NCBI GenBank assembly: GCA_964400745.1
Contig: CAYNVY010000002.1
Span: forward strand, 5,195 to 69,194
Source: an uncultured Enterobacteriaceae bacterium
GTDB lineage: Bacteria > Pseudomonadota > Gammaproteobacteria > Burkholderiales > SG8-39
DNA: 64,000 nt
Direction: 5' to 3'
Of the stretch, positions 1 to 64,000 are shown piece by piece (position 1 is the first letter of the stretch; each line of letters begins with the position of its first letter). The notes under the pieces are model-generated. The model was not told the origin of the DNA and did not search any database. It saw nothing but the letters and a program-made list of their open reading frames with translations. Both the position numbers and the translations under genes were made by a program.

Positions 1-221
1 GCGTCTTCGGGGCGGTGTGTTTGCACGAACGCGCGGATCTCCGGTTGCGGTGCATCATGATCGCCCCGCGGTGCTCGGCCAGTCGAAAAGCCGACCCAAG
101 CACAGTATTTTTGCACTGCAGCATTAATGCTGTCAAGGTGAAATCCGCGCGGCGAGGGCACGCTCGGGTGGATCGGCAACCGATCTCTGGGACGTCGTCT
201 AAGCTATTGTTATAACTTACC

Positions 222-599
222 TTATCGTCCAAGCATCCGCAGCATATGCGGGCCGAACACGACGATACCCGCGATCGCCGCGCCGATCGCCGCAACCAGC
301 ACCGCTCCGGCCGCTACGTCCTTGGCCCGGGCTGCGAGCGGGTGCCGCTCGGGGGAGGCCAGGTCGACCACGAATTCGACCGCGGTATTGAGCGCCTCGG
401 CCGCCCATACGCAGCCGATCGCCAGCGCGATCAGCGCCCACTCAGCGGGAGAGATGCGCAGGAATGCTCCTGCTCCCACGACGAGGACCGACGCCACCGC
501 GTGTATCCTGGCGTTGGGCTGGGTCTGCAGCAGCACCTTCAGACCGCGAAATGCGTGGCCGAAACTGCGCAGGCGTTCGCTCAAGTAGGGGAAGGGCAT
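222..599 (-). CDS. dgkA: Diacylglycerol/undecaprenol kinase (prokaryotic DgkA family)
   Basis: 125-aa hydrophobic ORF with family motifs SFGHAFRGL, AEALNTAVEFVVDL and AKDVAAGAVL. Confidence 0.9.
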   Translation of the reverse strand: MPFPYLSERLRSFGHAFRGLKVLLQTQPNARIHAVASVLVVGAGAFLRISPAEWALIALAIGCVWAAEALNTAVEFVVDLASPERHPLAARAKDVAAGAVLVAAIGAAIAGIVVFGPHMLRMLGR

Positions 600-691
600 C
601 GGAAGGGGCCAGATAGCGTCAGGAGGGAGACAGCGGAATTATGCCCGATAACAACGGGGCCGGACGCCGCGCGGCTCCACGCGGCTCCCGC

Positions 692-1291
692 TCATCGCTT
701 GTCCTCCGCTGACGCCTTGCGTCGCAGAATCTCGTCGCGAAGCTGGCGAAAGCGGGCGCGGGTTTCGTATTCGACCAGCTTGCCGCCGATGATGGGCGGA
801 AGCCAGACCTGGGGGATGGATTCCAGATGGTATTCGACGCGCGTGCCGCTCGCGTCGGCGACGAGCCGGGTGGTGGACTCGTTTTTCTTCATGTTGCCGC
901 TGACCATGCGGCCGTGCAGTTTCTCGTACGGCGTCATGCGCACCTCGGTCACGGTTTCTATGTCCAAGAAAAAAGGCCCCATGCCCATGCGACCCTTTTG
1001 CGACACCATGAGGGTGTCATCGGTGCGTGACAGGATCACGCTCTTTTCCAGCTTCGAGATGAACTGCGTCGCGCGATCGTAATCCGTCACCACCGCCCAC
1101 ACCTCCTGCGGCGTGGCGCGGACATGGAAATTCACGTCGACGAAGACTTCCTCTTCCTGGATGCGAACGGCGAGGTTGATCGCATCGCCCGAGTCCGCGG
1201 CGGCATCGATTACGAAAATGCAAAGTAGCGCCAGCACGATGCTCAAGAAGCATCGCGGCATAGACATATAGCGGTGCGGCATCGTCGGCAC
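692..1291 (-). CDS. SRPBCC/polyketide-cyclase (START-like) family protein, probably exported
   Basis: Signal-peptide-like N-terminus, then ATPQEVWAVVTDYD...FISKL and GTRVEYHLESIPQVWLPP, typical of SRPBCC proteins. The start may be 1264. Confidence 0.75.
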   Translation of the reverse strand: MPTMPHRYMSMPRCFLSIVLALLCIFVIDAAADSGDAINLAVRIQEEEVFVDVNFHVRATPQEVWAVVTDYDRATQFISKLEKSVILSRTDDTLMVSQKGRMGMGPFFLDIETVTEVRMTPYEKLHGRMVSGNMKKNESTTRLVADASGTRVEYHLESIPQVWLPPIIGGKLVEYETRARFRQLRDEILRRKASAEDKR

Positions 1292-1388
1292 GGCGCTGCA
1301 ATCCTTAACAAGACAAGAAGAATTTCCATCGGAATTAGGCTTTTGTCAACGCGGTCTAGGCAGGTCTCGCTGCGGATAATACGCCTGC

Positions 1389-1417
1389 GTGCAAGGCAGG
1401 AGTTTGGAGCCTATAAT
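1389..1417 (+). promoter_or_regulatory. Putative sigma70 promoter of the FecR-domain gene
   Basis: GTGCAA (1389-1394), 17-nt spacer, perfect TATAAT (1412-1417). AAGGGAG RBS before the ATG at 1449. Confidence 0.5.
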
Positions 1418-1448
1418 CGGTTTCGGGGTCAATCTAAGGGAGACAACT

Positions 1449-2279
1449 ATGCATCGTTCATTCTGGGTGGCAATGTGTTTTGGATTGTGGACCCTGCTCG
1501 CGGCGCCTTTCGCGTTTGCCAACGGGGTTTATCAAAGCGTCACCGGCGACGTGAAAGCGGCTTCGGGGACAGCGGCGCCGGCAAGCGTTGCGAGAAACCA
1601 GCGCGTACTCCCGGGGACGACCGTCACCACCGGACCCGGCGCCCAGGCCATCATCCGATTCGATGACGGGCACGCCGTCGTGCTCAACGAAAATTCGGAA
1701 TTCCGCATCAATCAATACAGTTTCGACAAGGACAAGCCGCAAAGCGACAACATCGCAGTGCAGATCCTCAGAGGCGCCCTGCGTTCGGTCAGCGGCCTGA
1801 TCGCCACGAGAAGCCGCACCGCATTCGCACTGGTTGCACCGCAGGCGACCATAGGCATACGCGGCACCGACTTCATGATCGCGCTGGTCAATCCGGCCTA
1901 TCTTTCGGTGATTCAGGGCTCGATCGCCGCGACCAACGCCGCTGGGACGGCGACGTTCGCTGCCGGCGCAACGGCGACGGTGGCATCCTCCGCCGCCTTG
2001 GCCGTGGCCATTCCCGCGTCTTCGCTACCTGCTTCGGTGGCGGCATCGTTCAACAGCATGAGTTCTGTGGCAATCGGTGCCGCCGGCGCGGGCGCCGGCG
2101 GTGCGGGTGGGGCCAGCGCGGCGACGGGCGCAGCAGCCGGTGGGATCACGGCAGGCATGGTTGCAGCCGGTATCGCGGCGGTCGGCGTGGTCGCGGCAGC
2201 CACTTCCGATTCAACCGAGAACCAGTCGGTCAGTTCTCCGGCACCGAGTGGCACTACGGGAACGACCGGTACGAAATAG
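1449..2279 (+). CDS. Secreted FecR-domain protein with a YjbE-like C-terminal tail
   Basis: Signal peptide ending AFAFA. FecR-like beta domain (VTTGPGAQAIIRFDDG...LNENSEFRI...ILRGALRSVSG...ATIGIRGTDF). Ala/Gly-rich linker, hydrophobic segment, ending GTTGTTGTK. Confidence 0.85.
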   Translation: MHRSFWVAMCFGLWTLLAAPFAFANGVYQSVTGDVKAASGTAAPASVARNQRVLPGTTVTTGPGAQAIIRFDDGHAVVLNENSEFRINQYSFDKDKPQSDNIAVQILRGALRSVSGLIATRSRTAFALVAPQATIGIRGTDFMIALVNPAYLSVIQGSIAATNAAGTATFAAGATATVASSAALAVAIPASSLPASVAASFNSMSSVAIGAAGAGAGGAGGASAATGAAAGGITAGMVAAGIAAVGVVAAATSDSTENQSVSSPAPSGTTGTTGTK

Positions 2280-2322
2280 TCCTTTAGAGGACTACGACGA
2301 CCCCACCCAATCCGTTGCGGCA

Positions 2323-2384
2323 ATCGAGTTGCCGTAGTCGCACAACTCGATCAGGCAGGCTCGCAAACGTTTGCGTTTGCGAGC
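2323..2384. terminator. Two hairpins between convergent genes, likely a bidirectional terminator
   Basis: ATCGAGTTG/CAACTCGAT (2323-2351) and a perfect 11-bp stem GCTCGCAAACG-TTTG-CGTTTGCGAGC (2359-2384). The U-tracts are weak. Confidence 0.55.
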
Positions 2385-2405
2385 AGTTTGGTGTCACGCT
2401 TGCCA

Positions 2406-2834
2406 TCAGATACACGGCGTCCACTCCGTCGCGTCCGACCATACGGTCGCGCCTTTGACCAGGGGTTTGTCGTCGACCACATGCGGTTGCCGGCCTGGAT
2501 CGGCTATGCGCACGCCGATGCGGTCCGCTCTTACTTCGATCACCTCGCCGCGGATCCAGTCGCGGACCGCGATGCCGACCACCAAGGCGCGGCAGACCTT
2601 TACACCCGGCCTTCCGACCGCAACCAGCGCCTCGGCTTTCGCCCGCGCCTGAGCGATCGACATCGGCGTCGGCACGCAGCGCGGATCGAGGGGCGCGGAA
2701 CCCGAAATGCGACACGCGGCTTGCGCGCCCGCCACAGGTTGCGCGTCGGCCGCAGTTTGCGCACTGGCCCCATGCGGAAACGCCGCCATCGAGAAGCAGC
2801 TCGCAAGCAAAGCGCGCATCAGCGTCACCCGCAT
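2406..2834 (-). CDS. Hypothetical exported protein with four Cys in the mature part
   Basis: Signal peptide ending GASA-Q and a beta-rich C-terminal domain ending WTPCI. I chose the ATG at 2834; the ORF track starts at 2948. Confidence 0.6.
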   Translation of the reverse strand: MRVTLMRALLASCFSMAAFPHGASAQTAADAQPVAGAQAACRISGSAPLDPRCVPTPMSIAQARAKAEALVAVGRPGVKVCRALVVGIAVRDWIRGEVIEVRADRIGVRIADPGRQPHVVDDKPLVKGATVWSDATEWTPCI

Positions 2835-3087
2835 ACAGCCAATGAAGCGAGCGCCGAATGGTATGAGGATCACGTAACGCTCCGCATAATTGAGGCAATG
2901 CATCTGAAATGTCGGCATAGGCATCCGATATTTCACAAAATTCGGCACTAGAGGCTAGGAACCAAGACGATAGGAACGGACGTGCCCTGCCCGCCTTGGA
3001 GTTCTGTATTTCTCAGGTAACCGATAGCGGCACAGCTACTTCTCGCAGAGAAAGCGCGTCGAAAAACGCCGGGTAAGCCTATAAGCC

Positions 3088-3498
3088 TCACGGAATAAAA
3101 TTCTCCAGCCCGGCCCCCGAGCGCAAGCCGTCGATGCTCTTGAAATGCGCGTCTAGCGTCAGCAACGCGGCACTATGCTCCAGGCTGCTGGCAGCAATCC
3201 ACAGGTCGTTGGTGGGAATGGGCTGGCCTTTGCGGCGCAGCGCCGCATAGACCAGCGCGTAAATATCGGCCGTGGCGGCAGTGCTGGGCACCACCTGCAC
3301 CCTGGTCGCGTTAAGAAACTGTGCCAGCTCGCCGCGATTGGCGCTCTCCCGCCCACCCGCGGCAAAGCCTGCCAACAGTTCACCCAACACGGTGGCGCAC
3401 ACAATGATGCTCGGCGCGTACTGCAGCACACCTAAAACCCGCTCGTCGCCGCGCTTGAACGCCGCGTAGGCGTTGGTGTCCAGCGCGATCGGGCGCAT
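3088..3498 (-). CDS. vapC: Type II toxin-antitoxin VapC (PIN-domain) toxin
   Basis: PIN motifs IALDTNAY, VLGELLAG, PIPTNDLWIAA and LLTLDAHF. Confidence 0.92.
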   Translation of the reverse strand: MRPIALDTNAYAAFKRGDERVLGVLQYAPSIIVCATVLGELLAGFAAGGRESANRGELAQFLNATRVQVVPSTAATADIYALVYAALRRKGQPIPTNDLWIAASSLEHSAALLTLDAHFKSIDGLRSGAGLENFIP

Positions 3499-3501
3499 CG
3501 C

Positions 3502-3762
3502 CTAAGAACCCCAAAGCGCCGCATCGACCTCGGCAAAGGCGGCAGTGCCTTGCTCAAAAGCCTGTGCGTCTGCGTCGCTCCAAGTGCCGGCGAGCGCATC
3601 AAGGTCGTCGAATTTCCGCAACGCTTGCGGCTGGGCTGTTGTGTCATTGCCCTGCAACAGGCGTACGACCAAACTGTTAAGACTACTGCCCTCCTGCTCT
3701 GCCTGAAGCTTGAGCCGGGCCAGCGCCTTGTCGTCCAATCCGCGAATGCTCATCGTCGCCAT
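3502..3762 (-). CDS. Ribbon-helix-helix antitoxin (VapB/FitA-like)
   Basis: 86 aa, MATMSIRGLDD...LKLQAEQEGSSLNSLV RHH pattern, acidic C-terminus, directly upstream of the PIN toxin. Confidence 0.85.
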   Translation of the reverse strand: MATMSIRGLDDKALARLKLQAEQEGSSLNSLVVRLLQGNDTTAQPQALRKFDDLDALAGTWSDADAQAFEQGTAAFAEVDAALWGS

Positions 3763-3824
3763 GATATTACCAATGCATTCAAGTTGAGTGTATTGATAAT
3801 ATCAGCTTGACCTGAAACATTCAA
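3762..3824 (-). promoter_or_regulatory. Promoter and palindromic operator of the TA operon
   Basis: TTGAAT (3824-3819), 17 nt, TATTAT (3801-3796). Inverted repeat with 21-bp arms (18/21 matching) at 3762-3782 and 3784-3804 overlaps the -10 box and the start codon. Confidence 0.75.
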
Positions 3825-3894
3825 ACACCGGCCTCCCCTCCTCGTCCTACGCCTCGCCCCCCTCGCACCCGCCGCGCCCTCAGCCCCTCAGCCC

Positions 3895-6800
3895 TCAATT
3901 CAACTCCCAAGCCACATTCACCCCCTGCGGATGGATCATTACCCTTGGCGCGCCTTTCCTGGGTGCGCGCGAGGCTTCCCAGAACACTTTTCCGATTCCG
4001 TAGCCGAGCAGGCTGCCGGCCACGGTATCGGACACCCAGTGCTGGCGGCTGCCGACGCGGGCGAGATTGGTGAGGGCGGCGACGCCGTAGAGCCAAGGCA
4101 TGTCGTATTGCTCCGCGAAAGGGGTTACGACCGCCCAGGCGACGGTGGTATGGCCGGACGGAAACGAGTCGTATCCGTCGGTTCCAGAGAAGGCCTTGAA
4201 TTCGCGATTACCAAGCTCATTTCCAGGTCTTGCACGGCCGGTAAGGGCTTTCAGCCCAGTCACCGCGATTAAGGCCGTGCCGCCTGCTTCCAGCGCTGCA
4301 TAGCCGGTGCGCGAACGCACCGGATCGCTGCCGTCCAGCGCCGCCACACCGGCACCGGCGATCGCCAGCCAGGGCAGCGCATTGCCAACCTTGTTCATGC
4401 CTTTCAACCAGCGGTTATCGGCATGATCCCTGGCAAAGTCGTCGCTGCGCCGATCAAGCGCGGCGCTCGCGAGCACCATGCCGGTCCCGACGACGCCGGC
4501 GCGCAGCCAGTTCGTATCCGCGGCCACGCGCGCCGAATCGGCAAAATCGCCGGCCAGTCGATTGACCGTACCGGGCACGGGCTGTAGCAATTCCGCAAGC
4601 TGCGTTGCTGGTGCGTCTGTCTCGCGGTCGTCCAGCCGGGCGAGCGGATCGCGCTCACTCACCGACGGATTGAGGTATTCGACCGCGACCGCATCCGCCA
4701 GGCCCGCGCGGCCGATTGCGCCGTTCAAGTAGCGCTCCAGTCGCAGCAGATCGACGAATTCGTAGCGCACCACCGGGTCGGTGAATAGCGCCAGCGTGAC
4801 GCGCAGCTCGCGCATATCCAGGGGGCCGAGCTTCAGCGCCGTGCGCGCCACGCGCCCGATGGCGCGGCTGACCGGGGACAGATTGTTGGTCGACAACGCA
4901 ATCGACAATCGATGCGAACTATCGTACGAAACCTTGATATTGCGGAACTCCTGCCGGTACAAGGCCTCGACCAGGCGCTGCTCGTAGCCTTGCGCATCGG
5001 CGGCCCATTGCTCCGTCGCCGGCTTCGGCAACACGCTGGCAAATAGATCAGGCCCTTTGGGCGGGGGCGTCCACGTCTCGCGCCGGTCCGAGGGGATGGC
5101 GGCATGGTTCGGTGTGGGCGCGGCCCTGATGCTCAAGGTGCGATCGTCGCGCAGATTGGTCAGATCGTACAGGCCGGTTCGCGCGAGCATGGCGCCACCG
5201 TCGCGGGTGAGCGGCTTCCAGATGAAATTCGCCGTCGTGCCGCTGGAGCGTGTAAGGAAAGCGTCGAACGGAAGACTCAGGAAGATGCCCTTGTCGAAAC
5301 TGCCTTCGCCGAATTGTTCCGACGACATATTCGTCTTGGTGAAAAATCCGCCGAGCGCGACGCCGTTCTCGAACACACGCGAGACCTGCACTGTCGCTCC
5401 GATGTCTTTCGCAAGATAGCGGCCGACGCTCAGATTCGCCATCACGTTGTTCCACCCTGTATCCCAATATAGGGTGGCATGTCCTGTTGCCACACGATAG
5501 CCCGTTTGCTCCTCGGCCTTGTCAAACCCGAAGTCCTGCCTGAAATTGCGCTGCTGCACCGCGTTCACGTCCACGCCGAACGCCACCCGGCTGGCGAACG
5601 GCCGGTACAGCCACTCGCCGCCTACCCCCGCGAACATGTCCTCGATGTAGCCGCCGTAGAGGCTGTAGTACTGATTCTTGTCGAATCTGCCCATGTGGGT
5701 AAGCTGCAGATTCGGCATGGTCAGCGGCCCGTAGGTCAGGTATTCGCGCAGATGTGTCCGCACCCTGGGCGCGCCGATACTGCTGGTCGGCGGGTCGTAG
5801 CGAAATTTGTCGTAGTTGTCCAGCAGACGCAGGCGCAGGCTGCCTTGCAGCCATGTGTTGTCGCCGAGCCGCAGCTTCACCCGCTCCAAGGCGGATAGCT
5901 GATACAACACAAAGCCGTCCGGCCCGCCCAGCGTATGCCGGTAGTCCGGTCCCAGATTCGATTCGAAGCGCGGCCGGACGGACTGATACAGCGCGGATTG
6001 CGCGGCAGTCTGTCCCGGTGAACGCGCGATGATCGCCTCGCGTTGCTCGTGCAACGGCAATGGCCGGATCTGCTGCGCGACCCAGGCGTCGCGGTCGATC
6101 ACGTGTTCCGCCATATCGACTCCGCCCTCGCTGTAGGCGAGGACGAAACGATCCACCGCTGCCGGGGCATCGCGGTGCAGCACCGCAGCGACCCGATCGG
6201 TGCGCTCGCGCCAAAAGCGGGCCCGGGCGCCGTCTATTTCCAGCCGGATTTCACGTCCGAATTGCTCGATGCGCTGGACACGCCATTGGCTCTGAATCTC
6301 GATATCACGCGTGGTCGCCGCCCAGTCCGGCGCCTTCTGCGCACGCATGGACGTCACCGGCACGCGCGGAGGATCGCTCAATTTGAGCATGCTGATGCCG
6401 TCCAGCTGCGTATGCAAAGTGATGCCCAGCATCGCGGTATTGCCGCGCTCCACACCCAGCGTCACATCGACCGATCGATTCGCGCGATAAACCGCGCCGA
6501 AGTTCCAGGGCGAGCTTTGGCGCAGATTGTTGGACTGCGGCTCGTGCTGGTAATCGTTGCCGTCGTACTCAAGTTTCAGAATCAGCGGCTTCCAGGGCGT
6601 CTGGTATTGCACCCCACCGAACAGCGCAGTCGGCCCTCTGAAATAACTATTGAGCGCGAAATTGCCGCCTTGACCGGTGTCGGCCTTGCGCGTATCGAAT
6701 GCAGAGCTAATGCCCGATAGCGGATTGCGCAGATTGCCGCGGCCGCCGACGTAGCCCCAACCCAAGCCTAGGCTCCAGTCGAACGCGCCAGTGCGCTTGC

Positions 6801-7992
6801 TCGCCACCAGGTACTCCCCCGAGAACAGCCCGGTTCCGGCTATGTCCCGCAGTCCGACCGCGACTTGCGGGACATAGGCCGATTCAGTTACAAGCCGGAA
6901 CTTGGCGTCCAGGCTCTTGTCTTTGTACGCCTGGCTTCCGCTCAATGCCTCCGAACCGTATGGGATATTGCTCACATTGGTATAGCGAAACCCCGCCTCC
7001 AGCCAGTCGAACGGCTGAAACATGATGTTGCCTTGCGTGTAGGGATAGGCCCGGCTCATATTGAACGTGAAATGGCCGGTGTTCTGCATCCTGGCGCTCG
7101 GTGTCTGTAGAAGTCCTGCGCCGCCCCAGTCGCTCGCCGTCACTACCAGACTTCTGGATCGCGCCGGGATGGTTTGACTATTCATCTGCAAGGCAACAGT
7201 TTCGTTTTGCCCAGCGGCAGGATCAGCCGCCGGCCCCTGCGTCGCCAAGAACGAGATCAGCCTGTACGAAAACGCCTCCGGCCAGCCACCGTCCCGAGGC
7301 GGAGCCCAGATCCACGCTCCCGGCGCAGGCTCGTCCTGCGCTTCAGAATTCCACAACCCGGCACCGAACCGCTGCACTCTCCCATCCGGCTGCGCCACCC
7401 ACGCCCAGTCCACACCCTGCCAGGTCCCCGGGCTGCAGGCCCTGACATAGGCTATCGCTTCACTCCCGGGGGTATGCATCACTGCGCAGCGCGAACCGCC
7501 CGCAGTCACTACCGTCACGCTGCGCGGACGCTCAGGCAAGACCACGCTATGCCCAGGCTCTAGAATCGGATCGCGGTTCGGATTTGCCTGCAACCAGCGC
7601 GCGTCCGGCACCGCCACCGGGACTCTCCCGGTGACCGGCAGTGCGGCTATCCATCCCCGCAACCGCGCCGCAGTTTCCGCGTCAACTCTGAGTCCACCGA
7701 CCTGCCCCGAAAGGCGCCTGAGCAGATCAAGTCGCAACTCACCCTGCGAAGGCCTCTCGCCCGGCACGCGCCAACTCAATCCAAGCGGGTAGGCATTCGG
7801 CGTGACCGGCTGCTCCAGCAGCCAGTCGCTCAGCCGTCTAGGCGCACCCTGTCCAATTACAAACGACGGAAAAGAGACAAGTAACGCAGTAATCGCTATG
7901 GTAAGTAGTCGCGGGGGCGCGCTCGCGCCCTGAAAGAAGTCCCCTTGGGGGGCTCGCGAATATCGTCTAGCGTCAGCAAAGCCGGATTTCAT
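3895..7992 (-). CDS. Fusion protein: GfcC/YjbG domain + YjbH/GfcD outer-membrane barrel protein + PAP2 phosphatase domain
   Basis: GfcC-like N-part (LPVTGRVPV...NPNRDPILEPG...WAWVAQPDG...EPAPGAWIW). YjbH signatures SDWGGAGLLQTPSARM, YKDKSLDAK, FGEGSFDKG, WKPLTRDGG. PAP2 motifs KALTGRARP, SFPSGH, ARVGSRQHWVSD. Start set at the TAATG overlap with an AGAGG RBS. Confidence 0.88.
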   Translation of the reverse strand: MKSGFADARRYSRAPQGDFFQGASAPPRLLTIAITALLVSFPSFVIGQGAPRRLSDWLLEQPVTPNAYPLGLSWRVPGERPSQGELRLDLLRRLSGQVGGLRVDAETAARLRGWIAALPVTGRVPVAVPDARWLQANPNRDPILEPGHSVVLPERPRSVTVVTAGGSRCAVMHTPGSEAIAYVRACSPGTWQGVDWAWVAQPDGRVQRFGAGLWNSEAQDEPAPGAWIWAPPRDGGWPEAFSYRLISFLATQGPAADPAAGQNETVALQMNSQTIPARSRSLVVTASDWGGAGLLQTPSARMQNTGHFTFNMSRAYPYTQGNIMFQPFDWLEAGFRYTNVSNIPYGSEALSGSQAYKDKSLDAKFRLVTESAYVPQVAVGLRDIAGTGLFSGEYLVASKRTGAFDWSLGLGWGYVGGRGNLRNPLSGISSAFDTRKADTGQGGNFALNSYFRGPTALFGGVQYQTPWKPLILKLEYDGNDYQHEPQSNNLRQSSPWNFGAVYRANRSVDVTLGVERGNTAMLGITLHTQLDGISMLKLSDPPRVPVTSMRAQKAPDWAATTRDIEIQSQWRVQRIEQFGREIRLEIDGARARFWRERTDRVAAVLHRDAPAAVDRFVLAYSEGGVDMAEHVIDRDAWVAQQIRPLPLHEQREAIIARSPGQTAAQSALYQSVRPRFESNLGPDYRHTLGGPDGFVLYQLSALERVKLRLGDNTWLQGSLRLRLLDNYDKFRYDPPTSSIGAPRVRTHLREYLTYGPLTMPNLQLTHMGRFDKNQYYSLYGGYIEDMFAGVGGEWLYRPFASRVAFGVDVNAVQQRNFRQDFGFDKAEEQTGYRVATGHATLYWDTGWNNVMANLSVGRYLAKDIGATVQVSRVFENGVALGGFFTKTNMSSEQFGEGSFDKGIFLSLPFDAFLTRSSGTTANFIWKPLTRDGGAMLARTGLYDLTNLRDDRTLSIRAAPTPNHAAIPSDRRETWTPPPKGPDLFASVLPKPATEQWAADAQGYEQRLVEALYRQEFRNIKVSYDSSHRLSIALSTNNLSPVSRAIGRVARTALKLGPLDMRELRVTLALFTDPVVRYEFVDLLRLERYLNGAIGRAGLADAVAVEYLNPSVSERDPLARLDDRETDAPATQLAELLQPVPGTVNRLAGDFADSARVAADTNWLRAGVVGTGMVLASAALDRRSDDFARDHADNRWLKGMNKVGNALPWLAIAGAGVAALDGSDPVRSRTGYAALEAGGTALIAVTGLKALTGRARPGNELGNREFKAFSGTDGYDSFPSGHTTVAWAVVTPFAEQYDMPWLYGVAALTNLARVGSRQHWVSDTVAGSLLGYGIGKVFWEASRAPRKGAPRVMIHPQGVNVAWELN

Positions 7993-8726
7993 TACCTCTT
8001 CCCAACCACACTCTGCTCCTGCACCGGCCACCGCTGCCAGCTAAAACACAGCCCCTTCTCCAAGCACTGCTCGCCATAAACGACCACTTCCTTCCCATCC
8101 TGCATTTCCACCGCGTACCGCGCCGGCGGCAACACCTCATTGCGGTCAACGCCTCCCGCTTCCAGTCGCTCCTCAAACCAGATAAAACCTTGCGGATCCA
8201 GCCCCTGCAAATCGCTCTTCCGTGGTTGCGACACTACACGCACCGACATCGCATCCCGCACGCCCAAGCGATACCCCGGCATCACATCCCGCACGCGATT
8301 CCAGCGATGCGCCTGATCGCTTCGCGCCAGCGCTGACCACGACGGAAGCGCAGGCATAGAGACGCTGCGCCATTCGGTAGTGAGGCCAGTCGCACCGACT
8401 AGTCGACCATTTTGCAGGCGCAACACTTCCCGCTCGGCGCTGTACCAGACTTCTACTGGCCCCGACGAGTCGACATCCTCATAGCCGAGCGCAAGCAAGA
8501 CCACTCGGCCGGCAATAGTAAGCCTGAGATAGCGAAAATTCGGATTGAGGCGAGCGCTCGCGACGTTATCCGCGCCACCGGCGGCTTGGCGCAGGGTTTG
8601 CAGCATCGAATTGCTGGCGGGAGAACAAGAGGCCAGGGCAACAAGCGACGAAATTATCGCCGCCCGTACCACCGTGGCGATATCGGTAGAAGATCGAGGT
8701 TTTCCGGAAGCAGGCATTGGCGGCAT
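7992..8726 (-). CDS. YjbF/GfcB-family outer-membrane lipoprotein
   Basis: Lipobox LASC. YjbF-like motifs VVLLALGY and WYSAEREVLRLQNGRLVGATGL. Lies between the yjbE-like and yjbGH-like genes. Confidence 0.85.
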   Translation of the reverse strand: MPPMPASGKPRSSTDIATVVRAAIISSLVALASCSPASNSMLQTLRQAAGGADNVASARLNPNFRYLRLTIAGRVVLLALGYEDVDSSGPVEVWYSAEREVLRLQNGRLVGATGLTTEWRSVSMPALPSWSALARSDQAHRWNRVRDVMPGYRLGVRDAMSVRVVSQPRKSDLQGLDPQGFIWFEERLEAGGVDRNEVLPPARYAVEMQDGKEVVVYGEQCLEKGLCFSWQRWPVQEQSVVGKR

Positions 8727-8910
8727 ATTGCGTCGCGGGCACTCAGCGCGACTTCGACCGAATACCCCACCGCACTAGAGTTCCTATCCAGATTCAGAAA
8801 AGGGCTGGCAACAACGGCTCAACACAAACATACCCGAGTTCCGATCCGTGGAACCCCTCTAGACTTGGCGGACTTGCCATAAAGCCAGCGAAATGTTGCG
8901 CCGGCAAAGC

Positions 8911-8951
8911 ACAAAAACAAAAAATCCTTGGCTAGTATCGCCAAGGATTTT
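8911..8951 (-). terminator. Rho-independent terminator after the yjbE-like gene
   Basis: 12-bp stem AAAATCCTTGGC/GCCAAGGATTTT (8921-8951) followed on the minus strand by a T-rich tract, 17 nt after the stop codon. Confidence 0.85.
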
Positions 8952-8968
8952 CTGGAAGAAATGACTGC

Positions 8969-9235
8969 TTACTTTGTACCGGTTGTGCCTGTCGTTCCAG
9001 CCGCAGCCGGAGTCGTGACTGCATCATCAGTGGAAGAAGATACCGCAGCCGCTACCGCAACTACCGCGACTGCCGCTGCAACCATCCCTGCCGTAATTCC
9101 GCCAACCGCAGCCGCGGATGCACCACCTGCGCCAGCACCACCAGCACCACCAGCACCACCCTGTCCTTGTTGTTGCGCCAATGCGCTACCTGCAACGAAC
9201 ATGGACGCAACCAAAACAGCTAGCGCTTTTTTCAT
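8969..9235 (-). CDS. Small secreted Gly/Ala/Thr-rich YjbE/GfcA-like protein
   Basis: 88 aa. Signal peptide ending SALA-Q, Gly-rich linker, hydrophobic segment and Thr-rich tail. Strong AGGAGA RBS. First gene of a yjbEFGH-like order. Confidence 0.8.
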   Translation of the reverse strand: MKKALAVLVASMFVAGSALAQQQGQGGAGGAGGAGAGGASAAAVGGITAGMVAAAVAVVAVAAAVSSSTDDAVTTPAAAGTTGTTGTK

Positions 9236-9302
9236 TTTATCTCTCCTGTTTATATCTAAGCAAAAACCGAATTTGAACGGCAAATTCAAATAGCGGAAGG
9301 GT

Positions 9303-9401
9303 CATTATCCACAAAAATCGGAAAGTTGCAAGCCAGGCAGAACCGCCCGAAACGCACTATCTAATTTGCATTATCCACAAGAAATTAGAATGTTGCAAGC
9401 C
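9303..9401 (-). promoter_or_regulatory. Tandem direct repeat; each copy is a TTGCAA-N16/17-GATAAT promoter-like element containing a perfect DnaA box
   Basis: Copies at 9303-9334 and 9369-9401. TTATCCACA at 9305-9313 and 9371-9379. Confidence 0.6.
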
Positions 9402-9465
9402 CGCAACAGACCATATTTCGGTAATTTTTGGGGTTTGTCGCGTAAAAACAACAAAGAAAACACCA

Positions 9466-9492
9466 AGAACATATAGAACATATAGAACATAC
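9466..9492. repeat. 9-bp tandem repeat, 3 copies
   Basis: AGAACATAT AGAACATAT AGAACATAC. Confidence 0.9.
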
Positions 9493-9565
9493 ACCGCAGG
9501 CTTGAGCGATAAGTGAGGGAAAGAAATCACGCCAATAGGTGCTTCTTGACCTTCCAATGCTGAGC

Positions 9566-10243
9566 CTACGCAAGCCCGAAGAATGGAAAAACAAGTATCG
9601 CATACATATACGCCACGAATTCACCGACCAACGTACGCACGCCCTGACTAGAATTCCACCAACATGTCGGATCATAGCTTCTATCTTCTACGGCGATGAT
9701 ACCCACTTGCGGACTTTCGCCAAATGCCCTCTGGAAAAGTAGCCTCGACCGTCTGGCGTGAACCCCGATGGACACAACATCAACGCCCTTGTGGATTGCA
9801 CCGTCTTGATACAACGAGGCTCTTAGGGCTAGTGCTGAAGCATATGTCCGATCGCGCCTCACCGACGGTGAGGGTACGGCTTGGACTACATCTTTACTCA
9901 TACCCATTCGCATCAATTTAGTAGCGCCTAATACAGCATACGTCCCGTATTCACGCATATCCTCTTCACTATCAGTGGGCCCCCCAGTAACGTAGAGCTT
10001 TTCGTAACGATGCTGCATGAATTCGTCTCTTGCAACTCTCAACACATATTCAGGCACCCATCCTTCAACCACCAATACCCCTGTTCGAACAGGATGGCTA
10101 ACAGCGAAAAACTGATGCGCTGTCAAAACTAAGATAGACAACAGCGCAACGCTCAGGATTGAGAAAAGGAAGACACCTCTAAGCGTAGGGATAGGAACTT
10201 CACGGTACCGAACCAGCCCCCAAAACGCCTTTTGGACTTTCAT
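9566..10243 (-). CDS. ElyC/SanA/YdcF (DUF218) family membrane protein
   Basis: N-terminal TM segment, VLVVEGW, YVTGG, RTYASA, HARRSRLLF and a C-terminal LVGEFVAY helix. Confidence 0.8.
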   Translation of the reverse strand: MKVQKAFWGLVRYREVPIPTLRGVFLFSILSVALLSILVLTAHQFFAVSHPVRTGVLVVEGWVPEYVLRVARDEFMQHRYEKLYVTGGPTDSEEDMREYGTYAVLGATKLMRMGMSKDVVQAVPSPSVRRDRTYASALALRASLYQDGAIHKGVDVVSIGVHARRSRLLFQRAFGESPQVGIIAVEDRSYDPTCWWNSSQGVRTLVGEFVAYMYAILVFPFFGLA

Positions 10244-10413
10244 CTTGACAGTAGATCTAGTCTAGGCCAACTGGTCAAGGTAGTACTGATGAATGTTCGA
10301 TCCAGAGTGCGGTATCATTTGCATATCTTCTTCACATATCACCATGTTTGCATCATGCCAAGCTAACTTGCATGGCTGCAATTCCTCAGTCAGATTCACT
10401 CTTAACACAAGCA

Positions 10414-11730
10414 ATGAAATTTAACACGTCCAATATGACTAAAAGACTAGCCCGCCTAGCATTGATACTCTTGATCGTCGGCTCCGTCACCGGCATCGGA
10501 CAACTCTTACGCAACGAGACTTACTACCCGCTTGTAGTCGTTGATGCCGCCGACAACCTTACGCTAACCTTTCTGCAACGGCCGACACCAGACAGCAACG
10601 CATGTTCGGTCCTGGCTGCCAATATTGCGAGTCTGATGCACGCAAACTGCCCTGGGTGCACGGTGACGAGGCAGCAGTGCACAGCGGATTTGACAACTGA
10701 TCTGACCGAGCTTCTTTCCGAAAGGCCTGTACCTTTGCCTTCTGCACGCATACTCAATGGTGTTATTGCGTATGCCCACCCCGATCCGAAGACCGCACTT
10801 GCGATCTGCCTAGAAAGCCAGCGACAATCTATTGCAAGCGAAAAGCAGGCCCAAGTTCTCTGCGATCCCGCCAATACGCCACGACCGCTTCCTTCGTCCT
10901 ACAACAAAACTGCCGAAGCAACACAAGCTGCGTTCCATTATTTTGCACAGTTCGTTTCCGTGTTTGCAGCTTGCCTTGGCATCTACCTTATCATTCAGTT
11001 CTTTTCTGTCCGCAATCCCACTGACACCCTCGGCACACCTGCTGCCACAGTAGTCGATCTCAAGATAACAAATCTCATCAAGCGCATTGCAGACATCCTG
11101 ATATCGCTCCTATTGCTTTCTGCTTTAATACCGATTCTCGTCCTCGTCTCTGCGCTCATTTTTGTCTTGGAAGGTTACCCCATCTTTTATGTTTCGAAGC
11201 GGTTCATTTCCTTGGATCAGTGCGTATCGATATTGAAATTCAGGACCATGGTCAAAGATGCCACCTCGCCCAAGTATCGCTTGCGCGAGCGCTTTATGAG
11301 AGACGGCTATCTCGACATCCCGCTGAATTGCGAGGTATATACCCCAATCGGAAGGTTCTTGGAGAGAACGCAACTCGTCGAAGTTCTCCAATTATTCAAT
11401 ATCCTCTTCCACGGGATGAGTCTGATAGGAAACCGCCCCCTTCCTCGCGAGAACATCATGCTGCTAAAGCAATTCCCCGGTTGGGAAGGCCGATTCTTCA
11501 GTCCCGCAGGCTTAACCGGATTGTCACAAGTCGTCGGGAAGTTGAACCAGACACCACTGCAGCGCATGGAACTGGAATGCCTGTATTCGAGCACTTACAA
11601 GGAAAAGGGTGGAAACATACTCCTGTGCGATTTATTTATTGCCTATTTTACCGTCAGGCTCCTATTTTTCGGAAAACCACTCTCGTTCGACGGAGCCAAA
11701 CGTCTGATAATGTCTGCAAACGGCAAGTGA
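10414..11730 (+). CDS. Sugar-transferase (monotopic PGT, Bac_transf) homolog with an N-terminal Cys-rich periplasmic domain and a degenerate catalytic dyad
   Basis: IKRIADILIS, LKFRTM, TPIGRFL, GMSLIGNRP, GLTGLSQV. The canonical LDELPQ reads LVEVLQ. Start uncertain (10369, 10414 or 10435). Confidence 0.8.
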   Translation: MKFNTSNMTKRLARLALILLIVGSVTGIGQLLRNETYYPLVVVDAADNLTLTFLQRPTPDSNACSVLAANIASLMHANCPGCTVTRQQCTADLTTDLTELLSERPVPLPSARILNGVIAYAHPDPKTALAICLESQRQSIASEKQAQVLCDPANTPRPLPSSYNKTAEATQAAFHYFAQFVSVFAACLGIYLIIQFFSVRNPTDTLGTPAATVVDLKITNLIKRIADILISLLLLSALIPILVLVSALIFVLEGYPIFYVSKRFISLDQCVSILKFRTMVKDATSPKYRLRERFMRDGYLDIPLNCEVYTPIGRFLERTQLVEVLQLFNILFHGMSLIGNRPLPRENIMLLKQFPGWEGRFFSPAGLTGLSQVVGKLNQTPLQRMELECLYSSTYKEKGGNILLCDLFIAYFTVRLLFFGKPLSFDGAKRLIMSANGK

Positions 11731-11785
11731 ACAAATGCATAACTGGTAAAACTCTACTCACCGTGGGAAACTCCCTCTAAGCAGC

Positions 11786-12499
11786 ATGCACATTCTCATT
11801 CTTGGCGCATCATCGTTGGTCGGGACCGCATTGGCCCAAGCATTTGCACCTAAGAATGCTTTGACTCTTGTTGGTCGAAATGCCGCCAACTTGGCAGACG
11901 CCGCCCAGAAATGCGGCGCTTCCGGTGCTGCGCTTGTCGATTGCGTTTCACAGGACTTTTCACTGAACGTGGATTGTGTGTTGCAGGCCATCGAGGGGAT
12001 TCGAATCGACTTGCTCATCGACGCTGCATCTGCGACTTCTGGCAAGAGGGATTCTGAAATTCAATCAAACGAAATGGCCGACCTCGTATCCGCGGACTTC
12101 TCGTCCAGAACAAAGATAATTGACCATATCCTCCGTAATCAGACGGACGCTCCGGCGGTAATCCTTATATCCACAATACTCACGCTGGTAAAGAGCCCGG
12201 GACGATCGGTTTACACTGCGCTCAAGGTTTTGTACGAAACCTATCTGAAGAAGATACGTGACAAGCGCCCAGAATTTAACCTGCTAGTGGTCTATGTCGG
12301 AACAGTCATTGACGCGAAGAACGAATCGGACAAACCAAAGAAGCTCGCGTCGGCCGTTTTCGACGCCTTTGCTAGAAATAGGCGAAGACTATTTTATGGC
12401 GTAAGCGGCATGCTCTTTCTCGGATTGTTCTACTTTCAGCCGATTGCTTTCTATTTGGTAACTCTGGCACAGCGCAAGATCAGACAACGATCCGGTTGA
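11786..12499 (+). CDS. SDR-family NAD(P)-dependent oxidoreductase
   Basis: ILILGASSLVG Rossmann motif and YTALK (YxxxK). Confidence 0.75.
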   Translation: MHILILGASSLVGTALAQAFAPKNALTLVGRNAANLADAAQKCGASGAALVDCVSQDFSLNVDCVLQAIEGIRIDLLIDAASATSGKRDSEIQSNEMADLVSADFSSRTKIIDHILRNQTDAPAVILISTILTLVKSPGRSVYTALKVLYETYLKKIRDKRPEFNLLVVYVGTVIDAKNESDKPKKLASAVFDAFARNRRRLFYGVSGMLFLGLFYFQPIAFYLVTLAQRKIRQRSG

Positions 12500-12573
12500 A
12501 CCCGCTAGGCACTAGGAGCCAGGAGCTAAATCCTAGATCCGAATCGGCATGACGTCGTAATAGGTATATTGGC

Positions 12574-13815
12574 TCAATCAGGGAATATCTGGCGGTAGAA
12601 CGCATCAAGTATTTTGCGTTTGGCCATATGTTCGACAACGTAGATGCGGCCCATCCGCGCCATCTCACCGCGCCTCGATGGATCAACGGACAATTCCTGA
12701 ATCGCCTTTTCCAGAAGATTCTCGTCGCGTGGAATGCAAATGCCCGCGCCCGATACGGACATCACACGGTCAATCGAACTGCCCACCGGTGCCGTAATGA
12801 CCAATGGCCTCGAACATGCCATGATGTTGAACATCTTTCCAGGCATGACCAAGTCGCTTACTTCGTCCCGCTGAACAATGACATGCAGATCAATCGCCGA
12901 GAGCAAGGCTGGCAAATCATCTTCGGATTGAAGTGGTGCCAATGTTACGTTGCTAAGATTGAGTTCGCGCACCAGTTGCTCTATGGCCGACTTGGCCGGA
13001 CCATCACCGCAAATGAGAAAGTGCGTGTCATCGCGCGCCTTCCCATGAAAGCGGCGGGCCATTTCTACCAAGATCTCGATACCCTGCTTTCGAGCAAGAT
13101 TACCGGAATAGCCAACGATGAATCTGTCCGCTGGCAAACCTAGCCGATTGCGCATCGTCAAACTAATTTCAGGCGCTTTTTCGACTAGCCGGTCTACATC
13201 CACCCAGTCAGGGAAAAGTTCGCAGCGCGCCCGGCTCAATCCCTTTCGCTTGAGACGCTGTACCATCGCAGCGCTGACGCCTGTAACCAGATGGGCGCGA
13301 TCAAGCAAGAAACGTTCTACCCAATAGAGAAGGCGAAGAATCTTACCGAATCGGATTATGCCAAGGGTTTCTGCAATGTCCACTTGCAGATCCTTGACCA
13401 TCACTACCTTGCGCGCATTCCGCATCGGCAGAAGAAGTACTGAACAAAGAATCAGGGGCGGCGCCGTTATCAATATTGCGTCGGCGCCGGCGAGTGCAAT
13501 ATGGCGCAAAACCAATGGTAGGGAAAAGAGAAAGAACAGAATCTCGGAGATGATGCGCTGTCCGAAACCTGGTCCGCGCGGAACGTAGGTTGGTACCCGC
13601 CAGATGTTGACGCCATTGCGCTGCTCTCGCGAATACGAGCGATACGCATAGCCGGGAAATCTCTTCCAAGTTGGATAGAGCGGCGCGGACGTTAGGACGT
13701 CTACCTGGTGGCCATCGGCAGCGAAGCTTTCTGCCATTTCAGTCGTATATCGGGGGATCCCGATCGGCTCTGGAAAGTAATAACTTCCGTAGACGAGAAT
13801 GCGCTTTACGCTCAT
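12574..13815 (-). CDS. WcaI-like GT4 glycosyltransferase
   Basis: YYFPEPIGIPRYTTEMA, WRVPTYVP, YSGNLARKQG, LVMPGKMFNIMA. Confidence 0.88.
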   Translation of the reverse strand: MSVKRILVYGSYYFPEPIGIPRYTTEMAESFAADGHQVDVLTSAPLYPTWKRFPGYAYRSYSREQRNGVNIWRVPTYVPRGPGFGQRIISEILFFLFSLPLVLRHIALAGADAILITAPPLILCSVLLLPMRNARKVVMVKDLQVDIAETLGIIRFGKILRLLYWVERFLLDRAHLVTGVSAAMVQRLKRKGLSRARCELFPDWVDVDRLVEKAPEISLTMRNRLGLPADRFIVGYSGNLARKQGIEILVEMARRFHGKARDDTHFLICGDGPAKSAIEQLVRELNLSNVTLAPLQSEDDLPALLSAIDLHVIVQRDEVSDLVMPGKMFNIMACSRPLVITAPVGSSIDRVMSVSGAGICIPRDENLLEKAIQELSVDPSRRGEMARMGRIYVVEHMAKRKILDAFYRQIFPD

Positions 13816-13929
13816 TTGGCGACGCTCCTTACGCCGTATATTCCGGCGTTCCTAAGTTATTCGGGCTTGCCAATTCTGAAAACCCGATGTCGCTGACCAT
13901 TGAATCGTCCAGAGGCCACAGCGGTGCGA

Positions 13930-14682
13930 TTACGAAGGCATCTTTCTGCACTCGGCTCGCTGAAAAAGGGCATCCATCTCGATAATTTCGCCCGTCAAAG
14001 GTGAAACGTGGAAGTTCAATGGGCGGATGAACTTGAATCCTGCCTGCAGCATCAATTCTGAAATACCTTGGAAATCCATTTCCCCATCGTACAAATCGGC
14101 AAACGTAACTTCCATCAATACCCACTCGACTTGGCGCAAGAAATCAGCACCACCGCGAATAACTTTGTCCTCGGCCCCTTGCACGTCGATCTTGACCAAA
14201 ACCGGTTCGTCGAGCTTTCGATTTCGGAAAAGTGCGTCAAGCGTGCTGATCGGCACTTTGATTTCTTCCACAACAGTTGATTGCGGGAACGCCGAAATAC
14301 GATCTTGGCCAAGCGTGAGCATCGAACTGACTTGCGAGTCCTTGTTACGGTGAAACACAGCTTCGCCAACGTAGTCGCCTACCGCCGTAACCAGCACGTC
14401 AACACCTTCGGACTTCAGGTTCGCGCGCAGTCGCACCGCAGTTCTGGCATCCGGTTCGATTGAGACAATCTTTGCACCTTCAAATAGCCTGGATGCCGCG
14501 ACGGCGAATTGACCGACGTTCGCGCCAATGTCCACTACCGTCTTTGGAAGGATACCGGCGTGCTTCAATCGTGTGACAATCAAGAACGATGCAATTGAGA
14601 ATTTCGGCCATCCTACAAGACCCTTGATCGCGCCATCAATTTCCAGCACGGCCAGAAGCGATCGAATTCTTGACAGCAACAT
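13930..14682 (-). CDS. FkbM-family methyltransferase
   Basis: VVDIGANVGQF, SIEPD, STLD, LVKIDVQGAE. Confidence 0.9.
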   Translation of the reverse strand: MLLSRIRSLLAVLEIDGAIKGLVGWPKFSIASFLIVTRLKHAGILPKTVVDIGANVGQFAVAASRLFEGAKIVSIEPDARTAVRLRANLKSEGVDVLVTAVGDYVGEAVFHRNKDSQVSSMLTLGQDRISAFPQSTVVEEIKVPISTLDALFRNRKLDEPVLVKIDVQGAEDKVIRGGADFLRQVEWVLMEVTFADLYDGEMDFQGISELMLQAGFKFIRPLNFHVSPLTGEIIEMDALFQRAECRKMPS

Positions 14683-14685
14683 TTC

Positions 14686-15534
14686 CTAGCCCTTTGCTTT
14701 CACTGGCAGAGGGCGGAGACCTTCGCTAACAAGGCGGATGCCCTCTGCCAACCCGATTCGGGGGCGCCAGAATTGCAGGATTGCAGGGTCGGCTTCGTTT
14801 CGCTTATCCCTTTGCAGGTCATCCACTTCCTTGGCTGGATTAATTCGCGTCCCAGGGTAGATTTCCGAAACGATCGTCGCCACCTCGAGAATTGAGTTCC
14901 AAATGAAATTGGTAACGTGCAATTCGATCGTGCGAGGGATCGCTTCATAGCGCTCGGATAAAATGTCCAGGCAGGCTGAGCAATCGTCGGCATGCAGGAA
15001 CTGCCGCACCTCGGTTCCGTCTGTCATCATATTGATTTCCCGCGCATCGCGTGCCTTTAGTAGAAAGTCGGTAATCACATGCGACTTGTTCATGTCGTGC
15101 TCAACACCGTACACATTCCAAAACTTAACCACCAGTCCTCCGAGCGCCCGGGTATATGACTCACCCAGGGCCTTAAGAATGCCATAAGGCGAGTACGACA
15201 TATTGGACATCTGGCTCGAAGCGAAGATGAAAGGCTTCTTCGTTTCCTTCAGCATTTTGAATGTGTACTCCATCAATCTTGTATTGTTTGAGAGAAATTC
15301 CTGCTGATGCTGATAAGTCTTCAGATAGCGCGAACCGCCTACGTCGAACGCTAGAAAATGCACGAAGTCCGCCTGCTCCATCCGGTTTCGAAGAAGCTGG
15401 TTTTCGGGAAGCCGCAAGTCCTCTTCCGGTGTATTCTCAAGATCGAAGTCCAGTACAGTCGCGCCCTTCTTTCTGCAGTAACTGGCGAGAGCCATACCGA
15501 TTTGCCCGGATGATCCAAGAATCAAGTGCTTCAT
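14686..15534 (-). CDS. NAD-dependent epimerase/dehydratase (extended SDR)
   Basis: LILGSSGQIG, YGILK, FWNVYG, RQFLHADD. Start moved to MKHLILG. Confidence 0.85.
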   Translation of the reverse strand: MKHLILGSSGQIGMALASYCRKKGATVLDFDLENTPEEDLRLPENQLLRNRMEQADFVHFLAFDVGGSRYLKTYQHQQEFLSNNTRLMEYTFKMLKETKKPFIFASSQMSNMSYSPYGILKALGESYTRALGGLVVKFWNVYGVEHDMNKSHVITDFLLKARDAREINMMTDGTEVRQFLHADDCSACLDILSERYEAIPRTIELHVTNFIWNSILEVATIVSEIYPGTRINPAKEVDDLQRDKRNEADPAILQFWRPRIGLAEGIRLVSEGLRPLPVKAKG

Positions 15535-15687
15535 ATTTTGATCTTCTATGATGGTGGTTGTTACATCAATATCGCAACAGCGCTTCCGCCACGACACGGA
15601 CAAGAGCGATCGTGAACTCTCTTCATCCGCATAGCGTGCAGAATCCGAATGACTCCGGATGGCCCATTGGCAGCTATTCCAGCCCCG

Positions 15688-16671
15688 CTACTTGAATTTA
15701 CCTTGGGACGCCATGACTTGCGCTTCAATCCAGGTATATGTACGCCGAATGCCATCTTCTAGCTTTTGGGTAGGCCGCCATTTGAGCTTTTCCTGGATTA
15801 GCTTGTTGTCGGAGTTGCGTCCCCGCACCCCAAGCGGTCCCGAGATGTTCTTGCGTTGAATATTCTTGCCAGCAATACGAGCAACCATTGCTACTAGATT
15901 GTTGATGCTGATCATCTCGTCCGAGCCTATATTGACAGGGCCACTGAAGTCTGAACGCATCAACCTAGTGGTTCCCTCAAGGCACTCGTCAACGTATAAG
16001 AACGAACGCGTCTGAAGTCCATCGCCCCAAACCTCGATCTCTCCTCCATCCGGAACCATCGCGACTTTTCGGCACATGGCCGCCGGTGCCTTTTCTCTCC
16101 CCCCCTGCCAGGTTCCTTGAGGTCCGAAAATGTTGTGGTAGCGGGCAACGCGGGACTGGAAACCGTGATTCCGAGCGTACGCGAAATAAAGGCGCTCGCT
16201 GAAAAGCTTCTCCCATCCATACTCGCTGTCCGGATTGGCTGGATAGGCGCTGTTCTCTGCGCAGTTTGGATTGTCCAGGTCCAACTGGTTGTGCTCCGGA
16301 TACATGCACGCAGAAGACGAGTAGAAGATTCTCTTGCTGTTACGGCGCATACATGCCTCCAGCACATTGAGATTTATGAGCGCCGAGTTATGCATGATAT
16401 CGGCGTCGTTCTCGCCAGTAAATATGAAGCCGGCCCCGCCCATGTCTGCTGCAAACTGATAGATTTCATCAAATTTCTGGTCTATCGCTTCGCGGCAAAT
16501 GATTGGATCACGCAAATTGCCCTGAATGAAATCATCCGCCAGGGTGGTGGAAAATTCCGGATACTTCAGGTCAACGGCACGCACCCAGTAGCCCTCGCTT
16601 TTCAGCCGGGCCACCATATGTCCACCGATAAATCCACCGCCACCCAATACCAATGCTCTCTTTAGCGCCAT
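15688..16671 (-). CDS. GDP-mannose 3,5-epimerase-like extended SDR
   Basis: GGGGFIG, AADMGGAGFI, YSSSACMYP, AYPANPDSEYGWEK and GGREKAPAAMCRKV match GME-family motifs as I recall them. Confidence 0.85.
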   Translation of the reverse strand: MALKRALVLGGGGFIGGHMVARLKSEGYWVRAVDLKYPEFSTTLADDFIQGNLRDPIICREAIDQKFDEIYQFAADMGGAGFIFTGENDADIMHNSALINLNVLEACMRRNSKRIFYSSSACMYPEHNQLDLDNPNCAENSAYPANPDSEYGWEKLFSERLYFAYARNHGFQSRVARYHNIFGPQGTWQGGREKAPAAMCRKVAMVPDGGEIEVWGDGLQTRSFLYVDECLEGTTRLMRSDFSGPVNIGSDEMISINNLVAMVARIAGKNIQRKNISGPLGVRGRNSDNKLIQEKLKWRPTQKLEDGIRRTYTWIEAQVMASQGKFK

Positions 16672-16687
16672 CTCAATTCCTCAAAGG

Positions 16688-18085
16688 TTATTGCCTGCCA
16701 TATTTATCATCGAACCTGACAATGTCGTCTTCACCCAAATAGCTGCCCGACTGCACCTCTATGATTTCTAGTTCCGTCTTGCCAGGATTCTCCAGACGGT
16801 GTCTTACACCCAAAGGAATATACGTCGACTGATTCTCAGAAATGACGAAATTTTCCCCCCCTCGAGTGACCCTGGCCGTGCCCCTGACGACTATCCAGTG
16901 TTCGGCGCGATGGTGGTGCAGTTGCAGGCTAAGCGAAGCGCCCGGCTTTATGGAGATGCGCTTTACCTGAAACCGGTCTCCGGTATCGACCGAATCATAC
17001 GAACCCCAGGGCCGGATCACGCGGCGATGTTCTGTCGCCTGATAGGTATGGCTTCTCTCAAGTTCGACAACAATCTCCTTGACACTCTCCGTATGATTCC
17101 GATCGACAACCAGAATCGCATCCATAGTATCGATGATCAGAAGATCCTCCGTTCCCAGCGCCACGACAGGCCGATGTGGTGCGTGTACAAAGGTATTTTT
17201 GGAACCTTTAATCAACCCCATTCCGACTAGGGAGTTGCCAAAGCTATCTTTTTCAAATAGCGCGGCCACGGCGCTCCACGAACCTACATCGCTCCATTGG
17301 TGGTCGAACGTGACTACCGCAATTTCTTTATGCTTCTCCAATACTGCGTAATCTATGCTTTCGGAACGACAGGCTGCGAAAGCCTCCTTTTCAAGACGGA
17401 CAAAATTTCCGTCCTTCTCCTGATGGCTAACAGCTTTCTCAGCGGCATTGAGAATATCGGCAGCGTACAACTGAAGCAGTTCGAGCAGTTTGGAAGCCTT
17501 TACCAGGAATATTCCTGCATTCCACAAGTATCCGCCTTGGATAAACAACTCCCTCGCAACCTCCACCTCAGGCTTCTCGATGAACCGGTCCACCCGATTG
17601 ACCGCCCCGACCGGCTCGCCTTTGGAGATATACCCATATGCAGTACTCGGAAAATGGGGTACCACTCCAAAGGTTACGATGAAACCGTTCTCTGCGGCGT
17701 CTATTCCCTGTTTGACCGTGGTGACAAATGCCTGTGCATCGGGTATGTGGTGATCTGCGGGACAAAAAAGCAACAAATCTGCGGGAAGCGCATTCAGCGC
17801 TGCGGCGGCCATCGCTGCCGCGGTGTTGCGAGCCACCGGCTCCAGAATCAGTGTCCCCGACACTCCTGCCTTATCGAAGCTATCGGCAAGAAAAAAGCGG
17901 TGCTCATCACTCGCGACGCAGGTGATTTCAGAGCCTAACAGCTTGACTCGTTCCAACGTCAGGTGCAGCAGGCTCTTGTCCCCGAAAATAGGGACGAACT
18001 GCTTTGGAAAGGACCTTCGTGAAAGCGGCCAAAGGCGAGTGCCCGAACCTCCGCAAAGTATTACAGGACGAATAGGAATAATCAC
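16688..18085 (-). CDS. manC: Mannose-1-phosphate guanylyltransferase / mannose-6-phosphate isomerase
   Basis: PVILCGGSGTRLWPLSR, EPVARNTA, FIEKP and the cupin tail LSLQLHHHRAEHW. Confidence 0.95.
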   Translation of the reverse strand: MIIPIRPVILCGGSGTRLWPLSRRSFPKQFVPIFGDKSLLHLTLERVKLLGSEITCVASDEHRFFLADSFDKAGVSGTLILEPVARNTAAAMAAAALNALPADLLLFCPADHHIPDAQAFVTTVKQGIDAAENGFIVTFGVVPHFPSTAYGYISKGEPVGAVNRVDRFIEKPEVEVARELFIQGGYLWNAGIFLVKASKLLELLQLYAADILNAAEKAVSHQEKDGNFVRLEKEAFAACRSESIDYAVLEKHKEIAVVTFDHQWSDVGSWSAVAALFEKDSFGNSLVGMGLIKGSKNTFVHAPHRPVVALGTEDLLIIDTMDAILVVDRNHTESVKEIVVELERSHTYQATEHRRVIRPWGSYDSVDTGDRFQVKRISIKPGASLSLQLHHHRAEHWIVVRGTARVTRGGENFVISENQSTYIPLGVRHRLENPGKTELEIIEVQSGSYLGEDDIVRFDDKYGRQ

Positions 18086-18343
18086 CAGGGCCAGCTAACC
18101 ATAAGAGGAGTCATACCGAAGGAAAAACCAAGCGGGATTAAGCACGACATTTGCGCTGCGCGCTCATGGCAGCCGGACTCGCTCCACCCCCACTTGCCTC
18201 CGTCACTTTGATTGTTTTCCAGCTTCTTTTCTTTCCGGCTCATTTTACCTCAAATTTACACCAAGAATAACCGCTGCGGAGCAGAGCAAATCGGTCGCGA
18301 ACCAAGACGAAGAACCGATTAATTCTGCCTGCCGCCGACTTGC

Positions 18344-19222
18344 CTAAGCCGTCAAATACGGGTTGTTCAGCACTTCCTTTACCCTATTTGTATTCAACTC
18401 ATTTCTGGTCGGATGATCCAGAATATGACACTGATAAATATGATCAATCCAGCGGGCATTTTTGAATAATCGATGCCCACGCAGGAAGGGATGCTTTTCG
18501 ATTGGCCTCATTTGATGATTGCCCGTGAATTCGTGGACTGCCCCCTGTTCCCCGCAGTAGGAATTATGCGAGGGGTCCTCAAGATCATCCAAATAGATGA
18601 CGACTCGAGGCAGATAGTTCCTTGAATCGTGCTCCAGCACTTTCAAAGCATCGACGGTAGAACTGTAGTAATCGACGTCGATCGATATGAATCCTATCGG
18701 CGCGTCGGCAAAGCTCTTGGAGGCGAATTTCTCTACAGTTTCCGAGATGGGGCCCAGTACGACTTGCGTATTTTTGTCTAACTTGACCGACAGCTTTTCA
18801 AAATCCATCGGATAGTCGCCTACCTGATAGAGTTCCGGATGGTCCCTGAAGGACGTGGGCGGGGGCATTCCCTTCCCGGTATCGAATCCATAGACATCAA
18901 TGCCGATTCCGGTCAATTCAGTTACTTTTTCCGCGATCTCCTGCAAATTCAATAGCCCAGCTCCTGCGGCCACTCCGAACTCTATGACCGATGTCCGTCT
19001 ATATCCGAGCGCTTTCGCTTGATCTGCGATATTGAGCAAAGCGTATGCATGATGATGTCGAATAATGAGATCGAACTCGACCTTCTGCCGGTAGTTGCCG
19101 AAAGCCGCGACTATTAGGGCCAGCAAGTTCAGGTGCAACGGTTCTGTAAATCGCTCGTAAAGCAGTCTTTTCCAGATGTGCCTGTTCTTCAGTCTTGTTT
19201 TTAGAAAGACAAAATTTGACAT
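18344..19222 (-). CDS. TylF/MycF-like O-methyltransferase-fold protein
   Basis: IEFGVAAGAG, YGFDTGKGMP, FISIDVDYYSST and YLDD resemble TylF-family motifs. Confidence 0.6.
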   Translation of the reverse strand: MSNFVFLKTRLKNRHIWKRLLYERFTEPLHLNLLALIVAAFGNYRQKVEFDLIIRHHHAYALLNIADQAKALGYRRTSVIEFGVAAGAGLLNLQEIAEKVTELTGIGIDVYGFDTGKGMPPPTSFRDHPELYQVGDYPMDFEKLSVKLDKNTQVVLGPISETVEKFASKSFADAPIGFISIDVDYYSSTVDALKVLEHDSRNYLPRVVIYLDDLEDPSHNSYCGEQGAVHEFTGNHQMRPIEKHPFLRGHRLFKNARWIDHIYQCHILDHPTRNELNTNRVKEVLNNPYLTA

Positions 19223-19295
19223 GGTGAAAACTTCTCCTGATGATTTCCTATTCCAAAAAATGCAACCAACGATATTTCCGCCTTCCGACTTGCCG

Positions 19296-20156
19296 TCAGG
19301 TATCCGAGCCCGAGAATGTAAAGAATCCCATTACTCTCGAGCTGACTGCAACAATCCCGCTTCTTAACCCTCTCCAATCAAAAGAAACCATCGCCTTGGC
19401 GGTATGGAAAAGGTGAAATCCAATTGACTTTGAAAAAAGTAACAGGATTGGAATAGAAACGTGCTTTCTGCATATGGCGCCGAATCCGAGCCCGTAACTG
19501 AAGGCCTTCTTATCCGATAGCACGTGCCTGTTCAATTCCGGGTGCAGCACATGAATTTCGGGGCGGTACATGGCTTTTCGACCCGCCCTGACATTTCGAA
19601 TGACGAATTCGACGTCTTCATAGCCGCCGAATCGTTTGCCCGGGCCCAACCGGGGGTCGAAATGCATGCCCTCGTACGGTTTGACAAACAGCGCGATCGC
19701 GGAACCAAAATAGTAGCTGTTATGAATGTCAATGCGCCGGCTCTCGCTTGGCCAGCGACGCATTACATCCTTCCGTAGCTTTCGATCAATGATTTTTCCG
19801 TGAAAAATCTCCACATCCAAATTGTCTAAGCTGCATTGCAGCACCCGTGCGAGAGTGTCGGGATAGTACTCACAATCGTCGTCCGGAAATGCAACAAAAT
19901 CGCCTCTCGCGATGCGCAAACCTTCATTCCGGGCATGCGAAGTTCCCTTTTCGCGCAACTTTACGTGTACTACATTCAATCTGCCCTTGAATCGTTCGAT
20001 AGTGGGAGTCAGATCGATGCGATCGTTCTGGTCGACGACAATGATCTCGAACAGCGTCCAAGGAATCTCCTGAGCGGCCGCGCTGTCCAAGTATGCGGCC
20101 ACCTCGGCGTCCCGGCCGTACGTCGCCATGATCAGGCTGAATCGAATCCCATCCAC
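19296..20156 (-). CDS. GT2 glycosyltransferase
   Basis: SLIMATYGR, EIIVVDQ, ARNEGL, AFPDDDC, GYED. Confidence 0.9.
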   Translation of the reverse strand: MDGIRFSLIMATYGRDAEVAAYLDSAAAQEIPWTLFEIIVVDQNDRIDLTPTIERFKGRLNVVHVKLREKGTSHARNEGLRIARGDFVAFPDDDCEYYPDTLARVLQCSLDNLDVEIFHGKIIDRKLRKDVMRRWPSESRRIDIHNSYYFGSAIALFVKPYEGMHFDPRLGPGKRFGGYEDVEFVIRNVRAGRKAMYRPEIHVLHPELNRHVLSDKKAFSYGLGFGAICRKHVSIPILLLFSKSIGFHLFHTAKAMVSFDWRGLRSGIVAVSSRVMGFFTFSGSDT

Positions 20157-20294
20157 ACTTCATTCCTCTCAATGCGCTGTTTATGTCCGTCTTGCAAAGC
20201 GGCGCTCGCCGGACTTGCGCCCCTCCGATATACCCGTTGCGAGACGGGAAGCGCTTGCCTCGCTGCAACATTCTTTCAAGTGTATGGCGCAGGA

Positions 20295-21353
<1,059 letters not shown>

Positions 21354-21515
21354 TCAATCGGTAGAAGCGAGGTTAGACCACATACTCCCATATGTTATGT
21401 CCCGATGCCTGGAACATCGGTTCAGGTTAAAAAGCGAATCCAATTCGACGAAGGGCGCTTGGACAAATCAAACCTCACGTCGCGTCAATATAGGCGCGCT
21501 GAGGCAGCGTATACT

Positions 21516-22862
21516 TTACAATTCACCCGCTAGCGCCGGCCCCGTTCTTGCCCGTTTGCGCGCATACATCACGATCGCCAGATGCAGTGCAAATAGCACC
21601 AATCCACCGGAGTTCTTGAGCGCCTGGTTGTAGTGCGCGGTTGATGCCAGCCACAGCACGCACAGAAATGCGTTGATCGAAGCGAGGGTGTGCCATTTGA
21701 TCGCCTCGCCGGCACCGGACTTGCGATCCAGATCCATCAGCGCGGGATAGCAAATGGCGATCATGGTTGCAGTAAACACGATGGTCCAGATGACCCCGTT
21801 CTTGATCAGGATGTCGGCCGCAAATCCCAAGTCGCTCCCTACAAAGACGAACTTCGTACTAAAAGCCTCGGCGCCAATTCCGATCAGAATATCCGGCCAG
21901 TCGATAAGCGAATAGACCAAGAAAGGGATGGTGAAGGCAAACACATAGAACTCCACCGAGCCTGCGCCCTGAATCAATCGGAACTCAGGCACTTTTTCGA
22001 GCTGCTCCTGCGGCAGGTATACATTGCCGCCGAAGAAAATGCGGTCAAACAGCAATTCGTTCGCGATCAGCACGTATAACGCCACGCTCAGGAAGGCGAA
22101 GGCGATCAACATCGGCCGCAGGGCCTTTCTGTTGATGAATATCGCATGCATGAGCATCGCCAGCATGGCCAGAACCGCTACGGTTCCACCCAGGCAAACC
22201 AGAAGCATGACGAACGATAGCCAAGCCCAAAAGCGGGGGCGCTTCTCGATCAAATGCAGCCCGCTGATTCTTCGGATTCCGGCGAACCAGACTAAGGAAT
22301 GCAGCGCGAGCATACCAGATATCTGCGGCCCCAAAAGCACGCTGTTCAAACCGCCTTGGGTCGTGAAAATTCCAAGGCGCAGGGGAATATCCGCCTTGGC
22401 ATTCAATCGGTACGGGAGCGCTTCGGTCGTGTTAAACAGGTCATACAAGAAGATTTGGCCGCCCATCAGAATTATGACGAATTCGACGACCATGCAAATC
22501 AGGAAGAACTTGTGAATCAGGCTTATCTGGCGAATTACGGCGACATAGGAGGTGCCTTCACCCACCTGCAGCATTTGGTAGAACAAAAATGCAAATACCA
22601 GCAGGTAGAACCCGCCTTCCAGAAGCACGAATCCGTGCCCCACAGCTACCTGCACGTATAGCAAGCAGATCATGAAAATGATCAGCGCAACCTGATATCT
22701 GGGAAAGGTAAATGGCTTCGCGCTGATCAAGGCTGAAATTGCCCAGCCGCTCAGAACAAATCCGGCGGAAACATGCAGGGTCGCCACGTTCAGCATCGCC
22801 CCCGCCATGGGAGTCAGACAGCACAAGAACACGATAAGGAATGGGAAGGAACTCAACCTCAT
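21516..22862 (-). CDS. Polytopic membrane protein, probable Wzy O-antigen polymerase
   Basis: About 11 hydrophobic segments, two larger loops, GIG...SDLG motif late in the protein, located among glycosyltransferases. A WaaL-type ligase cannot be excluded. Confidence 0.6.
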   Translation of the reverse strand: MRLSSFPFLIVFLCCLTPMAGAMLNVATLHVSAGFVLSGWAISALISAKPFTFPRYQVALIIFMICLLYVQVAVGHGFVLLEGGFYLLVFAFLFYQMLQVGEGTSYVAVIRQISLIHKFFLICMVVEFVIILMGGQIFLYDLFNTTEALPYRLNAKADIPLRLGIFTTQGGLNSVLLGPQISGMLALHSLVWFAGIRRISGLHLIEKRPRFWAWLSFVMLLVCLGGTVAVLAMLAMLMHAIFINRKALRPMLIAFAFLSVALYVLIANELLFDRIFFGGNVYLPQEQLEKVPEFRLIQGAGSVEFYVFAFTIPFLVYSLIDWPDILIGIGAEAFSTKFVFVGSDLGFAADILIKNGVIWTIVFTATMIAICYPALMDLDRKSGAGEAIKWHTLASINAFLCVLWLASTAHYNQALKNSGGLVLFALHLAIVMYARKRARTGPALAGEL

Positions 22863-22869
22863 GGCAAGC

Positions 22870-23670
22870 TTATGTCCCGGAGCTCAGGTCCGCATGGCGC
22901 CAGCGATACCAGTCCCATTTACCCTGCAGCTTCTGCTCGAATACATCGACATCGTCGTCCGCATAGATTGTCACCCTGCTTAGGAGCATCGAATCGCGGC
23001 CGGGAAGGTTCCGGTCCAATCTGCAGGTGACTCCGGCGCGGTATCCGGCGTCTTCTGCCATGTCCCGGACACGACGATCCACCGCGCCGTAGGGATACGC
23101 CAACAGGTCGATCTTGCTTCCGAGCAGGTCCTCGAGGTAGTCCTTGCTGTCTGAGAGTTCCCGCGCCAGAGCGAGATCGTCGCAATCGGTGAGGCGCGAA
23201 TGCGTGACCGAGTGAGACCCGATACGGGCTCCCGGCAGGTTTGCCAGCTCGCGTACATCTTCCGGTCCGAGAAACCCCGCGCGGCGCTGCGACACGGCAT
23301 CGGTGCGGACAAAAACCGTGAACGGAATACTCAACTCCACAAGCATGGGGGCGGCAACCGTCAGATTGTCCCTGTAGCCATCGTCAAACGTCACCATGAT
23401 TCCAGGGGTGCCCTGCTTCAATGCCTCGATTTCAAGGGGCGCGAATTGATTCGCATACCGATCGGAGAGATGGCGCATTTGCTGTTTGAACCGGTCCGGC
23501 GTCATATTGAAGATACCCGACGCATCTTCGCCGATCGGAGTGCCTATCGAGTGGTAGGCGAGGATGCGCAGGCCCGGCCGTACGACCTGCCCCAATCGCA
23601 GATTGCTGTAGGCCCAGGTGGCCGCACTCCATGCCTGTCGCCGAAAGGCCGAAAACAGGTCAAGTGCCAT
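22870..23670 (-). CDS. Polysaccharide deacetylase (CE4/NodB family)
   Basis: ILAYHSI, VTFDDGYRDN, IGSHSVTH, AYPYG. TGATG overlap with the upstream gene. Confidence 0.9.
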   Translation of the reverse strand: MALDLFSAFRRQAWSAATWAYSNLRLGQVVRPGLRILAYHSIGTPIGEDASGIFNMTPDRFKQQMRHLSDRYANQFAPLEIEALKQGTPGIMVTFDDGYRDNLTVAAPMLVELSIPFTVFVRTDAVSQRRAGFLGPEDVRELANLPGARIGSHSVTHSRLTDCDDLALARELSDSKDYLEDLLGSKIDLLAYPYGAVDRRVRDMAEDAGYRAGVTCRLDRNLPGRDSMLLSRVTIYADDDVDVFEQKLQGKWDWYRWRHADLSSGT

Positions 23671-24671
23671 CACATCCCCGGGGTCCGACGCTTGATCAGG
23701 TAATTGGCAACCCGCCGCAGGACCGATGAAGTCGCCCAATCCGCTTCTCCAAGGTATCTGATTTCCTTTCCTCCGAATCCGCGCTTGAAGTGGTCCACCC
23801 CGCGCGCGGCTTCTGACGCCGGATTGATTCCGCCAAAATCCAGAACTTGAATTCCACGCTCGCGCAACAAACCTCGAACCCTGGAAAACATGCTATAGGC
23901 CGCACTGACGTCCCTGCCGCCCTTGAGAGTCGCAGCCGACAGGTAATACGCTACCGGCCCCTGGATAAGCACCAAGCAACCGGTTACCGGTTTTGCATTC
24001 ATCCGGCCGATCAGAATATAGACGGCGTCGCCCAATTTTGCATTCAGATCCTCTACGGTCTGTGCATCCCATTCGGGAAGATCCATGCCTTTCTCGACTA
24101 TCAGGTTCTGGGTCAGCGTGACCAGATCACGTCTGAGCGCGTCGGTGTTTCCGCAAGCCCATTCCAGCGGCGCTCCATTTGCCTTTTTTACGTAATACCT
24201 GTGCTTTCCGGTAATTGAACTCAGCCATTCCTTTTCGGGGTTCTTCAGGTCTAGAAGTATGGATCGTCCGCTGAGAATGCAATGCGTTGGAGCAGACCAA
24301 CCGGCGGACCGGATAAGCCGCGATACCTCGTCCGAGTACTCCCGCATCGGGTTTATCCGGCAGTAGAGCTGATAGGTTCCGGCGATTGCCCTAATTGCGG
24401 TTCGCAATGACTCGCCCCACGCGGTCGGGACACCAACCGGTCCACCATTCACCCACGCTAACGAAACACCTAGCGGGAAACGGCGCACCAAGACCTGCGC
24501 CATTGCAATTGTCTGATTGTTATCCATCGCAACCAAACGATAAGGGTGCCAGCCAAAATAGCTCTTGTGCTCACCCCATCCATAGCTCTGATAGAAGTTA
24601 TGATCCGGAAACTGCAATAGCAGCGCGTCCCAACCCGACGTATCCCCCTCCCAGGCAGCCCATTTCAACAT
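23670..24671 (-). CDS. FemAB/FemX-like GNAT (aminoacyl-transferase fold)
   Basis: NFYQSYGWGEHK, RYYVKKA, LDFGGI, GVDHFKRGFGG. Confidence 0.82.
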   Translation of the reverse strand: MLKWAAWEGDTSGWDALLLQFPDHNFYQSYGWGEHKSYFGWHPYRLVAMDNNQTIAMAQVLVRRFPLGVSLAWVNGGPVGVPTAWGESLRTAIRAIAGTYQLYCRINPMREYSDEVSRLIRSAGWSAPTHCILSGRSILLDLKNPEKEWLSSITGKHRYYVKKANGAPLEWACGNTDALRRDLVTLTQNLIVEKGMDLPEWDAQTVEDLNAKLGDAVYILIGRMNAKPVTGCLVLIQGPVAYYLSAATLKGGRDVSAAYSMFSRVRGLLRERGIQVLDFGGINPASEAARGVDHFKRGFGGKEIRYLGEADWATSSVLRRVANYLIKRRTPGM

Positions 24672-25663
24672 AGGAAATTCACCCACCAGACGTTTCGATA
24701 AGAATCGGGCGCGTCTGGAACGACCGCGGAAGGCAAGTCCGGCCAGTGCGAGCAATTCAAACCCTTCTTTAACGCGATCCGGGAAACCGCCGCCGCTTCG
24801 CGCCGGCTCGCCCGAAATGGATAGCCAAACGGCGCCACTCCCGCCGGAAGACCGCCGAATACAGGCTCGATGTCGAGCCCGCGAAGCAGTCGATCAAACT
24901 CTTTATACAAGCTGCGGCGCCGGTCCACTTCCTGCGCCGGCTTTATCTTGCTCAAAATGTCGATGGATTCGCAGTGAATCGCAGAATCGCCGAGATCTTC
25001 TGTTTCCGATTCCGGCAAAGACACCGGGAGCGCATGCCCCGTCACAATCCATCGGGAGCCTCGCGTAATCTGCTCCCCGAGGGTGCGGACCCGTATCCCC
25101 GTTGCGTTCTGAATCCGCGCCAAAGCTCGCTTGGCGACGAAAGTTGCGGAAAGCGGCCTGTTTCGACACGCGAGAGGCGCAGCCAGTCGTTCGGTCCATC
25201 CCTTCGCGTTGACCAGCAGCGCCCCCCCATCGGGCAAGGCGAAAGTCTTGCGCATGCTGACAATTCCGAAATCGCCGCGGCTTCCGAGCGCGTTTCCCTG
25301 AGCGTCACGACTTAGAAATCCATGTGCGTTATCTTCGATCAAGACGGCGCCATGCTCTACGCAATACGCCCTGAAGACTGTGAGCTCCTGCGGAAAGCCA
25401 AAATAATTCACCGCCAATACCGCCTTTACCCCACGCAGCGCCGGCAGCGCCGACGGTGCAAGCGACTGTGTCACAGGATAGAAGGCCACTTCGGCGCGAA
25501 CCGCGTGAACTGCGGGGAGAATATCCCTGCAGATGAAGCCGGGAATCAATACCTTGTCGCCTGCCTCGACTCCGATGGTCCTAAAAACCTCGCGCAGCGC
25601 ATGGCGTGCCCGACTGAACAGGCGAACATTCCCCCCCGACGTCGCGCCGGCGATCAGGTCCAT
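24665..25663 (-). CDS. DegT/DnrJ/EryC1/StrS-like PLP-dependent protein (atypical)
   Basis: VLIPGFIC, VNYFGFPQ, LIEDNAH, SMRKTFALPDGG. Confidence 0.7.
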   Translation of the reverse strand: MDLIAGATSGGNVRLFSRARHALREVFRTIGVEAGDKVLIPGFICRDILPAVHAVRAEVAFYPVTQSLAPSALPALRGVKAVLAVNYFGFPQELTVFRAYCVEHGAVLIEDNAHGFLSRDAQGNALGSRGDFGIVSMRKTFALPDGGALLVNAKGWTERLAAPLACRNRPLSATFVAKRALARIQNATGIRVRTLGEQITRGSRWIVTGHALPVSLPESETEDLGDSAIHCESIDILSKIKPAQEVDRRRSLYKEFDRLLRGLDIEPVFGGLPAGVAPFGYPFRASRREAAAVSRIALKKGLNCSHWPDLPSAVVPDAPDSYRNVWWVNFLC

Positions 25664-25715
25664 CCGGCTTCGCTACCTGGCAACCGGTGCGCAACATTGC
25701 GTCCCCGCCCGCCGA

Positions 25716-26528
25716 TCATGCCCGTTGCCGAAAGTCGTCCAGGATCTCCCCGGCAAAGGATTTCAGCAGATTCTTCACTATGATCGCCTTGGTCCAAAGC
25801 GACACGCCCTCGTGCTTGAAGTACCGCCAGAATACGGCGCGTGCCTCGTACCGGATTTTCCGGTACTTCTTCGTCGCCTGCTCCTCATGAATTCTCCAGG
25901 CAGACAGGATCTCGCTCGTATATGCGAAATCCACCGCGAGGCCCGCTCTTATGAAGTATTCGTAATCGCAGGAGTAGACAAGCGACTCGTCCTGAGCGCC
26001 TACGCTCCGCACCGTGTCACGCTTGATGAAGCAAGCCTCGGAGTCGATATAGCATCCAAGCTGAAGCAACAGATCTCCAGCCGTCCCTTTGGGAATAAAC
26101 GACTCCGGAAGGAAAAATCTCGCCAGATGGCTGCCGATGATTTCGTCGCGCTCGTTGATGTAATGTGTGTTGCAAAAGACAAGGCCGGCGGTCGGGTAGG
26201 CTCGCGTCACTTCCATTTGCCTGGAAAGCCGTGTCGGATAGCAGAGATCATCCTGGTCGATGATCGCGATCCACTCCCCGCGCGCCTGTGAAAATGAAAA
26301 ATTTCGCGAACCCGGTAAACCGTGATTGCTCCTGAAGAACGGCCGAATGCAATCATGCCGGTCGGCAAACCGCTTGATCATCGAAACCGTGCCGTCGCTC
26401 GAACCGTCGTCAACGATGACGACTTCAAAATTGGGATAGTCCTGCGCCAGCACGCTGTTCAGCATCTTCTCAAGGTAAACTTCCCCGTTGTAGGTGCAGA
26501 TTGCAACGGTAACCAGGGCCGCGTTCAT
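25716..26528 (-). CDS. GT2 glycosyltransferase
   Basis: VTVAICTYNG, VIVDDGSSDGT, IDQDD, CDYE. Confidence 0.92.
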   Translation of the reverse strand: MNAALVTVAICTYNGEVYLEKMLNSVLAQDYPNFEVVIVDDGSSDGTVSMIKRFADRHDCIRPFFRSNHGLPGSRNFSFSQARGEWIAIIDQDDLCYPTRLSRQMEVTRAYPTAGLVFCNTHYINERDEIIGSHLARFFLPESFIPKGTAGDLLLQLGCYIDSEACFIKRDTVRSVGAQDESLVYSCDYEYFIRAGLAVDFAYTSEILSAWRIHEEQATKKYRKIRYEARAVFWRYFKHEGVSLWTKAIIVKNLLKSFAGEILDDFRQRA

Positions 26529-26556
26529 TCAATCAGCCTCGTCTGCATGATTCCCG

Positions 26557-27459
26557 TCACTGAACATAACCCTTGTAATACGACTCCAGGTATTCCTGCA
26601 AGGCTATCCGCCAATGCCGCATTGAATTCAGCTTGCGCAGATCCAGGCGCCGGTTGATCAACCGCTCGGACGGCGGCCGTTCGGCAAAATATTCCTTCTT
26701 GAAATAGTCCGAGCTTACTTCGACGATCTTTACGCCTTCCTGCAAATTCAACAACTGCAACATTTCCTGTGCAACCTCCAGTCTGCTCGTGATTCCGCCG
26801 CAGACCAGGTTGTAAAGCCCCCAGTAGTTTGTTTCCAGCAGCAACTTCACATTCCGGGCAAAATCGTGCGTATAGGTCGGGGTCCCGAATTTGTCGTTCA
26901 CCACATGAATGACTTTGCTCCCGTCCTTTATCTGCTTCAGGATCTTTTGCACGAATTTCTTGTCCTTCTTCGGCCCGCCGCCCATCATCCAACCGGCCCG
27001 GCAGACAAGGTGCTGCGCCGCGTTTTCCCGGACGAACATTTCCCCCGCGTATTTCGATCTCGCGTAATGCCCCAGAGGATTGGGCTGATCCCAGTCGTCG
27101 TAGACGTCTTTCTTTCCATCGAAAATCCCAGCTGTGCTGATGTAAAGCAAGGGGATCCGCAGTTCATTCGCGATATACACCGCATTTTCGACCGCAAGCG
27201 TATTGGTGACGTAAGTATCGTCCGCATGCTGCTCGCAATATTCCAGGTCGGTAAACGCACCCAGGTGAAAGAGGCAATCCGGTTTGAATTCGATGACATC
27301 CCTCCGATAGGCATCGAAGTCGCGGAAATCCAAATAGCTGAGCCACGGCTCATTGACGTCGATGTCGGTGCATTTCAACGTCGAGTCTGCGCCGAAAACC
27401 TTATGAAAAGCTTCCCCGAGCATTCCGCCGCAGCCCGCCACGTATATTCTTTTTGACAT
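26557..27459 (-). CDS. RmlD-like NDP-4-keto-sugar reductase
   Basis: GCGGMLG, AFTDLEYCE, YISTAGIFDG, PNPLGHYARSK, GTPTY. Confidence 0.85.
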   Translation of the reverse strand: MSKRIYVAGCGGMLGEAFHKVFGADSTLKCTDIDVNEPWLSYLDFRDFDAYRRDVIEFKPDCLFHLGAFTDLEYCEQHADDTYVTNTLAVENAVYIANELRIPLLYISTAGIFDGKKDVYDDWDQPNPLGHYARSKYAGEMFVRENAAQHLVCRAGWMMGGGPKKDKKFVQKILKQIKDGSKVIHVVNDKFGTPTYTHDFARNVKLLLETNYWGLYNLVCGGITSRLEVAQEMLQLLNLQEGVKIVEVSSDYFKKEYFAERPPSERLINRRLDLRKLNSMRHWRIALQEYLESYYKGYVQ

Positions 27460-27482
27460 TTTCGATCTCGCCTTTTCCGGGA

Positions 27483-28763
27483 CTAATCTCTATTGGCCTG
27501 CACTTCAAACATTTTTTCATCTCGCCGACTATCTGCCAGGCATTCCGCGAACAATCGTCGATAATCATCGGCCATCGAGCCCGCTTTTTTCTCGATGCGA
27601 TCTAGCGCCAATGCCGCGCGACGAGCCCACGCGTCCGGCCTGTCTACGAAATCAGCCAGCGCTCGGGCAATTTCATCTGGCGCCCCTGGATTGATCAACG
27701 CTCCGATGTTTTCGTCGATGAACTCCGGGATTGCCCCCACGCGCGTTGCCAGCACCGGCGTGCCCACTGCCATCGCTTCCGCCAAGGTCAAGCCAAAACC
27801 TTCGAAGCTGCGCGTGACCATCGCAAGAAGATCAAGTTGCGCGATCAGGTCGGCCGCGCGTCCGGCGACATAGCCAAGAAAATGTACCCTATCCCCGATC
27901 CCCAAACCGGCCGCAAGACAATTCAGCCTTCGCAGTTCGTCTTCAGCGCCGGATCCGATCACCACCAGTCGTATGCGCGCCTGATACTGCAAAGGCATAC
28001 GTGCCAGCGCAAAGATGAGGTCTTCATGCCCTTTATATGCCTCGACGCGCCCGGCAATGCCTATCATCAATTCGCCCGGCGCGGCTTTAACGGCCGATTT
28101 GATGTCAAAAATGCCGGCATCGGTCACCTTGGCATCAAGGGTGATACGGTGATGGATGACTCGGATCCGCAATGCCTCGTCGTCTAGCCAACGGCGTGCC
28201 AGGAGGGTCGCCCGGGTGGCCCATGAAACGCACACAAGCGCCGTCGCGGTTCGGGATATCTTGCGGTCCATGAGGCACTCATACCAACCCATGAACGGGC
28301 CCGGGGCGGTAGCCGTGTGATGAACCAGCAGTAGCCGGGCGGCAATCCCGGACCGAGCGCCGGCCTCCAGCGCGCACAAGGTTCCCCGCGCCCCCGGATA
28401 ACCGCCGTTGTTTCCCAACAACAGATCAAACCGCCCCTCCATTGCGAACTGCCGCCGCAACCGGCGCACCGACAGCCAGTCCGTCAGAGGCAGCAAGAAA
28501 TGAAGCCCCCGGGACAAGCGGCGCAGCAGCGGCCGCTTTTGCCAACGGCTCTTCAATTCATTGTGCGAACAGGAGGACACGGAAACACAGCGAACGTGGG
28601 GCAGGGCCTCGAAGCGGGCTTTCAAGCGCTCATAGCCGGCGTTCCCTTTGTTCACCATTAGTACAAACCGGTCGTCCGGCGAAGACCAGGTGGAGAGCAA
28701 CTCCAGCAGATGGGTATCCACGCCACCCCAAGAGTCCTGTTCCCAATAAATCAATATGCGCAT
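27483..28763 (-). CDS. GT4 glycosyltransferase
   Basis: WGGVDT, GRVEAYKGH, EGFGLTLAEAMAVGTPV. Confidence 0.92.
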   Translation of the reverse strand: MRILIYWEQDSWGGVDTHLLELLSTWSSPDDRFVLMVNKGNAGYERLKARFEALPHVRCVSVSSCSHNELKSRWQKRPLLRRLSRGLHFLLPLTDWLSVRRLRRQFAMEGRFDLLLGNNGGYPGARGTLCALEAGARSGIAARLLLVHHTATAPGPFMGWYECLMDRKISRTATALVCVSWATRATLLARRWLDDEALRIRVIHHRITLDAKVTDAGIFDIKSAVKAAPGELMIGIAGRVEAYKGHEDLIFALARMPLQYQARIRLVVIGSGAEDELRRLNCLAAGLGIGDRVHFLGYVAGRAADLIAQLDLLAMVTRSFEGFGLTLAEAMAVGTPVLATRVGAIPEFIDENIGALINPGAPDEIARALADFVDRPDAWARRAALALDRIEKKAGSMADDYRRLFAECLADSRRDEKMFEVQANRD

Positions 28764-28766
28764 GTC

Positions 28767-29564
28767 TTACTTGCCGGAAGTTTCCGGCCGGTCACTGCGC
28801 TCGAAGAGCACGGTGCGAATCACTCCGCCGGACTCCGGCACCTCGCACAGCACGCGGCTGGCATAACCGGAAACATTGAACGGCGGTGCTGTCAGCACGA
28901 CTCCAGAGTTGAACAATGGACGGATTCCACAACCGGCCGAAATATCGACGTTGGGCGTGAAATCGGCGCCAGCGGGCAAATGCTCGGTGACAATCCAGCG
29001 GTCGAATTTGCGGCACTTTTCGACGACGATCTGGATATGCTTATTTGAAAGGTGTTGAAGCACCTGCCGAATGAAGACCACGTTACCGTCGGGCAGCGCG
29101 TCTTCGATAGCATTCAACCGCAAAAATTCCACGTTTTGAAACGCAAAATGCTGACGGTTGTATTCCTGCAGTTCGTCGACGATGTCGCACGCGTAGTAGT
29201 GCCGAACCTGATCGACAAAATGCCGACCGATGTTGAAGTCACCAGACCCCAAATCGACTACAACCGGCGCGTTCGGAAGGGACGACAGCAGGCTGCGCAC
29301 CGCCCCTACGTAAGGCCCGACAATGGCTGGATCGTGGGACCCGGTCCCTGAGTAAAAAGTACCATCGCCCTTTCCCCAATCGCTATTGCTGTAGACCTCG
29401 GCGAAAACGCGGTCTACAGGCAGATTCCGGTATTTCCGGTGCAAACGCCTTTCATCTGCGCGGATACGGGCGTCTCGCAACCACTTGGGCAAGAAACGTC
29501 GGACAACGGTCCGCAGCGACGACATGATCCTGCCGTATTGAAAACGCGGTTGGGTCGCGGTCAT
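28767..29564 (-). CDS. Class I SAM-dependent methyltransferase
   Basis: SGTGS, VVDLGSGDFN, YYACDIV, RQVLQHL. Start at the ATGA overlap. Confidence 0.85.
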   Translation of the reverse strand: MTATQPRFQYGRIMSSLRTVVRRFLPKWLRDARIRADERRLHRKYRNLPVDRVFAEVYSNSDWGKGDGTFYSGTGSHDPAIVGPYVGAVRSLLSSLPNAPVVVDLGSGDFNIGRHFVDQVRHYYACDIVDELQEYNRQHFAFQNVEFLRLNAIEDALPDGNVVFIRQVLQHLSNKHIQIVVEKCRKFDRWIVTEHLPAGADFTPNVDISAGCGIRPLFNSGVVLTAPPFNVSGYASRVLCEVPESGGVIRTVLFERSDRPETSGK

Positions 29565-30811
29565 GAAACGTATGCCCGGCCGGGCACCTTGAGCCATTTG
29601 CCTGAAAACGGGACGCCGCGCAAAGTCCGTGCGAAATAGCGGTAGCACAGGCGAATGCGGCGCCAGTAAAAGACCGGTGCAAGCCCCAGTTCCAGACGCA
29701 TGGAATTGCGCCCGTGACGCAATATCGACCAAACGTAACTGGGCGATATGAAACGGCGCTCATACTTGAACGGGAACAGGATCAGAATGGCCACCAGCAT
29801 GGAATCCAGTGTCCCGATTTCCCGGACCGGATAGTGGTACCGGGCCAAACGGTCATGCATGATGTAATTCAATACGTACTGCTCCATGCGCCCAAGGCGC
29901 TTGCGCCAATTGTTTTCCGTGCGCTTTTCGGACCAGCCCGTCGCACTGAAAGATTTGTTTGAAATGCGATCCCCGTGCCAATCCAGTCCGGCCCAGGTGG
30001 AACGCAGCATAGAATCCCTGTAGTCCACTCCCAACCAGGCGGCGAACTCGCGCATCGTATCCTCGCGCGGCAGGTCTTCCAGCCGGGTGGCAATGTAGTC
30101 GAGCCCGAGTTCCTCCGCGAGCGCGGAATCCTCGAGCGCCATCTTGAGACAGTTGTACAGATGGTGCTGATTATCGTGGGTCCGGTAATAATTTCTGAAA
30201 TGCTCTACGTGGGAGCAGAAATTTGCCCTCGGATCGCGCGAGGAGAACACGACGCGCGTCGACGGGAAATCCCGATGGAAAAGCCGGAATTCGTAATCAA
30301 GATGCGGATGATGAAAGATAAGGCGGGCCTCACCGATGTCCTGCCCCAGGCACAAACCGTAGGCGCCATAGATCGACAGAAGGAAATCGCGGGAATTCAG
30401 GGAACAATCCTGCATCAATCCAAGCAGGTGCCGCTTGAACTCCGCCGTATCAATACTGAACGATTCGTCGGAATTCTCGCCCAAGCTGCCCTTCGCCTCC
30501 TGGATATCGTAGCGGGAGACTAGCTTGTAAAGATACTGCCCGATGAACTCGTCGGCCGCGTCCTGTGTGCGCCCCTCCTCAACGGTGAAGGACAATGCCC
30601 GGGTGAAAAACTCGGAATAGACCGCAAAATGACCGTTGAAGGTCAATATCTGCGGGTGGGAATCCAGCAGGCTTTGAAGGAAATCGGATCCGGTGCGTCC
30701 GGTGGTGACAAGCGCCACCATCGGCAGCGTCCGCAGGCGCGCCATCCACCACTGGTACTGCGACTCCGATGCGACAGCCTGTCGAGGCCCATCCCCGCGC
30801 GCCAGGCTCAC
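29561..30811 (-). CDS. Sulfotransferase-family protein
   Basis: 5'-PSB-like TTGRTGSDFLQSLLDSHPQI, 3'-PB-like SRDPRANFCS, RLEDL. Lies near cysC. Confidence 0.75.
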   Translation of the reverse strand: MSLARGDGPRQAVASESQYQWWMARLRTLPMVALVTTGRTGSDFLQSLLDSHPQILTFNGHFAVYSEFFTRALSFTVEEGRTQDAADEFIGQYLYKLVSRYDIQEAKGSLGENSDESFSIDTAEFKRHLLGLMQDCSLNSRDFLLSIYGAYGLCLGQDIGEARLIFHHPHLDYEFRLFHRDFPSTRVVFSSRDPRANFCSHVEHFRNYYRTHDNQHHLYNCLKMALEDSALAEELGLDYIATRLEDLPREDTMREFAAWLGVDYRDSMLRSTWAGLDWHGDRISNKSFSATGWSEKRTENNWRKRLGRMEQYVLNYIMHDRLARYHYPVREIGTLDSMLVAILILFPFKYERRFISPSYVWSILRHGRNSMRLELGLAPVFYWRRIRLCYRYFARTLRGVPFSGKWLKVPGRAYVS

Positions 30812-30814
30812 GTT

Positions 30815-31465
30815 TCAGACGGCCCGAGGTTGGATGACCGCCCTGAGCAATACCGGATCCTGGTCGCCGAAGGGCGCAAAACCCGGCGCAACCTCAAAAT
30901 AGCGGACGGCAAATCGGGATGCCATATCCGCCAGAAACGTATCTGGATCGATAAATCGACGGTAGTGGTCGGTCTGGAATTCGTGCAAGCCAATGTTTTC
31001 ACCCTCGCCGTACAGGGTGTCGTAGATTGTCCGCGCTTCCAGCAGCAGTACCCAGGGAGCCGTGGTGATCCGTGCGATGTTGGCCAGCACGCGAGCGGAC
31101 TCTTCGTAGTTGATCGCATGGAGCGAGAACCGGCTGTAGATGACCAATCGCTCCGCGCCCCTGCCCACCTCGTTGAAATCCAGTGTCGTGAAGTCGCCCT
31201 GGCGCACTTCGATCTTGCCGGCGGCCGCGGATGCCAAAGCCGCGGCTGACTCCTGAAAGGCGCCGACGGCGACGGGGCAAGCGTCCAGACCGATGTACCG
31301 GGACGCAAACTGGCTCAACACGAATCCGTCGCGGCCGTTGCCGCAGCCGAGTTCCACCACCACGTCGCCGGTGCGCATGTGCCTTTCGAGGCAATGGCGC
31401 GCGAACCCCGAAGGCTCGCTGATCTTGAAAGTTTGATAGTGCTTGTTCCAGAATGCGTCCCGCAT
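30815..31465 (-). CDS. Class I SAM-dependent methyltransferase
   Basis: FWNKHY, PSGFA, VELGCGNGRD, YSRFSLHAI. AAGGGA RBS before the ATG at 31465; alternative start 31558. Confidence 0.85.
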   Translation of the reverse strand: MRDAFWNKHYQTFKISEPSGFARHCLERHMRTGDVVVELGCGNGRDGFVLSQFASRYIGLDACPVAVGAFQESAAALASAAAGKIEVRQGDFTTLDFNEVGRGAERLVIYSRFSLHAINYEESARVLANIARITTAPWVLLLEARTIYDTLYGEGENIGLHEFQTDHYRRFIDPDTFLADMASRFAVRYFEVAPGFAPFGDQDPVLLRAVIQPRAV

Positions 31466-31529
31466 GACGTCCCTTGTTGTTGATTGATAGTCAGATTTGG
31501 AGTGTTGCCCGAATTCAATGCGGCCTGGA

Positions 31530-32057
31530 TCAAACCGCGATCGGATGGGCTTTTTCAAAAGCAGCCATGAGGCGCGTCAGTTCCGCCTCCGGCGAAAGAC
31601 CGCGCGCGTAGTCTATCAGTATATCCGGGGACGTTGGTTCATCCACGGGGAAGTCCAATCCGGCTACGTTGTGCAACTCGCCGGCATCGAAGCGACGATA
31701 GATTCCCTTGGGATCGCGGCGGCGCAATTCTTCGATCGGAACCTTGAGGTACACCTCGAAGTAGCCCGGCTGGTGCTCGCGGTTCCATGCATGGATTTCC
31801 TTGAACAAGGCGACGGCGCCCATTACGACGGTGACACCTTGCACCGCGATCATCCGCGCAAGGCGCGCATACTTGAAAGCGAGGATCAAACGTTCCTCGC
31901 GTCTGTGCTCGGCGGTGATGGCAAGCGCCTCGCGCAATTCGTCGCCATCCAGCATGACCACGGATCGTCCCGCAGCGCGCAGATGGTCGGTCAGCAGTTT
32001 CGCAAGAGTTGTCTTGCCCGCAGCGGACAAGCCGGTAATCCAGAATACGTTTGACAT
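31530..32057 (-). CDS. cysC: Adenylyl-sulfate kinase
   Basis: WITGLSAAGKTT P-loop, LDGDELR, RDPKGIY, NVAGLD. Confidence 0.9.
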   Translation of the reverse strand: MSNVFWITGLSAAGKTTLAKLLTDHLRAAGRSVVMLDGDELREALAITAEHRREERLILAFKYARLARMIAVQGVTVVMGAVALFKEIHAWNREHQPGYFEVYLKVPIEELRRRDPKGIYRRFDAGELHNVAGLDFPVDEPTSPDILIDYARGLSPEAELTRLMAAFEKAHPIAV

Positions 32058-32164
32058 GAGTTTTCAGTTCCAAAACGACCCGCAGAAATCGGCAATGTAA
32101 CGGCCGGCAAGTCAATAGCACGAAAGGCGAGGCCGGCAACGCTCTGCTTCGCCTGGTCGCAGGT

Positions 32165-33955
32165 TCAGGAAAAAGTCAACGCCTTGAGAAGCGTACGAAA
32201 AGGGTCATCCGAGGCGCGCGCATAGCGCGCACAAAAAGCCGTTCGCGCCGCTTGCACCTCCTTGCGCGACCACCAGGCTCCAACATCGTCCCAGATGTCA
32301 TTCACGTGCCGGGCCGCCGCCTCCGGGTTGCCGAAGAAGATGCCGGCCTCGGCGAGCATTTGGTACAACGGTATGGCATCGTCCCGCAATTCCCAATTGT
32401 CTGGGTTCCAGAAAACGACTGTAGGAATATTTTCAGTCAGAGTCTCCAGAAAGACGGTGCTATTGTAAGTGGCCACGACCAGCCTGCTGCGCGCGATTCT
32501 ATGCTCGATAGGTGCAACGCTAGGGTCAATTTCCACGCGCGGGAACGCCGCGCGCCATTGAGGAATGAACGCCGAGCGCAGCTTGTCGTCAGTCCGCTTG
32601 TGGATCCGCAACACCAGCTTCTCCCTGGCCGATTCGTCTAGCGCCCTGGCAAAGCGCAATTGATCCTGCAAAAAAGCCTGCGACTGGTTGGCCGCGGTGG
32701 CCCAACTGTTGCACTTGAAACTCACCATTCTGATGGAAACGGTCACCAGCAGCATGCCTCCATCCGGCTTCCATATCCGTTTCCTGCTTCCCGGGCTTTT
32801 CAATGCGAACAGAGGATAGGTGCTCGGCCGCGAATCCTGCCAACCCCAGGTCAGAAAGCGGTCGGCAACCGCGACCTGATGATCTTCACCCGCGACTACC
32901 CGGCCTGCGCCATAAAAGCCACCGTGCTGCCCGATGACCAGCGGCACGCCGTCCTCGGTTCGCGCCGCCGCCCAGCACTGAAATACTTCGTCGAACTGGA
33001 ACGAGTTCGAGGTAAAGATCACTTTGGGCCGGGAAGGCCAGGGCAATCTCTTTACCGCCTTCAGCAGCGCTGGATAACCCTCCAGATACACCGTTGGAAT
33101 CTGGCGCGTCACCATCTTCGCCACGAATCGCCGGAATTCGTCGCCTGAATCTGCCCTTGGCGGCAATCGTAATGCTCTTCTCGACTCCAGGTCAGGCGGA
33201 ACCTGCGGCGGTGGCGGCGATCGCCAGGATTTTGGAATTCCTCCCAACGCAAGCTGCAGGCGAGCTTCCATGAGCTTCGGCAAATAGGAGGCAATGAAGA
33301 ACGCCTCGTCGGGTCGCACCATCTGTTCCAGCAAGGAGCGGACACCACGGCGCAGCAATTGCCCGAAACCCCGCTTTGGATCGGCAGTAGCGCTGTCCTG
33401 CATTAGTCCGCGCCGCTCGCCCGGTATTTCATCCCACGGAACGCGACCCTGTTCGCGAATGGCGCAGGCATACAAGAAATGGTTCCATCGCAAATCGTCC
33501 GGACTCATGCCGCGCAGATCCCGCGGTATCAGCTCGTCCTCGGGGTCGGCAAGCAGGAGCGTCCCCGCTACGTCATTCCTCTCGGCCGCAAGCGCGACCA
33601 TGGTCCACCGGTCGAACAGCACATGGATAAACAAATAGAGCCAAGGTCCCACAAGAATTCGCCAGTAGCGCACATCATGATCGGTGCCGTGGCGGGAGTT
33701 GAGCATCTGCGCAAGTCCGGTCAGAGCCTCCTCGTAGCATGACTGTAGATACAGATAGTCGGCATGGAGCTTTTCACGGTCGTCCCAGTGATAGGGCATC
33801 ACCTCCGCATCGAGCGTCTCCCACGCCGACCGCTCATCGGGCAGGCGGCACCAGTTTCCAAGAAAAAGCAGCGGCTCGTCTGCGCGCCAGGAGCGTTGCT
33901 CGGAGGTGGTGACAAGTAGACGCTTGCTTACGGTCGCGCCTCTTGCTATCTGCAT
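32165..33955 (-). CDS. Putative transferase, LIC12162-like family (candidate nonulosonic acid transferase)
   Basis: LVTT...LFLGNWC, PYHWDDR, YWRILVGPW, GQHGG, TWGW, TYNSTVFLE. Family recalled from nonulosonate loci, not searched. Confidence 0.7.
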   Translation of the reverse strand: MQIARGATVSKRLLVTTSEQRSWRADEPLLFLGNWCRLPDERSAWETLDAEVMPYHWDDREKLHADYLYLQSCYEEALTGLAQMLNSRHGTDHDVRYWRILVGPWLYLFIHVLFDRWTMVALAAERNDVAGTLLLADPEDELIPRDLRGMSPDDLRWNHFLYACAIREQGRVPWDEIPGERRGLMQDSATADPKRGFGQLLRRGVRSLLEQMVRPDEAFFIASYLPKLMEARLQLALGGIPKSWRSPPPPQVPPDLESRRALRLPPRADSGDEFRRFVAKMVTRQIPTVYLEGYPALLKAVKRLPWPSRPKVIFTSNSFQFDEVFQCWAAARTEDGVPLVIGQHGGFYGAGRVVAGEDHQVAVADRFLTWGWQDSRPSTYPLFALKSPGSRKRIWKPDGGMLLVTVSIRMVSFKCNSWATAANQSQAFLQDQLRFARALDESAREKLVLRIHKRTDDKLRSAFIPQWRAAFPRVEIDPSVAPIEHRIARSRLVVATYNSTVFLETLTENIPTVVFWNPDNWELRDDAIPLYQMLAEAGIFFGNPEAAARHVNDIWDDVGAWWSRKEVQAARTAFCARYARASDDPFRTLLKALTFS

Positions 33956-33965
33956 GTCATGCGAA

Positions 33966-35123
33966 TCAGGAACGCTGCATGAGTTTGGTCTTGAGTCCAA
34001 GCAACTCTTCGTCGCTCAATATGGCCGAATGGATCAGGTGCGCCTTCACCAGCGTGAACAGCAGGCTCAGATCATCGTCCGAAAGGATAAGATCGAGCTC
34101 CGCGAGCCGCATCGCCAGACCCTTGCGGCCGGAATGACGGGTTATGGGAAAACGCCGCGCGGGCGCGCCAACCAACTCCGGCCGGATGATCTCGTACATG
34201 CTGGAAGCCTTGAACATTCCGTCCTGGTGAAGTCCGGCGCCATGCGCAAACGCGTTGCCGCCTACGATAGCCTTGTTGGGTGGAAGCGGGAAGCCCGTCA
34301 CCTCGGACACCAGCATGCTGGTAGCGTAAAGGCGGGTGGTGTCCAAGCGATTGCGGAATGGAAACCGGTCCGGGCGGGACACCATGGCCATGACCACTTC
34401 CTCCAGCGCGGCGTTGCCGGCCCGCTCGCCCAAGCCATTGATGGTGCAGTGCGCTTGACGTGCACCGGCCTCGAGTCCGGTAAGAGTATTGATGGTCGCC
34501 AAACCGAGGTCGTCATGGCAATGAATCCCGAGCACGACGCCGGCCAATTCCGGTACCTCACGCTGCAGTGTTTCAAGGTAGTGGCGAATGTCGGCCGGAG
34601 TGGCGTACCCGACCGTATCGGCCACCGTGACTGCGCATGCGCCGGCCTCGATAGCGAGACGGATCACTTCGCATAAAAAAGGCAGATCCGCCCTGGATGC
34701 GTCCTCCGTGATCACTTCGACTTCTGCGCACAGGTTTCGGGCTTCAATCACGCTCGAAGCGAGCATGGCCAGAGCCTGGTCGGAGTCCATCTCGAGCTTA
34801 TAGCGTACATGCAGGTCGCTTACCGGCATTACCAAAGTCATGCGCGGATGTTCAGCCGATCGCAACGCCACCCCCGCCGCAGCGATGTCGTCCGATTTGG
34901 TCCGGGCAAAGGCCGCGACCCTTACGCCTCGACACTCGCGGGCGATGTCCGCCGACGCGCGCGCATCGTCCGGCGAAGCCGCGGGAAAGCCGGCCTCGAT
35001 AGTATCAACGCCGAGTTCCTGCAAAGCCTTGGCGATCACCAGCTTCTGCTGCGGGAGCATGGCCGCTCCGGGCGCTTGCTCGCCATCGCGCAGCGTGGTG
35101 TCGTATATTTGGATATCGATCAT
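33966..35123 (-). CDS. 2-isopropylmalate/homocitrate/citramalate synthase-like enzyme (DRE-TIM), short form without regulatory domain
   Basis: YDTTLRDGEQ, EAGFP, HCHDDLG, GLGERAGNA, HQDG. 385 aa; start at the ATGA overlap. Confidence 0.9.
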   Translation of the reverse strand: MIDIQIYDTTLRDGEQAPGAAMLPQQKLVIAKALQELGVDTIEAGFPAASPDDARASADIARECRGVRVAAFARTKSDDIAAAGVALRSAEHPRMTLVMPVSDLHVRYKLEMDSDQALAMLASSVIEARNLCAEVEVITEDASRADLPFLCEVIRLAIEAGACAVTVADTVGYATPADIRHYLETLQREVPELAGVVLGIHCHDDLGLATINTLTGLEAGARQAHCTINGLGERAGNAALEEVVMAMVSRPDRFPFRNRLDTTRLYATSMLVSEVTGFPLPPNKAIVGGNAFAHGAGLHQDGMFKASSMYEIIRPELVGAPARRFPITRHSGRKGLAMRLAELDLILSDDDLSLLFTLVKAHLIHSAILSDEELLGLKTKLMQRS

Positions 35124-36175
35124 GGCAGCTCCGGGTTCCGCACCATGACAATCGCGCGGGGGACCATGCCCACTTCGATGTCCCGTTGCGGCGCCTGCAG
35201 TGGATAGACCTGCCCCAATGTTTCGGCAATCGCCGCTGCCACGACCGGAAAGCCGGCCGCATGCGCCGCAACCACGCTGCCGCTGGGGCGCGGATTCACC
35301 TCGAGTATGCAGGGGCGGCCCTGACCGTCCGTCATCAAATCGATATCGTGGAGCCCATCCAGCCCAATAGCCTCCGCGATGTCCAGGCAATATTTCATGA
35401 TCGCCGGGTCCGACATGATGCGATTGCCCGTAAATGGAATGCCCGTGGGATTGGTGCGCCGGCGTACCAGAGCCGCCTTCGCGCGGCCGCGTATGGCGAA
35501 CACGTCGACGTCGTGCACTGGCGCGTGCAGCAGGGGCATCACCATCAGTACCCCGTCGGCGAACCATGTTTGCATTTCTTCGGCGTCGGGAGTGTCTTCA
35601 ACACGCTTTTCCCGAGCGCCGCCGCCAATCCATGCCGCCGGGACTTCGCCCGTGCCCACCAAAAGGCGCATGCCGCGGCCACCGCGCCCCGCCACCGGCT
35701 TCACGATGACGCTGTGGCGGGGGTAGCCGTATCCGGCCATGGAGGTCTGAAGCTCGTCCAGGCTATCGACGCAGACATGCTCCGGAACCCGCAATCCCGC
35801 CGACTGAAGCGCGCGATAGGTTGCCTGTTTGTCGCGAATCATATCGAGCACTGCGATCGGGCTGGCCAGCACAATAGCGCCGGCAGCAGAAATTGCCGCC
35901 CGATCGGCGGAGAGGCGAAAAGCTTCCTCGTCGGAACTCGGCAGCACAAGATCGATCTTCTCATGCGCAACGATGCGCGCGACCTCATCTACATAGGCAG
36001 GATCCCCGCCCCATGGAACCTGATAGAAGGCATCCACATAGCCACGACCTGCTGCATTGCCGGACGCGTCCACGCCCACAAGGTACGGCCGAAGTATCGG
36101 ATCGCTACGCAGATGAGTAAGCAGGTCCGGCACCATTGTGCCTCCGACGCAGGTGAAAAGTATCCGAGCGTTCAT
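35120..36175 (-). CDS. ATP-grasp ligase (PylC/CarB-like)
   Basis: LPSSDEE, RDKQAT, IVKPVAGRGGRG, LEVNPRPSG. Confidence 0.88.
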   Translation of the reverse strand: MNARILFTCVGGTMVPDLLTHLRSDPILRPYLVGVDASGNAAGRGYVDAFYQVPWGGDPAYVDEVARIVAHEKIDLVLPSSDEEAFRLSADRAAISAAGAIVLASPIAVLDMIRDKQATYRALQSAGLRVPEHVCVDSLDELQTSMAGYGYPRHSVIVKPVAGRGGRGMRLLVGTGEVPAAWIGGGAREKRVEDTPDAEEMQTWFADGVLMVMPLLHAPVHDVDVFAIRGRAKAALVRRRTNPTGIPFTGNRIMSDPAIMKYCLDIAEAIGLDGLHDIDLMTDGQGRPCILEVNPRPSGSVVAAHAAGFPVVAAAIAETLGQVYPLQAPQRDIEVGMVPRAIVMVRNPELP

Positions 36176-37236
36176 GTCATGCCTGCAACGTGGTCCGCAC
36201 GAATAGGCTGGTCGCGGGAGATTGCTTTCAAGGCAGTGTTGCCAAGTACTGCCCCGTATGAAGAAGGCGGGAGACCGAGTTCACCCGGCAGCGGGCGCTT
36301 GAGAGCCACGTTCCCCTCAGAAAACGCCTCTCCTGCCGCAATGTCGCAACGCGCGATGAGACAGCGGTGCCGCTGATCACGCACCGCCTCTTCCGCAGGC
36401 GCCGGCGCGATGCGCCCGTCGCCGAGCATAACCTGCAGGCGTCGTATCTTTCCCACCATGCTCGCAAAATCGGCTGGCTCCATGGAGATGTGGTGATCCG
36501 CACCGGCAAGACTCTTGTCCAGCGTGAAGTGCTTTTCGATGACCGTCGCGCCCAATGCCACTGCTGAGAGGCAGGCGAGATCGTCCAGCGTGTGGTCCGA
36601 GTAGCCGACTGCCACGCCGAACCGGCAACCCAGCGCGGACATGCCGGCAAGATTGACCGTATCGTCGGGCGCCGGGTAAAGCGCAGTGCACTTGAGGACC
36701 GCCAGGCCCGGGGATCCGTTGCAGCGCGCGGTGTCGATCGCCGCCGCGATCTCTTCTTCATACGCCAGACCGGTGGAAATAATCAGCGGCAATCCCTTTC
36801 GCGCCGCGGCAGCGACAAGCGGCAGGTTGGTCATCAAGCCGGAGGACACCTTCACCGCGGGCATCCCCAGGCGGCTCATGCGGTCCAGGCTGACAAAGTC
36901 TCCAGGAGTAGAAAACAGGATAATGTCCAGACGCTTGGCCAAGTCCATCATATCGTGCATGGCGGCGTCATCGAGAGACTTGTCGCGAAATTCGGCATGA
37001 GACACGGTCCCCGCCACGTAGCTTTCCTCAGCGTCCACGGTCTGCAGCTTGACCGCATCGGCTCCGGCCGCGGCGGCAGCTTCTATCATGCGTGCGCACA
37101 GGGCGGCGTCGCCGTGATGATTGACTCCCACCTCGGCGATCACGAATACGGGATGTCCGGGACCGATGCGGCGGTTGCCAATGCCAAAGCTGAGGTTTCC
37201 TGCCGATTTCAGCATATTCTGCGGATCTTCGTTCAT
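36172..37236 (-). CDS. NeuB-family nonulosonic acid synthase (PseI/LegI-like) with SAF domain
   Basis: IAEVGVNHHG, ADAVKLQ, STPGD, GYSDHT, IEKHFTLD, DHHISMEP. Confidence 0.92.
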   Translation of the reverse strand: MNEDPQNMLKSAGNLSFGIGNRRIGPGHPVFVIAEVGVNHHGDAALCARMIEAAAAAGADAVKLQTVDAEESYVAGTVSHAEFRDKSLDDAAMHDMMDLAKRLDIILFSTPGDFVSLDRMSRLGMPAVKVSSGLMTNLPLVAAAARKGLPLIISTGLAYEEEIAAAIDTARCNGSPGLAVLKCTALYPAPDDTVNLAGMSALGCRFGVAVGYSDHTLDDLACLSAVALGATVIEKHFTLDKSLAGADHHISMEPADFASMVGKIRRLQVMLGDGRIAPAPAEEAVRDQRHRCLIARCDIAAGEAFSEGNVALKRPLPGELGLPPSSYGAVLGNTALKAISRDQPIRADHVAGMT

Positions 37237-37280
37237 CTAAGCCCTTATATATTGGATACTATCGGTGCATCTCTCATCGT

Positions 37281-37955
37281 TCACATTATAATCCGGCCGA
37301 GTTCAAACGCTTCCGCCGCGGCAACGCCGACCATGGCGCCACGCCAGCGTGCCAGATGCTCCACGGCTTCGATGGAACGCGGATGCGGAAAAGCGCGCAT
37401 CTCGTCCGCATATATCGATAGCGCCGCCAGTTTTCTCGGCAAGTAGTCCGACACATCGACAAACCAATTCGGCGCAAACGGCGCCATTGACGCGGGCGGG
37501 CGCCACTCGGTACTGGAGGCCGTTTCAAAAAACAGCAGCTGGCGCACCGAGCAACCTGGTTGAGGACGGCACGCCGCTACAACCGCATCGTGAACCCGGC
37601 GATGGTCGATGTTTACGTCATGCCCGTGGTGGGTGTAGACGATGTCCGGCCGGGACCTTTGTACCGCGCGTTCGATGTCCTGGACAGTGTCGAGAAGCGG
37701 GATCGTATCCAGTCGGTTGTCCGGATATGCCATCAACGTCACGTCGATCACCCCCAGTTCGGCGCACGCGCGTCGCGCAGCATCGTGGCGAGCAGCGAGT
37801 TCCCGCTCGCGGTCCGCGGGTTTGCGTGAGCATATCCCATCTGCCAGGAATATGACGGCCGCGCTGCCCCCCTCGGCGCAATGGCGCGCCAGTGTTGCGC
37901 CGCAGCCGAGCACTTCGTCATCGGGATGTGCGGCAACCACCAATACCCTGCTCAT
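37281..37955 (-). CDS. PIG-L/LmbE-family N-deacetylase
   Basis: AAHPDDEVLG, DVNIDH, FETASSTEW, FPHPRS. Confidence 0.92.
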   Translation of the reverse strand: MSRVLVVAAHPDDEVLGCGATLARHCAEGGSAAVIFLADGICSRKPADRERELAARHDAARRACAELGVIDVTLMAYPDNRLDTIPLLDTVQDIERAVQRSRPDIVYTHHGHDVNIDHRRVHDAVVAACRPQPGCSVRQLLFFETASSTEWRPPASMAPFAPNWFVDVSDYLPRKLAALSIYADEMRAFPHPRSIEAVEHLARWRGAMVGVAAAEAFELGRIIM

Positions 37956-38105
37956 AATGGCATGACCTCTTGCGATGAAAGATCGCTGCTATTTTCCATT
38001 CTTTTCGGAATTCGCGCAGATTCGATATGCCTACAATCTCACCTGCGTTGGACCGGAGATCATGTTGATGCTGCTTTGACAATGCGCGTATGGCACTATT
38101 GTGCG

Positions 38106-39266
38106 TCACCGGATCGTCGGCTCGTTCGAACCGCTGCGCTTCGCCCTTGGTTCGGGAATGCGCGACCTTGTAGCAGACCCAGGCGCGGACAACATCGCCG
38201 CACAAACGCGGCTCGCACCGCGCCCGTCAACCGCGGCGAGACAGCGCATCGACCACGCTTTGTCCAGGCCTTCGCACAAAATCTTTCCAATGCCTTCCGC
38301 CAATCCATGATCGTCCACTTCATTGCTATGTCCAAGCCATCGAACCAGGCCATGTCGTCCAAGTTCATCAGCGATCGGTCGCTGATTTTCGGACAGAGTT
38401 ACCACCAAGGCAGGCAGCCCCAAGCATAGACGCTCCCAACTCGTCGCCCCGCCAGCGCCCACCGCCAGATCGGCTTTTTCCATCAGTGGCGCAAGACTGG
38501 GAAGGTCGCAATGCAGATGAATGTTGTTGTGTCCATCAATCAGATTGCCGACTCCCCGAATATGCCGATTGGTCTTGCTCATGACTATGTCGACATCGAT
38601 TTCCGGGCGATTGAGCCGCAACAGCGCGGCTAACACGCGCGTGGTCAGGTTGGCCCTGTCCACACCTCCGAAAAATACCAGGATGCGCCGAATCGGGCCA
38701 CTTCGCGGCACAATGTGTCCGCGCATTTGCGCATACAAAGGCTGCAGCAATGCGTATTTTGGCCCCAATAGCAACGTACAGCCCCCGGGGATCTTACTTG
38801 CATAGCGGGTATGCATTAGCGCCACCAGGTTCTGGTCAAGCAGCAGATCGCACTCATGCGTTCGGTCGGCGAGATCGTCGATCACCATAACTTGCCCGAC
38901 CGCGTGGCACAATTTCTGCTCCCAACGGATATCGAGGGCATAGTGGTCGACTACCAGCCAATCGGGTTCAACGTTCATCGCCCGAATTGCCGCGAGGGTC
39001 TGCTCTGCGTCCTCCTGCCATGAAGCTCTCAGCCATCGGGCGTGCGCGGGCGTTTCGCCGGCTTCTACCGGCACATCAATTTCGGGCAGACGGTTGACGG
39101 CAAACCCTCTTGCCTCAATCAGGTCGCACAGATCGCCGTCATGCTCGCGACAGACAAAGCGCGCCTCCACGCCGCGCTCGCGCAATGCAGCGGCCAGCGT
39201 CAGGCAGCGCATGACGTGCCCGGTCCCAATATGGGATGCCGCGTCCGTGCGTATGACCGCCAGCAC
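38106..39266 (-). CDS. pseG: UDP-2,4-diacetamido-2,4,6-trideoxy-beta-L-altropyranose hydrolase
   Basis: RTDAASHIGTGHVMRCLTLA, VVDHY, IDDLADR, GATSWERLCLGLP, ENQ. Confidence 0.92.
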   Translation of the reverse strand: MLAVIRTDAASHIGTGHVMRCLTLAAALRERGVEARFVCREHDGDLCDLIEARGFAVNRLPEIDVPVEAGETPAHARWLRASWQEDAEQTLAAIRAMNVEPDWLVVDHYALDIRWEQKLCHAVGQVMVIDDLADRTHECDLLLDQNLVALMHTRYASKIPGGCTLLLGPKYALLQPLYAQMRGHIVPRSGPIRRILVFFGGVDRANLTTRVLAALLRLNRPEIDVDIVMSKTNRHIRGVGNLIDGHNNIHLHCDLPSLAPLMEKADLAVGAGGATSWERLCLGLPALVVTLSENQRPIADELGRHGLVRWLGHSNEVDDHGLAEGIGKILCEGLDKAWSMRCLAAVDGRGASRVCAAMLSAPGSATRSRIPEPRAKRSGSNEPTIR

Positions 39267-39269
39267 GAA

Positions 39270-40559
39270 TCAGCGGACCTTGAACAGGGGAACGAGCGGC
39301 TCGCACTGGAGCAGGTCCCGAATTTTGCCGTCTGCAAGAGCGCGGGCGATCAACGGAAATACCTCCCGGTAGCATGCGAGCAATTTCGTTACGTCCTCCT
39401 CGCTATGGGCATAGCTGAGGTTATGTGTGCCCAGCGTATATATGCCCCGGCGGAAGACCTCCTGTATGAACAGCGTCTTGATCTCCCAGTTGGAAAAGGG
39501 GGCTTTCTCGCGAAACTGGAGGAATGACCAGGTCGGGTGACCGCTCAGTCCGATCACGTCCTCGAGCCTATTGTCCTCAATTATGCGGGCAACCCCTTCC
39601 AGAATCTGCTTGCCTCGGGTTCGCAGCGTCTCGATGACCGGCTCACCGCGCAACTTGGTAAGCACGGCTTTGGCCGCGGCAAGGGACAAGGTTTCCCCGC
39701 CGAAAGTGCCGGAGAAGAAAATCTGCTCGACTACGTTCATGTATTCCGATTTGCCTACCAATGCCGACAGGGGATATCCGTTGGCCATGCCTTTCCCGAA
39801 CGTGGCAAGGTCCGGGGTGACACCGAATTCCTGCTGCGCACCGCCGATGGCGTAGCGAAAGCCGGTTATGGTCTCGTCGAACACCAATAACGCGCCGTGC
39901 CCGCGTGCGAGGTCCTGAACCTTCTGCAGGAAGTCATCCTTCGGATACGCTGAATTCATCGGCTCCAATATCACTGCCGCAAACTCGCCGGGATGCGCTT
40001 CGAGCACGCTTTGCAGGGACAGGATGTCGTTGTAAGTGAAACTGTGCGTGAGTTCCTTCACGGCCTTGGGTACGCCGAGATCGCGCGCCGTGCTGCCAAT
40101 ATACCAATCCTGCCATCCGTGGTAACCGCATACCGCGACGCGGTCCCTGCCCGTGCAGGCCCGGGCAACCCGTATCGCCCCGGAGGTCGCATCCGTGCCG
40201 TTTTTGGCGAAGCGGACCTTCTCCGCGCAAGGTATCATCTCGACCAGCAGTTCCGCCACCTCCGTCTCCAGCCGGTGCGGCAGCGAAAATGTTACGCCGC
40301 ATTCCATCTGCTTTCGTACGGCCGCGTCCACGTCCGGATCGCAATAGCCCAGGGTGACGCACGCCAGGCCGTTGACAAAATCGAGATATTCATTGCCATC
40401 CACGTCCCACATGCGGCTGCCCTTTGCACGCTCGACGAAGTAGGGCGACACCCCGAACGGCAGCGCGGTCTTGCTCTTGCTGAAAGTCTGCGAGCCGAGC
40501 GGAATCGATTTGAGGGCTCGCTCGAGAAGTGCTTCAGATTTACTGTAACGTTCGGACAT
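39270..40559 (-). CDS. Class III aminotransferase (GSA-aminomutase-like, glycan-locus type)
   Basis: PLGSQTFSKS, DVDGNEYLD, GYHGWQDW, FDETITGFR, TFGKGMANG. Confidence 0.9.
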   Translation of the reverse strand: MSERYSKSEALLERALKSIPLGSQTFSKSKTALPFGVSPYFVERAKGSRMWDVDGNEYLDFVNGLACVTLGYCDPDVDAAVRKQMECGVTFSLPHRLETEVAELLVEMIPCAEKVRFAKNGTDATSGAIRVARACTGRDRVAVCGYHGWQDWYIGSTARDLGVPKAVKELTHSFTYNDILSLQSVLEAHPGEFAAVILEPMNSAYPKDDFLQKVQDLARGHGALLVFDETITGFRYAIGGAQQEFGVTPDLATFGKGMANGYPLSALVGKSEYMNVVEQIFFSGTFGGETLSLAAAKAVLTKLRGEPVIETLRTRGKQILEGVARIIEDNRLEDVIGLSGHPTWSFLQFREKAPFSNWEIKTLFIQEVFRRGIYTLGTHNLSYAHSEEDVTKLLACYREVFPLIARALADGKIRDLLQCEPLVPLFKVR

Positions 40560-41338
40560 TATTTTTTCTCCGCAAGGAATGCAGCATCTGCAAGTAGGGA
40601 CTTCCTGGTGCCCTCGTTGCGCTGAAAGCGCGCATTGAATTGTTTCAACTCGGGTGATTCCCGCAACAATGCCAGCACATCATCTGTCGTGAAATCCGGC
40701 TTGCCCGGATACAATCGTTCGTAAACCAGACGCACGAACTCGAAATCCTCCGGCTCGTCCACTGTCCAGCGCAGGGACGAGAGGTCCTCGCTGCGAACAT
40801 GATTGCCGACACGAAACCGGTCTGGCTGCTTGCGAATGAACGGCGTAACGTGTTCGCGCTGCGATGGCAGAATTGCCTCGGTCCAGGCCGACTTCAGGCA
40901 GGCGAACCGGGTAACCTCGACATCGAGCCCGTCCGGGTAGGTGGGCGGAGCGCAATTGGACAGGTAGTCGAGGTCCGAGGCCAAAAACCTGCCCACAATC
41001 TCGTCGATCAGTGACGGATCCGCCAATGGACAGTCTCCGGTCAGCCGGACTACGACATCCGGCGCGTAGGGCAATGCCGCCTGGAAAAAGCGGTCCAGGA
41101 CATCGTTCAGGCTGCCGCGAAAGCAATCCACTCCGGCATCGCGACATAGGTCAAACAGAGCGTCGTCGGAGGGATCGATGCTGGTAGCCACGACTAGGCG
41201 TTCAAGGCTGGTGCATCTCGCCAATCGCTCAAGCTGATACTCCAGCATGGGACGCCCGAGGATCGGCATCATCACTTTTCCCGGCAGTCGCGACGATGAC
41301 GTGCGGGCCTGCAGTATGGCTAGTACCCCCATGGTCAT
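40559..41338 (-). CDS. SpsF-like cytidylyltransferase (CMP-ulosonate synthetase fold)
   Basis: ILQARTSSSRLPGKV, GSLNDVLDRF, RLTGDCP, REHVT, RWTVDEPED. Confidence 0.88.
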   Translation of the reverse strand: MTMGVLAILQARTSSSRLPGKVMMPILGRPMLEYQLERLARCTSLERLVVATSIDPSDDALFDLCRDAGVDCFRGSLNDVLDRFFQAALPYAPDVVVRLTGDCPLADPSLIDEIVGRFLASDLDYLSNCAPPTYPDGLDVEVTRFACLKSAWTEAILPSQREHVTPFIRKQPDRFRVGNHVRSEDLSSLRWTVDEPEDFEFVRLVYERLYPGKPDFTTDDVLALLRESPELKQFNARFQRNEGTRKSLLADAAFLAEKK

Positions 41339-41922
41339 TTGGCACCCTCCTGCTGCGACGCATCATTGGCAATGCCGTTTCGCCGCATCCAATCTTCGCG
41401 CCGCAGCATCGCGATGACATTGTCGACATAGCGACCCCGGTCCCAAATCAATCCTTCCAGGCGTCCCACCTCCTTGAACCGGAACATATCATGGATAGTC
41501 TTGGAAGCGTCGTTGCTGGCTGCAAATGTGCTCTTGATGATGCGCATGTTGAGCCTCAAAAAGGCCACACGAAGGAGCAACGACACCGCCTCGACAACGT
41601 GTGGCCCCTTGCGATATTCCTTGTCGCCGATGACGATGGCGAGGTCGCAATAGCGATGCACCCAGCTGATCGCACTCAGATTGCACACGCCTATGTGCTT
41701 GTCCGTCGCCACGTCGACAATGGATAGAACCATCCGGTCCCTGTCCCTCTTGCACGATTCATAGAACTCCAGTTGCCCTTCTACGCTGTTGGGCCAATAA
41801 CGTTGCGCTAGCCAACGGCTGGTTTCCTCATCGCTCAGCCACTCGTGCCAAGGCCCCTCCGCATCCGCCCTGGTGGGATGACGCAGGTACACATTGGTGC
41901 CGATCATGTACGGGTTGATCAT
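41335..41922 (-). CDS. RimJ/RimL-type GNAT N-acyltransferase (PseH-like)
   Basis: KHIGVCNL, IVIGDKEYRKG, AFLRLNMR, FKEVGRL. Overlaps the ACP gene by ATGA. Confidence 0.8.
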   Translation of the reverse strand: MINPYMIGTNVYLRHPTRADAEGPWHEWLSDEETSRWLAQRYWPNSVEGQLEFYESCKRDRDRMVLSIVDVATDKHIGVCNLSAISWVHRYCDLAIVIGDKEYRKGPHVVEAVSLLLRVAFLRLNMRIIKSTFAASNDASKTIHDMFRFKEVGRLEGLIWDRGRYVDNVIAMLRREDWMRRNGIANDASQQEGAK

Positions 41923-42155
41923 GCCTTACCTCGGCGTTTGGCTTCGATTCGGGCCATGAGCCCACGCACGTCCTTGATCGATACGATATCTTCGTCGTTG
42001 AATTCGACTCCGAGCGACTCCTCTACCGCCAGAATCAGTTTCATGTGGCGCAGGGAGTCCCATTTCGCCAGAGTAGCCGGGGTTGACTCTTCGCTCACCG
42101 ATTCAACCGGTACGCCCATGATGCTCGCAACAATCTCAAACACATTCTTGCTCAT
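41919..42155 (-). CDS. Acyl carrier protein
   Basis: 78 aa, acidic, WDSLRHM phosphopantetheine-Ser motif, GGAGAG RBS. Confidence 0.92.
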   Translation of the reverse strand: MSKNVFEIVASIMGVPVESVSEESTPATLAKWDSLRHMKLILAVEESLGVEFNDEDIVSIKDVRGLMARIEAKRRGKA

Positions 42156-42380
42156 TCAATTCTCTCCATGTATTTCACCTTCTAATCCCGCTTGCCGCGC
42201 AGGATCGGCAGCGCGAGATCGGAAGACTGCAGGGTAGGCTCACGACTAACAAACGACTCGCAGAATCGGAGGCTCGAATGCAGGTGCTGGTGACAATTGC
42301 CAAGTCCCGCAACGACCGACGAAGTACGGTGCCAGCGACAACAAGGACCCCTGACAATTTAGCACTGCCGCAGAGTAAGC

Positions 42381-43064
42381 TTAGGACTCCTCTGGCTTGT
42401 AAATTTTGAGCAAATACTTCTTGCCATCAACGAAAAAGAAAGATGGCCAATGCTCATTATTTCCGATGCGCAACATATTGAACTGCTCGCGGATTGTTTT
42501 GTCGATATTTAGCTCCCCGTCCTTTGGCGTCCGCCTCCAATAGAAACTTTCGACGCCGGACTGCCTAGTTCTCGTAAAGTTCGGAAAGCAGTCCAAAAAC
42601 TCGGATATTGCGGCAAACGTAGCCTCGACTTGGGCCGCGCGTATTTCGTCATAAAGTTCATATCCCGAGAGAGTAAAAGAGGACTTGAATAGAATGTCAC
42701 CGGAGTCGACTTGCTCACCGGCCTCCAATAAGCAGATTGGAATCTCCTTCTTCCCCTCCAGTATCTGCCACTGTACCGGCGCGAAACCCTTTCCCAGTGG
42801 CAGATCGCTCTCGTGTATTACGACGTTCAGGTGATTCCTGCTCAAGAAGCTCTTGTCAAGAATTCTTGTGTAGCCAAGTATGAAGACAATATCCTGATTG
42901 GAAACCGCGGAATAATCGTGGGAAATTGTAAAGCGGAATGTCTGGTCGCTGACAAATGCCTTTGACTGCAGTAAGTGACCCTCAATCCAGTTGTTTGCTC
43001 GATCGAGAAGGAACGTCACCAGATAGGGCGTTGCGCGCGGCGTACGGGAGAAGTTGCTTGGCAT
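42381..43064 (-). CDS. Formyltransferase-family protein
   Basis: VVIHESDLPLGKGFAP, VDSGDI, FNMLRI. Start at the ATG at 43064. Confidence 0.82.
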   Translation of the reverse strand: MPSNFSRTPRATPYLVTFLLDRANNWIEGHLLQSKAFVSDQTFRFTISHDYSAVSNQDIVFILGYTRILDKSFLSRNHLNVVIHESDLPLGKGFAPVQWQILEGKKEIPICLLEAGEQVDSGDILFKSSFTLSGYELYDEIRAAQVEATFAAISEFLDCFPNFTRTRQSGVESFYWRRTPKDGELNIDKTIREQFNMLRIGNNEHWPSFFFVDGKKYLLKIYKPEES

Positions 43065-43150
43065 GGTTTCTGATGTGGGTGTTTCGGTTTGGCGGACTGC
43101 GCACTTCAAGCGGGCCGAAATGCACGCTATAAGCTTTTCCGGGAACCCTC

Positions 43151-43909
43151 TTACTGTCCGCGAGGCGTCAATACCTCGACCGTCAATAGCCGCTTTACGC
43201 CCTCGCGCCCGGTCAACTCCATGAGACGCGAACATAGAACGGCGATCGACTGCGGCAGCCACCCTGACAGTCGTGGGTGGGGAATATCGTGAATTTTGAA
43301 AAACAGACCCGGGCACAGCCGCTTTACGTCCTCCAGGATGGCGGAAAGGGATTGTGGATTATTCCAGGCCTGGTAAATCACGATAAGGCCGGCTTCATTC
43401 AACTGGTCAGCGAAATACCGGATAAACGACGCCTGTGCCGGCGCGTCCGCGTTCCTGGTAAACGGGTAGAACTCAAAGCAGAATATCAGATCGAACCGGC
43501 CAAGGGGCCCGGCATCTGGAGATATCGCCTCCGCCTTGAATTCCGCGGCCGGATATCTGGCGCTGGCGTACGCTACCGCGTCAGCTGAAATGTCTATCCC
43601 GAGCACCTTGGCGTCCTTGAAGCATTGCGCCAGTGCAACGGTCGTAAATCCAAGCCCGCATCCCGCGTCCAGGATGTTTCCTGCCTTGTTCAGTCCGAGA
43701 TTCAGTCCAAGAGATCGAACGATCGTCTGCACCTTGCGCAGGGGCTGCACGTCATTGTGGTTGGCGATCATCGTACGTTCTGGATCGTCACCCAGGAGCA
43801 TGCGCCGGTAGGAACCGAAATCGCTCTTTGGATCGAGTGCGGTAACTTCGTTTATCGAACGAATCTTTTCTTCGTCTTCCTTAAGCTGCTTCGGATGCCA
43901 CCATTCCAT
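43151..43909 (-). CDS. Class I SAM-dependent methyltransferase
   Basis: ILDAGCGLG, GIDIS, FDLIFC. Confidence 0.82.
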   Translation of the reverse strand: MEWWHPKQLKEDEEKIRSINEVTALDPKSDFGSYRRMLLGDDPERTMIANHNDVQPLRKVQTIVRSLGLNLGLNKAGNILDAGCGLGFTTVALAQCFKDAKVLGIDISADAVAYASARYPAAEFKAEAISPDAGPLGRFDLIFCFEFYPFTRNADAPAQASFIRYFADQLNEAGLIVIYQAWNNPQSLSAILEDVKRLCPGLFFKIHDIPHPRLSGWLPQSIAVLCSRLMELTGREGVKRLLTVEVLTPRGQ

Positions 43910-43989
43910 TGCGAATCCCTGTAATTTGCGCAGTCGATGCTTTGTGCCAGAGCTGCGGCGCCCGGCCGCGATAGCCAGTCAGGTTCGAG

Positions 43990-45786
43990 TCAATCGTCTA
44001 GCGGAGAACGCACTTCGGCAAATCCCCCCCCACCCGGGGCCGGCACCTGTTTTAGATCCAGCACAAACCAATCGCCTTCCCCCGCCTTGCGAGGTGTTGG
44101 CACGAACCCCTGGCCTGCATAGAACTCCTCCACCTGGCTATTCTTGGCCGTGGGAATGTACTGACCCAGTATGCGCTGAGTTCCACGCCGGCGGGCCAAA
44201 TGCATCGCTTCGGCAAGAAACCGGCCTTCTATGCCCCGCCCCAAGGCACGGCACGAAAGCAGCAGCGTATCGACGACCGCCTCGTCGCCCTGGTAGCGAA
44301 TCACGCAAGTCCCGACGATACCCATGTCGCCGAACTTGTCAGCCACCCTCAGCCAAAGGACTTCGTGGTCCGGCGATTCTGAGAAGCTTCGAATGTCGGC
44401 GTCCGAATAGCGCCGCGACGTGAGATTGAACTGGTTGGTCTTCTGGGTCTGCTGCGCTATGCGCGGTATGCTCATCGCATCGGCGCGGCCGATGTGCAGC
44501 TTCATCTCCAGTGAGCGGCAATAGCTCTCAAGATCCGAACACTTGGCCCGCTCGCGCTGGCGCCCGCTTTCGGCCTGATACAACGCGCCGCGCTTTCGAT
44601 CCTCATCCGTAATGCGCGGGAGATCGAAAGCGCCGCAGGCCGCCAATATCCAGCGATAGTCGGACGGGCGCGCAGGGGGCAGTTGCAGCACCTGAACCTC
44701 CGGCACCATGCTCCGGGCGAGATCGGCCTCGAAGGGGCTGTCGTCCGCGAAGACAAGGCTGTCGATGCCGATATTCAATTCCGCGGCGATGTCGCGCAGA
44801 TTGCCCGCTTTGTCCCGCCAATTGATGCGCCAGGCCGCTATGTGCTCCGGCTTGAGCACCATGTCCGGGTGCCGCTCGAACACTTCCATCACGTCCGCCT
44901 CGTTGTTCTTGCTGCATATGGCCAGGATGACTCCGCGGCGATGCAAGGACAAGACCTCGCGCTGGAACTCGACAAACGCGGAACCGGGATGGCCGCTTCC
45001 GAGCTTGATCCCTTCCAGCCCGTCCTCGCCCACAATGCCGCCCCAAAGCGTATTGTCGCAATCAAGCACGAGACATTTACGCGCCCTTCCCTTCAAGGCC
45101 CGCAGGTACTTGAAATCTTCCCTGGCGATTTCTGCCAGGGCCAGGCGCGAGTAGGGCGACCGGGCGAGCTGCCAATAACGCAAATCGTAGAACTGGCGCG
45201 CCCCAATGCGGGCCAGGCATGTCTCCATGCTCACCAGATAGGCGTTATCAACAGAGGACAGGGCCAGCCGCAGCCCCTCGTTCAACCTGGCCACCACAGC
45301 CAATTGCCCGCATGCCAGTTGTGCGTCCTGAATCCCCATTGCGGGATACAGCGGCGCCTCCAGGCCGTGCCAGAGGATCATGGCATTGGACTGTTTCCGA
45401 ATGCCGCGGACTACGGTCCCGAACAAGGCGACCAGCCTGGCCACTTCCTCCTCCACCTGCGCCGGGGAAAGGGCGGAAAAGCCGGTATCCAACAAGGTGC
45501 TCAGGGCCGGAAGCGGCGCAAACACGAGTGCTGCGTCCAGATCGCGGTGCAGCAACTCCGGCGCCCCGCCCAATGCCTCCTGCACGAGGTTATCGAATCC
45601 GCCGAAGGCGACATCCGCACGAAACCCAAGCTCATAGGCCATGTACTGGAGATAGCCCTGGATCGATTCCATCGTTACGTTGCGCAGTACGGCCAGGCGC
45701 ATGCGCGGGAGATCGCCGATCTCCGGCGCGGACAGACGATCCTCAATTTCGGCCAGTGTCGGCAGCGGCGGTTCGATGTAGAGCAT
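43990..45786 (-). CDS. FkbH-like glyceryl-ACP synthase (HAD-IIIC)
   Basis: KCLVLDCDNTLWGG, SKNNE, FADDSPFE, KTNQFNLT, LLSCRALGR. Confidence 0.93.
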   Translation of the reverse strand: MLYIEPPLPTLAEIEDRLSAPEIGDLPRMRLAVLRNVTMESIQGYLQYMAYELGFRADVAFGGFDNLVQEALGGAPELLHRDLDAALVFAPLPALSTLLDTGFSALSPAQVEEEVARLVALFGTVVRGIRKQSNAMILWHGLEAPLYPAMGIQDAQLACGQLAVVARLNEGLRLALSSVDNAYLVSMETCLARIGARQFYDLRYWQLARSPYSRLALAEIAREDFKYLRALKGRARKCLVLDCDNTLWGGIVGEDGLEGIKLGSGHPGSAFVEFQREVLSLHRRGVILAICSKNNEADVMEVFERHPDMVLKPEHIAAWRINWRDKAGNLRDIAAELNIGIDSLVFADDSPFEADLARSMVPEVQVLQLPPARPSDYRWILAACGAFDLPRITDEDRKRGALYQAESGRQRERAKCSDLESYCRSLEMKLHIGRADAMSIPRIAQQTQKTNQFNLTSRRYSDADIRSFSESPDHEVLWLRVADKFGDMGIVGTCVIRYQGDEAVVDTLLLSCRALGRGIEGRFLAEAMHLARRRGTQRILGQYIPTAKNSQVEEFYAGQGFVPTPRKAGEGDWFVLDLKQVPAPGGGGFAEVRSPLDD

Positions 45787-45837
45787 ATTAGGGAATGGTC
45801 GGTCAGAAAGTTGGATAGGGGAACGCTTGTTCGAAAT

Positions 45838-47295
45838 CTACCCGGCCTGGACTGCTGCGAATCCGTTGAGCAGATTCAGCATGACCGGAAGCGAGTCCTG
45901 GTTGCGAACCGGCAGCAGGCTCGCGGTCTGGTCGGTCGCGAGCCTCGGCAAGCGCGGATTGGCAATCCGTAGGCCGGGATTGCGCCGGACCAGAGCGTGG
46001 CAGAGCACTTCGCCGGCCGCCTTGGCGGCACAATATTCGATCATATCGGATGGCAGTTCGTCTAAGGCCACCGTCGACGGACAAAACGCGCCTTCGAGCC
46101 CCACGGAACTCAAGTGTTCCACCAATTGCGCGAAGCCGCTGACATAGTAATCGCAGAAGCGGTCGAACAATTCGGCAGAGAACCGGGAGCGCGTCCCGAC
46201 AAAAATTGGGGGCGTCGCAAAATAGTACAAGTGGGTCGGCCACCACCCGTCGGGAAGCGCGCTTTCAGGGACAAGCGGCGCACGAACATCCAGTGCGACC
46301 GCGCGCGCCTTGCCGCCGTGTGAAAGAATTTCGGCAACCACTGCCTCGGCTTCGCTGCGCCCCCGGTGATAGGTGAGGCAGACGTCCGCCCCACCGGCGG
46401 CCAACACCTTCGCCGTGAGTTCCCCCAAGCCCCTTGAACCGCCCACCACCAACGCGCGCTGAGTGCAAAACGCAGTCCGCGAGACGACTCGTGTTGCCAA
46501 TTCCTGCATCGACGCCTGCCGGGTTGGCGGCGGACGCAGGAAAGCACGCACGGTCCCGGAAAGACCCGCGCCCTCCACCCCCACCGTGAGGAGGCCGAAG
46601 CGACGATCGAAGCGAAGGACGCGATAGCTCACGCGGCTCGGCGCTTCGCCCGTCCGGTGCGGTATTTGCGCCAGTTCAAGCTCGGAATACAGCGAATACA
46701 GACCGGGACATTCCATGCCGACGAGCCGGCTGGTGTTTGCAAGCAGAATCGGCAAGCCTTCGCCGCACAGGTCGACGAGCGCTGGAAAAAGCCGTGCTGC
46801 ATGGCCGGTTTCGACCGGCATCACCCATCCGCCCGACCTGCCCTCCAATTCGTCCATCCCGAGTTCGATCGGCGTAGCGGAAGCAGGCGTGCCGGCCACG
46901 GCAGGCAAAGCGCGGACGGGCGCATCGTTTCCTGGCACAAATTCGACCAGCATTGCATCCCCTCCCGGAACCGTGACCTCTAGCCGAACCTTGCCGGATG
47001 CGTCAACGCCACGATCGCGACAGATCGCTGGCTCCCCAATCAAGATTGGGCGCGTGAACTCGACATGCAGGCTTGCGACGCTGCTGGCGCCGCCGCGCTT
47101 TCCGGCCCAGCATTCCAGCGCCCAGAGAAGGGTGTGAACGCCGTGCACGACCAGTTCGCCGGCAGGACAGCGACGGGCGTGCAGCGGATCGACGTGCAGG
47201 GGATTGCGGTCGCCGGAAAAGTCGGCGAATGCCAATTGATCTTCCAGCGAGAACATACGCTCGCCTAGAATCGGCAGCATTGCTTCAGGTGCCAT
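45838..47295 (-). CDS. MaoC-type dehydratase fused to an SDR ketoreductase
   Basis: FADFSGDRNPLHVD and VVHGVH (hot-dog fold), then ALVVGGSRGLG and YCAAK. Confidence 0.88.
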   Translation of the reverse strand: MAPEAMLPILGERMFSLEDQLAFADFSGDRNPLHVDPLHARRCPAGELVVHGVHTLLWALECWAGKRGGASSVASLHVEFTRPILIGEPAICRDRGVDASGKVRLEVTVPGGDAMLVEFVPGNDAPVRALPAVAGTPASATPIELGMDELEGRSGGWVMPVETGHAARLFPALVDLCGEGLPILLANTSRLVGMECPGLYSLYSELELAQIPHRTGEAPSRVSYRVLRFDRRFGLLTVGVEGAGLSGTVRAFLRPPPTRQASMQELATRVVSRTAFCTQRALVVGGSRGLGELTAKVLAAGGADVCLTYHRGRSEAEAVVAEILSHGGKARAVALDVRAPLVPESALPDGWWPTHLYYFATPPIFVGTRSRFSAELFDRFCDYYVSGFAQLVEHLSSVGLEGAFCPSTVALDELPSDMIEYCAAKAAGEVLCHALVRRNPGLRIANPRLPRLATDQTASLLPVRNQDSLPVMLNLLNGFAAVQAG

Positions 47296-47304
47296 CTGCG
47301 CGCT

Positions 47305-48210
47305 TCATTTTTTCCATCGGGCGGGATTGACATACACCTCGTCGTCGACTGCAAACTGCCGCAGACGCTCCATGGCGCCAGGCGGCAAGGGCGAATCCGC
47401 GGTGGCGAGGATTTCCTCCCACTGGCGCACCTGTTCGCAACCTACGATGATCCTATCGGCGTCGGCGCAATGCAGACTGAACCCGAGCGCAGCCTGCAGA
47501 GGCGGTACGCCCAATTCCTGGTATGCAGTCCAAAGGCGCGCATGGTGGGCGCGCAATGCGCGGAAATGCTCAGGGAGGCGCTCCGGAGGCATGAGCAGCA
47601 CCCCCTGCAGGAATGCGCTGCGCAAATGCACTTCGACCCCCCGCGACTTGGCGACGCAGGACAGCCCGCTTGTGACGTAGCGCTGGTCGTATATGTTGTA
47701 GGGAACCTGGACCAGATCGAGTTGATACCGAGCCAGCAATTCGGCAAACTCTGCCGGCCGGTAGAGGGAACACCCGATCTTCTCAACCATGCCTTCCGCG
47801 CGCAACTCCTGGAGGCGCTTCCACAACGCGTTGCCGGCAGGCCCCAGCAGATCATCCGCATGATGCACCAGAAGGCCATATACCGCCGTACCGCCAAGCG
47901 TCGACAGCGAAGCGCGAAACGCCTCTTCCACCAGGTCCGCGGACTCGGCGGGGGTTTTGTCCGTGCCCTTGAGCGGTCGGGTCTTAGTCACCACCTTGAA
48001 CCCGGCGGCAACGGCGCGGTGCTCGCCGAGCGCGCGTTCCGCGTCACCGTACGCCCATGCGGTATCCAGCGTTGTCACGCCGGATTCCCGCGCCCTTTTC
48101 AGTATGGCTGACACGTCCGCCGCCGGCGCGACGCCGCTTTGATTTGCGATCCCGTAGCTCATGCCCCACTGGACCGTGCCCAGCCCCAGGCGCTGCGCGG
48201 CGCTCAGCAC
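47305..48210 (-). CDS. Aldo/keto reductase
   Basis: LGLGTVQWG, DTAWAYG, VVTK, LLVH, RSAFLQG. Confidence 0.9.
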   Translation of the reverse strand: MLSAAQRLGLGTVQWGMSYGIANQSGVAPAADVSAILKRARESGVTTLDTAWAYGDAERALGEHRAVAAGFKVVTKTRPLKGTDKTPAESADLVEEAFRASLSTLGGTAVYGLLVHHADDLLGPAGNALWKRLQELRAEGMVEKIGCSLYRPAEFAELLARYQLDLVQVPYNIYDQRYVTSGLSCVAKSRGVEVHLRSAFLQGVLLMPPERLPEHFRALRAHHARLWTAYQELGVPPLQAALGFSLHCADADRIIVGCEQVRQWEEILATADSPLPPGAMERLRQFAVDDEVYVNPARWKK

Positions 48211-49352
48211 CCGAGAGCCCGCGAAAGCACGGACACCACGTAGTCCTGGTCGTCGCCGGACAGCCGCGGGTGCAAGGGAAGGGTGATGGCTTGGTTACCG
48301 TGGCGCTCCGCTTCTGGAAAACTCCCCTCCACGCGGCCGGGGAGACGGTAATAGGGCTGCAGATGAACCGGCGTGTAATGCACGTTGACCAGGATGTCTT
48401 CGGCGCGCATCGCTTCGAACACGGCCCGCCGGTTCTCCTCGACGTGGACGACATACAGATGCCAAGCCGAGACATTGCCATTGGCCAATTGCGGCCTCCT
48501 TATCGGCAATGCTGCCAGAAGCGCGTCATAGCGCCGCGCCAGTTCCTGACGGCGCGCCAAGTAGCCGTCGAGACGCTGCAACTGGCTCAGGCCCAGGGCG
48601 GCGTGGATGTCCGACAATCGATAGTTGAATCCAAGCATTTGCTGCTCGTAGTACCACTGCGGCGCCGAAACGCCCTGATGGAGCAGCTTCGGGTCGCGGG
48701 TGATGCCATGAGCCCGCAGCATCAGCATGCGCTGGGCCAGCATGGCATCGTTGGTCAGGGCCATGCCGCCCTCGGCCGTGGTGATGATCTTTACCGGATG
48801 AAAGCTGAAAACGGTGATGTCCGACCAGCGGCAGCTGCCGACGGGCTCGCCATTTCTTGACGCGCCGATGGCGTGCGAGGCGTCTTCCAGGACCTTGAAG
48901 CCGAATTCCCGGGCAAGATCCCATATCGCTTCCTGGTCGGTGGGCTGGCCGGCAAAATGCACCGGCACCAGGACCTTGGGCAGGCTGTGTTCCCGTCGGG
49001 CGCGAACCAGTTTTTCCTTCAGGCAAGGCACGCTCAAATTCATGCTTGCCGGATCGATATCGACAAAGTCCACATCCGCGCCGCAATAGCGGCCGCAATT
49101 GGCCGACGCCACGAACGTATTGGGTACGGTCCAAAGGCGGTCGCCGGGCCCCAAGTCCAGCGCCAGGCAGGCGATGTGCAGCGCCGAGGTTGCGCTGTTG
49201 ACCGCCACCGCATGATGCGCGCCCACACGCGCGCGCACGGCCTGTTCGAATTCACCAATCGTGGGCCCTTGCGTAAGATTTTCCGAACACAGCACCTTTA
49301 CCACTGCGTCGATATCGCTCTGGGTGATGTCCTGCCGGCCGTAAGGGATCAT
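48204..49352 (-). CDS. pseC: UDP-4-amino-4,6-dideoxy-N-acetyl-beta-L-altrosamine transaminase
   Basis: MIPYGRQ, LTQGP, NSATSALH, EDASHAIG, FSFHPVKIITTAEGG, WYYEQQMLGFNYR. Confidence 0.95.
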   Translation of the reverse strand: MIPYGRQDITQSDIDAVVKVLCSENLTQGPTIGEFEQAVRARVGAHHAVAVNSATSALHIACLALDLGPGDRLWTVPNTFVASANCGRYCGADVDFVDIDPASMNLSVPCLKEKLVRARREHSLPKVLVPVHFAGQPTDQEAIWDLAREFGFKVLEDASHAIGASRNGEPVGSCRWSDITVFSFHPVKIITTAEGGMALTNDAMLAQRMLMLRAHGITRDPKLLHQGVSAPQWYYEQQMLGFNYRLSDIHAALGLSQLQRLDGYLARRQELARRYDALLAALPIRRPQLANGNVSAWHLYVVHVEENRRAVFEAMRAEDILVNVHYTPVHLQPYYRLPGRVEGSFPEAERHGNQAITLPLHPRLSGDDQDYVVSVLSRALGC

Positions 49353-49476
49353 CGAATACCTTCTGGGTGTTTTGGAGCGGCGGTTTGCAAACATGTCAGG
49401 CGGTCGGATCGACTGCGCGTGCGAAATTCAACGCCGTGGACGGCAGTGCAACGCGCCATCCAGGCAAGAAGCGGTT

Positions 49477-50670
49477 TCACGCCCGTCCGGCCGCCGCCCC
49501 GGCGATCAATTGCTCGAGGAAGACGTGGGTGGGGTTCTCGTCGTCGTTGTTGATGACATAGGGCACCATCTCCCTGGTCTTGGCTGCGTAAGACTCGTCG
49601 CTGAGTGCGAGTATTTTCATTACGCGCCCGGCAAAGGCTTCGTAACTGTCTTCCTTAAGACTCCAGATTCCGTCGACGCAGAAATCCCACAGCGGATTGC
49701 CGGAGAAATTGCAGAACAGCGCCCTGTCGCCCCGGCTCAGACCTTCGCGCAATGCCGTGGACACCATGGCAAGCGAGAGACGGCTTCTCGAAATCAGTCC
49801 GTAGGTCGTGAACTGCTCGCGAACCCGAGGGGTAATGCGCACGTCATTCCCGATGTACTTTTCGTACCAAATCAACTCCGCATCAAGGGAGTGAATGTCG
49901 GCCCGATTCTCCTGCGGGGTAGCGTCCCGTTTGCCCGCGATGACCAGCCTCAAGCCCCGTTCTCGGGCTAGACGCACCGCGTATTGCGCAATCCGGCCGA
50001 CCGCATCCTCGAATCCGGGATATCTCAGATCCCAACCCGGCGAAGCCTCCGCTACCACGCACAGGTCATAGTCGAAGCGTTCGCTTTTGAACGCCTGCGC
50101 CGCCGCCCGAAAGCGGCGAAAGTAGGCTTCTCTCAATGAGCCAACGGGATAGAAGCGCTCCACATGCGCTCCCCTGCCCAGGTAAAGTTCCTTTTCGTAT
50201 TTGCCAAAACACGCGTACTCCGGAATGAAGATGCGCCTGGCGGCAGCCTCCGTCAGTTCGAGCACATCGTAGCGTGCGGCGTTCTGGATCGCCAGATAGC
50301 GCCTGCGGCGATGATCCGCGCGGGCCATATCGTGGAACAGTTCGGAGTTGTCGATATAGGTGATCACGATGCGCGGCGCGAACTGTCGGACCAGAGCCAC
50401 AAAATAAGCCGTCCGAAATGGCGTGCCCCGCAAGAGCAACAGGAACCACTGAAGAATGACGCTCCAGGAAAGGCGCAGCCTGGTCATGGTCACTTCCAGC
50501 GGCGCCACTCTGGCACTACCGCAAAGAGGCAGAATATAGTCGATATTGGCCAATTCGAAGATGACGACATCAACCGGCTTCATGGCGCCCCATTGAACCT
50601 CGAGAGCGCGTGCCCATAGTGAGATCCGCTCCAGGCGGCGCAACAGTTTCCCCCGCATCGCCGCGTTCAC
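49477..50670 (-). CDS. Surface-carbohydrate biosynthesis protein, candidate GT-B ulosonate transferase
   Basis: ITYIDNS, AIQNAAR, ACFG, PVGSLR, STALREG. GTGA overlap; position within the NeuB block. Function inferred. Confidence 0.5.
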   Translation of the reverse strand: MNAAMRGKLLRRLERISLWARALEVQWGAMKPVDVVIFELANIDYILPLCGSARVAPLEVTMTRLRLSWSVILQWFLLLLRGTPFRTAYFVALVRQFAPRIVITYIDNSELFHDMARADHRRRRYLAIQNAARYDVLELTEAAARRIFIPEYACFGKYEKELYLGRGAHVERFYPVGSLREAYFRRFRAAAQAFKSERFDYDLCVVAEASPGWDLRYPGFEDAVGRIAQYAVRLARERGLRLVIAGKRDATPQENRADIHSLDAELIWYEKYIGNDVRITPRVREQFTTYGLISRSRLSLAMVSTALREGLSRGDRALFCNFSGNPLWDFCVDGIWSLKEDSYEAFAGRVMKILALSDESYAAKTREMVPYVINNDDENPTHVFLEQLIAGAAAGRA

Positions 50671-51500
50671 CAAACCGAGCGTCCGCCATCCATCACGACG
50701 TTCTGTCCGTTCATGTAGGATGACGCGCCGGAGCAAAGGAATTGGATCGCCGCCCGGTATTCGTCCCGCGTCGCCATCCGGCCAAGCGGAATCAATGCGC
50801 TGAGGCGTTGGACAAACGCCTCCCCCTGGCCATTGAATACACCGCCCGGTGACAGCGCATTGGCACGCACGTTCTTGTCAGCCCAATATGTGGCGAGGTA
50901 GCGTGTCAACCCTACCAAGCCCGCTTTGATTACTGAGTACGTTACGGGTTTTACTGGCTGCAGTTCGTCCGGAAGTCCGTCTTTTCTATACAGCCGCTGA
51001 TCCGGCGAAAAGACCGAAAGGTCCGAGGCGATATTCAGGATCACCCCACCTTTTCCATCCCTCGCCATAGCCGCGCCAAAAACCTGGCTGCACAAGAATG
51101 CCCCGGTCAGCCCGACTGCAATCTGCAAATCCCATTGTTCCAGGGGGAAGTTTTCGAGCCGGGAGGTTTCCAGGACGCCTTCATCACCCTTGACTTTCGG
51201 GTCGATTGCGGCGTTGTTGACCAAAACGTCGATACGAGTACCGACGAACCATAACGATTCGGCAACGGTGCGTATCGCGGCGAGCCGGGTCACGTCCATA
51301 ACCCGGGTGACTATCTTTTCCCGAGCGAAGTCTGACGCCAGCGCATTCCGGGCTGTTTCCAGCGCGGGCTCGGAAAGATCTGTCAGAACCACGGTCGCGC
51401 CGCTTTCCAGCAGAGCGGCAGCGTGCTCCAACCCGAGCAAACCTGCGGCTCCTGTAATGAGCGCGGTCTTTCCGCTTAGATCGAATTTCTTGGATGCCAT
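50667..51500 (-). CDS. SDR-family oxidoreductase (PtmA-like)
   Basis: TGAAGLLG, NNAAIDP, YSVIK, NALSPGG. Confidence 0.9.
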   Translation of the reverse strand: MASKKFDLSGKTALITGAAGLLGLEHAAALLESGATVVLTDLSEPALETARNALASDFAREKIVTRVMDVTRLAAIRTVAESLWFVGTRIDVLVNNAAIDPKVKGDEGVLETSRLENFPLEQWDLQIAVGLTGAFLCSQVFGAAMARDGKGGVILNIASDLSVFSPDQRLYRKDGLPDELQPVKPVTYSVIKAGLVGLTRYLATYWADKNVRANALSPGGVFNGQGEAFVQRLSALIPLGRMATRDEYRAAIQFLCSGASSYMNGQNVVMDGGRSVW

Positions 51501-51530
51501 TGCGTATTGCCTCGATTTGACGGGCTTGTC

Positions 51531-52286
51531 TCAGGACCGGACCTGGCCGCCGTCAAGCGTCCAGATGCCGCCGGTTGCGAAGCCGGCGCGGGAGGATGCC
51601 AAATAGACCGCCAGACTGGCTACTTCGTCCGGCGTTCCCAATCTCGACAAGGAAACGTCGCGCTCCAACATTTCGTGAACCATTTTTTCATTCTCGTACA
51701 GCTTTCGCGACCAGACGGAGCCGTCAAACAAGATGTTTCCGGGCGCGATTGCGTTGATTCGCACGCCGAGCCTGCCGAGGGGGCGGGCAATGCCACGCAC
51801 GTATGCGTTAAGGGCAGCCTTGGCACTCGAATATGTCACTGGGGCGCCCGGAATGACTTCAAGCCCGCAAATGGACGACACGCAGACTATTGCGCCCTTG
51901 CTCGCCGCAAGCGCCTCACGTGCCGCTTCAACCGTGTTTGTGGTGCTCCAAAGGTTCAGGGCGAACACCCGCTGCCACTCCTCCGGCGATTCCTCACCGG
52001 GAGGCACCGACCGACCGCTGCCTACGTTGCAGACGAGAATATCCAGCCGTCCCAATGACTTGATCGCCTCCGCGACGATTCGTCGCGCCTCCTCCGGGCG
52101 CGTGACATCCCCCGCCACGGACAGGGCACCGGGGAGGGCCGCTGCCGCCGCGGCAACGGCATCTGCGGTTCGGCCATTGAGTGCCACCTTGCATCCCTCG
52201 GCATGCAATGCTTTCGCGATGGCATGCCCGATTCCTTTGGAGGAACCCGTGACAAGCGCAGTTTTACCGGAGAGTCCAAGCAACAT
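51531..52286 (-). CDS. SDR-family oxidoreductase
   Basis: TGSSKGIG, YSSAK, NAIAPG, DGG. Confidence 0.9.
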   Translation of the reverse strand: MLLGLSGKTALVTGSSKGIGHAIAKALHAEGCKVALNGRTADAVAAAAAALPGALSVAGDVTRPEEARRIVAEAIKSLGRLDILVCNVGSGRSVPPGEESPEEWQRVFALNLWSTTNTVEAAREALAASKGAIVCVSSICGLEVIPGAPVTYSSAKAALNAYVRGIARPLGRLGVRINAIAPGNILFDGSVWSRKLYENEKMVHEMLERDVSLSRLGTPDEVASLAVYLASSRAGFATGGIWTLDGGQVRS

Positions 52287-52381
52287 GTTCGATGTCGGTA
52301 CTTTTTCGATCAATGACTCGGGTCAAACACAGGTGCTGGCATGCCAGCGTGATGCACGCTGCTGATTGCTCATCCCCGCCC

Positions 52382-53221
52382 CTACAGTCCGAATTGTCTG
52401 ATCCAACCGATCACCATATCGCGATAGGAGCACAGGGTTTCGGCGTGATTCGAATCGGTCGCTCGAGCCGTCTGCAGGATATAGTTTCCTCGATACCCAA
52501 TCTGCGCGAGTTCCGCAAACACCGCTTGAAAATCCGCGCTGCCGGTCCCGAGCGGTACCGTAGTACCACCGAGTACTCGATCTTTGACGTGGACATTGAC
52601 GATCCGTCGGCCATAAGCGGCAAACTCGTCCCGAGGGAGAAAGCCGAGGGCGGCGCTGTTGCCGATGTCATAGTTGATGCCGAACAGGGCTGGATCGAGA
52701 CGGTCAATGAAACGAGCGAGATCTTCCGGAGCAAAATCCGATTCGAATATCACACGAAGACCTTTGGCCGAGAAAAGCGGCGATTGCGCCTGCAAAAAAT
52801 CGATCAACGCCTCTTCCTGCTCACCGGTATCCAGCCGGCCGTTGTCGACCAGTGGCACCACAATCATGTCGATGCCCACAACTGCGCACGCGTCGGCGAT
52901 CGCCACGAAGTCCTTCTTCAGCGCCTTCCCTTGCTCCGCCTCTGCCTTCCAAAACGGTGCCTGCATGAAGCAATCGCCAGTGAGCGAAGGGATACCAATT
53001 CCGTGGCGGAGGCCGAGATTGCGGATTTCCCCCTGACCCGCGGGGGTCAGCAATGGGTTCTCGAAGAGGCGATCCTGATCCAGCGTCCATTCCATCAAAC
53101 GGAGGCCGCATTTCTCGGCAACCGGAAATTCGCCTGCCCATGACTCCCATGGAAACGCCTGGATGCGGCCATCGACCAACGGCGATAGCCGGCCTTGCAT
53201 GAAGCCAATGCGATTATTCAC
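52382..53221 (-). CDS. Sugar-phosphate isomerase/epimerase (xylose-isomerase-like TIM barrel)
   Basis: IGFMQGRLSP, IFESD, NYDIGN, VHVKDR, VPLGTG. GTGA overlap start. Confidence 0.85.
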   Translation of the reverse strand: MNNRIGFMQGRLSPLVDGRIQAFPWESWAGEFPVAEKCGLRLMEWTLDQDRLFENPLLTPAGQGEIRNLGLRHGIGIPSLTGDCFMQAPFWKAEAEQGKALKKDFVAIADACAVVGIDMIVVPLVDNGRLDTGEQEEALIDFLQAQSPLFSAKGLRVIFESDFAPEDLARFIDRLDPALFGINYDIGNSAALGFLPRDEFAAYGRRIVNVHVKDRVLGGTTVPLGTGSADFQAVFAELAQIGYRGNYILQTARATDSNHAETLCSYRDMVIGWIRQFGL

Positions 53222-54207
53222 TTTGGCTTGAAACGGTACGGTGTCGGCGCGCTGCCTTTTACCGACGAATCCCGCGCTGCATCCCATGCCTGAATCTGCC
53301 GGACAATATCGACACCGGTGTTGTCGCTCCAACGGCGCAGCAACTTGCCGAATATCTCGCCTGTTTTCCCCGAGCCAATCGCGCTGCCATTAAGCGACGT
53401 CACCGGCAACATGCTAAACGGCGTTCCTGTCATGAAAGCTTCGTCGGCGGTATAGACATCATAGGCGTTGAAGTTCTTCTCGACGACGGGAATGCCCAAC
53501 TGCGGACAAAGCTCCTGCATCACGTAGTCGCGTGAAACACCTCTGAGGATATTTCGGCCTTCCGGCGAAATGACGGCGCCGTTCTTGACGATGAAAAAAT
53601 TATCGCCCGTGCCTTCGGCAATGAAGCCGTCGGGATCGAGCAGGAGCGCCCAGTTGTTGTCCCCTTCGATCTGCGATGCCTCTATATTCGCCATCAAGTA
53701 ATGTATCCGGCTGCGATTCTTCACCTTCGGATCAAGCAGATCGGCCGGAATGGCGCGCTGCGAAGTGATGACGGCGTTGATTCCTGTTGCAAACAATTGC
53801 GCCATGCCGACAACCGTCCAGCGCAGCGGAAAGTCGGCGATGATGACATTCGGCCCCTTGTGCAGGCCTTCGATTCCCTGATAGATTCCGAGCAACCCTC
53901 GGGAGACATCGATCATCAGCCTGTGCTCATCGTCCGCCGCAAACAGATGGTCGTTCGCGTCGATGGTTTGATAGCAGGCCTGTTCCATTGCTTCGGGCGT
54001 CATCTGGAGGGGAATTCTGAGAATCTTGATTCCGGCGTACAGGCGTTCGATATGTTCCCGCAATTTGAATTGCTTCTTGTTGAACGACCGCGTCATCTCG
54101 AACACCATGTCGCCGAACATCAAGGCAGAGTCATAAATGGAGATCTTCGCCTCGCTTTCGGGGACAAGCTTTCCATTGAAATAGACGACGCGTGTGGCAT
54201 TACTCAT
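53218..54207 (-). CDS. Class IV (branched-chain-type) aminotransferase
   Basis: FGDMVFE, HIERL, AEGTGDNFF, ILRGVSR, ADEAFMTGT. Confidence 0.9.
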   Translation of the reverse strand: MSNATRVVYFNGKLVPESEAKISIYDSALMFGDMVFEMTRSFNKKQFKLREHIERLYAGIKILRIPLQMTPEAMEQACYQTIDANDHLFAADDEHRLMIDVSRGLLGIYQGIEGLHKGPNVIIADFPLRWTVVGMAQLFATGINAVITSQRAIPADLLDPKVKNRSRIHYLMANIEASQIEGDNNWALLLDPDGFIAEGTGDNFFIVKNGAVISPEGRNILRGVSRDYVMQELCPQLGIPVVEKNFNAYDVYTADEAFMTGTPFSMLPVTSLNGSAIGSGKTGEIFGKLLRRWSDNTGVDIVRQIQAWDAARDSSVKGSAPTPYRFKPK

Positions 54208-54219
54208 CGGGAGGCACCC

Positions 54220-54981
54220 TCATGGTTGAGATTGGCTGGCAAGCTTTTCGGGGCAATATACCGTGTCATACCAGCGGATGATGTCGGTAATGTGGAATTG
54301 GGAGTTTCGCGGGTAGAGATATTCATAGAGCCGTCGCATGAATTCGTACTGCTCCTGAGTATTGACGTCCAGCACCAGGTCCGGGCGCCGGAACTCGGCA
54401 GGGCATTTGATCGTACTGATTGGACACCATTTCGCATCCACCGCCTGGCTGCGACTGTAGTCGTAGAAATTGAGATGGACGTGTTCGCGCTGGCGAGGGT
54501 CGCTATGCCTTTCCCTCGCCTCGGCCAACAGGGAGAAATCGAACATTTCGGCACCGATCCCGTCCGGATACTCGGAATCCCCTATCACCGACAGATTGGA
54601 GGAAAAACCTCTATGACCCAAGGACAGATGGTGATCGGCGATCCGGTCTATTTCAGACGCCTCGGGCGTCGCGTTGTCGGCGGGCAGCCGGCCGACAATA
54701 TCCGCCTTGGTCCAAACCGCCGCCTGGTAGTAGCGCTCGACAAGATCGCTTTCGGATCCCGCGAATACCTTGACGCCATAGCGCTGGCCAAGCTGCTTCA
54801 GCACGGCATCCTTTTCCGTATCGGGAATCGCCAGAACGATATCGTCCAATCGCGTGCAACGCTTGACGCGTTCGAGAATGCGGCCCACCAGCGGCGCGCC
54901 TGCCAAGTCCATCATCGACTTTCCCGGCAGTCGGGTCGAACCCATGCGGGCCTGAATGATCAGGACGACACGCTGTCTCAT
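54220..54981 (-). CDS. Second SpsF-like cytidylyltransferase
   Basis: IIQARMGSTRLPGK, GSESDLVERY, RLPADN, REHVH, LDVNT. Confidence 0.88.
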   Translation of the reverse strand: MRQRVVLIIQARMGSTRLPGKSMMDLAGAPLVGRILERVKRCTRLDDIVLAIPDTEKDAVLKQLGQRYGVKVFAGSESDLVERYYQAAVWTKADIVGRLPADNATPEASEIDRIADHHLSLGHRGFSSNLSVIGDSEYPDGIGAEMFDFSLLAEARERHSDPRQREHVHLNFYDYSRSQAVDAKWCPISTIKCPAEFRRPDLVLDVNTQEQYEFMRRLYEYLYPRNSQFHITDIIRWYDTVYCPEKLASQSQP

Positions 54982-55574
54982 GAATTGGTCTCCGCAAAAT
55001 AGGCCTTCTCAACCAGGCCGCAAACGATATGGCCGATCATGATGTGGCACTCCTGAATGCGGGCCGTCTGCGTCGATGGAACGCAAATGCAGTCGCCTAG
55101 CGACTTCAATCTTCCACCACCCTGGCCGCTCAATCCAATCGTGACGATTTCCCGCTGCTTCGCCGCAGCGACGGCAGCAAGAATATTGGGACTATTCCCG
55201 CTGGTAGAAATGGGGATGAACACGTCACCGGGTCTCGCGATCGCCGCCAGTTCACGGGCAAAGACCTGGTCGTAACCGTAGTCGTTGCCGATCGCGCTCA
55301 TCGCGGAATTGTTGGTGCCCAGCGCTATCGACGGCAGCGGCGCGCGGTCAAACAGGAAGCGCGAAATGAACTCGGCGGCAAGGTGCTGGGCATCGGCAAA
55401 GCTGCCGCCATTCCCGGCGAAAATAAGTTTGCCGCCGGCCCGCAATGACGATAGGCATTGCTTCGCCAGATTTTCGATTTGCCCGACTATGTGCGCATCG
55501 TTCAGCATCGCCTGCTTGACGGCGATGGAAGCACTGACTTGGCGGACAATTTCAACGGACACCGGTTCGCTCAC
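54978..55574 (-). CDS. gmhA: Phosphoheptose isomerase (SIS domain)
   Basis: AGNGGSFADAQHLAAE, IGNDYG, STSGNSPN, TARIQECH. GTGA overlap start. Confidence 0.9.
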   Translation of the reverse strand: MSEPVSVEIVRQVSASIAVKQAMLNDAHIVGQIENLAKQCLSSLRAGGKLIFAGNGGSFADAQHLAAEFISRFLFDRAPLPSIALGTNNSAMSAIGNDYGYDQVFARELAAIARPGDVFIPISTSGNSPNILAAVAAAKQREIVTIGLSGQGGGRLKSLGDCICVPSTQTARIQECHIMIGHIVCGLVEKAYFAETNS

Positions 55575-57463
55575 AGCGTCCCCTCGAGCCGCTCCATTGC
55601 GACCCAGAAGCCTTCGCCGCCGTTCTTGTGTCCTTGCCAGATTTCCGGAATAAACGACGCATTCGGACAACCTTCCTTGAGGATTGCGCCCAACCGCACA
55701 AAATCGATATCCCCTTCGCCCACCTGAAGCCCTTCGCCGTTCAATCCCATGGCGTCGCCCAAATGAAGATGCGCCGTAAATGGAGCGACCCGGCTGCTGA
55801 AGTCGTAGAAGTCGATTCCCATATGATTGCAGGTCAGCCGGCTGTGGGAAACGTCGAAGCACATGCGCAGGCCAAGTGCGCCGCACCACTCGACTATCTC
55901 GTCGATCTTTACGAAGATATTCTGGTAGCGCTGGCCGCCGAAATGCCAGGGAAAGGGCGCCATGGTCTGGGGAATGAGTTCAACGCCTTCCATGTCGAGT
56001 TCGGCAAGGCTCTTGGCAAAGCGCTCGTAATAGCCGCGGATTTCGCGCGCCGGAAGCGGGGCATCCATGGTGAAACCGCCGATATTGGCGACGATGAGCG
56101 GTCTCGGGGTATTGGGGAAAAAGCGCTTCAGATTCCTGGTAATGTCTATCACACGTTGCGTTTCGCGCAGGGATTCAATCCTGTAGGCACTGTCGGGGGT
56201 GGCCAGGTCCATGAGCCGGCTGCCAGCAAACAGCTCCGGCGCGTGAACCACGAAACCGGCAGTGTGTGCGCCTTCCAGAAAATCGGCCGGATCAAGTTCC
56301 ATATCCGAATAGGAAAGATGGAATTCAAACACGTCGGGCCGTATCCGCGCGGCGTATTCCTTGAAATCATGGTAGCGAACCGGAACGCCCCAGGGCCGCG
56401 AAAAGCGGTAGGGCCGCGGCTCGATTCGCTTATCCGACAGATCGGAGGGATAGAAGAAATCCTCTTCCGCGAGGTCATGCTGCAATGTGCGCCCTAGCAG
56501 TTCTTCATAGCGCTGGGGAGACAAACCCTGACCGGGGCTGCGGACCTTGACATGCGCAGCGGCAAGAACGGTTCCCTTGGCAAGGTCGGTGGCCGCCACA
56601 AGGCTTTTCCCCAGGTTCTCCCGGTTGATCATTTCACCTTGGGACAATCGACGCTCTTTACCTTCACCCAGGGCATCTTCGATTTCCCGGATGCCTTCAA
56701 TCATGCGCCTGAATTCGGGGTGCGTAAGGCTCGCCGCATGGTCGGGGCCTTCCATTTCCCGGTCCAGCGTGAAATGGCGCTCTATGACACACGCCCCAAG
56801 CGCGACGGCCGCCAGGGATACATTGATGCCGCGTTCGTGCCCCGAGTAGCCAACCAGTGGATGAATCCCGCGCAATTGATGCATCCATTTTAGGTTGATA
56901 TCGTGAAGCGGCGCCGGGTAGGTGCTGTTGCAGTGAAGCAGCACAAAAAAAGCATTGCGCTTATTGAGGAAATTCACTGTGTATTGGACTTCTTCCGAAC
57001 GACTCATTCCCGTGGAGAGAATCAGGGGCTTCCCCGTGGCTGCGAGTTTGTCCAGAAGCGGAAGATTGGTAAGGTCGGCGGAAGCCACTTTATAGGCGGG
57101 TACGCCAAAGCCTTCGAGGGCGTCGACGCTACGGGCGTCCCAGGGGGTGCAGAGGTAGAGAATGCCCTTCTGCGCGCAATAGCCAGCGAGTCTGCGATGA
57201 TCTTCGACCGGGAGTTCGAAGCGGCGCAGCAGATCCAGGACGTACTCCGTTCCAAGATCTTCGCCGTCCTTGCGCAGGGTGCGCCGACGGTAGACCTCGT
57301 CGAGATGGCGCATCTGGAACTTGGCACAATCTGCGCCCACATCGGCGGCGAGGTCGATCATTTGAACCGCACGGTCGAAATCCCCATTGTGGTTGTTGCC
57401 GATTTCGGCGATGACATAGGTCCGGCCTGATCCTATTTCGTGATTTCCGATGGTGATGGTCAT
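55571..57463 (-). CDS. NeuB-family synthase + SAF + C-terminal xylose-isomerase-like TIM barrel
   Basis: IAEIGNNHNG, GYSGHE, IERHFTLD, GPDHAASL; SAF KVRSPGQG; tail VHAPE, CFDVSH, HLHLGD, PEIWQGH. Confidence 0.92.
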   Translation of the reverse strand: MTITIGNHEIGSGRTYVIAEIGNNHNGDFDRAVQMIDLAADVGADCAKFQMRHLDEVYRRRTLRKDGEDLGTEYVLDLLRRFELPVEDHRRLAGYCAQKGILYLCTPWDARSVDALEGFGVPAYKVASADLTNLPLLDKLAATGKPLILSTGMSRSEEVQYTVNFLNKRNAFFVLLHCNSTYPAPLHDINLKWMHQLRGIHPLVGYSGHERGINVSLAAVALGACVIERHFTLDREMEGPDHAASLTHPEFRRMIEGIREIEDALGEGKERRLSQGEMINRENLGKSLVAATDLAKGTVLAAAHVKVRSPGQGLSPQRYEELLGRTLQHDLAEEDFFYPSDLSDKRIEPRPYRFSRPWGVPVRYHDFKEYAARIRPDVFEFHLSYSDMELDPADFLEGAHTAGFVVHAPELFAGSRLMDLATPDSAYRIESLRETQRVIDITRNLKRFFPNTPRPLIVANIGGFTMDAPLPAREIRGYYERFAKSLAELDMEGVELIPQTMAPFPWHFGGQRYQNIFVKIDEIVEWCGALGLRMCFDVSHSRLTCNHMGIDFYDFSSRVAPFTAHLHLGDAMGLNGEGLQVGEGDIDFVRLGAILKEGCPNASFIPEIWQGHKNGGEGFWVAMERLEGTL

Positions 57464-58848
57464 TATTTTTCGATTTCCACGTGATTCTTTCGCTCGCGCG
57501 CCGTCCATGCGCGAAGTCCTTCCTGCTCGAAGCGGAAGGGGCGTATTTTGAGTCCGGCGCTTTCTAGGTTCGCCATCACCTCATGCTTATGGAACGGCGG
57601 AACAAAGAACAGGAAAAAACCCCCACCCCCCGCTCCCAGAAGCTTGCCTCCGACGGCACCATGGCGCCGGGCGCCCTCGTAGATCTCATCGAGCCGGGCC
57701 GTCGAAATCTTGCTGCTCAACTGGCGTTTGAATTGCCACGCTTCGTGCAGGGATTGCCCAAACTCAAGCAACTTGCCTCGAAGCAACTGGTTGCGCATCC
57801 GGTAAGACAGAGCCACGTTGCTTTGAACCAACTGGCGTACATCCTGCTGTTGCATTTGCTGGCGCTGATCCTGGTGGATATCGCCGGAGTCATGCGTGGT
57901 CCCGGTATCGCACAGGATCAGACTTTCTTCCAACTCCAGCAGGGTGTCCGAATGTATCCTCAGCGGATGCACGATATTCTGGTCCATCCGGAATTCCATG
58001 AAATTGAAGCCGCCGAATACCGTGGCGTACTGATCCTGCCAACCGCCCGCCACACCAAGATAGAGGCGCTCGGCCTGGTATGCGAGTTCGGCGAGTTCGT
58101 GAAGATCCCATTGATCGCGGCGGAATTGGTTAAAGCATCCGAGTACCGCCGCCGACACTACCGCGGATCCTCCTAGCCCCGAATTCATCGGAAAATCCGA
58201 ATGAAGATAGAGTTCAAAGCCGAAATCGGGGTGTATGGCTTTGAGCAGGGATTGAATCAAGCCAAAACGGCCTTCCTGCGCCAACGCCGATCGAAGATCG
58301 TCGGCGCACAGGCATTCAGCGAGGTCGAGCGACCGGATAAGGATCTTTTCATCGTCCCGCAAGCGCAGCGTGGCATGACTGTAAAGGGAAATGGTCGTAT
58401 TGATGACCGCGCCACCTTCGCCGGAAAAGTAGTGGGTCAGGTCCGAACCGCCGCCGCCGAAGCTGATCCGGACTGGAGAGCGGGAACGTGCATAAACCGG
58501 TTCCTCCGCCTGAATCGGCAGATGATCGCGGCTGACGATACCTGCGAGGCGCCGATTCGCATCCAGAAGGGGAATAACCCGAATCCGATGGTCGAGCTTT
58601 TTCAGCAAGACTTCGCGCGGCGTGTCGGGAGCCGCCCACACGAATTCGGCATTTGCACATGAAGCGATAGGCTCGTCCAGCGAAGTCCCGTCCAGCAATT
58701 TTCTGCGTATGTCGCCATCCGTGGCGAGGCCGATTACGGCACCTGCGAGCGTGGTAGTCAGTACGATTCCATGATGATTGGCGTCGATCTGCAGGAGCGC
58801 ATCCCGCAGCGGCGCCCTTTCAAATATCAAGAAATTATTCAGCTGCAC
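57463..58848 (-). CDS. CBS-pair domain fused to a GHMP sugar kinase (HddA-like)
   Basis: N-terminal ATDGDIRR CBS motif; PVRISFGGGGSD, SGLGGS, GGWQDQY, KLLGAGGGGF. Confidence 0.9.
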   Translation of the reverse strand: MQLNNFLIFERAPLRDALLQIDANHHGIVLTTTLAGAVIGLATDGDIRRKLLDGTSLDEPIASCANAEFVWAAPDTPREVLLKKLDHRIRVIPLLDANRRLAGIVSRDHLPIQAEEPVYARSRSPVRISFGGGGSDLTHYFSGEGGAVINTTISLYSHATLRLRDDEKILIRSLDLAECLCADDLRSALAQEGRFGLIQSLLKAIHPDFGFELYLHSDFPMNSGLGGSAVVSAAVLGCFNQFRRDQWDLHELAELAYQAERLYLGVAGGWQDQYATVFGGFNFMEFRMDQNIVHPLRIHSDTLLELEESLILCDTGTTHDSGDIHQDQRQQMQQQDVRQLVQSNVALSYRMRNQLLRGKLLEFGQSLHEAWQFKRQLSSKISTARLDEIYEGARRHGAVGGKLLGAGGGGFFLFFVPPFHKHEVMANLESAGLKIRPFRFEQEGLRAWTARERKNHVEIEK

Positions 58849-59552
58849 AAAAGGCCCTTGCGGTCTGCTTCGACCCAGCGACAGAATCGAAGATAATCAT
58901 CTGGAATGCCGATATCGATGAAATCAGTTTGCAGCGCCACAGCTTTCAAGTTACCGCGGGCAGCAAGCGCCGGAAAGCTGACCCGCTCCAGAGAAAACGG
59001 CAAGCGGTTCCAGTCCTTGAGAATTTCAGCATCCAGATGGCACAAACCGGCATTGATCCAGCCCGCCCCCGCGCCATTGCTTTTTTCATGAAAGGCAGTG
59101 ACATAACCACGAGCGTCGAGTTGCACCCGACCATAGCGACCGGCGTCGCCCAATTCCACCACGGCCATGGCGGGCGCATCGGCCGCGAGGACTTCCCGGA
59201 CGCCGCTGCCGAGCCAGGTGTCCGCATTGGTTACCAAAATACTCCCGGATAGTTGCAACTCCGCGACCGCAAATGCTACTGCCCCGCCCGTTCCCATGGG
59301 AGCGGGTTCTACCAGCCATTGCACTTCGCAATCCTTCAGCAATCCAGCCTGCTCCTGTTTCAGGAAGCCAACGATCAGGTCCGCCTGATGGTGTAACAGA
59401 AAGACAAAGGACCTCAGACCTTGGGCAATCCAATGCTGGATCTGCAGGTAAAGAAACGGCACCTTCCCGACCGGGGCCAACGCCTTGGGAACTTCCGCCA
59501 CTACAGGCAAAAGTCGGGTGCCAAAGCCGCCGGCCAGAACCAGCATCCTCAC
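58839..59552 (-). CDS. Sugar-1-phosphate nucleotidyltransferase (HddC-like)
   Basis: LAGGFGTRL, PKALAP, PMGTGG, NADT, FIDIGIPDD. Confidence 0.88.
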   Translation of the reverse strand: MRMLVLAGGFGTRLLPVVAEVPKALAPVGKVPFLYLQIQHWIAQGLRSFVFLLHHQADLIVGFLKQEQAGLLKDCEVQWLVEPAPMGTGGAVAFAVAELQLSGSILVTNADTWLGSGVREVLAADAPAMAVVELGDAGRYGRVQLDARGYVTAFHEKSNGAGAGWINAGLCHLDAEILKDWNRLPFSLERVSFPALAARGNLKAVALQTDFIDIGIPDDYLRFCRWVEADRKGLLCS

Positions 59553-59597
59553 TGCGCCACCAACTGCGTCTGGCCGCTTGAATGATCGTGCATTGCG

Positions 59598-61391
59598 CTA
59601 TCCGTGACTCGCTTCGGGCAGAGCAACCGAAACTTTTCCCAAGACATCCGCTGCAGCGCCCTCCACCACCACACTTCCCCGCTCAAGGAGAAATAGCCGG
59701 TCGCAGTGCTCGACGGTGCTCAACCGGTGCGCGACGATTATAAGGGTCTTATCGCCCCGCATGGCGCGCACCGCATCCATGATCCCCCGTTCAGTGTCGA
59801 TATCAAGAGAACTGGTGGCCTCGTCGAGCACCAACACGGGAGGATTGTGGTAGAGCGCCCGGGCAATGCCAATGCGCTGACGCTGGCCGCCGGAGAGGCG
59901 CACTCCTCGCTCGCCCACCACGGTATCCAAACCTTGCGGCAGCTCCTTGACGAACTGTTCCAACTGAGCCGCGCCGATCGCTCGCTGGACAGCCGCTTCG
60001 TCTATCTGCTCGGAAGGAAGACCAAATGCCACGTTGCGGCGCAGCGTGTCGTCGGAGAGATATATTGACTGAGGCACATAGCCCAACTGATCCTGCCAAC
60101 CGCGCGGGTTTGGCTGGATATCGACACCGTCGATTTTTACCGCACCGCTGACCGGGGTGAGCAGGCCGAGAATGATATCGACCAAGGTGCTTTTCCCCGC
60201 GCCGCTGCCGCCGATGATTCCAATACTGGCGCCGCGCGGGATAGACAGGCTCACCTCGTTCAACGCCAGCTGTTCCGCGGCGGGATACCGATAACTGACA
60301 TTTTCGAGCGTGAGCGCGCGTTTAAACGGCGTGGGTTGGCCGCGAGGCGCGGCATCGTCCGGATTCAGAAGGCGGAATTCCTTGTACAGGTTCTCAACCG
60401 CAGGCAATGCATAACGCACCGTCTGTACGGCGACGAGTGCGCGACTTACGGAAGGCATCAGGCGAAAAGCGGCGGCCGCGAACATACCAACGGTCGGCAC
60501 GACGGCCCCGGCCGGCTTACCCTGCCAGATCATGACCAGCACCAAGGCAACGAGCCCGATAACTGCGAGCAGCTCAAGCCAAAGCCGAGGCAGCGCCACC
60601 AAAGTATGCTGGCGCTGGCCGATGCGCGCCACCCCGGTGCTGTGAGTCCGATATTGCGAAAAAAATTCCGCCTCGCGGCCCAGCAATTTGATGTCCTTGG
60701 CGCCACCTAGCCCTTGCTGCAAATGCTGGATGCGCATGGCCGAATGGTGCTGCGCCGCCACGCCCCAGCGCAGGATGTGACTGCGGGTCAAACGGTGAAA
60801 ACCCAATCCGGGCAGTCCGAAAGCGCATATCACCACAAGCGCACCGATCGGCTCCACCATGAGCAGCAACGCGGCAATTCCCAGGAGCACAAGGCCTTCG
60901 GTCGCCAAAATGAGACCTTGTTGAACCACTGATGCGAAGCCGCTGACCTGGTTGGTCGCGTTGTGAATCAGATGAGCCGAGTTCCTCTGCAAATGGAAAA
61001 CATAGGGCTGGCGCAGGTAACCATCGAAAAGGCGCTGGGAGAAATTGTCCTCCAGGTCATATACGAAGCGCATTTGGCTCCAAGCGAGAAACGCTAAAAA
61101 CAGCGCCTTTACCACGGCCACACCCACCAATACCAGCATGCCTCCAACCACGAGTTGCTCCTGACTGGGATTACCCAGCTTTTCGAGCCACGGAGCAAAC
61201 GCCGAATACTTGGTGACGATATCGCTGTTGGTAACCAGAGCCAATGCGGGGATGACCAGACCGATACCCAGCGTCTCAAGCAGCATTCCAACAAACATCA
61301 GGACCATAAGCACTGCTGCGCCCCTGCGCTGCGCGGGCACCATCGAATACCAGAGCATGTGGAACAGGCTCGACGGTCTTTGCACCCCCAT
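59598..61391 (-). CDS. ABC transporter permease/ATPase fusion, PglK/MsbA-like glycan flippase
   Basis: TMD with AAFRLMPS; Walker A GGSGAGKST, GYVPQ, LSGGQRQR, LDEATS. Start at the ATG at 61391. Confidence 0.9.
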   Translation of the reverse strand: MGVQRPSSLFHMLWYSMVPAQRRGAAVLMVLMFVGMLLETLGIGLVIPALALVTNSDIVTKYSAFAPWLEKLGNPSQEQLVVGGMLVLVGVAVVKALFLAFLAWSQMRFVYDLEDNFSQRLFDGYLRQPYVFHLQRNSAHLIHNATNQVSGFASVVQQGLILATEGLVLLGIAALLLMVEPIGALVVICAFGLPGLGFHRLTRSHILRWGVAAQHHSAMRIQHLQQGLGGAKDIKLLGREAEFFSQYRTHSTGVARIGQRQHTLVALPRLWLELLAVIGLVALVLVMIWQGKPAGAVVPTVGMFAAAAFRLMPSVSRALVAVQTVRYALPAVENLYKEFRLLNPDDAAPRGQPTPFKRALTLENVSYRYPAAEQLALNEVSLSIPRGASIGIIGGSGAGKSTLVDIILGLLTPVSGAVKIDGVDIQPNPRGWQDQLGYVPQSIYLSDDTLRRNVAFGLPSEQIDEAAVQRAIGAAQLEQFVKELPQGLDTVVGERGVRLSGGQRQRIGIARALYHNPPVLVLDEATSSLDIDTERGIMDAVRAMRGDKTLIIVAHRLSTVEHCDRLFLLERGSVVVEGAAADVLGKVSVALPEASHG

Positions 61392-61500
61392 GGCTTTGCT
61401 TTGCAAGGATTTCTTTGTTACGCCAATGATTCCAGAATATTCTTGGCAACCGGAAAATTGATGGTTCGTACGAGGAGGGCAACGCCGATCAGATGGAGAA

Positions 61501-62043
61501 TCATGCGTAGGTTTGACAGGCGGCGAACGGCTTGCCAATGGTATCTTTGGCAATAAGATTCGGCGCTCCTTGCAACGGCCAATCGATCGCGAGTCGCGGA
61601 TCGTTCCAAAGCAACGTGTGTTCGTCCTCCGGGTGCCAGTAGTCGGTCGCCTTGTATAGAAATTCTGCGCTCTCTGAAGTGACGCAGAAACCATGGGCGA
61701 AACCGGGGGGGATCCATGCCATGCGCTTGTTTTCCGCAGAGAGCGTGAAGGCGACCCATTTCCCGAAAGTGGACGACGATCGCCGCAGGTCCACGACCAC
61801 GTCGTAGACTTCGCCTGCGATTACCCGCACCAACTTGCCCTGTGGGTGCTGCAATTGATAATGCAGACCGCGCAGCACGTCGCGCTGCGATTTGGAATGG
61901 TTGTCCTGCACGAAGTCGACTTCGATACCGAGGCTTAGCAGTGCGCGCTTGTTCCAGCTTTCGTAGAAGAAACCGCGCTCATCTCCGAAGACCTTCGGTT
62001 CGATTATCAACACGTCCGGGATGGTGGTCGGTGTTGCTTTCAT
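61501..62043 (-). CDS. rmlC: dTDP-4-dehydrorhamnose 3,5-epimerase
   Basis: FGDERGFF, FVQDNHSKS, LRGLHYQ, PPGFAHGF. Confidence 0.95.
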   Translation of the reverse strand: MKATPTTIPDVLIIEPKVFGDERGFFYESWNKRALLSLGIEVDFVQDNHSKSQRDVLRGLHYQLQHPQGKLVRVIAGEVYDVVVDLRRSSSTFGKWVAFTLSAENKRMAWIPPGFAHGFCVTSESAEFLYKATDYWHPEDEHTLLWNDPRLAIDWPLQGAPNLIAKDTIGKPFAACQTYA

Positions 62044-62279
62044 TCGTACACCCGCACGTTGAATATTCTTGCTATTTCAGATTGAATTTCAAACATTTTC
62101 CGCCGTCATCCGCGTAGTTTTCAGCACCTTGCCAGGCACTCTTCGTTCCCAATACAAACCTGCGCGTTGCGAGTCGACGCAATTCACGGCAATGTGCGGC
62201 ATATCGCATCGAAATACGAAGCGCGTATCGACAGGAAGCCACGGGTAGTAGCCGTCAGAGGAAGGAGCGGGGGGTGTAG

Positions 62280-63488
62280 TCAGCGCAACGCGAGGTAACG
62301 CTTTATGGTCTTCAGTCGTTGCGCCTGTTCAGGATCGCTTCTTGCTTTTATCAGCGCTTCGCGAAAAAAGGCCAAAATTATCCCTGCAAGGCCCGCCGCC
62401 ATCGTCCAAAGTATTACAAGGATGGCACGCTTGGGTTTGGACTTGCGGTCCGGCTCGATCGCCTTGTCCATCACCTGGATGACGGAGGACTCCTTGGCTT
62501 CGTCGATTTTGGCGATTTCGTACTGCCTGGCGAGCAATTCGAAGATGACTTCGTGGTATTTGACGTTGCGCAGCAAACTGAGGCTGTCCGAAACTTGGCC
62601 GCTTGGGCTGTTTGTAGTAGCGTTGGTGCCGCCGACTCCTTCAATCTTGGCAAGTTCGCGTTTCAACGAAGCCAGTTCCTGTTGCGCCATTTGAAGGTCC
62701 GGATTGCGATCTGCGGCAAAGGAGCGCATGGCGCCAATTTGGACTTCTTTCACAGTAATCTGCCCACGCAAGCGTGCAGTTACTTCCACCATTGCTCGGC
62801 CCTGTTCGTCCACCTTTACCAGCCCGCCGGTTTGCAGGGCCTGCCTGGCCGCAGCCTCAGCCTTGGAAAGGTTGTCTTTCGCCAATGCAAACTGTCGCTC
62901 GAAGAAAAGGCGGCGCTGCGAAGCTTCGGTCACCGCTAGTATGCTGGTGAATTTTACGAGTTCGTCGATATAAGCATTGGCAAGTTCGGCTGCACGCTTG
63001 GTATCCTTGTCGTCTACTTCGACTGTAATCGTGCCATCTTTTTCTGACGTAATCTTGGTAACGCCTTCCAGAGCTTTGTACGCGTCCGAGGGGTGTTCAA
63101 TATCGATCTTCCAGGTCTTCATCAAATCAAAACGCTGGATCATGTTGTCTGCCACGGTACGGCTCTTGAGCATGGCAACGTAGAGATCGTTGGGACTCTT
63201 GAGACCCGCCGCTCCGCCCACCAATCCGGCGATCCCCCCAAGCTGCGCCAGCATCGCCGAGGCACTGGACTGGCTTTGCTGCGGCGGCAGAATCCTTGCG
63301 CTAGCAGTGTAGATGTTGGGCAATGTGAGGCTGTATGCAGCAACCGCTAATCCGACCACAAACGGCAGCCCGAGGACCAGTTTCTTGTGCTTGGCAAGGA
63401 CGATTAACAGATCGAGCAAGCTCATTTCGTCATCGCCAGTGCTAGCGTCGTGTATTGAGTCTTCTGGCAGGTTGGCGGATTCAATCAT
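62280..63488 (-). CDS. Wzz/GNVR-family polysaccharide chain-length regulator without kinase domain
   Basis: SLLDLL + TM1, YTASARILPP, coiled coil, VMDKAIEPDRKSKPKR + TM2. Confidence 0.88.
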   Translation of the reverse strand: MIESANLPEDSIHDASTGDDEMSLLDLLIVLAKHKKLVLGLPFVVGLAVAAYSLTLPNIYTASARILPPQQSQSSASAMLAQLGGIAGLVGGAAGLKSPNDLYVAMLKSRTVADNMIQRFDLMKTWKIDIEHPSDAYKALEGVTKITSEKDGTITVEVDDKDTKRAAELANAYIDELVKFTSILAVTEASQRRLFFERQFALAKDNLSKAEAAARQALQTGGLVKVDEQGRAMVEVTARLRGQITVKEVQIGAMRSFAADRNPDLQMAQQELASLKRELAKIEGVGGTNATTNSPSGQVSDSLSLLRNVKYHEVIFELLARQYEIAKIDEAKESSVIQVMDKAIEPDRKSKPKRAILVILWTMAAGLAGIILAFFREALIKARSDPEQAQRLKTIKRYLALR

Positions 63489-63576
63489 CTGGTCATTGGC
63501 AGCAATAGGTAAATATGGGATGGCGGGAGCAGTTGCGGACTCTAATCTCGGCGGAGGCGCCGCACCTCCACATTCT

Positions 63577-64000
63577 CTATTGCTTGATCACTTTCAAGGC
63601 TGCTGCGCCCAAGCCGAACTGATACAGAATCTGGCCATAGTCCTTAAGTACTTTCGTCCACGTCGTGCGCTCAAAATCTTCTGGCACTACGATAGTGTCA
63701 CCGGGCATCAGGCGTTCACCTTCAAAGCCCGCCATCAGCCATCCGGATTGGCGCTTGCTTATGACAGAGCCGTCGACCCGGAGCAGATACACGTCCGCCT
63801 TGTCGCCCATCCGGGACACGCCGCCGGCCTGGCGCAGGTAATCGGTCAGGCGCTTTTCCGGTCTGAACACAAACGCATTTTCGTTATAGACCGCGCCGAC
63901 GACGTTGATCGTGGATGGTTTGGAGGGAACAACAAAGCGATCGCTGTCCTCGAGCACAAGATCCGGGAGATCCTTGAGCCCTGCCGCATCGTCCGCCGGA
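63577..64000 (-). CDS. SLBB-domain polysaccharide export protein (Wza/KpsD/WbfF-like), 5' end outside the window
   Basis: INVVGAVYN, DYLRQAGG, LMPGDTIVVP and a C-terminal amphipathic helix. Confidence 0.85.
   Translation of the reverse strand, partial: PADDAAGLKDLPDLVLEDSDRFVVPSKPSTINVVGAVYNENAFVFRPEKRLTDYLRQAGGVSRMGDKADVYLLRVDGSVISKRQSGWLMAGFEGERLMPGDTIVVPEDFERTTWTKVLKDYGQILYQFGLGAAALKVIKQ

Follow-up and report, generated by a model that had tools for sequence, protein, structure and literature searches.

A conserved operon joining heptose activation to a sialic-acid-type synthase and its putative ten-carbon product

Ulosonate synthases that use PEP are known to form products of seven, eight and nine carbons. 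In the legionaminic and pseudaminic acid pathways, an NDP-sugar is followed by the nucleotidase LegG or PseG, the synthase and a CMP-transferase, and KDN is the mannose-derived analogue. GDP-D-glycero-alpha-D-manno-heptose is made by GmhA, HddA, GmhB and HddC. In the KL1/KL2 capsule loci of Serratia marcescens, neuB is needed for KDN, and its product has an extra COG1082 domain (Anderson et al. 2022, PMC9000132). The locus analyzed here shares with that NeuA-NeuB pair the NeuB-SAF-COG1082 fusion and a CMP-transferase alongside. The 2241-bp Serratia ORF has the size of the CBS-fused synthases designated group O below, a placement taken from domain make-up and length only. In contrast, the synthase studied here has 630 residues, lacks an N-terminal CBS pair, carries an altered active-site loop and belongs to a separate clade; its operon bears the CBS pair on HddA, and heptose genes are not described in the accessible part of the Serratia paper. 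The NulO synthase of Leptospira interrogans is likewise a NeuB-barrel fusion, with a C-terminal endonuclease-like domain for which Ricaldi et al. (2012, PMC3438082) suggested a phosphatase role. Their proposed product was Neu5Ac, starting from a phosphorylated hexose-type (C6) sugar, and the word heptose is absent from their main text.

C10 ulosonic acids, also as CMP-sugars, were detected by mass spectrometry in Magnetospirillum gryphiswaldense (PMC8157484) and are reported in the SugarBase preprint (bioRxiv 10.64898/2026.04.20.719630). CMP-activated C10 alpha-keto acids therefore exist, and the accessible text of these sources assigns no genes to them; nor were any assigned in the searchable literature, which excludes paywalled papers and preprint supplements. 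The Magnetospirillum compound is diamino and more deoxygenated (Pse/Leg plus CH2), unlike the C10H18O10 predicted below.

Gene content of the operon

The operon lies in a 64,000-nucleotide stretch of one contig from an uncultured bacterium, referred to here as the window. A sequence-only reading had described a run of ten genes with named families; all ten minus-strand ORFs were found, and Pfam and NCBIfam assignments agreed with those names:

58839..59546, minus strand: hddC-like sugar-1-phosphate guanylyltransferase; start ATG 59546, alternative GTG 59552
57463..58848, minus strand: fusion of a CBS pair and an HddA-like heptose-7-phosphate 1-kinase; Pfam CBS and GHMP N/C
55571..57463, minus strand: NeuB-SAF-TIM synthase, 630 aa; NeuB, SAF and AP_endonuc_2 in a single frame
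54978..55574, minus strand: GmhA-like sedoheptulose-7-phosphate isomerase; SIS_2
54220..54981, minus strand: SpsF-like ulosonate cytidylyltransferase; CTP_transf_3
53218..54207, minus strand: class IV PLP aminotransferase; Aminotran_4
52382..53221, minus strand: stand-alone TIM barrel, predicted dehydratase or isomerase; AP_endonuc_2
51531..52313, minus strand: classical SDR oxidoreductase; start TTG 52313 or ATG 52286
50667..51500, minus strand: SDR oxidoreductase; best NCBIfam match PRK09186
49477..50658, minus strand: orphan, putative ulosonate transferase; no Pfam, weak TIGR04441 match

With realistic starts, genes overlapped at five of the nine junctions, in keeping with the mostly overlapping run described earlier, and the synthase overlapped both kinase and isomerase. 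The overlaps were 10 nt for hddC/hddA, 1 nt for hddA/neuB (TAATG), and 4 nt each for neuB/gmhA (GTGA), gmhA/CMP-transferase (ATGA) and aminotransferase/TIM; the other four junctions had gaps of 12, 68-95, 30 and 8 nt.

The HddC-like protein matched Pfam NTP_transferase and, best among NCBIfam models, HddC (115 bits, cut-off 300); its top PDB matches were the heptose-pathway proteins 5xhw and 6jq8 (E 3e-29), followed by GDP-mannose pyrophosphorylases. The CBS-HddA fusion likewise matched HddA best (240 bits, cut-off 600). Its kinase part was closest to 4n3o, 3k85 and 4usm (E 1e-59 to 1e-52; fucokinase 7e-24) and its CBS part to 4o9k, the CBS pair of arabinose-5-phosphate isomerase. The GmhA-like protein scored 175 bits against TIGR00441 (cut-off 209) and matched 2xbl with E 2.5e-56. 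Since HddA, HddC and GmhA all miss the curated equivalog scores, the chain length of their substrates is an assumption.

The earlier statement that the window lacks gmhB held for the entire contig; it did not extend to the genome, where contigs C99 and C161 alone gave hits, with a GmhB-like gene at E 2.8e-30, under the family cut-off. Homologues of all four GDP-heptose steps were thus found, three in the operon and one elsewhere, and a second gmhA and an hldE also lie elsewhere in the genome. In many related cassettes gmhB directly precedes hddC, and a cassette GmhB (from locus L010) passes TIGR00213. The cassette family shares all four steps with the GDP-D-glycero-alpha-D-manno-heptose pathway; it differs in its sub-threshold scores, in the CBS pair on HddA, in the embedded NeuB-type synthase and CMP-transferase, and in the absence of a conserved GDP-heptose-specific transferase.

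Among the remaining genes, the cytidylyltransferase is well kept: of the 73 clade loci that had 4 kb or more of sequence on each side, 70 have a CTP_transf_3 gene no further than 10 kb away. Other copies of the operon have a class III enzyme instead of the class IV aminotransferase (class IV in 15 of 77 loci, class III in 13, both together in none). The PRK09186 match points to what we take to be the PtmA flagellin-modification family. The orphan matches the LA_1612 family (TIGR04441) weakly (E 1e-6), and its slot is often occupied by a LIC12162-family gene in related loci.

The synthase and its fused barrel

NeuB and SAF occupy approximately residues 1-345 of the synthase, and an endonuclease-IV/xylose-isomerase-like barrel approximately residues 350-630. 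The predicted structure (pLDDT 87) matched the NeuB fold with Z 37. Alignment with N. meningitidis NeuB (1xuu) indicated that the catalytic and metal residues E25, K53, Q55, K129, S132, S154, Y186, S213, H215, E234, H236 and D247 are kept as E20, K48, Q50, K125, S128, S150, Y182, S207, H209, E228, H230 and D241, a set invariant in 40 homologues. With its NeuB barrel, SAF domain and conserved residues, the protein has the features of a NeuB-type PEP:aldose synthase.

Arg314 of N. meningitidis NeuB, which we take to bind the 2-acetamido group of the substrate, is replaced by Ser309, invariant in alignment A1, which fits a substrate without that group. Arg314 is named as a catalytic residue in PMC8208679. 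The loop after the substrate-binding Asp reads GPDHAAS in the window's clade (clade H, defined below) and GNDH(K/R)VS in group O, so that Ala243 of the window synthase stands where 32 of 37 group-O rows have Lys or Arg. The protein does not fit an ordinary Neu5Ac, Leg or Pse synthase (NeuB, LegI or PseI): it falls below the curated cut-offs (342.7 of 399.65 bits for TIGR03569, 252 of 340.25 for TIGR03586), Arg314 is lost, and none of the cassette's ten genes is a dedicated C6 precursor gene (NeuC/LegG/PseG, a dehydratase, or LegB/PseB). The sole Epimerase_2 gene of the genome is on another contig.

In fold, the fused barrel was effectively tied between endonuclease IV (Z 18-21) and epimerase-like barrels (Z 20-22). 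H407, D537, H540, H567 and E607 are near-invariant, and four conserved positions are altered between clade H and group O. The endonuclease IV signature is presumably the full three-metal ligand set, and that of the ketose 3-epimerases UlaE and DTE two catalytic glutamates. In the window's protein the ligand positions have changed from His to Asn460, from Glu to Gln499 and, at the third-site His, to Gly578. The first catalytic glutamate is thus Gln499 (Gln in 76 and Glu in 34 of 110 relatives), and Glu607 is kept. The barrel thus departs from the UlaE/DTE-type epimerases; of the two roles suggested earlier, hydrolase fits better. The lost metal ligands themselves count against hydrolysis of GDP-heptose by this barrel. 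We know of no GDP-sugar hydrolase with this fold. The NeuB-fused barrel occurs in more than 6000 sequence clusters. In the stand-alone AP_endonuc_2 barrel, E160, D185 and H211 are present and Gln250 replaces the second catalytic Glu of UlaE.

Coupling of the synthase to heptose genes

Loci were collected by word patterns from two queries, and the 151 NeuB-SAF-TIM ORFs fell into two groups by identity to the window's NeuB domain (at most 56% or at least 62%). Clade H, which includes the window synthase, had 102 ORFs and group O 49; clade H was monophyletic with support 0.994 in a tree of 26 H and 40 O rows. Of the 89 clade-H loci with enough flank, 88 had a CBS-hddA gene no more than 1.5 kb upstream, and in the exception CBS-hddA, hddC and gmhB were intact 45 kb away. 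In group O, by comparison, 3 of 40 cases had an hddA at that distance, and in two of them it is the hddA of a clade-H copy standing in tandem. CBS was fused to NeuB in 37 of 49 group-O ORFs and in none of the 102 of clade H.

Many of the related loci are kin (37 of 73 Bradyrhizobium-like); the 36 others of clade H had hddA in 35, hddC in 30, gmhA in 27, gmhB in 16 and a CMP-transferase in 33, compared to 2, 2, 1, 1 and 22 of 25 O loci. The best-kept genes of H loci are those without a housekeeping stand-in. Co-occurrence of NeuB-SAF-TIM with gmhA, hddA and hddC, a check proposed in the sequence-only reading, was found in clade H and was rare in group O, with gmhA mostly not found in the cassette-bearing bradyrhizobia. 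The link between synthase and heptose genes is beyond local chance.

Among 121 Bradyrhizobium genomes, a strong HddA occurred in exactly the 27 with a clade-H synthase and in none of the other 94, and a full-length HddC-GmhB fusion in 26 of the 27 and none of the 94. Three genomes with an O-type synthase had gmhB nearby, with no hddA or hddC seen. Only 4 of the 27 gave a GmhA hit, compared with 29 of the 94 others. This objection is softened by hldE, present in 121 of 121, and by the hldE-hldD-waaF locus, which lacked gmhA in three of five genomes inspected. The lack of a gmhA hit, and with it of an evident heptose source, in these carriers still counts against a heptose route.

The 23 carriers in which gmhA was not found favor a hexose reading, in which HddA/GmhB/HddC-like enzymes activate a hexose (e.g. 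mannose-6-P to GDP-mannose) for a C9 KDN-type product, then aminated and methylated. The KDN made by the sister-type Serratia enzyme, the sub-threshold heptose enzymes and the GDP-mannose pyrophosphorylases behind HddC's best matches agree with it. We nevertheless consider it unlikely: gmhA is common in the non-Bradyrhizobium loci, the active-site changes are specific to clade H, GDP-mannose is already supplied by ManB/ManC, and O-type and H-type synthase genes stand in tandem at L102 and L110, which implies that their products differ.

In Desulfuromonas (locus L019), a flagellar island reads fliW-[hddC, CBS-hddA, synthase, CMP-transferase, two methyltransferases, Maf]-fliC-fliC. No transferase other than the Maf ulosonate transferase was recognized in it, gmhA and gmhB candidates lie outside it, and its synthase is the only strong NeuB of the genome. 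Maf proteins are described as transferring CMP-ulosonates to flagellin (10.1101/2020.06.03.131540).

This island bears on the alternative, already raised in the sequence-only reading, of two independent products, with GDP-heptose serving a heptosyltransferase and an ordinary C6 precursor giving a C9 ulosonate, co-inherited where one glycan needs both. Sugar-pathway genes are often interleaved, and GT2 and GT4 genes occur in the window's larger cluster and in some related loci. Against it are the Maf-only island, the persistence of the coupling across O-antigen, capsule-like and flagellar contexts, the lack of a C6 precursor gene in the cassette, and the Pse-type genes downstream in the window, which have their own (second) NeuB and CMP-transferase. 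In 94 of 96 cases, compared with few controls, the CBS of the HddA fusion is also closest to the one that NeuB fusions carry. The comparative evidence weakens this alternative, which still stands as rather improbable. The window's GT2/GT4 genes could use GDP-heptose directly, an observation that counts against a C10 route.

Candidate routes to the product

The operon is a conserved one, a single copy of a widespread cassette that joins heptose activation to a sialic-acid-type synthase. Gene content, order, coupling, domains, co-occurrence and residue changes come from the analysis itself, and from them we infer all substrates and products. Taking both heptose routes together, the product is probably a C10 ulosonic acid. 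The route through GDP-heptose, taken singly, is put forward tentatively, at somewhat less than an even chance.

By that route, GDP-D-glycero-D-manno-heptose would be formed by the operon's GmhA, HddA and HddC together with a GmhB from another part of the genome. Hydrolysis by the fused barrel is predicted to release free heptose from it, which the NeuB domain would join to PEP, giving an ulosonic acid of ten carbons, one CHOH longer than KDN. NeuB stereochemistry suggests 3-deoxy-D-erythro-D-galacto-dec-2-ulosonic acid, C10H18O10, with calculated m/z of 415.135 (DMB adduct) and 602.124 (CMP-sugar). The cytidylyltransferase would then form the CMP-activated C10 sugar. Speculatively, the SDR pair and stand-alone barrel may oxidize the tail, remove water from it and reduce it again, so that a ketone remains for the aminotransferase. 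Transfer to a surface glycan would fall to the orphan or a LIC12162-type enzyme. The sister group has its CBS pair on NeuB; here the pair sits on HddA, whose step is the first that LPS heptose synthesis does not use, a placement that feedback control within one pathway would predict. The logic of NDP-sugar, aldose release, PEP addition and CMP activation is that of the Leg/Pse pathways, from which the cassette differs in lacking LegB/PseB, NeuC/LegG and PseG, in the lost acetamido-binding Arg and in the seven-carbon precursor expected. The earlier proposal that a heptose-derived aldose would feed NeuB is partly supported, with strong comparative backing from the clade-specific HddA/HddC coupling, the Maf island, the Arg loss and the Asp-loop changes.

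The second heptose route is animal-like: NeuB would condense heptose-7-phosphate with PEP to a 10-phosphate, the fused barrel would be the phosphatase, and GDP-heptose a second product. It would account for the translational coupling of gmhA to the synthase, the cassette shows no separate ulosonate-phosphate phosphatase, and among the relatives of the EndoIV-like barrel there are weak Nfo and CbiR matches and, of 110 aligned, 34 with the His/Glu ligands back in place; a phosphatase role was also the Leptospira proposal (PMC3438082). Of the heptose genes, however, this route would call for gmhA alone, and it is HddA and HddC that follow the synthase more closely and are retained in the Maf-only island; the basic residue of group O at position 243 is also Ala in the window's synthase. 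We regard it as unlikely.

Least probable, in our assessment, is a higher sugar other than D,D-manno-heptose (an epimer, an octose or a GDP-heptose tailored beforehand), from which a C11 or an alternative C10 ulosonate would result. Every heptose-like enzyme is divergent, the SDR, TIM and aminotransferase could act on a GDP-sugar before hydrolysis, and GmhA/HddA/GmhB/HddC homologues work on an octose in lincomycin synthesis. However, inspection of cassettes revealed no transaldolase, the tailoring genes are absent from minimal ones, and the closest structural relatives are heptose enzymes.

Clade H synthases occur in at least Pseudomonadota, Bacteroidota, Spirochaetota and Desulfobacterota. 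That this clade makes C10 sialic-acid homologues from heptose, with the fused barrel a new kind of GDP-sugar hydrolase, is a proposal we hold to be evenly balanced. A defined, widespread cassette, a predicted mass and cultured carriers (Bradyrhizobium) make the C10 question directly testable. If true, the sialic-acid family would be extended by one carbon, the fused barrel would be given a function, and a genetic basis would exist for a whole unrecognized family of deculosonic acids carried by flagella and surface glycans.

Organization of the cassette and its surroundings

The cassette occupies window:49477-59552 (-) and encodes HddC, a CBS-HddA fusion, the synthase, GmhA, a cytidylyltransferase, an aminotransferase, a stand-alone barrel, two SDRs and an orphan. 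ORF analysis with Pfam/NCBIfam profiles confirmed all ten minus-strand genes and the families first assigned to them. The sequence-only reading described a mostly overlapping run. With realistic starts, five junctions overlap, and the remaining gaps measure 8 to 95 nt. The synthase gene overlaps those of both the kinase (hddA, 1 nt) and the isomerase (gmhA, 4 nt), as had been noted; the other overlaps are hddC/CBS-hddA (10 nt), gmhA/cytidylyltransferase (4 nt) and aminotransferase/stand-alone barrel (4 nt). The synthase is a single 630-aa frame with NeuB, SAF and AP_endonuc_2 domains. No gmhB is present in the window, as that reading held, but a GmhB-like gene scoring under the family cut-off lies elsewhere in the genome (contig C99; genome 88% complete), and a second gmhA and hldE were found on contigs C105 and C36, respectively.

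Downstream of the cassette is a separate Pse-type set that includes PseC, PseG, PseB, a second NeuB of 354 aa and its own cytidylyltransferase. The two NeuB genes of the genome are both inside the window, and because the second belongs to this set, the C6 precursor genes there have their own synthase. The set, which from its gene content likely gives an unusual N-acyl group, was resolved as follows:

window:32165-49394 (-), Pse-like ulosonate set: PseC, aldo-keto reductase, MaoC-SDR fusion, FkbH, formyltransferase, GNAT, cytidylyltransferase, class III aminotransferase, PseG, PIG-L deacetylase, 354-aa NeuB, ATP-grasp, homocitrate/isopropylmalate-synthase-like enzyme, LIC12162 transferase

At window:3895-8031 (-), YjbH is joined to a PAP2 domain in a long ORF, adjoined by a GfcB/YjbF gene.

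Association of the synthase with heptose-activation genes

NeuB-barrel fusions are frequent: of 7997 clusters scored, 6370 match the barrel with an E value of 1e-10 or better. In the window's class, 6 of 400 genomes have the fusion, with one genome left unscored. ORFs were drawn from the best 80 of 312 genome loci, 80 metagenome loci, five genomes and the window. Requiring NeuB (>280 aa) and barrel (>230 aa) in one frame gave 151 complete ORFs and left out truncated or frameshifted ones. Gene content of the loci was assigned by tiling and Pfam; all-versus-all ORF clustering was too noisy and was dropped. Identity to the window's NeuB domain was bimodal, separating clade H (at least 62%, 102 ORFs) from group O (at most 56%, 49 ORFs). 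A tree built from 40 O rows and 26 H rows, the latter being every other one of the 51 left after dereplication, recovered clade H as monophyletic with support of 0.994.

A CBS domain was fused to the synthase in 37 group O ORFs and in none of the 102 of clade H. Of the 89 clade-H loci with sufficient flanking sequence, 88 have CBS-hddA within 1.5 kb upstream of the synthase. The sole exception, Ca. Njordibacter, carries intact CBS-hddA, hddC and gmhB 45 kb away; a broken hddA in this genome was considered and rejected. In group O, hddA lay as close in 3 of 40 loci; two of these (L102 and L110) have the hddA of a tandem clade-H copy, and the third (L084) is divergent and has several clade-H residues in common. 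Of the 36 H loci outside Bradyrhizobium whose two flanks each reached 4 kb or more, 35 carried hddA within 10 kb, 30 hddC, 27 gmhA, 16 gmhB and 33 a cytidylyltransferase; for 25 O loci the corresponding numbers were 2, 2, 1, 1 and 22.

In 94 of 96 cases, the CBS of an HddA fusion was nearer to the CBS of NeuB fusions than to the CBS domains of four controls. This resemblance is consistent with recruitment of the kinase between CBS and synthase. In KdsD, the CBS pair binds CMP-Kdo.

In L084:9041-13000 (-), a synthase of 48% identity that branches outside clade H accompanies CBS-hddA and hddC. The gene for a CBS-fused (KDN-type) synthase immediately precedes gmhB-hddC-CBS/hddA at L102:7580-14900 and at L110:2809-7856; in L102 a clade-H synthase follows as well, with both types in tandem. 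Two proteins, P0272 and P0273 (840 and 961 aa), are natural nucleotidyltransferase (+ HAD phosphatase) fusions with HddA kinase. Natural long CBS-HddA-NeuB fusions were absent from the matches listed, which consisted of two HddC-HddA-type fusions (weak evidence), and no RNA holder was among the matches listed. One of 74 matching plasmid records, unannotated, spans the full synthase.

The association was also assessed within Bradyrhizobium, where the 121 genomes are kin and the counts carry no claim of a statistical test. Clade-H synthases occurred in 27 genomes and O-type in three. Strong HddA matches were found in exactly the 27 clade-H genomes, with weaker, unrelated matches in four others. 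Of these 27, 26 have a full-length HddC-GmhB fusion and one a partial version; no full-length fusion occurs in the other 94 genomes. In the three O-type genomes gmhB is nearby, but the 20 kb examined contain neither hddA nor hddC. Counting against a heptose precursor, gmhA was present in 4 of 27 clade-H genomes versus 29 of 94 others. The gmhA gap is genus-wide rather than cassette-specific, since hldE occurs in 121 of 121 genomes (G401-G525), gmhA in 33, and gmhA is missing from the waaF-hldD-hldE locus in three of five genomes inspected (loci L186-L190). These gene counts suggest that Bradyrhizobium may have an unrecognised source of heptose-7-phosphate.

A minimal flagellar island bears on whether the heptose and synthase genes make independent products. 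In Desulfuromonas sp. (L019), fliW on one side and two flagellins on the other enclose hddC, CBS-hddA, the synthase, a cytidylyltransferase, two methyltransferases and a PF01973 Maf; gmhA- and gmhB-like genes are on other contigs, and the genome has no other strong NeuB. Maf proteins are described as relatives of GT42 that transfer ulosonates to flagellin (10.1101/2020.06.03.131540). Because no heptosyltransferase was recognised in the island, the HddA/HddC product would most simply serve as the synthase's precursor. Independent products are improbable. Loci L016 and L017 are likewise flagellar.

Fold and active-site residues of the synthase and barrels

Alignment with N. meningitidis NeuB indicated that the PEP, metal and catalytic residues are all kept, with Asn74 replaced by Asp69 and Arg314 by Ser309. 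Clade H further differs in the loop after substrate-binding Asp241 (Lys/Arg to Ala at 243) and at fused-barrel positions 415, 502, 514 and 575. A single-sequence fold model (pLDDT 36) was discarded; the AlphaFold model used instead was built on an alignment of 40 sequences (pLDDT 87), and in it residues 1-343 match the NeuB fold at Z 37. The synthase scores under the NeuB and PseI family cut-offs, and it belongs neither to the Neu5Ac, Leg and Pse synthase families nor to the CBS-fused KDN type.

In the whole-protein structure search, residues 354-630 matched three kinds of structure about equally well (Z 18-22), namely MJ1311, tagatose-epimerase-like proteins and endonuclease IV. MJ1311 was the sole match of a PDB sequence search with the fused barrel (E 0.001), and NCBIfam profiles gave no family. 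Among 110 aligned barrels, R363, E380, H382, D387, H407, D537, H540, H567, D570, E577, E607, W609 and H612 were nearly invariant; position 460 is His in 34 relatives and position 499 is Glu in 34, where the window barrel has Asn and Gln. We take this to be a metal site of the endonuclease-IV type whose ligands have changed and which has only one of the glutamate pair found in ketose 3-epimerases. The barrel had been proposed to be a hydrolase or an epimerase. These features make hydrolysis of a phosphate bond the more likely activity and disfavour epimerisation; a two-glutamate epimerase was rejected on the residues. In the stand-alone barrel, the residue corresponding to UlaE's second catalytic Glu is an invariant Gln. 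The stand-alone (window:52382-53221, E...Q) and fused (window:55571-56428, Q...E) barrels thus lack opposite epimerase-motif glutamates.

Predicted precursor and product

The cassette appears to work like a NeuB-type ulosonate pathway. In Serratia marcescens, KDN is reported to need a NeuB carrying the same extra domain as the synthase here (PMC9000132). A C9 KDN-type product of the cassette is unlikely. The Leptospira NeuB-barrel fusion was noted by Ricaldi 2012, where a phosphatase role was proposed for the barrel (PMC3438082); a ten-carbon product made through heptose-7-phosphate and a phosphatase barrel is similarly doubtful. A route through GDP-heptose and a hydrolysing barrel has a chance slightly short of even, and its predicted product would be C10H18O10 (298.090; DMB adduct at m/z 415.135, CMP-sugar at m/z 602.124). 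A pathway starting from another higher sugar is quite improbable. Cultured organisms that carry the cassette include Bradyrhizobium centrosematis LMG 29515, B. yuanmingense CCBAU 10071 and Daejeonella sp. H1SJ63.

The main text of a NeuB phylogeny mentions neither heptose nor fusion nor isomerase (PMC8208679), and a literature search with deculosonic terms found no paper. C10 ulosonic acids were detected by MS in M. gryphiswaldense (PMC8157484), and the accessible part of a preprint describes such acids as CMP-sugars (bioRxiv 10.64898/2026.04.20.719630); its supplement may bear on gene assignment. As described there, the M. gryphiswaldense acids correspond to Pse/Leg plus CH2 and not to KDN plus CH2O.

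Where 6 kb beyond the synthase is available (77 loci), the stand-alone barrel and two SDRs lie downstream of it in ~67. A class IV aminotransferase occurred in 15 of the 77 and a class III in 13, never together, and bradyrhizobia have a third SDR in place of the aminotransferase. Speculatively, oxidation, elimination and reduction on the GDP- or CMP-sugar would leave a ketone that is then aminated or reduced, which fits this pattern. Bradyrhizose, a branched C10 carbocycle, was set aside as the product; it has no carboxylate and CMP activation would not be needed.

The cassette is real, old and coupled to heptose. Taking both routes together, a ten-carbon product from D,D-manno-heptose has somewhat better than an even chance.
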